Part shown: piece by piece, positions 1 to 24,193 of the stretch
Layout: the number at the start of each line of letters is the position of its first letter
Position numbering within the stretch: the first letter of the stretch is position 1
Assembly (NCBI GenBank): GCA_021812205.1
Contig: JAKAOJ010000001.1
Location: forward strand, 1 to 24,193
Length of the DNA stretch: 24,193 nucleotides
Reading direction: 5' to 3'
From: Candidatus Micrarchaeota archaeon
GTDB lineage: Archaea > Micrarchaeota > Micrarchaeia > Micrarchaeales > Micrarchaeaceae
Translations under genes and position numbers: made by a program
The notes under the pieces: model-generated
What the model saw: the letters and a program-made list of their open reading frames with translations, nothing else
The model's database searches: none
Told to the model about the DNA's origin: nothing

Positions 1-1
1 C

Positions 2-787
2 CTGCTCTTCATAGCGTTCATGATAAAGATGCCAATATTTCCCCTGCACTCCTGGATGCCTAATGCATATGCAGAGGCCTCAACGCAGGGCTCCATGCTG
101 GTAAGCGGCGTGCTGTCAAAGTTCGGAGCATACGGGATGCTGGTGCTTTTCTCGATGATGCCTGTGGCATCGCGCGTGTCAATGTACGTGTTCACCCTGG
201 CGGCGATATCAGCACTCTACGCAGCATTTGTGGCGATGCACCAGACTGACCTGAAGCGCCTCGTTGCATACTCAAGCATGCTGGAAAGCTCCATAATACT
301 GGCCGGGATAAGCGCGCTGAACTACTTCGGCACATACGGCTCGGTGTACCTGATGCTGGCGCACGGAATGAGCATATCGCTGCTCTTCCTTGCGGTAGGG
401 GCTGTAAAGAGGCTCTTCGGCGACACTGACATTCGCGCACTTTCTGGAATTGTCAAGGATGCAAAGGCGAGCGCCTATACATTCCTGTTCGGCATATTTG
501 CCTCTACTGGCGTACCGCTCACTGCGGGATTCATAGCTGACGTGCTTATATTCATAGGCACAATACAATCGTTCGGGATTGCAGGTGCTGTGCCGCTAAT
601 TGGAGTGATACTCCTGGGCGCATATATGTACTATGCAGTGAACAGGTCGTTCATGTCGACCACCACAATATCGAAGGCGCATTGGCATACGGGCGCCCCG
701 CAGCTCGCGTCATACGCTGTCCTAATAGCAGGCATACTTGTGTTCGGGGTTTTCCCATTCCTGATACTAAACGCGGCGAATATATGA
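2..787 (+). CDS. nuoM: NADH-quinone oxidoreductase (complex I-like) subunit M, 5'-truncated by the window edge
   Basis: Frame is open from position 2 (LLFIAFMIKMPIFPLHSWMP). Antiporter-like motifs K-x-P-x-FPLHSWMP, LSKFGAYG, DLKRLVAYSS, AHG and P-L-T-A-G-F. Followed by nuoN. Confidence 0.9.
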   Translation: MLFIAFMIKMPIFPLHSWMPNAYAEASTQGSMLVSGVLSKFGAYGMLVLFSMMPVASRVSMYVFTLAAISALYAAFVAMHQTDLKRLVAYSSMLESSIILAGISALNYFGTYGSVYLMLAHGMSISLLFLAVGAVKRLFGDTDIRALSGIVKDAKASAYTFLFGIFASTGVPLTAGFIADVLIFIGTIQSFGIAGAVPLIGVILLGAYMYYAVNRSFMSTTTISKAHWHTGAPQLASYAVLIAGILVFGVFPFLILNAANI

Positions 788-796
788 GGTTGTAAG

Positions 797-2209
797 ATGT
801 TGGCCATGCAGTTTGACTCCATGTACGGTATTATCGTGCTGATAGCGCTGCTGGCGTTCTCCGGCATTGCCGCGCAGTTTCACAGGCGCAGGGCGGTGGC
901 GTTCGCCGTTGGCATGCTGCTGCTGGCAGGGATTGCCGCGCTTTCAGCATACGAGTTCTGGTCCGGCGCAAGCTTCGTCCTCTTCGGCATGCTTCACGCA
1001 TACAGATTCTCCATGCTGTTCACCGCGCTCTTCGCTGTCGGCTTGGCTATGGTCGACACACTTTCGTATGAGCATGGGGAATCATTCATAAGCATGTCGA
1101 TGCTGCTGGGCTTCGCTGCGGTCGGAATCTTCATCGTGCCTATGGCGTCCTCCCTATTGGCTATACTGCTAGCCGTTGAGCTTGCATCCATACCTACAAT
1201 ACTGATGGTCGCAATTACCGGGAGGCACAGGACCGAGGCAGCTGTAAAACTGTTCCTCATGGGATCAATTGCCATAGCCGTGCTCGCGTTCGCCATAGCC
1301 ATGATATTCCCGTATGATGCATCGCTCTCGCTCTCTGCGTTCCAGGCCAGTCCTTCGCTGCAAGGCAGCTACATCGTAGCCCTCTCATTGGTGCTGTTCA
1401 TAGCGGCATTAGGCATGGAGGCAGCGCTGTTTCCGTTCAACCTGTGGGTGCCCGACGTGTATGAGGGCGCACCCGGGAACGTCACGGCATTGCTTGCGGG
1501 CATCAACAAGAAGGTCGCGTTCGTTGCCCTTATGGAAGTGCTGTTCACCGTATTCATAATAAGCAGGCCGACGTTCTCCGCAATGCTCCAGGTACTTGCA
1601 ATAGCCACCATGTTCTTCGGCAACCTGGCTGCCATGGTGCAGCGCAGCGTGAAGCGCCTCTTCGCCTATTCATCGATATCGCAGGCAGGGTACATAACCG
1701 TGGGCATTGCTGTAGCGACGCAGTACGGAATCGAATCCAGCATCTTCCAGATTATCGCCCACATGCTGATGATAATTGGCGCGTTTGCGATAGTGCTCTG
1801 GCTGGAGGAGCGCAACATAAAGAGCATTGACGACTACAGGGGCCTTGCCTACAGGAACGGTTTTGCTGGAATAGCCCTCACCATAATGATGCTGTCGATG
1901 GCGGGAGTGCCTCCGCTAATCGGTTTCGTGGGCAAGTTCCTGCTGTTCTCCAGCGCCATAGCCTCAGGGCTCCTTGTTTTGGCGCTGATAGGGATACTGA
2001 ACAGCTTCCTGTCCATATACTACTACGCGCGGGTAATGAGCGCTATATACGACCGCAGGCTGGAGCACAGCCTAGCGATGGACAAGGCAACGGCCGCCGT
2101 CGTTGCAGTTATTCTGGGTGCAATAGTGCTGATAGGAATATACCCAGGCCCGCTTATCTCAATAGCGCAGCAGGCGGCGCACAGCCTAATCATTTCTGCT
2201 GCAATCTAG
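797..2209 (+). CDS. nuoN: NADH-quinone oxidoreductase subunit N
   Basis: Highly hydrophobic 470 aa protein. Motifs EAAVKLF, PFNLWVPDVYEGAP, KRLFAYSSISQAGY and MAGVPPLIGFVGKF. Lies directly after nuoM. Confidence 0.92.
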   Translation: MLAMQFDSMYGIIVLIALLAFSGIAAQFHRRRAVAFAVGMLLLAGIAALSAYEFWSGASFVLFGMLHAYRFSMLFTALFAVGLAMVDTLSYEHGESFISMSMLLGFAAVGIFIVPMASSLLAILLAVELASIPTILMVAITGRHRTEAAVKLFLMGSIAIAVLAFAIAMIFPYDASLSLSAFQASPSLQGSYIVALSLVLFIAALGMEAALFPFNLWVPDVYEGAPGNVTALLAGINKKVAFVALMEVLFTVFIISRPTFSAMLQVLAIATMFFGNLAAMVQRSVKRLFAYSSISQAGYITVGIAVATQYGIESSIFQIIAHMLMIIGAFAIVLWLEERNIKSIDDYRGLAYRNGFAGIALTIMMLSMAGVPPLIGFVGKFLLFSSAIASGLLVLALIGILNSFLSIYYYARVMSAIYDRRLEHSLAMDKATAAVVAVILGAIVLIGIYPGPLISIAQQAAHSLIISAAI

Positions 2210-2216
2210 GCGTGCA

Positions 2217-3104
2217 TCAGGACGGGGTGTAGCCGCTCTCCCAGCTGTTCGTGAAATATACATTGCTTGCAGTGCCGTTGTATCCATCGCCAGAGTAATC
2301 GTTTGTATCTCCGTTGAGCGGCCACCATGCCACCAAGTTCTGTATATTTATCGGCACGCCGCCTATGCCCTCGGAGTAGAGCGCATCTATCTGGTTGGTT
2401 GAGAGCGCCGAATCGTATACCTGCACGTTGGAAAGAGAGCCATTGTACATGTATGAGCTGCTCTGCCGTATCTGCCCAAGTTCCAAGCCGAACGGTATGG
2501 GCTGAAGCACAGGCGCCCTCTGCACATTTGCATCCACCAGCGCACCATCCACAAAGCCGTTCGCGTACCAGCTTCCTCCGCTATAAGTGTAGTTCACCGC
2601 GACGAACGTCCATCTGTGCGGATAAATAGACCCGAATTCCATATCCTGGGTGTAACCCTGCCCCAGGATCCAGAAATCCATGGCGCCTGGATTGCCGTCA
2701 AAATAATACAAACCCCACCCATTGTTGCCATTGTCTGCATCTATTATGCCGCCTGGGTTGTATGGTTGGTACGTTTCCGGTTTAATCCACGCTGTGACTG
2801 TGAAGCTTACGGCGCTGGAGCTCGGGAACTTGAATTGGGTCTGCACCACGCTGCTTTGCCCATTGAACTTAGCCACGTACTCCGGCTCGGCGCTGCTGCA
2901 CACCCCTTCTGTGCCGATGAAACGTGTGCTGCCCTGCCCTTCTGGCCTGTAAACTGAACATGCGCCAGGCGGCGCCTTCGGGCTGTAGGTATTGCTATTG
3001 AAGAAACCAAACTGGAACATCGCAGCGAGTACTATCGCGATTATCAGTATCGCCCAGCCGTAGGTCATCAGGTACTCCATCGCGCTCTGGGCATTTCTTT
3101 GCAT
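2217..3104 (-). CDS. Pilin-like surface protein with class III signal peptide and LamG/concanavalin A-like domain
   Basis: N-terminus MQRNA|QSAMEYLMTYGWAILII fits a prepilin cleavage motif with E at +5. C-terminal LamG-like motifs FTVTAWI, WTFVAV, NGSLSNVQVYDSALS and LVAWWPLNG. ATG at 3104 is preferred over GTG at 3113. Confidence 0.85.
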   Translation of the reverse strand: MQRNAQSAMEYLMTYGWAILIIAIVLAAMFQFGFFNSNTYSPKAPPGACSVYRPEGQGSTRFIGTEGVCSSAEPEYVAKFNGQSSVVQTQFKFPSSSAVSFTVTAWIKPETYQPYNPGGIIDADNGNNGWGLYYFDGNPGAMDFWILGQGYTQDMEFGSIYPHRWTFVAVNYTYSGGSWYANGFVDGALVDANVQRAPVLQPIPFGLELGQIRQSSSYMYNGSLSNVQVYDSALSTNQIDALYSEGIGGVPINIQNLVAWWPLNGDTNDYSGDGYNGTASNVYFTNSWESGYTPS

Positions 3105-3137
3105 GATATGCACTTCCTGCGAAACGCTTTATTGCTT

Positions 3138-4244
3138 TCACTTCGCCAGGCCCCTAAGCAGGAACCTCTTCAGCATCTTTGTAGGGCTGTCCATGTCGCC
3201 GTACTTGCTCAGGAAAGCCTCTGCGCCGAACAGCCTAGACACCTTTATCAGTGCCTCAAAGCTGCCCGGGCCCATATTGGAATAGTAGTTATGCAGGGCC
3301 CTGTGCAGCTTAAGGTCAGCGCCGTAAGCCTTGCGCCACTCGCTTTCATATGTCGAAAGCGGCACGCCTCGCTCTGCATGGCGCATTATGACCCCGGCAG
3401 CAATCTTGGCGCATGAAGCTCCGAATATTATTCCGCCGCCTGTTGTCGCCTTGACCTGTCCTGCCGCGTCTCCCACAAGCAGCACGTTGCCTCGTACGGT
3501 CATGCGCCGCGCCTCCAGTGGTATGATGCTGGCGTGGCCTGCAACCATCTTTGCCTCGCCTATCATCGCGCTTACCTCTTTGTCCTTCGTGAAGCTGTGG
3601 AACGCATCAGAGCTGCTGCGTTTCCCGCGGTCGCTGGTCCCTATGCCCAGCTCAAGCTCGTAGCTCGAGTATGGGGCAATCCAGCCGAAGAACCTGTGCG
3701 AATGCCCGGTGGCGAAGAAAAGGTCGACCGAATGGCTGTCCTCAGCTTCCGCCTCCTCATACTCTGCTTTGTAGGTAAGCACATACTCCCCTATTGGCGG
3801 GAAGCCGAATGCAGATGCGACCGTGGACACAGCGCCGTCTGCGCCTACCACTATGTTATCGCCATCTGCCGCAAGCTCCTTTAGCTCCTGCCTCTCCATC
3901 CTGGAGCCCAGCCTGACCTTCGCACCCGCCTTTTCGGCTTCAGATTTGCAGATTGACGCAAGCGCCGCCCTGTCCAGCACATAGGCCTGCGTCGCCTTTG
4001 ACTTTATCCTAAGCTTCTCCCTCCCTGCGTGTAGCACTGCGCCGTCCAGCTCATTGACTATTGCGTTCCTGTAGTCGACGCCCATGTGCGCCAGGCCGCT
4101 CTTGGAGAGTATGCCGGATGCTTTTTCCGCCCCGTCCTCCACGCTACTCTTGCCATCGTACACCTGCACGTCCGCACCGAGCGAAGCCAGGTCCTTCGCC
4201 AGCATCAGGCCCACTACCCCAGCGCCTACTATCGTTACCCTCAT
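3138..4244 (-). CDS. Geranylgeranyl reductase family FAD-dependent oxidoreductase (likely digeranylgeranylglycerophospholipid reductase)
   Basis: Rossmann motif IVGAGVVG, plus GADG, FFGWIAP and LVGDAAGQVKATTGGGI. Confidence 0.85.
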   Translation of the reverse strand: MRVTIVGAGVVGLMLAKDLASLGADVQVYDGKSSVEDGAEKASGILSKSGLAHMGVDYRNAIVNELDGAVLHAGREKLRIKSKATQAYVLDRAALASICKSEAEKAGAKVRLGSRMERQELKELAADGDNIVVGADGAVSTVASAFGFPPIGEYVLTYKAEYEEAEAEDSHSVDLFFATGHSHRFFGWIAPYSSYELELGIGTSDRGKRSSSDAFHSFTKDKEVSAMIGEAKMVAGHASIIPLEARRMTVRGNVLLVGDAAGQVKATTGGGIIFGASCAKIAAGVIMRHAERGVPLSTYESEWRKAYGADLKLHRALHNYYSNMGPGSFEALIKVSRLFGAEAFLSKYGDMDSPTKMLKRFLLRGLAK

Positions 4245-4252
4245 GGTGACCG

Positions 4253-4283
4253 TATTTAAAGCTTTCCATATAAACCTTAATAA
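4253..4283. promoter_or_regulatory. Divergent promoter region between the GGR gene and the half-TBP gene
   Basis: AT-rich TATA-like elements TATTTAAA (4253-4260), ATATAAA (reads TTTATAT on minus) and CTTAATAA in a short spacer between head-to-head genes. Confidence 0.55.
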
Positions 4284-4305
4284 GCACTACTCTGTTGGTG
4301 ATAAA

Positions 4306-4659
4306 ACGGCCGGCAAAAAGGAAAAGAAGGAGACACCAGCAGGGAGTCTCGATAACCCCAAGATAAAGATTCAGAACATCGTAGTCAGTGCGGACCTCCA
4401 CGCAGTCATAGACCTGTTCACGCTTTCGAAGGAGGTCAGGGCCGTCGATTACGAGCCCGAGCAGTTTCCTGGTGCTATATTTCGGGTCACCGAACCAAAG
4501 GCCGTCATAATACTCTTCAAGAACGGCAAGATGATATGCACTGGGGCGAGCACAGAGGCAGACATAAGGAGAGTACTAGACTATGCCGCGAAGATAATGT
4601 CGAAGTACGTCATATCGCTTAACCCTCCAACCAAGGAGAAGGAGCAGAAGGCGAAGTGA
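4306..4659 (+). CDS. Single-repeat TATA-box binding protein (TBP)-like protein, about 117 aa. Probable non-canonical ACG start.
   Basis: One TBP repeat: IKIQNIVVSADL...YEPEQFPGAIFRVTEPKAVIILFKNGKMICTGA. GGTGAT SD-like sequence at 4297-4302 is followed by AAA-ACG. No in-frame ATG/GTG/TTG lies between the intergenic AT-rich region and the domain. The start position is uncertain. Confidence 0.85.
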   Translation, partial: TAGKKEKKETPAGSLDNPKIKIQNIVVSADLHAVIDLFTLSKEVRAVDYEPEQFPGAIFRVTEPKAVIILFKNGKMICTGASTEADIRRVLDYAAKIMSKYVISLNPPTKEKEQKAK

Positions 4660-4666
4660 CTGCCGG

Positions 4667-5803
4667 CTACCCCTCCTTAACCTTCCTGAGCTCCTTGTCA
4701 AAGCTGCTGAAGAACGCATCCCACGAGTAGCGCCTGCGCACCCTGGCCATGCCTCTCCTGCCAATCTCCTCTGCAATGCTCGGATGCTCGACCACGTACC
4801 TCATTTTTGATGCCATGCCCTTCTCGTCATTCACAAGGAACCCTGTTTTGCCGTTGACTATGGTCTCCCTCGGCCCGCCCTCATTGATGGCTATGACGGG
4901 CTTGCCGCTTGCCATCGCCTCTAGGGGCACGAGCCCGTAATCCTCATTAATCGGTGGATACAGAACTGCAGTGGCCCTGCTATAAAGCTCGTCTAGCTGC
5001 TTGTCAGGTACGTTGGTCAGAACCTCAACCCCTGGCACATGCTTCGCCCTGTCCACCACATCGTCGTAGTACTTCCTGTAGAATGGGTCCAATGAGACCG
5101 GGCCCGCAATGATGAGCTTGTAGCTGCTGTGCCGAGCTGTGCGCCTGAACATCCTGAACGCATCTATCGCGAACAGCTGGCGCTTGTTCTGCGATATCCT
5201 TGACGGGTAGAAGAAATACTTGCCGTCACCTTTGCTGCCGTACCTTTCGTAGTCTATTCCGCCGTTGATTACCTTAGCGTCCCTGCCGAAATACTTGCGT
5301 ATCCGTGCCCTTGTGTTCTCGCTGTTCGCCACTATGGACTCTATGTGCTTCACAACGCCCTGATCAATCCTGCGCACCGCGCTGGCGCCAATCCTGTGCA
5401 CCTGGCGCTGCAGCGGCCCCTTCAGCGCCATCCTTGCCTCGTAAAGGTCGTAGATGTCGCGCAGCGGCGTGTGGCAGTACCATAGCACCCTCTCGTTTCT
5501 GTTGCGCACCCAGTGGCTCGGCGCCATATGTGCATTTATCACGTCGTAGTCCTCCTTTATCCTGAGGTTGTAGAATGCCAGCCCGTACTTCAGGCCCTGG
5601 GCTACCCTTCCGTAGGGCAATACGCTACCCATGCCCTTCCTGCCGACGACCTCCACGTCCAATCCGGAAAACTCGGGAAACGTTGCCTCCCTGTCATATT
5701 CTGCGGTGTAGATCTTAGCGTCGTAGCGCTGAGCTATCTTGAGCAGAACGCGCTCGGCCCCGCCCTTCAGCGTGAGGTTCGACTGCGCAATCAGGAGCTT
5801 CAT
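4667..5803 (-). CDS. Glycosyltransferase family 4 (GT-B fold)
   Basis: Begins MKLLIAQ...GGAERV. Contains KRQ and the EDYGLVPLEAMASGKPVIA E-x7-E motif. ATG 5803 is preferred because the longer ORF overlaps SRP54. Confidence 0.9.
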   Translation of the reverse strand: MKLLIAQSNLTLKGGAERVLLKIAQRYDAKIYTAEYDREATFPEFSGLDVEVVGRKGMGSVLPYGRVAQGLKYGLAFYNLRIKEDYDVINAHMAPSHWVRNRNERVLWYCHTPLRDIYDLYEARMALKGPLQRQVHRIGASAVRRIDQGVVKHIESIVANSENTRARIRKYFGRDAKVINGGIDYERYGSKGDGKYFFYPSRISQNKRQLFAIDAFRMFRRTARHSSYKLIIAGPVSLDPFYRKYYDDVVDRAKHVPGVEVLTNVPDKQLDELYSRATAVLYPPINEDYGLVPLEAMASGKPVIAINEGGPRETIVNGKTGFLVNDEKGMASKMRYVVEHPSIAEEIGRRGMARVRRRYSWDAFFSSFDKELRKVKEG

Positions 5804-5885
5804 GCAAAGGCCCTTATTACTATAAAGACATACAGCTTTATAACTTAAAAAACAGAATACAAGAAGCTCATCCGGGCTGGTTTTC

Positions 5886-7184
5886 ATGGACTTGGGCGAA
5901 GGGCTAAGGCAGGCTTTGGCAAAGATATCGCGAGCCACGATTATAGACGCCAAGACAATTCGCGAGTTCAACAAGGAGCTTCAGAAGGCGATGCTGACCG
6001 CAGACGTGGAGGTGCCGCTGGTCTTCAGCCTGACGAAAAACATAGAGGAAAAAGCGCTTAAGAGCCGTCCGCCGGCCGGCCTGGCCCCAAGAGATTACAT
6101 AACAAACATAGTGTACGACGAACTGGTTAAGCTGGTCGGCAAGTCATATGAGCCAGAGCTGAAGAAGCAGCGGGTGCTCCTAATGGGCCTCTACGGCTCC
6201 GGCAAGACCACCACAGCTGCGAAGCTCGCCAAGTTCTACCAGGACAGAGGGCTTAGCGCGGGTGTCATATGCTGCGACGTGTCTAGGCCGGCAGCATACG
6301 AGCAGCTCGAGACGCTTGCGAAGCAGGCCAACGTTGCATTCTTCGGGATGAAGGGCGAGGTTGACGCAGCAAAGATAGCAAAGGCCGGCATGGAGGCGCT
6401 AAAGGACAAGCAGGTAGTCATCTGCGACACGAGCGGCAGAAACGCCTTGGATCCGGGCCTGATATCAGAGCTCAAGAGCGTCAACAAGGTGTTTGAGCCG
6501 GATGCGAAAATCCTCGTCGTCAGTGCTGACATAGGCCAGGTGGCCGGCAGACAGACCCGCGAATTCGATTCCGCAGTCAAGATAAGCGGGGTAATTGTAA
6601 CCAAGATGGACGGCTCGGGCAAGGGCGGCGGGGCGCTCAGCGCAGCCAATGCATCGCAGGCGCATGTCCTATTCATAGGCACAGGCGAGAAGATGAAGGA
6701 CATCGAGTCCTTCAACTCGGAGAAATTCATCGGCTCGCTTCTTGGAATACCGGATATAGGCTCGCTGGTTGAGCGCGTGCAGTCGGCCGTGGCGGAAGCC
6801 GGCATAAATCCCGAAGAGGTCGACATCGAGAAGTTCAACATGGACTCGTTCTACACGCAGCTGAAGGCGCTGAACAAGATGGGTCCGCTTAAGAATGTCC
6901 TCGGCATGATGGGCATGTCAGACATGCCCAAGGATGCCGTGGAGAAGAGCGAGAGCAAGTTAGCCAAGTACAAGATAATCATAGCATCTATGACGAAGAG
7001 CGAGCGGAACAACGAACGCCTCCTGCATGAGCACAGCCGCATAGCGCGCATAGCGAAGGGCAGCGGCACTTCTGAGCAGGATGTGCGTGAGCTAGTGTCA
7101 GATTTCAACAAGATGAAGAAGTCGTTCAACCTGATGAAGAACGACAGGAACATGAAGAAGTTCCTGGCAAAAATGGGTGCGTAA
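5886..7184 (+). CDS. srp54: Signal recognition particle protein SRP54
   Basis: NG-domain motifs GLYGSGKTTT, DTSGR, TKMDGSGKGGGALS and GTGE. Met-rich M domain with SRIARIAKGSG. Confidence 0.96.
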   Translation: MDLGEGLRQALAKISRATIIDAKTIREFNKELQKAMLTADVEVPLVFSLTKNIEEKALKSRPPAGLAPRDYITNIVYDELVKLVGKSYEPELKKQRVLLMGLYGSGKTTTAAKLAKFYQDRGLSAGVICCDVSRPAAYEQLETLAKQANVAFFGMKGEVDAAKIAKAGMEALKDKQVVICDTSGRNALDPGLISELKSVNKVFEPDAKILVVSADIGQVAGRQTREFDSAVKISGVIVTKMDGSGKGGGALSAANASQAHVLFIGTGEKMKDIESFNSEKFIGSLLGIPDIGSLVERVQSAVAEAGINPEEVDIEKFNMDSFYTQLKALNKMGPLKNVLGMMGMSDMPKDAVEKSESKLAKYKIIIASMTKSERNNERLLHEHSRIARIAKGSGTSEQDVRELVSDFNKMKKSFNLMKNDRNMKKFLAKMGA

Positions 7185-7185
7185 A

Positions 7186-7269
7186 AGAAGGATTGCAGAA
7201 TAGAAAAGGAAATGAGCAGAAAAGAGAAAGAGAAAAATAAAAACAAACCAACCGGGACTAACAAGCCCG
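7186..7269 (-). terminator. Putative terminator of the minus-strand peptide gene
   Basis: Right after the TAA on the minus strand is a hairpin CGGGCT-TGTT-AG(T)CCCG (7253-7269), then about 60 nt of T-rich sequence (TTTGTTTTTATTTTTCTCTTTCTCTTTT). Confidence 0.55.
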
Positions 7270-7270
7270 A

Positions 7271-7336
7271 TTATCTCTTTCTCTTCTTCGTCGAGCTTTT
7301 CTTCTTTGAGCTCTTCTTGCTCTTTTTCTTTGCCAT
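7271..7336 (-). CDS. 21-aa Lys/Ser-rich basic peptide MAKKKSKKSSKKKSSTKKRKR
   Basis: Read manually on the minus strand: ATG...TAA, 66 nt. SD-like GTGAGG upstream, TTTATATA box about 40 nt upstream, hairpin and T-tract downstream. Confidence 0.7.
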   Translation of the reverse strand: MAKKKSKKSSKKKSSTKKRKR

Positions 7337-7377
7337 TTTCCTCACTTTGGTAACATTTTTAGTGTTATAACGGCAAG

Positions 7378-7385
7378 TATATAAA
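7378..7385 (-). promoter_or_regulatory. TATA box for the basic peptide gene
   Basis: TTTATATA on the minus strand, a consensus archaeal TATA box, placed to give a short leader that contains the SD. Confidence 0.6.
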
Positions 7386-7471
7386 CATACAGACTAAACG
7401 CGTCCATCAGATATCCACGTAAGAATACGTACGTATACGCGCTTTTACTTCTGTATAAGCAAATTGGTTGC

Positions 7472-8575
7472 ATGGCCGACAAGGATGCGCTCGAATCAAG
7501 GCTTGAGGAGCTTGAGGAGGAGCTTTCGCGCACGAAAGACAACAAAGCCACTAATAAGCATCTGGCTGCGCTTCGCTCAAAAGTTGCGCAGGCACGCCGC
7601 GACATAGTCAAGGCAAGCAGGCGCGTCCATGGGAAGGGCTTTTTCGTCAAAAAATCAGGTGATGCAACTGTCGCGCTAGTAGGCTTCCCGAGCGCTGGCA
7701 AATCTTCGCTGCTCAATGCGCTTACAAACTCAAACTCGAAGACCGCGCCGTACGCGTTCACTACCACAGGCATAATACCCGGCACGATGGTCTACCGTGA
7801 CGCCCACATACAGGTGCTCGACATGCCCGGCCTGATAGAGAACGCCCATTCTGGTTTGGGAGAAGGAACGAGCATAGTGGCGCAGATACGCGTGTCCGAC
7901 CTGATAGTTTTCGTGATAGACATAAACAACCCTCCGCAGCTGGACATGCTGCTTTCCGAGCTCAAATCCCTCAACGTCTACATAAACAAGAAGAAGCCCG
8001 AGGTGCAGGTGCGCGAGGTTGATGCCTACATAGGCCTGAGGTTTGAAGTAAACAAGTCCGGTCTGGACGAGCAGGATCTACGCACAATATTCACCGGCTT
8101 CGGAACGTATAATGCCGTGGTGCGCATATGGGGCAAGGTAGACGAAGACGAGCTGATAAGCCTGCTCGCCAACAGGTCCTGCTACATAAACGCAATAATA
8201 GCGCTAAACAAGATAGACACTGTAAGCGATTTCGAGACCATAGCCCATGAGATGGAGAGGCGCTATGCGATGACAGTGCTGCCCATAAGCGCGCTGCGCA
8301 AGTCAACCCTGGAGCAGCTGACGCGCAGCATCTACGCTAACTCTGGGTTAATCCGCGTCTACCTTAAGCCCAGGACAGGCAAGGAACGCTCCCCTGTCAC
8401 AGCCTACGCGGGCTTTACCGTAGGGGAGCTGGCTAAGCGTTTCCACACCGCGGTGGTGGACGAGCTGAAGTGCGCTTATGTCGACGGGCCAAGTGTCAAG
8501 TTCTCAAACCAGCGCGTAGGCGTAAACCACACGCTTAAGGACGGCGACACTGTTACATTCATAAAAGAGAAGTGA
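7472..8575 (+). CDS. DRG/Obg-family GTPase with C-terminal TGS domain
   Basis: N-terminal NKAT motif, G1 GFPSAGKS, G2 FTT, G3 DMPG, G4 NKID. TGS-like end QRVGVNHTLKDGDTV. Confidence 0.92.
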   Translation: MADKDALESRLEELEEELSRTKDNKATNKHLAALRSKVAQARRDIVKASRRVHGKGFFVKKSGDATVALVGFPSAGKSSLLNALTNSNSKTAPYAFTTTGIIPGTMVYRDAHIQVLDMPGLIENAHSGLGEGTSIVAQIRVSDLIVFVIDINNPPQLDMLLSELKSLNVYINKKKPEVQVREVDAYIGLRFEVNKSGLDEQDLRTIFTGFGTYNAVVRIWGKVDEDELISLLANRSCYINAIIALNKIDTVSDFETIAHEMERRYAMTVLPISALRKSTLEQLTRSIYANSGLIRVYLKPRTGKERSPVTAYAGFTVGELAKRFHTAVVDELKCAYVDGPSVKFSNQRVGVNHTLKDGDTVTFIKEK

Positions 8576-8688
8576 AGGTCCAGACGCCGTCGAGTTTTAC
8601 GCAGATGGGTCAAAAATTATTGGTACATTTTAAATAGTTTAAATAACGATATAACATAAAGGCGGCGAAGGGCCTTCTAGGGGTCTAG

Positions 8689-9093
8689 ATGTCTATAAAG
8701 TATTGGGAGTTCGAGGATGCACCTTTCAAGGAAAAGCTGCGCAACGTTAGCGCCAGAGAAATAGCGAAGCTGTTTTTCGACAACGAGACGGAGGCCTACA
8801 GGTTTGCTGCGCTGCTCTTGGAGGTCAAGAAGACCAAGAAGCTGAAGCTGAAGGATGTCCCCGGGACGATACCGATAGCCACGGCGAAGCGCTACCTGGA
8901 TTTTGCAGTGCAGCTCGGCCTCCTCAGCCACGAGGGCACGGTCTACGAGCTCACAGACAGGTTCAGCAGGCCGTTCAGGAACATAGCGTCGTATATAAAG
9001 GCGTGGATGGAAGCTCCCCCAAGTGAGGACTTGACGACAGAATTTCCAGCAGCGCGCATGGAGAAGCAGAAGAAGCGTGGCGGGCGGGTCTAG
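8689..9093 (+). CDS. Hypothetical protein, probable winged helix-turn-helix
   Basis: 134 aa. Segment IPIATAKRYLDFAVQLGLLSHEGTVYELT resembles a recognition helix plus wing. TATA boxes upstream and a T-rich tract downstream. Confidence 0.6.
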   Translation: MSIKYWEFEDAPFKEKLRNVSAREIAKLFFDNETEAYRFAALLLEVKKTKKLKLKDVPGTIPIATAKRYLDFAVQLGLLSHEGTVYELTDRFSRPFRNIASYIKAWMEAPPSEDLTTEFPAARMEKQKKRGGRV

Positions 9094-9145
9094 CCCCAAT
9101 GGGCTTTTGTTTCTGAAGGCCTTTTTACTGAAGGCGCGCATGCAT

Positions 9146-9258
9146 CGGGCCCGGCGGGATTTGAACCCGCGACCGTCAGCTTTCCCCGCGCTTCTTGACG
9201 AATTGTCAAAGAAGTCTCATAGAAGGCTGCTGCTCTGTCCAAGCTGAGCTACGGGCCC
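9146..9258 (-). tRNA. tRNA-Arg(UCU) with a 38-nt intron at position 37/38. CCA is not encoded.
   Basis: Acceptor stem GGGCCCG/CGGGCCC, D arm GCTC/GAGC, anticodon loop CT-TCT-A|A, T arm GCGGG-TTCAAAT-CCCGC. The intron forms a bulge-helix-bulge (CUUC:GGGG helix; UA^U and AA^A bulges) and an internal hairpin. The anticodon stem has a G27-A43 mismatch. Confidence 0.93.
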
Positions 9259-10071
9259 TCAGCGCATAAGGCTTGCCACGCCAATATTAAAGAACCTTCT
9301 AGTGTTCTGCGTCAGCACTGAGGCAGCCTCCTCGAAAGGCACACCCTTGGCTGATGCGATGATTCTTATCGACTTCTCGACGTCTCTCGGCACAGCGCCG
9401 TTCACCGGCGAATCCGTTTCAGCCAGGAGGCTGCGCATTGACACTGCCTTTATCGCACGCTTCCGCTTTCCAGACTCCATCGGCGGCACTGATATCATGT
9501 ATCCGCGCCTCTCGGCCTCAAGCGCCTGGCTCTCGTCCCCCTCGAAGAAGTGCAGCTGGACCTTGGTGGCTCCATGCTCCTTCAGTATGCCGAACACCTC
9601 CTCCATCGCCCCCCTTGAGTGCACGCACACTGGCAGGCCAAGTTCCACAGCAAGCCCAACAAACCTGGAAAAGATGAGCTTCTGCCTTTCAAGCGCCTCG
9701 GCAGTCTTGGCGTATGTTACGTCAATCCCTATCTCCCCAACAGCTACTACCGACTTCCTGTTGTCCTTTATGAGCCTGATGTTCCTTTCAATCTCCTCGT
9801 CCGGCATGCCGGCATACTCTGGATGGACCCCGAGTGCCGCGAAGACGTTCTTGCCGTCGCACATGGCAAGCGTCTTAATGTTCGATGCGGTGTCAACGCC
9901 ATTGGCTATGATGACGCTCACGCCCTGCTCCACGCTGGCGCGCACCACATCCATACTAAAGGATTCTATGTGGCAGTGGGCATCTGCCATCTCTGGCACG
10001 CTCTTGCGTACAGGCACGTTTTCCTTGAGCAGCTCCTTCGCCGCCAAAGCTGTCGGCATGAAAGGCACCAT
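9259..10071 (-). CDS. tatD: TatD-family metal-dependent DNase/hydrolase
   Basis: Motifs DAHCH, GVHP, VGEIGID, VHSR, LHF and LAETDSP. Confidence 0.92.
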   Translation of the reverse strand: MVPFMPTALAAKELLKENVPVRKSVPEMADAHCHIESFSMDVVRASVEQGVSVIIANGVDTASNIKTLAMCDGKNVFAALGVHPEYAGMPDEEIERNIRLIKDNRKSVVAVGEIGIDVTYAKTAEALERQKLIFSRFVGLAVELGLPVCVHSRGAMEEVFGILKEHGATKVQLHFFEGDESQALEAERRGYMISVPPMESGKRKRAIKAVSMRSLLAETDSPVNGAVPRDVEKSIRIIASAKGVPFEEAASVLTQNTRRFFNIGVASLMR

Positions 10072-10118
10072 ATGTGCTTCTCTAAAAACCTATATAGCCT
10101 TTAACACGAGAACTATTA

Positions 10119-11147
10119 ATGTCCAGTGGCCACGGTGCTATTATGAAAAGCAGGCATAGCGGAGTAGGGAAAACAGAGTTTGTGCTTATAGCACTGGTTG
10201 TGGTGCTAATAGGTATAGTTATATTTCACGGCAGCGAGATAGCCTCGCTCCAGAAGCAGGTAAGCTCTCTGGAATCGCAGCTCTCTTCATTGCAGGGCAG
10301 CTCTCCCAGCACCCCAGGCCAGTTCGGCCAGCGCCTGACTGGAATAGACCAGCCGCTAAATGCGACCGAGCTGTCAGCCATAAATGGTGCGCCACTCGCT
10401 TATTTTGAGGATGCTGCGAACATGATGCTTGCAGGCAACCTCACAGGCATGGTTTCAGTACCCGTGCTGAACTCTAGCTACTTCAACACAAACGCGCTAG
10501 TGGTAAACGGCAAGCCCAGCGTAGTATACATAGGCGCCATATCATGCATCTTCTGCGGCGAGAACAGATGGGCTATGGCTCTCGCGCTCTCACGTTTCGG
10601 AAACTTCACCGCGCTCTACAAGGGCTATAGCAGCTTCGGCGACTCGGATGTCCCGACTCTCTACTGGTCTGCAGACAACTACACCACCAGTGCAGGCGTG
10701 GGCTACGGCGCGTCTTACTCCAGCCCATATATAAACTTCTTTGCTGCGGATTACGAGTCACCGATAGTGCAGGGGTTCCAGGTGCAGCCCATAAGCTACT
10801 TCGTAGCCGAGGCGCCAAACTCCACATACAGCACAGCAATGTCCTTCATGAACAACACCGGGAAGTTTAGCGGGACGCCGTTCACGCTTTGGGGCACATC
10901 GCTCTTCTTGGGCGCTGACGCTGTTGTTTTCGGTAACACAACGCCTTCCAGCCAGTCGCTCCCCCTGACATACATGACCCATGAGGAAGTCATAAAGCAG
11001 ATAGGCTCGTTCAGCGACAGGTTTGCATGGGCCGAATACGCAGGCGCAGACGTCTACATAGCGGCAACGTGCCATTCAATAAATGACTCTGCGCCGGTAT
11101 GCTCGCTGCCTGGTATAAAGGCCATAGAGGCTAAGATGACTGCATGA
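10119..11147 (+). CDS. Membrane-anchored extracellular DUF929-like protein with CxxC motif
   Basis: N-terminal TM, short coiled coil, then YIGAISCIFCGENRWAMALALSRFG, which resembles DUF929 (thioredoxin-like). Many N-x-S/T sequons. The start may be 10143. Confidence 0.7.
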   Translation: MSSGHGAIMKSRHSGVGKTEFVLIALVVVLIGIVIFHGSEIASLQKQVSSLESQLSSLQGSSPSTPGQFGQRLTGIDQPLNATELSAINGAPLAYFEDAANMMLAGNLTGMVSVPVLNSSYFNTNALVVNGKPSVVYIGAISCIFCGENRWAMALALSRFGNFTALYKGYSSFGDSDVPTLYWSADNYTTSAGVGYGASYSSPYINFFAADYESPIVQGFQVQPISYFVAEAPNSTYSTAMSFMNNTGKFSGTPFTLWGTSLFLGADAVVFGNTTPSSQSLPLTYMTHEEVIKQIGSFSDRFAWAEYAGADVYIAATCHSINDSAPVCSLPGIKAIEAKMTA

Positions 11148-11638
11148 CACGCGCATTCGCACTGCTGAAGAGCATCTACAAGCCGAGGTACATAATCCTA
11201 AACGTTGCTGTTTTCGCTGTATACTACCTCTTCTCGACCGCGCTCATCAGGCTCAACAACACGCCCGTAATCATTTTCGCTCCCTACGCAAAACCGCTTT
11301 TCTATGCAGTCATAGCGACCGGGTCGATAATGTTCACCATTGCGATATACTCTATCAGGAATACAAGGAACAATTCGGCCAAATACCTGTCTAGCACCGC
11401 AGGCACGGTCACTGCAGTGGGCAGCAGCCTGTTCATAGGGTGCGGCTGCCAGGTCCCGGTCACGCTCGGAATATTCTCCGCGTTCATCGGGAGCGCAGGT
11501 GCCATCGGTGCAGACGTCTTCATAGCCGATTACGAGTCGTGGCTGCTGCTAATCCTGCTTTTTATAAATGTGGCACTAATATCCTACTATACACTAAAGC
11601 TCTCCAGGCCGCAGTGCAGGATCAGGAAGAAGGGTTGA
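11144..11638 (+). CDS. Small (about 4 TM) membrane protein with GCGC motif
   Basis: Four hydrophobic segments, IGCGCQVP in the third, C-terminal PQCR. ATGA overlap with the upstream gene. Confidence 0.75.
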   Translation: MTRAFALLKSIYKPRYIILNVAVFAVYYLFSTALIRLNNTPVIIFAPYAKPLFYAVIATGSIMFTIAIYSIRNTRNNSAKYLSSTAGTVTAVGSSLFIGCGCQVPVTLGIFSAFIGSAGAIGADVFIADYESWLLLILLFINVALISYYTLKLSRPQCRIRKKG

Positions 11639-11642
11639 TTAG

Positions 11643-12728
11643 ATGGCAGGTAAGGCGAAGGCAAGGGCACATGCACGCAGGCCTCTGCCTCGCGTCAAGC
11701 CAGCCCGCAGCAGCAAAAGGCCGGCACGCAGGCCGCGCAGCATGCGCACGCCTGCCCCAAAGCAGCAGCCGCTTGCATATGTTCCCACATCCTACAACGG
11801 TGCGCTCGTCTATGATATAGCAACCGGCAACGCAGACAAGAAGGTCACGGAAGAGGCTCTGCTGCTAAACCACATGATGCTCAACCTGACAGAATCATCA
11901 TCGAAGGAGGCATACAGGTCTGGGCTCTCAGTGGGCACCACACTGTACGACATAGCAAGATTGAAGCACCATGGGATCCAGTACGAGGAATACGTTCCAT
12001 ACCTTGTAGAGTTTCTCGAGCGTGCGGGCTACTATGTTACCTATGGCGTGTTCCCTGACAAAGCCATATTCAGGCTGCACGGGCACAGCCTATACATTGG
12101 CGCACGCATGCATACATTCGAGGCCGGCGTCATATCTGGTTTTATGAGCGCTGCCCGCAAGGCCTACACGCCTGTCAACGAGACTGCCTGCAGGAATGAC
12201 AGGGCAGATGCCTGCGTTTTCGAGACTTCGCGCACTTCCGCCTCAGCCTCGCTGCGCAGGGACATGATTGACAGGTTCATAGAGCACGTGCATGGCAGGG
12301 CTAGCGCAGGCGCCTACCCAAGCGCCACATTCTCACAGAGCTACCACGCCCTGCTGGCATCATCGCTGCTCCAGCAGGCCCACATGGATACGCTGAAAGG
12401 CATCATGCACTACATCGGCTCATCTCTCAGGGAGAAATTCGAGAGCAGCGCTAAGAGACCGGGCACTTCCGACTACATCGCCAACAGCATAACACTCCTC
12501 AGGCTGGGCACCCCATACATGGACAACATGCGTAGGCTGGACATAAGGCTGGCTTTTGATACGGCCACCTCGCGCAGTGAAATGGCCGAGCTGTCGATAG
12601 CATTCCTCAACGGGATATTCGGCAAGAGGGCTGGAAAAGCCATAGCAACAGAAAGTAATAATAAAGGGTCTTATACAATAAGGTTGGCAACTCAGTCCAG
12701 CGCAGGCATTCGTAAATCTGGGCATTAG
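11643..12728 (+). CDS. V4R-domain-like protein with basic N-terminal tail
   Basis: FEAGVISG...VNETACRNDRADACVFE matches the V4R pattern. The C-terminal half looks like a degenerate second copy (FLNGIFG). The first ~40 aa are R/K/P/A-rich. Confidence 0.65.
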   Translation: MAGKAKARAHARRPLPRVKPARSSKRPARRPRSMRTPAPKQQPLAYVPTSYNGALVYDIATGNADKKVTEEALLLNHMMLNLTESSSKEAYRSGLSVGTTLYDIARLKHHGIQYEEYVPYLVEFLERAGYYVTYGVFPDKAIFRLHGHSLYIGARMHTFEAGVISGFMSAARKAYTPVNETACRNDRADACVFETSRTSASASLRRDMIDRFIEHVHGRASAGAYPSATFSQSYHALLASSLLQQAHMDTLKGIMHYIGSSLREKFESSAKRPGTSDYIANSITLLRLGTPYMDNMRRLDIRLAFDTATSRSEMAELSIAFLNGIFGKRAGKAIATESNNKGSYTIRLATQSSAGIRKSGH

Positions 12729-12737
12729 CTGGTTTTC

Positions 12738-14192
12738 ATGGCACTAGAATTCATGGACACCATAGGCCGCTTTATACCATCGATAAGCGGACCGAAGGCG
12801 CCAATGTCGCTACGCGAGAAGATGTACTGGACAGGCGGCATACTTGCAGTGTACTTCCTGCTCTACAACATATACGCAATAGGCGTGAACCAACAGGCAG
12901 TCTCGCAGCCAATACTGCAGCTGATAAGCATAATATTTGCCGCAAGGATTGGCAGCCTGATAACAGTCGGTATAGGGCCAATAGTCCTTTCAAGCATAAT
13001 ACTCCAGCTAGTGAACGGCTCGGGCCTGATACACCTCGACCTGAACGATACAGCCACAAAGGGACGCTTCCAGTCGATGCAGAAGCTCTTCGCGATGAGC
13101 ATAGCAATGGTAGAGTCTGTGGTATTCGTCCTGAGCGGCTACGTCCCTGTCGCAAGCCATGCAGTCATGCCATTCGTGATGCTGCAGCTGATAATAGGCG
13201 CATTCACAATCATCTTCCTTGACGAGATGATGACAAAGTACGGCATAACCTCCGGAATCAACCTCTTCATAGCTGCCGGGGTGTCATTTGCCATTGTTGC
13301 CGGCACTGTAGGGATACTGGTGCCTGAAGCTGCAGCCACCATTGCGGCAGGCGGAGCGGCCGCACTCTCAAATGCGGTGCTGGCGTTCGGGCCGCTCTTC
13401 TTCGCCATCATAATATTCCTTATAAGCATCTACGCCTACGAGATGAAGATAGAGCTTCCGCTGAGCTTCGAGCAGCTGCGCGGCGTAGGCGGACGCCTGC
13501 CCATACCCTTCCTCTATGTAAGCGTGCTGCCTGTGATACTTGCGTCGTCGCTCGAGCTTAGCTTCACCGTGTGGTTCAGGTTCCTCGCCAATGTGGGCGG
13601 CTCCTTGGCAAACGTCGCGAAATTCTTCGCCTATTATCAGGCGTCGTCCTCAGGCCCTCAGCTCGCCGGCGGCATAGTGTACCTCATATCCCCTACATTC
13701 CCGCTTCCTTATTCGGCGGCATATGGCGGCGTAGGTGGCTACGGACCATACTTCAGCTACCTTGCTACGCACGTCAGCACGCTCTTCCTGCCTTGGGGCG
13801 GCTCAGTGCTAGTCCCAGAGTGGGTTCACGTTATAGTATACACCGTAGTGCTGATGCTCCTCTGTGTGGTCTTCGGCAAGTTCTGGATCGAGATGACCGG
13901 GCAGAGCCCGAAGAACCTGGCAGAGCAGCTGGGCTCTACAGGCTGGCAGATACCGGGGTTCAGGCGCGACCCGCGCATAGTGGAGAGCGTGCTAAACAAG
14001 TACATACCTACAGTCACGGTACTAGGCAGCCTTTTCGTCGGCCTGCTTGCTGCGCTCTCGACGCTTACAGGAGCGATAGGCACTGGCATGGGGATACTCC
14101 TTACAGTAGGCATAATCTACATGCTCTACCAGCAGCTGCAGCAGGAGAACCTCTATGAGACTTATCCTGTGCTCAACAAGATAGCGAAGTGA
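12738..14192 (+). CDS. secY: Preprotein translocase subunit SecY (Sec61-alpha)
   Basis: Motifs KMYWTG, GIGPIVLSSIILQL, KYGITSGINLFIAAG, RLPIPFLYVS, IPGFRRD, YIPTVT and TGMGILLTV. Confidence 0.97.
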   Translation: MALEFMDTIGRFIPSISGPKAPMSLREKMYWTGGILAVYFLLYNIYAIGVNQQAVSQPILQLISIIFAARIGSLITVGIGPIVLSSIILQLVNGSGLIHLDLNDTATKGRFQSMQKLFAMSIAMVESVVFVLSGYVPVASHAVMPFVMLQLIIGAFTIIFLDEMMTKYGITSGINLFIAAGVSFAIVAGTVGILVPEAAATIAAGGAAALSNAVLAFGPLFFAIIIFLISIYAYEMKIELPLSFEQLRGVGGRLPIPFLYVSVLPVILASSLELSFTVWFRFLANVGGSLANVAKFFAYYQASSSGPQLAGGIVYLISPTFPLPYSAAYGGVGGYGPYFSYLATHVSTLFLPWGGSVLVPEWVHVIVYTVVLMLLCVVFGKFWIEMTGQSPKNLAEQLGSTGWQIPGFRRDPRIVESVLNKYIPTVTVLGSLFVGLLAALSTLTGAIGTGMGILLTVGIIYMLYQQLQQENLYETYPVLNKIAK

Positions 14193-14267
14193 AGCTACCG
14201 GCCATTATTCGTTGCAGCTCCGCTACCAATGCATGAGCAAAAGAGAAGTAGAGCTCCGAGCCCCAGC

Positions 14268-14381
14268 TCAGAGCTGTCCGACCCTGCGCTTCTGCGCCCT
14301 CTTCAATCGCTTGCGCCTCTTCTTCTTCCATTTCCAGCGCATGCGCCCTTTCTTCTTCCATTTTCTGGGTATGCTTCCCAA
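14268..14381 (-). CDS. rpl41e: Ribosomal protein eL41 (eS32), 37 aa
   Basis: Manual translation MGSIPRKWKKKGRMRWKWKKKRRKRLKRAQKRRVGQL contains the archaeal eL41 motif WKKKGRMRWKW. TTG start preceded by GGTGA. Confidence 0.88.
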   Translation of the reverse strand: MGSIPRKWKKKGRMRWKWKKKRRKRLKRAQKRRVGQL

Positions 14382-14486
14382 CGTTTCACCTGATAAGCGT
14401 AGACATGGCTAATGTATTTATATACGCAGAAGTTATTAACTAACAACGTTTAAATAGCTTGACGTGCTGGCTAGAGGTTCGATGAA

Positions 14487-15521
14487 ATGCACAAAGGTAT
14501 ACTGGCTTATGTGATAATACTGGTGATTATAGCCGTTGTTGGTTACTTTTCTACCAATGGCTTTAGGTTCCTTTTGGTCCACACGACGCCTGCTCCATCA
14601 ACCACGGTGCCGCCGGCTAGTCTGTCCACCACAACATCCTCAACCAGCATAGTGCCATACGTTTCAGGATGCAACAACTACACGGTCTTCGAGAGTTCCC
14701 CAAACACCACAACCGCAGTGATGTGCAGATGGAACGGCGGAAGGCTTGGCGTGTGGGTTGCCAGCGGCCTCAATTCCAACGTGCATTTTAGCGTCGTTGG
14801 GCAGAACAACATAACCTACGTTAACTCTACTGTGAACGACGTCGTGTACAACTGCACCACGTTCTACAAGTCCATTGAAGCTCCTGCGCAGACGTACACA
14901 CTAACATTGTCGACAGGCAGGAGTGGGGGCACCTGCAATTCTTACTCGCTCCTCAAGCTAAACACGACTGTTGTACCGCCAATGCAGACATATAGGCAGG
15001 TCTACAACGGCAACTTCGGCACCGGCGACTTTACCGGCTGGAACACGACCGGGAAGGGATTCGCCGGCGGGCCGATGAACATAACCTATGCCAACTCGCA
15101 GCACTGCTACCAAGGCGCCCCATGGGCCGGGCTCAACGGCACCTTCTTCGCCACGACGTACAACTGCGGCCTGAGCAACGCTCCGGGCAACCTTACGTCC
15201 AGCCCGTTCCTTGTCGACGAGCCGTTCCTCAACTTCCAGATAATAAGCCCCTACGACCAGAGCATATACGTAGAGGTGCTCTCAGGGAACACCCCCGCAA
15301 TAGTCTCCCACTACAACACCTACAACTTGACCTTCGGTTCGACATCCCAGTACACCTTCAGGAATGCGACCATATCCCTCATAAACCTGGCGGGCAAGAT
15401 CGTGCGCGTGCGTGTTGTTGCCCAGTCGATAAAGCAGCAGAACTACATTGCGGTGGGCGATTTCCGGATGGCATCAAGGCCTGTGGTTACGCCTGGCATA
15501 TCAGTCAACACCTCAGCGTGA
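14487..15521 (+). CDS. Membrane-anchored surface glycoprotein, Ser/Thr-rich
   Basis: N-terminal TM, P/S/T linker, 13 N-x-S/T sequons by my count, and a NGNFGTGDFTGW motif typical of carbohydrate-binding-like beta domains. TTTAAATA box upstream. Confidence 0.7.
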   Translation: MHKGILAYVIILVIIAVVGYFSTNGFRFLLVHTTPAPSTTVPPASLSTTTSSTSIVPYVSGCNNYTVFESSPNTTTAVMCRWNGGRLGVWVASGLNSNVHFSVVGQNNITYVNSTVNDVVYNCTTFYKSIEAPAQTYTLTLSTGRSGGTCNSYSLLKLNTTVVPPMQTYRQVYNGNFGTGDFTGWNTTGKGFAGGPMNITYANSQHCYQGAPWAGLNGTFFATTYNCGLSNAPGNLTSSPFLVDEPFLNFQIISPYDQSIYVEVLSGNTPAIVSHYNTYNLTFGSTSQYTFRNATISLINLAGKIVRVRVVAQSIKQQNYIAVGDFRMASRPVVTPGISVNTSA

Positions 15522-15525
15522 GGCC

Positions 15526-16617
15526 ATGCAGAGCGTATCTGTGCTGCCACTGCATGGCGGCAGGGCGCCAAGATGGCTCTTTCCCAGAATGGTCAAGCTG
15601 GGAGGAATAATCGCGAATGCCGTAATTGATGAGTACGGCACAGTCGAATTCCTCCGAAGGCTGTCGAACCCTTACTGGTTCCAGGCGCTCGCGTGCGCGA
15701 TAGGGTATGACTGGCACAGCAGCGGTGCCACGACCGTGACCATGGGTGCGCTCAAGGAGGCACTAAACTTCAAGTCTGGCGTTTTCATAGCAGGCGGCAA
15801 AGGCTCAGTGGGCACTTCTGCTCCAGAGCAGATAGCTAGGGGTGCAGAATACCTGTCATTACAGGGCGCTGAACGGCTAGTGCATGCAAGCCGCATGAGT
15901 GCGAAGATAGATTCGGCACTGGTGTATGACGACATAGGCATATACCACCACACCATCGCATTCGCGAAGGATGGAAGCTGGTGTGTAATTCAGCAGGCGA
16001 TGCATAATGCATCAGGCAATGCCATACGCTTCCAGGTCGATGGCTCGCGTGTTGATGCGCGCGACATGACGAACGAGACGAACAGCGGCGTGTTCGCTGC
16101 CAAAAGCTCTGCCACGCTTGATTTGACTGCCGAGGGCAACGCGAAGCTCAAGCAGGCCAGCCTCAACCTCGTCAATGACGACCTGAGCGCCCTTAATTCG
16201 TTCGACCCGAAGGTTTACAGCCTGCCGAAGCGCCATGCCATACATACCGCTGACCTAAGCCAGCGGGCACGTAGGCTACTTGCGCAGGTCAGTGATATGC
16301 GCCCAGAGAGCTATGAGGAAATGCTGCAGATGAAGGGCATTGGCAGGAAGACTCTGCGCTCTGTTGCCATGATTGCATCGCTGGTGTACAGGACCGAGAT
16401 ATACGAGCGCGACCCTATACTCTATGCGTATAATGTAGGCGGCAAGGATGGCATCCCCTACCCAATAGATATAGACGAGTATGATAGGGTGATAGGCGCG
16501 ATGGGTGAGCTTGTGAGAGGCTCCTCGATGGCGCAGGAAGATGAGAGCAACTCCCTAAGGCGACTGAGCGCAGAGCTTTCGCGTGCTTACGCCGGCACAG
16601 CACAAAAGAGCTTATAA
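15526..16617 (+). CDS. DUF763 family protein
   Basis: LPLHGGRAPRWLF, DWHSSGATT, GGKG, YHH and an HhH-like KGIGRKT, plus YNVGGKDGIPYP. Start corrected to ATG 15526. Confidence 0.85.
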   Translation: MQSVSVLPLHGGRAPRWLFPRMVKLGGIIANAVIDEYGTVEFLRRLSNPYWFQALACAIGYDWHSSGATTVTMGALKEALNFKSGVFIAGGKGSVGTSAPEQIARGAEYLSLQGAERLVHASRMSAKIDSALVYDDIGIYHHTIAFAKDGSWCVIQQAMHNASGNAIRFQVDGSRVDARDMTNETNSGVFAAKSSATLDLTAEGNAKLKQASLNLVNDDLSALNSFDPKVYSLPKRHAIHTADLSQRARRLLAQVSDMRPESYEEMLQMKGIGRKTLRSVAMIASLVYRTEIYERDPILYAYNVGGKDGIPYPIDIDEYDRVIGAMGELVRGSSMAQEDESNSLRRLSAELSRAYAGTAQKSL

Positions 16618-16636
16618 ACTGCCGGGCATAATTGGT

Positions 16637-18082
16637 ATGGTTGCTATGGTGCTTCAGGTATACAACACTCTTTCAAGGTCCAAAGAAGAGTTCAGGCCCA
16701 GAAACGGCATGCACGTAGACATGTTCGTGTGCGGCCTGACCCCGTATGATGATGCGCACCTCGGCCACGCGAAGACCTTCATCAGCTTCGCAATAGCAGT
16801 CAGGTGGCTGCGGCGCCTCGGCTATGATGTGAAGTACGTCCAGAACATTACCGACATAGAAGACAAGATAATAGCCAGGGCCAAGGAGAGGGGCATCAGC
16901 CCGTCCGAGCTTGAGGGCAACTACGAGAAGCGGTTCTTTGAGGACATGGAGGCGCTCGGCATAAAGGGCGACGTCGACATGTATCCAAGGTCACATGACT
17001 ACATTGATGCAATAAAGGAGCAGATACAGCTTCTGATAGACAGGGGCTACGCCTATGAGCTCCAGGGCGACATATACTACGACGTCGCCAAGTTCCCGTC
17101 CTACACAAAGCTATCCGGTGTGAAGCTCGAGGAGCTAGAGCGCCACAGGATAGAACCCAAGGAGGGCAAGGTCAACAGCTACGACTTCGCACTATGGAAG
17201 GCGTCCAAGGATGGGGAGCCATCGTGGGATGCCAGGTTCACATTCAATGGCAAAGAGAAGGAGCTGCCAGGAAGGCCCGGCTGGCATATAGAGGACACTG
17301 CCATGACCCACGAGATTTTCGGCCCGCAGTATGATTTGCATGGAGGCGCGAACGAGCTGATATTCACGCATCACAGCAACGAGATTGCACAAGCAGAAGC
17401 CGCATACGGCATATCGCCGTTCGTCAAGTACTGGATGCATTCTGGCGTGCTGAACGTCAATGACATGAAGATGAGCAAGAGCCTCAAGAACTTCGTGACG
17501 ATACGCGATGCGCTGTCAAATTTCGATGCCGAAGTGCTGAAGCTGTTTGTAGCGTCAACGCACTACAGGAAGAACATAAACTACACCGAGGCGCTCATGA
17601 AGGAGGCGAAGATGCGGCTCAACTACCTGTATGCGGCGTTCAGCGTATTCTACAGCATGAAGGAAGCCAAGTCCTCCACCAGGGATGCCGAAGTGATCTC
17701 TATGGCAGAGAACCTAAAAAGGGAGTTCACGGAAGCGATGAACGACGATTTCAACACCCCGCTAGCTCTCTCGAGGCTTGTAGTGGCAATAAACGGCCTT
17801 AGGGCATTTGCAGAGGCAAACGGGCAAGTAGGCTCTGCTGCAAAGCATGAGATGGTGGACACGGTCCTGGGACTTGCCTCCATATTCGGTATACTGGGGC
17901 ACGATACCTACAAGCAGAGCCTGCCCGAGGAAGCCCACGCCCTGATAAACGAGCGTGAAAAGCTCAGGAAGGAGAAGCGCTTCAAGGAGTCTGACGATCT
18001 GCGCGATAAGCTAAAGCGCGAGTACGGCCTGGTTTTAGAGGACACTGAATACGGCACTGTATGGTACAAAGAAGGGGTGTGA
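16637..18082 (+). CDS. cysS: Cysteine--tRNA ligase (class I)
   Basis: FVCGLTPYD, HIGH-like HLGH, DFALWK, GRPGWHIE, DLHGG, KMSKS and DDFNTP. Start at 16637 or 16646. Confidence 0.96.
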   Translation: MVAMVLQVYNTLSRSKEEFRPRNGMHVDMFVCGLTPYDDAHLGHAKTFISFAIAVRWLRRLGYDVKYVQNITDIEDKIIARAKERGISPSELEGNYEKRFFEDMEALGIKGDVDMYPRSHDYIDAIKEQIQLLIDRGYAYELQGDIYYDVAKFPSYTKLSGVKLEELERHRIEPKEGKVNSYDFALWKASKDGEPSWDARFTFNGKEKELPGRPGWHIEDTAMTHEIFGPQYDLHGGANELIFTHHSNEIAQAEAAYGISPFVKYWMHSGVLNVNDMKMSKSLKNFVTIRDALSNFDAEVLKLFVASTHYRKNINYTEALMKEAKMRLNYLYAAFSVFYSMKEAKSSTRDAEVISMAENLKREFTEAMNDDFNTPLALSRLVVAINGLRAFAEANGQVGSAAKHEMVDTVLGLASIFGILGHDTYKQSLPEEAHALINEREKLRKEKRFKESDDLRDKLKREYGLVLEDTEYGTVWYKEGV

Positions 18083-18085
18083 GCG

Positions 18086-18595
18086 TCAGGCTGCTTTCTC
18101 GCCCTCCTCCTTTTCCAGGAACTTCCTCCCTGCCGCAGCGCGGTTCTCTAGCGCCCTGCCCATCTCCTCCTTCTCTTCAGGGTTGAGTACGCGCTCCAGT
18201 ATGAACTTGGAATATTCGACAGAGAGCTGGGACATGTCCATCAGGAGGTTCTGCAGTTCGCCTATCTTGAAGCTTATATCCTTCGTAGGCTTCATTATCT
18301 CCACTCCTGCCGGCGCGTACTTGAACGCAACGTCTACTATTGACATGAAGTTCTCAAACAGCATGGTGAGTACGGCACTTGTGCTGAAAGCACCAGCGTG
18401 CTCTATGGGCTCCTCTATTGCGCCATAGCAATACACCACACCCTTCTCCTTCAGCAGGTGCTCGTTTATCAGGTCGGCCATGAGGGGCTGCAGCTGCTCC
18501 TTGTCCTTGTGCTGCATGTCAAAATAGAGCTTTACAAGGACGCCTCCCCTCGCCAGCTTCTCCTCTGTGACCCTCTCCAGGTCGGACTTGACCAT
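18086..18595 (-). CDS. Hypothetical protein (169 aa, soluble alpha/beta)
   Basis: Clean ORF filling the gap, SD GGTG upstream, 21 nt downstream of trxA. Motif KYAPAGVEIMKP. Confidence 0.75.
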   Translation of the reverse strand: MVKSDLERVTEEKLARGGVLVKLYFDMQHKDKEQLQPLMADLINEHLLKEKGVVYCYGAIEEPIEHAGAFSTSAVLTMLFENFMSIVDVAFKYAPAGVEIMKPTKDISFKIGELQNLLMDMSQLSVEYSKFILERVLNPEEKEEMGRALENRAAAGRKFLEKEEGEKAA

Positions 18596-18616
18596 ACAAG
18601 CACCAATGCCAGCTCT

Positions 18617-18940
18617 TCACTTGAGGTTCCTGTCTATCCACGCCCTGAGCGTCTCCTTAGGCACTGCCCCAACGTTCTGGGCCTTCACCTGCCCCCTCAC
18701 GAACAGGAGTGTCGTCGGTATGCTCATTATGCCGTACTTCTCTGCTATGCTCTGATTCTCGTCGGCGTCTATCTTCACGAACTTGATCTTGCCCTCATAT
18801 TGCCCGGAAACCTCCTCTATTATTGGAGAGAATATGCGGCACGGACCACACCACGTGGCCCACACGTCGGCGACTACGGGCACATCAGACTTCAGGACTT
18901 CCGATTCAAATGTTTTCTCAGTAACGTCTATAACGCTCAT
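18617..18940 (-). CDS. trxA: Thioredoxin
   Basis: WATWCGPC active site, cis-Pro motif SIPT, SD GGTGA. Confidence 0.97.
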   Translation of the reverse strand: MSVIDVTEKTFESEVLKSDVPVVADVWATWCGPCRIFSPIIEEVSGQYEGKIKFVKIDADENQSIAEKYGIMSIPTTLLFVRGQVKAQNVGAVPKETLRAWIDRNLK

Positions 18941-19063
18941 TCAGATTCACCAAATCTCTATATATTGTAGGTTTTCAGGTATTTAAAGTTTGTGCAGGCA
19001 GACATGCCTTTGACACGCCTATAGGCGCTCCCGCATTCCGCTAATAGGCAGGTTCAGTTAGGC

Positions 19064-19071
19064 TTTTAAGA
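19064..19071 (+). promoter_or_regulatory. TATA-like box for the C/D sRNA-histone transcript
   Basis: TTTTAAGA lies about 20 nt upstream of box C. Confidence 0.5.
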
Positions 19072-19089
19072 CTGAGAGCAGAAAGAGCC

Positions 19090-19146
19090 CTGTGATGATT
19101 TTTGCGATCCTGAGCCATGCGATGATGAGGATCTTGAGTGCTGAAA
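19090..19146 (+). ncRNA. Box C/D methylation-guide sRNA
   Basis: Box C GTGATGA (19092-98), 11-nt guide TTTTTGCGATC, box D' CTGA (19110-13), box C' ATGATGA (19122-28), 12-nt guide GGATCTTGAGTG, box D CTGA (19141-44). All four boxes are consensus with canonical archaeal spacing. The ends are approximate. Confidence 0.9.
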
Positions 19147-19156
19147 AGTGCTTTCC

Positions 19157-19372
19157 ATGAAGATATCAAAGGCGGAGGTGAAGAGGTTCGTCAGGACGAG
19201 GTTCGGCGTCACAATAGAGGATGATGCGGCAGAGGAGATGGCGAGGATGCTTGAGAGCAAGGCCTCAGCCATAGCAAAGTTTGCGGTAGAGCACTCAAAG
19301 AACGGCCATGGCAAGCGTAAGGCGGTGTGTGCGGACGACGTCTACGCATACAAGCTCAAGTTCGGGGATTAG
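19157..19372 (+). CDS. Archaeal histone-fold protein (divergent HMf-type), 71 aa
   Basis: Aligns by eye to the HMf pattern: ISKAEVKRFVR / IEDDAAEEMARMLE...IAKFAVEH / RKAVCADDV, retaining the R-x6-D salt bridge. Confidence 0.8.
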   Translation: MKISKAEVKRFVRTRFGVTIEDDAAEEMARMLESKASAIAKFAVEHSKNGHGKRKAVCADDVYAYKLKFGD

Positions 19373-19918
19373 GTGGATGCTGCAGTGTCAGAAAGCCCTG
19401 AGCACTCTGTGCGCCTGGACTACGCGGAAGGCAGCGCCAGCATAACACTTCTGTGGGAGCCAATGCCTGACAACTGCGTACTGGAGACCAAGTTCAGCAG
19501 CACCGGCGCAATACTTGACCAGCAGCTGGTCAGGCTCTCGTCATCGACCCTGAAGGGAATGGTTGACACCTTCATGGAGCAGCACTCATTGGAGCCTAGG
19601 GAAACAGTGTTCGAGGAGCCCAGGCTGGAGGCTGCATGCCCGTCATGTGGCTCGCACGACATCGTGCGCTACATAAAAGCCGCGAAAGGCTCAAAAAGCG
19701 TGCCAGTGATGCCGATGTACGCATGCAGGAACTGCGGCGCCAAGAGCTACTACCTTACTGACGAATACCTGAAGAAGCTGGTCCGGCAGAATCCTGGCCT
19801 GTTTGAAGGCAAGGACCTCGGAGAGCTCGACAAGAACGAGGAAAGGTTTATAAAAGAGCTACGAGAGTATATAGCTAGGGTCTTTGCCTCAAAGAAAATA
19901 CTGAGCGCAAGGCCGTAA
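19373..19918 (+). CDS. Hypothetical protein with C4 zinc ribbon
   Basis: CPSC...CRNC. GTG start directly abuts the histone TAG. Confidence 0.7.
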   Translation: MDAAVSESPEHSVRLDYAEGSASITLLWEPMPDNCVLETKFSSTGAILDQQLVRLSSSTLKGMVDTFMEQHSLEPRETVFEEPRLEAACPSCGSHDIVRYIKAAKGSKSVPVMPMYACRNCGAKSYYLTDEYLKKLVRQNPGLFEGKDLGELDKNEERFIKELREYIARVFASKKILSARP

Positions 19919-19932
19919 CACGCGGCGATGAC

Positions 19933-20172
19933 ATGACGCTTCTATCAGACCTTTACGGCAAGCAGATAATCACTACAACAGGCAACAAGCTTGGCCTGGT
20001 GGAGGACGTGATCCTTGATTTTGAGACTGGCTCGATAGCAAACCTGCTCCTCACAAAGATAGAGAACCTCACCAGGGCGCAGAACACTGCCGCTGAGCTC
20101 AGGAAGAATAGCGTGGCCTACGAGCGCGTGAGGAACGTCTCAGAGACCATAATAGTCAGCACTTCAAAGTAG
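19933..20172 (+). CDS. PRC-barrel domain protein
   Basis: LSDLYGKQIITTTGNKLGLVEDVILDFETGSI...VRNVSETIIV is the typical archaeal stand-alone PRC-barrel pattern. Confidence 0.88.
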   Translation: MTLLSDLYGKQIITTTGNKLGLVEDVILDFETGSIANLLLTKIENLTRAQNTAAELRKNSVAYERVRNVSETIIVSTSK

Positions 20173-20183
20173 CAGGCAAAGGC

Positions 20184-20315
20184 TCAGTCGGTTGACACTT
20201 CTCTTGCCATCCCCGGCCTCTTCTTCACCAGTATGCGGCCACCGCAGTAGGTGCATCTGGTGAATCCTTCAAGCGCCTTTATCTCCTTTCCGCAGCTTGT
20301 GCAAACGTATACCAT
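20184..20315 (-). CDS. rpoP: DNA-directed RNA polymerase subunit P (Rpo12), 43 aa
   Basis: Manual translation MVYVCTSCGKEIKALEGFTRCTYCGGRILVKKRP... has the C4 Zn ribbon and RILxKxRP motif, in the conserved position after rpl37Ae. Confidence 0.93.
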   Translation of the reverse strand: MVYVCTSCGKEIKALEGFTRCTYCGGRILVKKRPGMAREVSTD

Positions 20316-20378
20316 TGGAACACCCTCTTGTTGCAAACATCAGCATATTTCACGTTCAGATATTAATTGCTATTGCCA

Positions 20379-20750
20379 TCACTGCTTGGTGCTCGCCTTC
20401 TTCAGCCATTTGACGAACTCTGCGTGCAGCGAAGATTTGCTGGTGTCTATAACACGTATCTTCATTGGCTCGCTGCTCCTGTAATGCTCGTCGGTCAGCT
20501 CCAGCACCGGCTTGTAATCCTTCATCTTGCAGAAGTGCACTTCCATCCAGTGTATCTTGCCTTCAAGGTAGTCATCTATCGTCTTTCTCGACATGGGCAC
20601 TGAAGTGAAGCTGAACAGTATTCCGTCGCACCAGTACAGGGGCATTACTCCTGCAGGCATTATGCGCTCGCGCAGCAGGTCATCCATAGGCGACTCCACC
20701 ACTTCGTGCACGACGAGCTCCTGTATGGGTGCATACGATATTTTAACCAT
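20379..20750 (-). CDS. Hypothetical protein (123 aa)
   Basis: Clean ORF 4 nt downstream of rpl37Ae. Motif LYWCDGILF. Confidence 0.75.
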   Translation of the reverse strand: MVKISYAPIQELVVHEVVESPMDDLLRERIMPAGVMPLYWCDGILFSFTSVPMSRKTIDDYLEGKIHWMEVHFCKMKDYKPVLELTDEHYRSSEPMKIRVIDTSKSSLHAEFVKWLKKASTKQ

Positions 20751-20754
20751 TGAG

Positions 20755-20994
20755 TCACTTCTTGTTCAGGCTTTCTATCTGCCTCTTAGCCATCTCTCCC
20801 GGAGGCGTGGTCATGGTGTAAGCCCCGCCTGCGTACACTTTGCCGCAGTGACTGCACTTCCAGATGCTTGTGCCTACGCGCTTGACAGTCATGCGCCCGC
20901 ACGCCTCGCACTTGTAGCGTGCAGTCTTCTGCTCCTTGACTGCGCGCGCTCGCTTCCTTATCCTGGCTCCATACCTTATGCTTGAGTTGACCAT
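20755..20994 (-). CDS. rpl37ae: Ribosomal protein eL43 (L37Ae)
   Basis: RYGARIRKR, CEAC...GIW-like SIWKCSHC, and GGAY. Confidence 0.96.
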   Translation of the reverse strand: MVNSSIRYGARIRKRARAVKEQKTARYKCEACGRMTVKRVGTSIWKCSHCGKVYAGGAYTMTTPPGEMAKRQIESLNKK

Positions 20995-20998
20995 TGAA

Positions 20999-21787
20999 TC
21001 ACTTCCTTATGCTGTCTTCTATTAGCTTCTTCAGCCCTTCATGCCTTGACATGGACTCAGCCACAAGCCTCTCCAGCTCATCGAAGCTGAAGCTTCCGCT
21101 CAGGCCCTTCTGCATTGCACGTATCGAGCTGCCGTCAGTTTCTATTGTGACCCTGGCGTCGGCTGCCGTCTCCTCGTTGCCCGTCATGTCAAACAGTATC
21201 TTGTCGCCTATTTTGCCGAATGTGGTTGACGTTACAATGTTTTCGGCCTTGACTGGAGAGCTCCTGCTCCCATAGTCGGCAGCACCGTCCTTGACCCCGG
21301 GTATCTTAGAGCTCATGAGCGCCGCCATGGCAGCAATGCTGCTGGCGTCGAAGAGGTTGCCGTCATAGTTTAGCACGTAGATATCAATGTATGCCGTCCA
21401 TGCCTTGCCTTCACCTACGAACAGGCTCTCAAGTTTCACGCAGTTGCCGGCGCGTATGCCCCTGTCAACCACTCTCGCGAGCTCTATCGCGTCGGGGCTA
21501 GGCGGGCCCGGCTCGTAATCTGCATTTGCAAGCGGAAGCAGCTCTGCCGACATGACTAGGTTGCCCATGTTTGGGGTGTCCGGCTTCGTATCCTCAAGCA
21601 CGAACTTGACGCCTGCAAGCACTCTGGTGCTGCCCATGTCTACCTGCGCCGAGCCCTCGGCGTTATCTATCACGTCGCAGCTGACTGTTATGGGCCTCTG
21701 GTCCATCAGTCCGCGCGAGTCCTCACGGACGCCCTTGGCCAGCAGCTCTCTTATGTAGCCGACCTTCACTACGTCTATAGCGTTCAT
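20999..21787 (-). CDS. rrp42: Exosome complex component Rrp42
   Basis: RNase PH fold: AEGSAQV, PDTPNMG, ELARVVDRGIR, YVLNYDGNLFDA. Confidence 0.96.
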   Translation of the reverse strand: MNAIDVVKVGYIRELLAKGVREDSRGLMDQRPITVSCDVIDNAEGSAQVDMGSTRVLAGVKFVLEDTKPDTPNMGNLVMSAELLPLANADYEPGPPSPDAIELARVVDRGIRAGNCVKLESLFVGEGKAWTAYIDIYVLNYDGNLFDASSIAAMAALMSSKIPGVKDGAADYGSRSSPVKAENIVTSTTFGKIGDKILFDMTGNEETAADARVTIETDGSSIRAMQKGLSGSFSFDELERLVAESMSRHEGLKKLIEDSIRK

Positions 21788-22524
21788 TCGCTCGCCCCCT
21801 TCACATCATAAACGCGCTTTAGCGCGTCCTTCTGTATCTCGCTTATGGTCTTGCCTGCCTCGAGTATGAGCTCCTTCGCCTCTGCGAACTGCTCCTTCGT
21901 GAAGCCGCCATCCATCTGGAGCAGCAGCACGTCGTTGTTCCTCGGCGCGACCGCGACCGGCATGTCAGCATCAGAATAGTTGTCCTCTATCATGTCGAAG
22001 TCTATAGCTACGTGGTCTCCTATGCGCCCTGCGCTGACCGCATAGACAAGGTCCTTCATGCGTATGCCTGCGTTGGCCATTGCGACAGAAGCTGCAGTGA
22101 GGCCAGCCGCCCTGGTGCCTCCATCTCCCTGGAGCACCTCGATGAACACATCGATCTCGCTGCCCGGGAACTCGTTCACCATGACCACATTCTCGAAGAC
22201 CTCCTTTATGACCTTCGAGATTTCTGTTGCGCGCCTGTTCGGCCCTGTCCTGCTGTGGCCCTCAAGCGACGAGAACGGAGCCATCTGGTACCTGCACTTT
22301 ATTATGGCCTTGTTTGGGTTGGCCATGTGTTTCGGCGTAGCCTCCCTGGGCCCGTACACGGCAGCAAGTATCTTGTTGCGCCCCCACTCTATGTATGCTG
22401 AACCTTCAGCGTTCTTCAGCACAGAGGCCTCTATCTTTATAGGCCTCAGGTCCCTGAAGCTGCGGCCATCGCGCCTCTTGCCGTCTATTATAAGTTCCGG
22501 CTTGTTCAATGACGATCCTCCCAT
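21784..22524 (-). CDS. rrp41: Exosome complex component Rrp41
   Basis: RRDGRSFRDLRP, GSAYIE, YGPRE, GPNRRATEISKVI, DGGTR and DADMP. ATG at 22524. Confidence 0.96.
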   Translation of the reverse strand: MGGSSLNKPELIIDGKRRDGRSFRDLRPIKIEASVLKNAEGSAYIEWGRNKILAAVYGPREATPKHMANPNKAIIKCRYQMAPFSSLEGHSRTGPNRRATEISKVIKEVFENVVMVNEFPGSEIDVFIEVLQGDGGTRAAGLTAASVAMANAGIRMKDLVYAVSAGRIGDHVAIDFDMIEDNYSDADMPVAVAPRNNDVLLLQMDGGFTKEQFAEAKELILEAGKTISEIQKDALKRVYDVKGASE

Positions 22525-22528
22525 CAAA

Positions 22529-23155
22529 TCACGTGTTTCTATTTTCTCCCTTTTCGAGCATGCTCTTTATGCGTTCGGTAAGCCCTGAGGTGTGCGCCTC
22601 GTGCTCGATGCGCAGTACAGCCTCTGTGGCCTCCGCCACTCCCTGGCCCTTCATCCATACAAGTCCGTTCCTCCCGACTACCATGCTGCACTTTGTGAGG
22701 TCCATTATCTGCTTTATCATTGTATTTGCCTTGCCTATCAGCCTTGGTACCTTAACAGCCTTGACATTCATCAGCGTGCCGCCTTCTAGCCTGCGCGGCT
22801 CCTCCAGGACTGCAAGCACCTTGTGCTCTATGTCGCGCACCTTAGCCTCGATTATGTCCCCTGGCATGTAATGCTCGCGGTCATATTTGTCCTGGATTAT
22901 CAGGCCGTTAACGAACTCAGTGAGCACCACCTTGTAGGTGCCGTTCCTGCCTGCGGCCTCAACTACCCCGACCACTATGTCGCCGCTCCTCGGCTTCCAG
23001 AAGCCCTCCAGCGGTATCACCTCGTTGCGCGAGTCGTCAAACAGGCCGACTACCGCCGAAACTGTCCTCGTGCCGTCTACATACGTGTTGTCCATCGACA
23101 GCCGGTGGTCCGAGACCACTGTGCCTGGTACAACTATCTTCCTCATTGATACCAT
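22529..23155 (-). CDS. rrp4: Exosome RNA-binding cap protein Rrp4
   Basis: IVVPG, P-x-x-GDIVVG (S1), and KH motifs KVPRLIGK and GRNGLVW. Start at 23155 (TGATG coupling) or 23146. Confidence 0.93.
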   Translation of the reverse strand: MVSMRKIVVPGTVVSDHRLSMDNTYVDGTRTVSAVVGLFDDSRNEVIPLEGFWKPRSGDIVVGVVEAAGRNGTYKVVLTEFVNGLIIQDKYDREHYMPGDIIEAKVRDIEHKVLAVLEEPRRLEGGTLMNVKAVKVPRLIGKANTMIKQIMDLTKCSMVVGRNGLVWMKGQGVAEATEAVLRIEHEAHTSGLTERIKSMLEKGENRNT

Positions 23156-23838
23156 CAAATTATCTTTACTACGGCCCTTCCCTGGGTCGCATTGTTTATC
23201 TTCTGGTAAAAATCATTCTGGAGGCCTGCCGGAAACTCGACCACTGCCTGCAGCGATCCGTCGCCCAGCCACTGCTCCGACTTCAGCCCAAACTGCTTGA
23301 GCGTGCCGTAGCACCTGTTCGACACGTCTGCCGGTATCGTCACCTCCATCTTCACGTTCGCGAACTTTATGGGGAGGATAGGCCTTATCTTGTCCACCAC
23401 GCCCTCGACCTGCTCAGCCGCGCTCTTGAACGGGTCTATGGATATGCGTGCCTCTTTCATCGCGTTCTCTATCCTGAGCGCAGGCGTAGGCGCATTGGTC
23501 CTTGGGTCTATTGCGTTCATGGCTATGGTCTCGACTATCTGCTTGCGCTTCTCCTCTGCCAGCCTCTGCCGCTGCTCAGTGGTTATCGGCACATTGCCCT
23601 TCTTTAGTATGTGCTCCACCACGGTTGCGAGGTCGGTAGTGCCAAAGGCCTTCTTAATGTGCTCTTCGCTCTGCCGTTCTCCTTTGTTTGCATCCTTGAA
23701 GATTTCCTCGACTTCCAGGACCTTCATCGGGTCCTTAATCTTCCCAATGACATAGTCGTATGCCAGGTCAGCGTTGACGAATATCTCGAATTCATCCTTG
23801 TTGGCCGAGTATTTCGCGATGACTGTCTTCGATGCCAT
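23155..23838 (-). CDS. Ribosome maturation factor SBDS/Sdo1
   Basis: FEIFV, IFKDANKG, AFGTTD, AIDPRTNAP and RIENAM. SD GGGTGAT before ATG 23838. Confidence 0.95.
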   Translation of the reverse strand: MASKTVIAKYSANKDEFEIFVNADLAYDYVIGKIKDPMKVLEVEEIFKDANKGERQSEEHIKKAFGTTDLATVVEHILKKGNVPITTEQRQRLAEEKRKQIVETIAMNAIDPRTNAPTPALRIENAMKEARISIDPFKSAAEQVEGVVDKIRPILPIKFANVKMEVTIPADVSNRCYGTLKQFGLKSEQWLGDGSLQAVVEFPAGLQNDFYQKINNATQGRAVVKII

Positions 23839-23881
23839 AAGAATCACCCGCAGGGAACAGCCGCTGCAGGCATTTGGAGGC

Positions 23882-24193
23882 TCAGAGGTAGCCCGATATC
23901 TCCTTAGGTGTAAAAGTCGTGTAACCCTTTTCCTTGGTTATCACCGATATGTCGAGGTTTTCGGGCAAGAGCTTCTTCTCATTGACCTTTTTGATTATCC
24001 CGACGCCGAGGTTCACTACATCCTCGACGCTCATGTCGTCCTTGTACTCCTTGACCAGCACATCCGCAGCGACGTGCCTTCCAGAGCCTATCGCGTCGGC
24101 CTTGTAGCCGGAGAACGATGCTCCAGGCTCGACTTCGAAGAGCCGCTTCTCTGTATCTACGCCGCCTATGAGCAGCGATATGGCGTAGGGGCG
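23882..24193 (-). CDS. psmA: Proteasome alpha subunit, 5'-truncated by the window edge
   Basis: Manual translation RPYAISLLIGGVD...LFEVEPGASFSGYKADAIGSG...ISGYL*. Expected position upstream of SBDS. Confidence 0.9.
   Translation of the reverse strand, partial: RPYAISLLIGGVDTEKRLFEVEPGASFSGYKADAIGSGRHVAADVLVKEYKDDMSVEDVVNLGVGIIKKVNEKKLLPENLDISVITKEKGYTTFTPKEISGYL

Follow-up and report, generated by a model that had tools for sequence, protein, structure and literature searches.

A half-size TBP gene between opposed neighbours

The window is the whole stretch of DNA that was analysed, 24,193 nucleotides from a tiny Micrarchaeota archaeon from acid mine drainage, whose assembly comprises 406 kb in 69 contigs and is 59% complete. 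The half-size TBP gene within it and its orthologues are referred to here as class A, and the second kind of half found in the same family as class B. The locus is organised as follows.

3138-4244, minus strand: geranylgeranyl reductase (GGR) family flavoprotein, divergent (TIGR02032, E 4e-42; Pfam FAD_binding_3); conserved upstream neighbour (cluster 12)
4306-4659, plus strand: class A half-TBP gene, 117 codons from ACG at 4306 to TGA at 4657-4659, with the start set by orthologue comparison
4360-4608, plus strand: single TBP repeat, S1-H1-S2-S3-S4-S5-H2, residues 19-101 (PF00352 positions 1-85 of 85; AF2 model with a TBP fold)
4667-5800, minus strand: GT4 glycosyltransferase, convergent (Pfam Glycos_transf_1, Glyco_transf_4); conserved downstream neighbour (cluster 2)
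5886-7184, plus strand: SRP54 (Ffh) (Pfam SRP54, SRP_SPB, SRP54_N); part of the conserved class A neighbourhood (cluster 14)

Frame +1 of 4306-4659 encodes a 117-aa product followed by TGA. The earlier note, made from the letters of this DNA, had described the gene as boxed in by a divergent GGR gene and a convergent GT4 gene, and the Pfam and TIGR02032 matches confirm both neighbours. In each of the 22 family loci fetched with flanks (the window and 21 other genomes), GGR is on one side of class A and GT4 on the other, and SRP54 usually comes next. A frameshift or a second repeat was rejected as a candidate, since a six-frame PF00352 search of the whole assembly returns a single repeat, in agreement with the previous statement that no second one can be recovered by frameshift. 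Neither class B nor TFB is present in this assembly, which is attributed to its 59% completeness: class B is present in all three congeners, and TFB in the one congener that was searched for it.

The window also carries, at 2217-3113 on the minus strand, a 298-aa ORF with a class III (type IV pilin-like) signal peptide, QSAMEYLMTYGWAILIIAIVL. Judged by its sequence, this ORF is probably an archaeal pilin or adhesin-like surface protein.

The class A product is one complete TBP repeat

TBP is an intramolecular pseudo-dimer and is thought to descend from a homodimeric single-repeat protein. The initial description of the window gene, as one complete TBP repeat that keeps the Asn and both DNA-contacting Phe positions, is borne out. 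Residues 19-101 of the product match the entire PF00352 profile (positions 1-85 of 85, 89.2 bits, E 1.5e-25, against a gathering cut-off of 22.9 bits), which by profile score places it in this Pfam family, and Asn24, Phe54 and Phe71 are all kept. A phmmer search of the PDB returns archaeal TBPs at E 4e-38 to 1e-34, led by 1MP9 (E 4e-38) and followed by 2Z8U and 1PCZ/1AIS. The AF2 model, made with an alignment of 91 homologues as input, has a pLDDT of 83 (above 90 for residues 20-100) and exhibits the helix-grip TBP fold S1-H1-S2-S3-S4-S5-H2. When this model was searched with Foldseek, the top 44 matches were all TBPs, with an rmsd of 0.7-2.4 A over 78-88 columns for most.

By the offsets of the PDB alignments, class A residues Asn24, Val26, Phe54, Ile69, Phe71, Ile77 and Thr79 align with yeast N69, V71, F99, L114, F116, V122 and T124, which we take to be the DNA-contact set, so that the class A equivalents are assigned by alignment. 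All 91 half-size homologues have Phe54 (within YEPEQFPG), Phe71 (within LFKNGK) and Ile77, and for Asn24, Val26 and Thr79 conservation is 90% or more. The stirrup Y49-E50-P51-E52-Q53-F54, with the P-G after it, is also invariant across this set; the E-P-E-x stirrup before Phe is presumably the TFB/TFIIB contact, after yeast E186/E188/L189. Class A therefore has both the DNA-contact residues and the TFB/TFIIB stirrup residues of a canonical archaeal TBP.

Canonical archaeal TBPs (S. acidocaldarius 1MP9, M. jannaschii 2Z8U, P. woesei 1PCZ/1AIS) carry two PF00352 repeats in one chain of ~180-190 aa, whereas class A carries one. This repeat is 38-43% identical to each canonical repeat and shares with them the fold, the DNA-contact Asn/Val/Phe/Thr pattern and the YEPEQFPG stirrup. 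Against the NCBIfam TBP models (PRK00394), in which two tandem repeats per chain are expected, the one-repeat class A product scores at best 88.6 against a cut-off of 255 (66-89 bits overall, against cut-offs of 181-347). With one repeat per polypeptide, a saddle must therefore form by dimerisation.

A conserved ACG codon at the start of class A

The frame proposed in the earlier note (4306-4659, plus strand) is correct, but codon 4306 is ACG, so the ORF does not open with a canonical start. The following elements are found upstream of the repeat.

4253-4266, plus strand: putative TATA box TATTTAAA (4253-4260) plus GCTTTC, assigned to the class A gene (motif conserved in orthologues)
4268-4274, minus strand: putative TATA box TTTATAT of the divergent GGR gene, read from the sequence 23 nt upstream of the GGR ATG at 4244
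4297-4302, plus strand: Shine-Dalgarno GGTGAT, 3 nt before ACG with AAA between (GGTGAT, GGTGTT or GGTGGT at equal spacing in orthologues)
4306-4308, plus strand: candidate non-canonical ACG start codon, conserved among orthologues

An in-frame ACG is found 4-5 nt behind GGTG(A/T/G)(T/G) in 45 of the 64 family class A orthologues, and in several of them TAA or TGA lies immediately 5' of it; a minority have ATG, GTG or ATA at this position. In 20 of the 64, no ATG, GTG or TTG occurs anywhere in the open frame that runs from the upstream stop to the domain. The sole canonical in-frame starts upstream in the window are ATG 4243 and GTG 4246, both overlapping the GGR start (4244), and the first one downstream of 4306 is the ATG at codon 76, use of which would remove four of the five strands. 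Gene callers place the class A start at ATG 4243, inside the GGR start. This candidate was rejected because it overlaps the GGR start codon and because congeners have stops between the corresponding position and ACG. Since the Shine-Dalgarno-ACG pair is conserved and the canonical alternatives are closed off in congeners, 4306 is the best-supported start, and translation of class A would initiate at this ACG. As a consequence of the ACG start, gene callers mis-start or miss class A genes. Sister-family class A orthologues start with ATG (7 of 7 fetched), as do nearly all class B genes. One class B orthologue without an obvious ATG (L050, genome G021) has AGGGTG-TTTTTT-ACG in frame upstream of the domain, and ACG initiation may extend beyond class A to class B as well.

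Near-cognate starts are used for dosage control in other systems, such as AUU in bacterial infC and ACG in eukaryotic and viral genes. Class A resembles these genes in having a conserved non-AUG codon at a position dictated by the ribosome binding site, and here too dose may matter. It differs in that ACG is not a listed table 11 start, that no feedback loop is known, and that its use is deduced from the sequence.

Upstream of the start, the motif (G)TAT(T/A)TAAA(G/C)CTTTC is found at a distance of ~45-55 nt in class A orthologues. The motif TATTTAAAGCTTTC recurs 5' of class A orthologues and is similar to the one found at class B promoters, and family promoters carry TATTTAAAGCTT. The spacer between the GGR and half-TBP genes (4245-4305, 60 bp) contains two opposed TATA-like boxes ~10 bp apart, TATTTAAA at 4253-4260 on the plus strand and TTTATAT at 4274-4268 on the minus strand. 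The GGR gene is probably leaderless, and the half-TBP transcript looks to have a ~20-nt leader with a Shine-Dalgarno site. A fully symmetric TBP had been proposed in the earlier note to be orientation-blind and suited to palindromic TATA boxes or divergent promoters. The spacer does hold such opposed boxes, but the idea is not necessary: archaeal promoter polarity is set by TFB-BRE contacts, so transcription can be directional even from a symmetric saddle.

The lack of ATG, GTG or TTG near the domain, with gene callers reaching back to ATG 4243, is what would be seen if the ORF were a decaying remnant, truncation or misassembly of a two-repeat TBP, untranslated for want of a start codon. Such a remnant is very improbable, however, given that architecture and neighbours are identical in every fetched family locus across independent assemblies, that the Shine-Dalgarno-ACG pair is kept in so many orthologues, and that a second repeat is absent in all frames of the assembly. 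Relatives with a two-repeat TBP at this locus, or an absence of purifying selection, had been named beforehand as arguments against a genuine half; the same half is present there in all relatives fetched, and selection is strong. Calculated by the Nei-Gojobori method over the domain, dN/dS is 0.009 between class A of the window and its congeners (dN 0.016, dS about 1.7), with a median of 0.08 over 86 usable class A pairs and 0.12 for class B. Thus, class A is under strong purifying selection, and dN/dS values of 0.01-0.08 argue against decay.

Half-TBPs across Micrarchaeota

The distribution of TBP repeats was assessed by PF00352 searches of 41 relatives and then of 251 Micrarchaeota genomes at least 85% complete; the window's family has the code f1 and the sister family f3. 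Among the 65 f1 genomes of at least 85% completeness, 63 have at least two PF00352 matches (exactly two in 59, three in 3 and four in 1), while one has a single match and one has none. The f1 matches listed are ORFs of about 100-145 aa and the halves are unlinked, single-contig genomes included and suspect short contigs excepted; in genome G012, for example, they are found at 119 kb and 882 kb. Class A and class B are both present in each of the three congeners searched. Identity to the window protein is bimodal, at 61-94% for class A and 49-59% for class B. A two-repeat TBP co-resident with the halves was not found by the PF00352 search in the congeners or in most of the family, and TFB is present as one ordinary two-repeat copy in each relative examined. 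Among the options that the earlier note had raised, pairing with an unlinked half in a split TBP is therefore the one that fits best, with at least two matches in nearly all family genomes, listed halves unlinked and no two-repeat TBP.

Two genomes, G013 (locus L002, contig C43) and G029 (L038, C77), do carry a canonical-type two-repeat TBP with FPGL and SSGK/RSGK motifs, on short contigs (3.7 kb for G029). These are of a non-Micrarchaeota type and are probably contamination from co-occurring archaea. Class A without class B is seen in two incomplete genomes (G084, 92% complete; G268, 88%), and class B without class A in two genomes of genera that have both. Two A-only and two B-only genomes are about what a completeness of 85-92% predicts, and on the basis of G084 and G268 a class A that stands alone is conceivable.

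Half-size TBPs extend well beyond this family. A word-based search of 5.8 billion proteins recovered 614 homologues; 81 of the 120 homologues listed are single-repeat proteins of 83-174 aa with 62-99% identity, and most of those with a named source are from Micrarchaeota. Of the genera in the sister family f3, ten carry class B alone, consistently over up to 7-9 genomes per genus, and others have both classes. Beyond the order, the sole PF00352 match is one half-size ORF in many families, among them f7, f10, f11, f12, f14-f18, f20, f22 and f25-f27, with genomes rated 97-100% complete and several genera consistent across 4-9 genomes each. A two-repeat TBP gene is found in families f4, f9, f13 and more. 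Since one half is the only TBP in many Micrarchaeota families, the homodimer must be the working TBP there, a conclusion that the distribution nearly forces. The homodimer suggested for the window gene in the earlier note is thus viable in principle, but the sole halves that make it so are class-B-like and not class A. In one genome of the single-half family f7 (G112), three near-identical half-TBP copies are present, one in the rpoF-DUF655 slot and two elsewhere (L087, L088, L089); duplication of halves therefore recurs independently of class A.

Class A is a diverged paralogue of class B

To assign gene slots, the ORFs on either side were clustered. The neighbours of class B, of the sole halves and of the two-repeat TBPs are rpoF (Rpb4) and DUF655, in most cases with ksgA as well, and class A never has them. 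Class B thus shares the slot of the canonical TBP gene beside rpoF, although, unlike canonical TBP, it belongs to a family with two unlinked paralogous halves. By this synteny, class B is the positional orthologue of TBP in the ancestral slot and class A is an added paralogue at a new locus.

In the sister family, the class B protein hardly changes whether or not class A accompanies it (81% identity on average, 92% at most), and no position within the fold is fixed differently. As class B is unchanged by the presence of class A, it looks able to homodimerise still, and class A looks like an add-on. Class A itself forms one clan with a long stem in the repeat tree (SH-aLRT 98-99, stem 0.67). 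Positions that are conserved within both classes and differ between them are as follows, in the numbering of the window protein.

Position 27: Val in class A, Ala in class B
Position 35: Ile in class A, Leu in class B
Position 41: Ser in class A, Ala in class B
Position 44: Val in class A, Ser in class B
Position 67: Val in class A, Ala in class B
Position 68: Ile in class A, Leu in class B
Position 69: Ile in class A, Leu in class B
Position 90: Val in class A, Ala in class B

In addition, class A has Gln23 (Glu in class B), a DLHA motif and a conserved C-terminal KYVIS(LNP), which forms a short extra strand in the AF2 model. On strand S4, positions 67 and 69 face the DNA, and they align with yeast T112/L114 and V203/L205. 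We take two of the three substitutions in the altered-specificity mutant TBPm3 to be at yeast V203 and L205, which would make that mutant a lead for positions 67 and 69.

These differences bear on whether class A acts with class B or by itself. An A:A homodimer could constitute a second TBP, fully symmetric and with a somewhat altered TATA preference, that serves a subset of promoters in the way that haloarchaea use their multiple TBP paralogues. Every DNA-contact and stirrup residue is kept in class A, the sole halves of other families show that homodimers suffice, Val67 and Ile69 on the DNA face differ from class B and are conserved within the class, and its long stem branch, with strong conservation thereafter, is the pattern that a new function typically leaves. 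However, if ACG initiates weakly, scarce A would mostly meet B by mass action, and with a single TFB such a homodimer has no dedicated partner. A separate A:A factor is therefore unlikely, though a real contender.

A regulatory role was also considered, in which class A caps class B or titrates TFB and so dampens initiation as a dominant-negative or decoy. Class A is accessory, having been lost without replacement in about ten sister-family genera, and its weak-looking ACG start would suit a dose-sensitive regulator. A decoy, however, needs no DNA-contact residues, yet Asn24, Val26, Phe54, Phe71 and Thr79 are at least 90% conserved, two of them invariant, and class A dN/dS is as low as that of class B. 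Because the DNA-contact residues are all conserved, the dominant-negative role put forward in the earlier note is disfavoured, and we regard it as improbable.

Neither N-like nor C-like: origin of the halves

The earlier note had held that the class A repeat most resembles the C-terminal repeat of TBP. This was assessed with N- and C-repeat profiles built from 75 canonical TBPs, for which the difference between C and N profile scores is +16.5 bits for canonical C repeats and -14.5 for N repeats. Class A scores -1.3 bits (range -5.5 to +6.5), well short of a C repeat. Elsewhere the difference is -3.9 for class B and -5.2 for sole halves, and in the two-repeat Micrarchaeota TBPs it is -0.6 for N and -1.5 for C. 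Summed per-column log-odds place class A at -6, versus +31 for canonical C repeats and -28 for N repeats. A few features of class A do lean towards C, namely Gln23, Val67, the better PDB alignment to C repeats and the best NCBIfam stretches, which fall in the C half; class B is N-leaning by those measures (residues, PDB alignment, NCBIfam). The grouping of class A with canonical C repeats is not rejected by the AU test (p 0.48). The YEPEQFPG stretch on which the resemblance had been based is common to all Micrarchaeota repeats. With neutral profiles and few C-like features, the claim does not hold as made, and a C-terminal-like character of class A is weakly supported.

All 86 Micrarchaeota repeats fall together as a single clan (SH-aLRT 83) when placed in one tree with 80 canonical repeats, and FPGAI and LFKNGK are common to Micrarchaeota repeats, versus FPGL(I/V) and F(S/A)SGK in canonical ones. 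The N and C repeats of two two-repeat relatives have 42 and 29 consecutive identical residues in common, encoded by stretches in which 124 of 126 and 84 of 87 nucleotides are identical (L077:3968-4543, plus strand; L080:3995-4567, minus strand). Such runs point to gene conversion that continues within the gene, or to a very recent duplication; either would have erased N/C identity in these relatives, and conversion blurs the signal of origin further. Based on the tree, the synteny and the sole-half lineages, we tentatively favour an origin of A and B from duplication of one half rather than from a fissioned N/C pair.

A proposed saddle assembled from separately encoded halves

The reading that we prefer is that class A is a functional single-repeat TBP subunit and that the saddle of this family is assembled from separately encoded halves, to which we assign a probability of roughly 0.78. 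We infer that class A dimerises, which partner it takes, that it binds DNA and TFB, and how the ACG acts on expression. Within this reading, by rough odds, a mainly A:B heterodimer comes close to an even chance, and a mainly A:A homodimer with altered TATA preference appears distinctly doubtful.

In the mechanism proposed, class A would have originated as an extra paralogue in the ancestor of the order, then relocated to the GGR/GT4/SRP54 locus and diverged. It would pair across the central beta-sheet, most likely with class B and possibly with a second copy of itself too. Ten strands would then make up the saddle, which would bind TATA DNA and bring in the single TFB via the YEPEQ stirrup. 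With A paired to B, the asymmetry of the two lobes, which ordinary TBP holds in cis, would be regained in trans, and a weak ACG start would keep A sub-stoichiometric to B. The wider form of this proposal is more tentative, and rather less likely to be right than wrong: that all initiation in Micrarchaeota is by half-subunit TBP saddles, and that in the window's family B and an ACG-initiated A re-evolve N/C asymmetry in trans, with A:B as the main factor and the stoichiometry set via the near-cognate start.

Relation to known single-domain TBPs

Proteins made of a single TBP domain have been described in Halobacteria (TbpA) and Thermococcales, in every case alongside a full TBP (Brindefalk et al. 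2013, PMC3597702). These monopartite TBPs are, like class A, stand-alone single TBP domains in Archaea. They differ in that they coexist with at least one full-length TBP and that the Thermococcales group is highly diverged from TBP, whereas the Micrarchaeota halves are near to bona fide TBP repeats. Class A thus shares the single domain of the TbpA type but not, in the congeners and most of the family, its co-resident full-length TBP, and does not belong to that type. The closest counterparts are class B and the sole halves of other Micrarchaeota families, which resemble class A in clan, size and charged tails. Compared with those halves class A is derived, in its long stem, new locus, ACG start, Gln23/Val27/Val67/Ile69/Val90 and KYVIS(LNP) strand.

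We know of no organism described that relies on TBP halves. In the roughly 8.4 million papers and preprints searched, nothing describes a single-repeat TBP as an organism's only TBP, the nearest being Brindefalk et al. 2013; "monopartite TBP" occurs once in a poxvirus paper. A DPANN survey simply scores TBP as present, and in such surveys the half size goes unremarked. A whole archaeal lineage appears to rely on half-TBPs, with a second, diverged half added in the window's family. A natural series is formed by single halves, pairs of unlinked halves and the two-repeat genes of other families, in which homogenisation of the repeats continues; with this series, the tolerance of saddle symmetry, TFB polarity on a symmetric TBP and the origin of asymmetry become testable. 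If the proposal is true, these lineages would be living representatives of the proposed homodimeric TBP ancestor and of its first step to asymmetry.

Transcripts of class A

Three metatranscriptomes of the mine-drainage study yielded no RNA contig of the class A locus of the window, and the examined part of the expression tables in the Ca. Micrarchaeum harzensis co-culture paper holds no TBP rows. One 527-nt RNA contig (run X2, depth 14) does match window positions 4492-4541 at 90% and, judged by the QFPGAIFRIQ and GTNTEVNIRK encoded in its flanks, corresponds to the class A gene of a relative. This contig gives a weak hint that class A genes are transcribed in situ.

What the first reader, a model, noticed from the sequence alone, without database searches (positions are those of the whole stretch)
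7186..7385. Unannotated 21-aa protamine/H1-tail-like peptide with a complete transcription unit
Seen on the minus strand: TATA box TTTATATA, SD-like GTGAGG, ORF MAKKKSKKSSKKKSSTKKRKR (13 of 21 residues K/R, 6 S/T, no acidic residue), then a hairpin and T-tract. It lies between srp54 and the DRG GTPase and is too short for gene callers. I do not recognise it as a known ribosomal protein. Inference: nucleic-acid-condensing micro-protein (Ser/Thr could be phosphorylation switches) or a lineage-specific ribosome/SRP-associated peptide.
Basis: partly seen in the sequence, partly recalled or inferred. Interest (0 to 1): 0.68.

Follow-up and report, generated by a model that had tools for sequence, protein, structure and literature searches.

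The report
Conserved unannotated oligolysine micro-gene, Micrarchaeota
A 21-codon gene for an almost pure lysine peptide, missed by gene callers, sits between srp54 and a DRG GTPase gene and is conserved with its promoter, ribosome-binding site and terminator across an order of tiny DPANN archaea; it is very probably a real micro-protein, most likely a nucleic-acid-binding polycation, but no function has been tested.

Summary
Window 7271-7336 (-) encodes MAKKKSKKSSKKKSSTKKRKR, preceded by TTTATATA and GTGAGG and followed by a hairpin and T-tracts.

It is not chance. A convergent MA(A)KK...K(K/R)KR micro-ORF of 11-37 codons follows srp54 in 31 of 41 species genomes of the order, and in about 70 of 99 distinct Micrarchaeota loci.

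Shared features are an AAAGTGA-N2-AA-ATGGC start context, an upstream TTTAAATA-type box, a T5+ run after the stop in 62 of 64 loci, no acidic residue in 62 distinct peptides, and a C-terminal Arg in 55 of 62.

Differences between close pairs fall mainly on codon position 3 (19/14/37, p = 0.002). The plus-strand 52-aa ORF is not conserved.

It is not eL41: a separate eL41/eS32 gene lies at 14271-14381 (-). It matches no Pfam, NCBIfam or PDB entry, and none of the nine orthologous peptides looked up is in a 15-billion-protein collection.

Only composition and termini are conserved. Length varies, two lineages carry 61-65-aa H1-like versions, and one genus lacks it at this site. This favours a generic polycation over a fixed ribosomal component.

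Expression evidence is ambiguous because the RNA contigs are unstranded. This scan has noted similar oligolysine micro-genes in other phyla.

The parts
7378..7385 (-). TATA box TTTATATA, 42-49 nt upstream of the ATG
   Evidence: TTTAAATA-type boxes lie at -58 to -40 in 49 of 64 orthologous loci.
7340..7345 (-). Shine-Dalgarno-like GTGAGG, 4 nt before the ATG
   Evidence: The GTGA core at -9 to -6 is kept in 45-52 of 64 loci; consensus AAAGTGAnnAA-ATGGC.
7271..7336 (-). Micro-gene CDS: 21 codons plus TAA, peptide MAKKKSKKSSKKKSSTKKRKR
   Evidence: Orthologues occur in 31 of 41 species genomes of the order. Substitutions are biased to codon position 3, 19/14/37.
7253..7269 (-). Short GC hairpin directly after the stop codon
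   Evidence: Not shown to be conserved; folding energy is not better than shuffles (z = -1.1).
7233..7247 (-). T-tract (two T5 runs), an archaeal-type terminator signal
   Evidence: A T5+ run lies within 60 nt of the stop in 62 of 64 loci, and the 60 nt after the stop average 56% T.
5886..7184 (+). Context: srp54, convergent with the micro-gene, 86 nt between the two stops
   Evidence: Pfam SRP54, SRP_SPB and SRP54_N.
7472..8575 (+). Context: DRG-type GTPase, divergent from the micro-gene
   Evidence: Pfam MMR_HSR1, MMR_HSR1_Xtn and TGS.

Best explanation
Window 7271-7336 (-) is a real, independently transcribed and translated micro-gene of a Micrarchaeota (DPANN) archaeon. Its product is a 21-residue, acid-free oligolysine peptide, +13 by its K and R residues. 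Selection keeps the charge, the small-residue spacers (A/S/T/G), the MA- N-terminus and the -K(K/R)KR C-terminus, but not the exact sequence or length. The most likely mode of action is therefore electrostatic and not sequence-specific. The peptide would bind the phosphate backbone of DNA and/or RNA as a genetically encoded polycation, giving charge neutralisation and compaction, as H1 C-terminal tails, bacterial Hc1/Hc2/AlgP-type proteins, protamines or polyamines do. Shown here: the gene's existence, its conservation, its signals and its coding-type substitution pattern. Inferred: translation in vivo, nucleic-acid binding and the cellular target. My confidence that it is a genuine conserved coding gene is about 0.9. 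My confidence that it works as a generic nucleic-acid polycation is about 0.5. The figure given is for the whole statement.
For: The convergent micro-ORF after srp54 is found in 31 of 41 species genomes of the order (f1 22/25, f3 9/15) and in about 70 of 99 distinct loci. The start context AAAGTGAnnAA-ATGGC is conserved, with TATA boxes at -58 to -40. A T5+ terminator run follows the stop in 62 of 64 loci. The 62 distinct peptides have K 46%, R 10%, A 14%, S 12%, zero D/E and one aromatic residue, and 55 of 62 end in Arg. In 11 independent close pairs, 70 differences fall 19/14/37 on codon positions 1/2/3 (chi-square p = 0.0019); two pairs differ only synonymously. It is unique in the 406-kb genome. 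After srp54 it occurs in 0 of 37 genomes of other orders. Other MAKKK starts in the order belong to ordinary long proteins or, in one case, to a short ORF that is not Lys-rich. Length ranges from 11 to 37 aa, with 61-65-aa Lys/Ala/Pro/Ser-rich versions at the same site in L024 and L082. ESM-Atlas look-alikes are small 'histone-like'/HC2-type proteins, with scores below 0.9, so they are leads only. Non-basic residues recur at spacing i+4, 1.48 times expectation.
Against: There is no direct evidence of a minus-strand transcript or of the peptide. RNA-derived contigs over the orthologous locus of a Ca. Micrarchaeum strain are unstranded and can equally be read as the srp54 3' UTR. No binding assay exists. 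Low-complexity Lys-rich ORFs are open by composition in several frames. The peptide set was selected for K/R of at least 0.4, so part of the compositional uniformity is selection by me. The gene is missing at this site in 10 of 41 genomes, so it is dispensable or mobile.
Confidence: 0.5

Rival explanations
1. It is a lineage-specific ribosome-bound (or SRP-RNA-bound) micro-protein that fills an rRNA pocket, like eL41/eS32, bS22, bL37 or Thx.
For: It is tiny, polybasic and has strong expression signals. It lies between two translation-related genes, srp54 and a DRG GTPase. Newly found lineage-specific ribosomal proteins are typically such peptides (own knowledge; the eL41 extension in PMC7005279).
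Against: The true eL41/eS32 of these genomes is a separate gene: window 14271-14381, PDB eS32/L41e at E = 7e-7. It is 78-100% identical across 39 of 41 genomes. The Lys peptide, by contrast, keeps only composition, varies from 11 to 37 aa, and is absent at the site in 10 of 41 genomes, including a whole genus. It has no PDB match.
Confidence: 0.2
2. The ORF is translated, but the act of translation is what matters. It would be a Lys-codon-rich sensor whose ribosome occupancy controls termination or read-through into antisense srp54.
For: It has 10 Lys and 3 Arg codons followed by a hairpin and T-tract. Read-through would produce RNA antisense to srp54. The 3' end of the ORF can pair with the U-tract.
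Against: No co-directional gene lies downstream, either here or at the G006 locus; both are convergent. The fold is not better than shuffles, z = -1.1 and -1.5. A conserved C-terminal Arg and MA- start are not needed for a mere sensor. Distance to srp54 varies from 25 to 231 nt.
Confidence: 0.08
3. It is not a gene. The purine tract would be the antisense face of the T-rich srp54 terminator, and the ORF an accident of composition.
For: The ORF's antisense strand supplies T-tracts to the srp54 sense strand (T5 and T6 runs in L056). One RNA contig ends just after the T6 run. Purine tracts are stop-free in several frames.
Against: A terminator needs no conserved ATG-GCN start, GTGA at -9 to -6, TATA box at about -45, in-frame stop after -KR, or third-position substitution bias. 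Other orders terminate srp54 without any such ORF, 0 of 37.
Confidence: 0.07
4. It is an exported or host-directed cationic peptide used in the symbiont-host interaction of Micrarchaeota with Thermoplasmatales.
For: Micrarchaeota are host-dependent (PMC8975820). Oligolysines are cell-penetrating and membrane-active in vitro (own knowledge).
Against: There is no signal peptide, no hydrophobic residues and no linked transporter gene. The composition lacks the amphipathicity typical of antimicrobial peptides.
Confidence: 0.05

Closest known systems
Prokaryotic histone-H1-like lysine-rich proteins (chlamydial Hc1/Hc2, Pfam PF07382 HC2; Pseudomonas AlgP KPAA repeats; Bordetella BpH1) and the C-terminal tail of eukaryotic H1
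   Same: Lys/Ala/Ser/Pro-rich, acid-free, low-complexity polycations. Composition is conserved while sequence and length drift. The 61-65-aa variants at the same locus (L024, L082) look like short versions of these. Atlas look-alikes include HC2-carrying clusters.
   Different: It is 3-10 times shorter (11-37 aa), archaeal, and a stand-alone micro-gene. It gives no HMM match to PF07382 or any Pfam family even at E of 10 or less. Most members have no regular pentapeptide repeat.
eL41 / eS32, the smallest polybasic ribosomal protein of archaea and eukaryotes
   Same: About 25-37 aa, more than 55% K/R, usually unannotated in MAGs, own small transcription unit.
   Different: A bona fide eL41/eS32 is encoded separately at window 14271-14381 (-) and is highly sequence-conserved. 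The Lys peptide has no RMRWKW/KRLKR motif, is K-rich rather than R-rich, varies in length and is lost in some genomes.
Protamines / sperm nuclear basic proteins
   Same: A short, extremely basic peptide in which charge content rather than sequence is under selection. Inferred DNA charge neutralisation.
   Different: Protamines are Arg-rich, eukaryotic, germ-line-specific and often Cys-containing. Here the peptide is Lys-rich, archaeal and without Cys.
Lineage-specific tiny bacterial ribosomal proteins (bS22, bL37 of mycobacteria; Thx of Thermus)
   Same: Size and charge, lineage restriction, overlooked by annotation.
   Different: Those have conserved sequences and defined rRNA pockets (own knowledge). 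Here only composition and termini are conserved.
Oligolysine micro-genes noted earlier in this scan (Iainarchaeum, Omnitrophota, Nitrospira, Parcubacteria)
   Same: An unannotated 10-40-codon Lys(/Ala)-rich ORF with its own promoter, RBS and terminator, conserved in position among relatives.
   Different: Different genomic neighbourhoods and phyla, and homology cannot be established for such low-complexity peptides. Those notes are unchecked AI notes and are not independent support.

Membership tests
Genuine protein-coding micro-gene | Start codon, stop codon and reading frame conserved in position across relatives | tested here: met
   ATG-GCN (MA; MP in 4 loci) start and a stop after -K(K/R)KR in 64 loci (62 distinct peptides); found in 31 of 41 species genomes.
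Genuine protein-coding micro-gene | Conserved translation and transcription signals (SD, TATA, terminator) | tested here: met
   GTGA at -9 to -6 in 45-52 of 64 loci, AA at -2/-1 in 55-59 of 64, TATA-like box at -58 to -40 in 49 of 64; T5+ run after the stop in 62 of 64.
Genuine protein-coding micro-gene | Substitution pattern of a coding frame (excess at codon position 3) | tested here: met
   19/14/37 differences at positions 1/2/3 in 11 independent pairs; chi-square p = 0.0019, binomial p = 0.0006. The sample is small (70 differences).
Genuine protein-coding micro-gene | Transcript of the correct strand | tested here: inconclusive
   Unstranded RNA contigs cover the orthologous ORF in 2 of 4 runs and leave the promoter gap uncovered in the one run that informs on this. 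They can also be read as the srp54 3' UTR.
Genuine protein-coding micro-gene | Peptide detected | not testable with these tools
   Trypsin would cut the peptide into 1-4-residue pieces, so intact-mass or non-tryptic MS is needed.
eL41/eS32 (Pfam PF05162) | Sequence match to the family, and being the genome's eL41 orthologue | tested here: not met
   No Pfam or PDB match for the peptide. A separate eL41/eS32 lies at 14271-14381 (-) with PDB matches at E = 7e-7, and is present in 39 of 41 relatives.
HC2 / bacterial H1-like (Pfam PF07382) | HMM match | tested here: not met
   No family at E of 10 or less for the 21-, 28-, 35-, 37- and 65-aa versions. Only compositional look-alikes in the Atlas, below 0.9.
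HC2 / bacterial H1-like (Pfam PF07382) | DNA binding and compaction | not testable with these tools
   Needs EMSA or a condensation assay with synthetic peptide.
Leader peptide / attenuator | A co-directional regulated gene downstream of the small ORF | tested here: not met
   The next gene is convergent, both here (srp54) and at the G006 locus.
Structured small RNA | Rfam match, or a fold better than shuffles | tested here: not met
   No Rfam hit in the region; z = -1.1 and -1.5.

The most novel reading that the evidence does not exclude
The peptide would belong to a widespread, recurrently arising class of genetically encoded oligolysines in ultra-small prokaryotes. Such genes would be born de novo from the antisense strand of oligo-T terminators, since oligo-A reads as Lys codons. 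They would be retained as a protein-encoded substitute for polyamines, a bulk counter-ion for DNA, rRNA and tRNA in cells that mostly lack recognisable spermidine synthesis. Bona fide SpeE was found in 2 of 41 genomes and pyruvoyl ArgDC in 7 of 41.
Probability: 0.2. Interest if true: 0.8.

Novelty: new variant of a known kind. Interest (0 to 1): 0.6.

Why it matters
If the peptide is made, an order of DPANN archaea with genomes of 0.6-1.1 Mb spends a dedicated promoter, ribosome-binding site and terminator on an 11-37-residue oligolysine. No annotation pipeline, family database or protein collection consulted here contains it. That would add a new minimal kind of nucleoid- or RNA-associated protein to archaeal biology. 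It would also show that low-complexity micro-genes can be under selection for charge alone. It gives a concrete example of possible de novo gene birth from a terminator's antisense strand. Finally, it offers a testable candidate in a cultivable system, the Ca. Micrarchaeum harzensis A_DKE co-culture. Together with similar notes from other phyla in this scan, it points to a systematically overlooked class of genes.

Tried and rejected
1. Plus-strand 52-aa ORF (7212-7370). Only 12 of 64 loci have any ATG-started sense ORF over the region, and their sequences are unrelated. Rejected.

2. eL41 identity. PF05162 is too insensitive: 0 of 41 genomes, and the control rings only in M. jannaschii. An eL41-like ORF found in L010 then located the true eL41/eS32 in the window. 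Rejected.

3. aS21. It has zinc knuckles and is unrelated.

4. Protein search for the peptide in genomes that lack it at the site. The search finds nothing even in a positive control, because the query is low-complexity. It is not informative.

5. DNA pattern GTG-N4-AAATGGC-N4-AA. It recovers the G004 copy, but nothing Lys-rich in G006, G009, G035 or G036.

6. Whole-genome scan of G006 (818 kb fetched). One Lys/Arg-rich 31-aa ORF follows FEN1 and a 44-aa basic ORF. It is not conserved in 14 congeners. It may therefore be an independent or recent copy, and the genus seems to lack the gene at the srp54 site.

7. Polyamine-substitute idea. Most genomes lack clear SpeE and ArgDC, but six genomes with ArgDC also keep the micro-gene, so there is no anticorrelation. 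Left as speculation.

8. RNA contigs. They are unstranded and ambiguous.

9. Structured-RNA reading. No Rfam hit and no significant fold.

10. Exact look-up of nine orthologous peptides and one eL41 in the 15-billion-protein collection. None is present.

11. Literature searches found no description of such archaeal oligolysine micro-genes.

Full report
OBSERVATION

The minus strand of the window reads as follows.
- TTTATATA at 7385-7378.
- GTGAGG at 7345-7340.
- ATG at 7336, then 21 codons, MAKKKSKKSSKKKSSTKKRKR, with TAA at 7273-7271.
- A short GC hairpin at 7269-7253, also picked up by the terminator scan.
- Two T5 runs within 7247-7233.

The flanking genes are srp54 (5886-7184, +) and a DRG/Obg-type GTPase carrying MMR_HSR1, its extension and a TGS domain (7472-8575, +). 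The micro-ORF is convergent with srp54, with 86 nt between the two stops, and divergent from the GTPase gene.

ORGANISM

The genome is a 406-kb, 59%-complete MAG. Its relatives have genomes of 0.6-1.1 Mb. Record titles of related contigs name Candidatus Micrarchaeota, Micrarchaeales or Micrarchaeaceae, and include the cultured Ca. Micrarchaeum sp. A_DKE. DNA runs that hold the window come from mine-drainage, mine-tailings and sediment metagenomes.

IS IT MORE THAN CHANCE?

I fetched the srp54 locus from 40 species-representative relatives and from 80 named contigs.

Distribution around srp54:
- A Lys-rich micro-ORF starting MA(A)KK and ending K(K/R)KR lies just downstream of srp54 in 31 of 41 genomes of the order: family f1 22/25, f2 0/1, f3 9/15. 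It is convergent with srp54 in 30 of them and co-directional in G039.
- It is present in about 70 of 99 distinct loci.
- In 37 genomes from other orders of the same class, nothing comparable follows srp54.
- In the window's own genome it is the only such ORF.
- Seventeen other ATGGCNAARAARAAR starts in genomes of the order belong to ordinary longer proteins or, in one case, to a short ORF that is not Lys-rich.

Aligned on the ATG, 64 loci share these signals:
- The context AAAGTGA-nn-AA-ATGGC. G, T, G and A at -9 to -6 occur in 52, 48, 48 and 45 of 64 loci, and A at -2 and -1 in 55 and 59.
- A TTTAAATA-type box at -58 to -40 in 49 of 64.
- A run of at least five T within 60 nt after the stop in 62 of 64. 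The 60 nt after the stop average 56% T.

This is the anatomy of an archaeal transcription unit with a short leader.

CODING TEST

Purine tracts are stop-free by composition, so an open frame alone proves little. I therefore compared 11 non-overlapping pairs of close orthologues of equal length.
- The 70 nucleotide differences fall 19, 14 and 37 on codon positions 1, 2 and 3 (chi-square p = 0.0019; binomial p = 0.0006 for position 3).
- Two pairs (L003/L004, L021/L070) differ only synonymously.

WHAT IS CONSERVED

Features of the 62 distinct peptides:
- Length 11-37 aa, median 17.5.
- Composition K 46%, R 10%, A 14%, S 12%, T 5%, G 4%.
- No Asp or Glu and a single aromatic residue.
- 55 of 62 end in Arg (KKR or RKR in 43).
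- 58 of 62 start MA; the other four start MP.

I selected ORFs with K/R of at least 0.4, so the basic content is partly my filter. The total lack of acidic residues and the conserved termini are not.

Ser/Thr positions are not conserved, and 7 peptides have none. Non-basic residues recur at i+4, 1.48 times expectation, which hints weakly at a helix with one small-residue face. At the same site two lineages (L024, L082) carry 61-65-aa Lys/Ala/Pro/Ser-rich versions that resemble bacterial H1-like proteins.

WHAT IT IS NOT

- It matches no Pfam family (E of 10 or less), no NCBIfam model and no PDB chain.
- None of nine orthologous peptides looked up is in the 15-billion-protein collection, although the ESM Atlas holds the 65-aa L024 sequence letter for letter.
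- It is not eL41. A 37-aa ORF at 14271-14381 (-) matches archaeal eS32/L41e chains (E = 7e-7). That ORF is 78-100% identical in 39 of 41 genomes. PMC7005279 describes an N-terminal extension of archaeal eL41.
- There is no Rfam family here, and the predicted transcript folds no better than shuffles (z = -1.1 and -1.5).

DISPENSABILITY AND MOBILITY

In 13 distinct loci DRG abuts srp54, with no room for the micro-gene. I scanned the whole of one such genome, G006 (818 kb fetched). It has a single Lys/Arg-rich 31-aa ORF at another place, after FEN1 and a conserved 44-aa basic ORF, and again convergent with the next gene. That copy is not found in 14 congeners.

Family f9, in another order, has similar units elsewhere. 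Examples are MAKKKAKKKGKNR and MAKKKKKGKKKC, each with a TATA box and a GGTGA motif.

The gene therefore behaves as a non-essential element that is gained, lost and resized.

EXPRESSION

Four RNA libraries hold the orthologous locus of a Micrarchaeum strain, but only as unstranded assembler contigs.
- One run covers everything and may contain DNA.
- One has a contig running from srp54 to 7 nt inside the ORF's 5' end, with no coverage of the promoter gap. That contig ends just after a T6 run on the srp54 sense strand, so it could be an srp54 3' UTR.
- Two stop at a masked A-rich repeat.

This evidence is inconclusive.

MECHANISM

A fixed rRNA pocket would constrain sequence and length, as it does for eL41 in these same genomes. 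Here only charge, small spacers and the termini are kept. This is the signature of H1 tails, protamines and bacterial Hc/AlgP-type proteins.

I therefore favour a non-sequence-specific nucleic-acid polycation (about 0.5). The alternatives are a ribosome- or SRP-RNA-bound peptide (0.2), a translation-dependent regulatory ORF (0.08), a non-coding terminator by-product (0.07) and an exported peptide (0.05).

The ORF's antisense strand supplies the T-tracts that end srp54, and the reverse also holds. This suggests, as inference only, that the gene arose from the antisense face of an oligo-T terminator.

A polyamine-substitute role is conceivable. Clear SpeE was found in 2 of 41 genomes and pyruvoyl ArgDC in 7 of 41. 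There is no anticorrelation, however.

PRIOR NOTES

This scan has noted comparable oligolysine micro-genes before on other DNA: Iainarchaeum, Omnitrophota, Nitrospira and Parcubacteria. Those notes are unchecked and are not used as support. My literature searches found no published description.

VERDICT

This is a new, miniature variant of the lysine-rich polycation kind. Interest is 0.6.

Noticed in passing
window 14271-14381 (-): An unannotated 37-aa eL41/eS32 gene, apparently with a TTG start (GSIPRKWKKKGRMRWKWKKK...). It matches archaeal eS32/L41e PDB chains at E = 7e-7 and is 78-100% identical in 39 of 41 relatives. It is missed by Pfam PF05162, and the exact sequence of its L010 orthologue is absent from the large protein collection.
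   Followed up: yes
G000 contig C46, L236:998-1117 (-); G006 L177:19289-19420 (+): A conserved 37-44-aa very basic ORF (pattern K-x-GK-x-YR...LKR..RR) lies downstream of the FEN1 gene (directly in G006; a 210-aa ORF intervenes in the window's genome). It is found in the window's genome and in most genomes of genus g4. It has no Pfam or PDB match and may be another unrecognised small ribosomal or nucleic-acid-binding protein.
   Followed up: partly
window 9146-9258 (-): An Rfam tRNA hit spans 113 nt (53 bits) where ARAGORN finds nothing. It is probably an intron-containing archaeal tRNA gene.
   Followed up: no
L024:1260-1457 (+) and L082:2825-3010 (-): At the same position after srp54, two genomes carry 61-65-aa Lys/Ala/Pro/Ser-rich H1-like proteins instead of the micro-peptide. 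This suggests expansion of the same gene.
   Followed up: partly
L217 (G057) and L218 (G080), family f9, another order of the class: Similar 12-13-codon oligolysine ORFs with a TATA box and GGTGA occur at unrelated loci. The class is therefore broader than the order, and homology cannot be decided.
   Followed up: partly
L270 (G039:C16, about 3322): Here the micro-ORF (MAKKKGGKKKK) lies after srp54 but on the same strand, unlike the convergent arrangement elsewhere.
   Followed up: no
window 8689-9093 (+): A 134-aa ORF after the GTPase gene has no Pfam match. A similar protein directly follows srp54 in G035 (L030).
   Followed up: no

Follow-up and report, generated by a model that had tools for sequence, protein, structure and literature searches.

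The stretch between a thioredoxin gene (18617–18940, − strand) and a histone-fold gene (19157–19372, + strand) of a Micrarchaeota genome raises two questions: whether it encodes a guide RNA of the box C/D type and, if so, which RNA this guide is aimed at. The stretch belongs to the window, by which we mean the whole 24,193 nt of DNA that was analysed; the MAG it comes from has 69 contigs, of which the window is contig 21, amounts to 406 kb and is 59% complete. Genomes of its relatives measure 0.5–1.7 Mb. Its CysRS found its best matches at 55–62% identity, and nearly all of these bear the label Candidatus Micrarchaeota or Micrarchaeia.

Architecture of the sRNA

Four perfect boxes were found at 19092–19144 (+), in the order C, D', C', D, with guide spacers of 11 and 12 nt. 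They had already been recognised in a first-pass annotation of the sequence, whose limits for the element, 19090–19146, lie within 2 nt of the boxes and whose guide strings agree equally well. Box C (GTGATGA, 19092–19098, +) fits the RUGAUGA consensus. It is followed by the 11-nt D' guide TTTTTGCGATC (19099–19109, +), which is without a convincing target, and by box D' (CTGA, 19110–19113, +). Boxes D' and C' (ATGATGA, 19122–19128, +) are separated by an 8-nt spacer, GCCATGCG (19114–19121, +), which constitutes the loop of the internal K-loop and is 3 to 11 nt long in relatives. Next comes the 12-nt D guide GGATCTTGAGTG (19129–19140, +), with its core at 19130–19139, and the element is closed by the terminal box D (CTGA, 19141–19144, +). 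All four boxes are kept in relatives.

G19136 is the N+5 base, that is the fifth nucleotide upstream of box D, as had been counted correctly in the first reading. In the pairing described below G19136 faces C34 of tRNA-Leu(CAA) and G19129, at the other end of the guide, faces C41. Terminal C and D boxes together with internal D' and C' boxes set apart by a short spacer are the arrangement of an archaeal box C/D sRNA. The 11- and 12-nt guide spacers also agree with this class, as guide spacers are constrained to about 12 nt in archaeal C/D RNPs (PMC7229835).

A strict four-box pattern matched once when both strands of the 406-kb MAG were searched; the reversed sequence gave no match. With a relaxed pattern, three matches were obtained, versus none in the reversed sequence. 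A chance origin of the four-box arrangement is excluded. Genes for the three core proteins of the C/D RNP, whose presence had been proposed as a check in the first-pass annotation, were all detected in the MAG above the Pfam cut-offs (fibrillarin, 261.6 bits; Nop5, 149.5 bits; L7Ae, 91.9 bits). Judged by its sequence, the element is a real, conserved and unannotated archaeal box C/D sRNA.

The D guide is complementary to the anticodon arm of tRNA-Leu(CAA)

The wobble base C34 of tRNA-Leu(CAA) had been proposed as the target of the D guide. A search of the 406-kb MAG, 59% complete, with ARAGORN and pattern scans did not find this tRNA and, because the MAG's own tRNA-Leu(CAA) and rRNAs are unassembled, the target was examined in relatives. 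ARAGORN misses the relatives' genes as well, owing to an insert in the T-loop, and they were retrieved by pattern instead.

The anticodon arm of tRNA-Leu(CAA) reads G30-A31-C32-U33-C34-A35-A36-G37-A38-U39-C40-C/U41, and its positions 31–40 were ACUCAAGAUC in 25 out of 25 genes retrieved from the same genus and order. The guide core (19130–19139) is the exact complement of A31–C40 in these tRNAs, with C34 at N+5. When the guide of the window was joined to the tRNA-Leu(CAA) of two genomes of the same genus, G002 and G003, 11 contiguous Watson-Crick pairs were formed, from A31 to C41, G19136 being opposite C34. In the relatives' tRNA, the duplex thus has the at least nine contiguous Watson-Crick pairs with a stable RNA, and the Watson-Crick pair at N+5, that are expected of a functional guide. 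It also has what defines a guide of the sR47 type, namely a box-D guide directed against the tRNA-Leu(CAA) arm with C34 at N+5.

The complement, ACTCAAGATC, was present at least twice per genome in most near-complete relatives, versus about 0.2 times per genome in the control. One of the copies is the sRNA gene and the other lies in tRNA-Leu(CAA). A scan of the whole G003 genome (same genus, 95% complete) returned tRNA-Leu(CAA) as the sole exact complement of the core besides the sRNA gene. Conservation covers exactly 10 nt (positions 2–11), and archaeal C/D RNPs accept up to 10 paired nucleotides (PMC7229835). Covariation lends no support to the pairing, since guide and target are both invariant.

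The proposed assignment of the D guide to C34 is therefore supported by the exact complement found in relatives, by the invariant core and by the three core-protein genes. It is opposed by the fact that Cm34 of tRNA-Leu(CAA), although predicted, went unreported for the tRNAs covered by a mass-spectrometric study of P. furiosus (PMC7668247). Taken together, the element is very likely to be an archaeal box C/D sRNA, about 53 nt long, that acts in trans and would direct Cm34 of tRNA-Leu(CAA).

Most of the relatives' tRNA-Leu(CAA) genes contain an insert of about 8–16 nt inside the T-loop, part of which can pair with the T-arm GUUCA. The loci concerned are L051 (G003:C1:267125–267535), L052, L054–L056, L059–L061, L065–L066 and L068–L070. 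The insert looks like a non-canonical intron, and it is absent in a few genomes (G029, G006 and G037).

Conservation of the guide across Micrarchaeota and its loss in one genus

Of 61 relatives from the genus, family and order, 58 gave matches at E≤10 in a BLAST search with 81 nt around the element, the weakest of these matches being at chance level. For the second family of the order, the matches were 95–100% identical and limited to the C'-guide-D stretch. Thirty-four copies of the element were extracted. The core GATCTTGAGT (positions 2–11 upstream of box D) was identical in all 34, although its invariance is partly circular because some of the copies were located via the 10-mer itself. The boxes were kept, whereas guide positions 1 and 12, the D'-C' spacer and the entire D' guide varied.

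Of the 301 genomes sampled from the phylum, 170 contained the 18-nt pattern GA-N-GATCTTGAGT-N-CTGA, which joins the end of C', the guide and box D; the reversed control gave no match. Positives comprised 64 of the 74 genomes of the own family, 50 of the 54 of the second family of the order, and members of several other families of the class; such genome counts overstate the independent observations, because kin are not independent. Some of the genomes negative for the pattern carry the guide behind a C' box that ends in T (for instance G002, G003, G008, G018 and G035). Guides of C/D sRNAs usually turn over fast, so that an invariant guide across a class is unusual.

One genus, g22, has lost the sRNA. 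In its two genomes (G024, 94% complete, and G274) the leader of the histone gene is devoid of C' and D boxes and retains the TATA-like box; the decayed leaders are found at L222 (G024:C9:69614–72817) and L221 (G274:C6:1–2422), and the tRNA at L209 and L208. Position 37 of tRNA-Leu(CAA), elsewhere always G, is A in g22. No compensating guide GATTTTGAGT next to CTGA was found in the g22 genomes, nor was the usual guide found elsewhere in G024 and G274. This coincidence, which represents a single evolutionary event, would fit a functional link between sRNA and tRNA.

Proposed mode of action and comparison with known systems

We infer the expression of the sRNA, the assembly of its RNP, the methylation of C34 and the effect on decoding as follows. 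The sRNA would be transcribed, probably as part of the histone-fold primary transcript, from the TATA-like box located 28 nt upstream of box C. Both the C/D K-turn and the C'/D' K-loop would be bound by L7Ae and then joined by two fibrillarins and a dimer of Nop5, and the resulting protein coat would set the ends of the mature sRNA. The D-guide core would then pair with A31–C40 of tRNA-Leu(CAA), opening the 3' strand of the anticodon stem, and fibrillarin would methylate the 2'-OH of C34, opposite G19136, to give Cm34. By analogy with other Cm34 tRNAs, the modification should lock the wobble C to the reading of UUG only.

This kind of guide is not new. Its experimentally studied equivalent is sR47 of P. 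abyssi, the D guide of which directs the methylation of C34 in tRNA-Leu(CAA) in vitro (PMC3413156; PMC7994747). The two sRNAs share their architecture, a box-D guide with C34 at N+5, dependence on L7Ae, Nop5 and fibrillarin, and the target sequence, as the sR47 substrate oligonucleotide includes the identical ACUCAAGAUCC (PMC3413156). They differ in their hosts, hyperthermophilic Thermococcales for sR47 and mesophilic or acidophilic DPANN Micrarchaeota here, and also in that the Micrarchaeota sRNA has a labile D' guide and a fixed place as leader of a histone-fold gene. The likeness is one of guide and target, the Micrarchaeota sRNA being known from sequence alone, and it may reflect either common descent or convergence on the same tRNA. 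Since the mechanism is textbook knowledge and has been demonstrated before, for sR47 of Pyrococcus, what is learned here is modest.

Cm34 is also placed at a tRNA wobble position by the C/D guide of the pre-tRNA-Trp intron (Haloferax volcanii; sR50 in Pyrococcus). That guide resides within the intron of its own target and has U39 as a second target, whereas the Micrarchaeota sRNA is free-standing and encoded far from its tRNA. In bacteria and eukaryotes, Cm34 of tRNA-Leu(CAA), presumably with the same decoding role, is made by TrmL and Trm7/FTSJ1, respectively (PMC4615657, PMC3763551). These are, in contrast, stand-alone enzymes that recognise the tRNA directly without a guide, and TrmL modifies tRNA-Leu(UAA) as well. 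A further parallel is offered by the Pyrobaculum guides sR26 (C34-Trp), sR27 (U34-Gln), sR45 (C34-Val) and sR46 (U34-Thr), each with one unique target in an anticodon loop (PMC6009581). The other guide of such single-target wobble sRNAs is often an orphan (PMC6009581; PMC7994747), as is probably the case here. The Pyrobaculum guides, however, act on other tRNAs and form one-genus families, whereas the Micrarchaeota guide is spread across a whole class.

No paper linking Micrarchaeota with fibrillarin was found in the literature searched, and just one that connects DPANN with box sRNAs. The sRNA gene is invisible to annotation based on ORFs or on Rfam thresholds, and adding it improves the annotation of Micrarchaeota. 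It indicates that a very reduced DPANN lineage keeps the machinery for RNA-guided methylation and devotes at least one guide to the wobble position of a tRNA, and it provides a concrete prediction that can be tested, Cm34 in tRNA-Leu(CAA).

An intron was also seen in the relatives' tRNA-Trp(CCA) (G003:C2:39296–39434; L217, G024:C2:98950–99300), a gene that ARAGORN labels as tRNA-Arg(cct). It is about 66 nt long, has boxes resembling those of C/D RNAs and contains a GATGATGA box followed by a stretch that resembles the complement of the tRNA's own anticodon arm, as in the intron guide of euryarchaeal tRNA-Trp.

The sRNA at the head of the histone-fold gene

A TATA-like box, TTTTAA (19064–19069, +), identified by inspection, starts 28 nt upstream of box C and is the probable promoter of a transcript comprising the sRNA and the histone-fold gene. 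Inspection of 34 relatives revealed, in most of them, an A/T-rich TATA-like element about 22–31 nt upstream of box C. The histone-fold gene itself (19157–19372, +; PF00808, 23.8 bits for a cut-off of 21.4) begins 12 nt downstream of box D. A similar small ORF, recognised by inspection from its N-terminal K-I-S/P-K...K-K motif, follows box D at a distance of 0–22 nt in nearly all relatives examined. Because the TATA-like box precedes box C and the histone ORF adjoins box D, the histone-fold gene is probably co-transcribed with the sRNA, and co-transcription followed by protein-defined trimming is the most likely course. Such a route has been proposed for many archaeal sRNAs (PMC7994747).

Downstream of the histone-fold gene, at 19373–20172 (+), a zinc-ribbon protein and then a PRC-barrel protein are encoded, with gaps of 0 and 14 nt. 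The sRNA and the three genes probably form one operon, headed by the sRNA.

This arrangement suggests an additional role, in which the C/D element would also act in cis as a leader of the histone-fold mRNA, the assembly of L7Ae or of the whole sRNP, or the excision of the sRNA, setting translation or stability. The constant order of TATA-like box, C/D element and histone ORF in nearly all relatives examined speaks for it; as the ORF begins 0–22 nt after box D, neither a terminator nor a second promoter could be fitted in between. So does the persistence of a decayed leader and of the promoter in the genus that lost the boxes. Moreover, an sRNA overlapping the 5' end of a gene lowered downstream expression in a reporter study (PMC7994747), and RIP-seq evidence, as outlined in PMC5539422, suggests translational regulation by L7Ae. 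On the other hand, many archaeal sRNAs ride on neighbouring transcripts without regulatory meaning (PMC7994747), and it is the tRNA, not the histone gene, that accounts for the invariance of the 10-nt guide. We consider a cis role unlikely, though less so than any of the other alternatives below. Somewhat more doubtful is the stronger version, in which the sRNA would be both the Cm34 guide and an obligatory cis leader, with C/D RNP assembly or excision at the 5' end setting the amount of histone-fold protein. If true, the leader role would couple the supply of L7Ae, Nop5 and fibrillarin to the expression of a chromatin protein in Micrarchaeota, and the class-wide arrangement of sRNA and histone gene would have been selected for this coupling, not only for the sharing of a promoter.

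The D' guide is labile

Besides the D guide, to which we ascribe the methylation of C34, the sRNA carries the D' guide, whose information content across relatives is about 0–0.66 bit per position. When one mismatch or G.U pair at most was allowed, the 10-nt core of this guide matched nowhere in the tRNAs and rRNAs of G003 or in the rRNAs of G002, G025 and G013. In the species of the window, the D' guide is most likely an orphan, or else it recognises a site specific to the lineage. An orphan second guide is common among tRNA-targeting sRNAs (PMC7994747).

A candidate for such a site is a variable 23S hairpin (CGUCGCAAAAGG, LSU 1423–1434 in G002), in which a G would stand at N+5. No other LSU site matched the D' core better in any of the four relatives tested, and in three of these the hairpin ranked first among all rRNA matches; the duplex with G002 consists of 8 Watson-Crick pairs flanked by G.U pairs, and the three bases that vary among relatives are those that decide the fit. 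Yet none of the relatives offers a perfect 10-bp duplex, an A.C mismatch occurs in G003, and the D' guides of other genera do not track their own sequence at the site. The hairpin is thus a doubtful target.

A different D' guide, AAAGAGAGTCAG, is carried by the sister species G002 (L013) and G003 (C2:93768–93822). It has a perfect 11-bp match to 23S rRNA, in the helix 69 region (L082 and L081, LSU ~1909), and its N+5 position falls near E. coli C1920 in a hand alignment. The first-pass annotation had envisaged that one sRNA might modify both a tRNA and the small subunit rRNA. The idea of a tRNA combined with an rRNA holds in G002 and G003, but the rRNA concerned there is 23S and not 16S.

The isoacceptor tRNA-Leu(UAA)

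The sRNA might also act on tRNA-Leu(UAA), either by methylating U34 or by binding only. In the MAG (C29 ~3910, −) and in G003, this tRNA has the arm ACUUAAGAUC, the same as that of tRNA-Leu(CAA) except for U34, so that the guide core would form 9 Watson-Crick pairs and one G.U pair with it. A separate guide of the UAA type was not found in G003, and bacterial TrmL serves both leucine isoacceptors (PMC4615657). However, N+5 is the very position of the G.U pair, and methylation is reported to depend strictly on a Watson-Crick pair there (PMC6009581); moreover, Pyrococcus has separate sRNAs for tRNA-Leu(CAA) and tRNA-Leu(UAA) (PMC7994747). We regard a second leucine target as improbable.

The tRNA-Leu(UAA) genes (G000, this MAG, C29 ~3850–3990, −; G003:C2:62304–62889) are peculiar in that the sequence 5' of the anticodon arm is unlike a normal D-arm, and in the ARAGORN model of the G003 region an intron of 504 nt interrupts the tRNA. 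The oddity may correspond to a large or non-canonical intron, or to a split gene.

Helix 27 of 16S rRNA

For the D' guide, the first-pass annotation had suggested methylation of the G of the GCAA loop in 16S helix 27. The rRNA of the MAG is limited to the first 101 nt of 16S, at a contig end, helix 27 and 23S being unassembled, and the comparison was made with relatives; the pairing scores for helix 27 given here (G002, G025) may be off by one position. The 16S of G025, of the same family, would pair through GAUCGCAAGG by 8 Watson-Crick and 2 G.U pairs. In the 16S of G002, of the same genus, GGCCGCAAGG leads instead to a C.A mismatch three positions from box D' and to three G.U pairs. Furthermore, the D' guide of G025 itself differs and does not match its own helix 27, and the D' guide changes from genus to genus whereas helix 27 is nearly constant. 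For G001, the closest relative, helix 27 is unassembled as well; the pattern search for it gave just a chance match, and the 16S alignment breaks immediately 3' of this helix. The mismatch in the same-genus 16S and the lability of the D' guide across genera leave the suggestion unsupported, and we hold it to be very improbable.

The complete 16S genes of relatives (L075–L079, from G025, G013, G002, G003 and G001) are 1.9–2.0 kb long versus 1478 positions in the model, which points to insertions or introns. The resemblance between the G001 and G002 genes sets in abruptly just 3' of helix 27.

Rfam classification and other RNA genes

In a local search, the Rfam model RF00095 (snoPyro_CD), built from Pyrococcus sRNAs, aligned with the element end to end at 30.1 bits (E 2e-4), below the gathering threshold of 45 bits. 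Because of this score and of the Pyrococcus origin of the model, the sRNA was not filed under RF00095. Folded as naked RNA, it was no more stable than its shuffles (z = −0.19); a stable fold is not expected of C/D sRNAs in the absence of their proteins. A chance arrangement of boxes or a functionless dead relic, with which the sub-threshold Rfam score and the fold would agree, is a negligible prospect, given the zero matches in reversed controls and a conservation pattern that already contradicts it, boxes and guide being kept across the class while adjoining positions drift.

Two further four-box C/D sRNAs were noticed in the MAG, at G000:C13:2799–2847 (−) and G000:C38:1000–1055 (+), with homologues in the congener G003 at C3:75488–75543 (+) and C3:6870–6925 (−). 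A quick scan gave no perfect rRNA or tRNA target for either of them. The lineage seems to have just a handful of C/D guides.

The window also contains, at 9146–9258 (−), an intron-containing tRNA that scored 53.1 bits over 113 nt with Rfam. It was missed by ARAGORN under default settings, and a search allowing introns identified it as tRNA-Gln(ctg) with a 36-nt intron.
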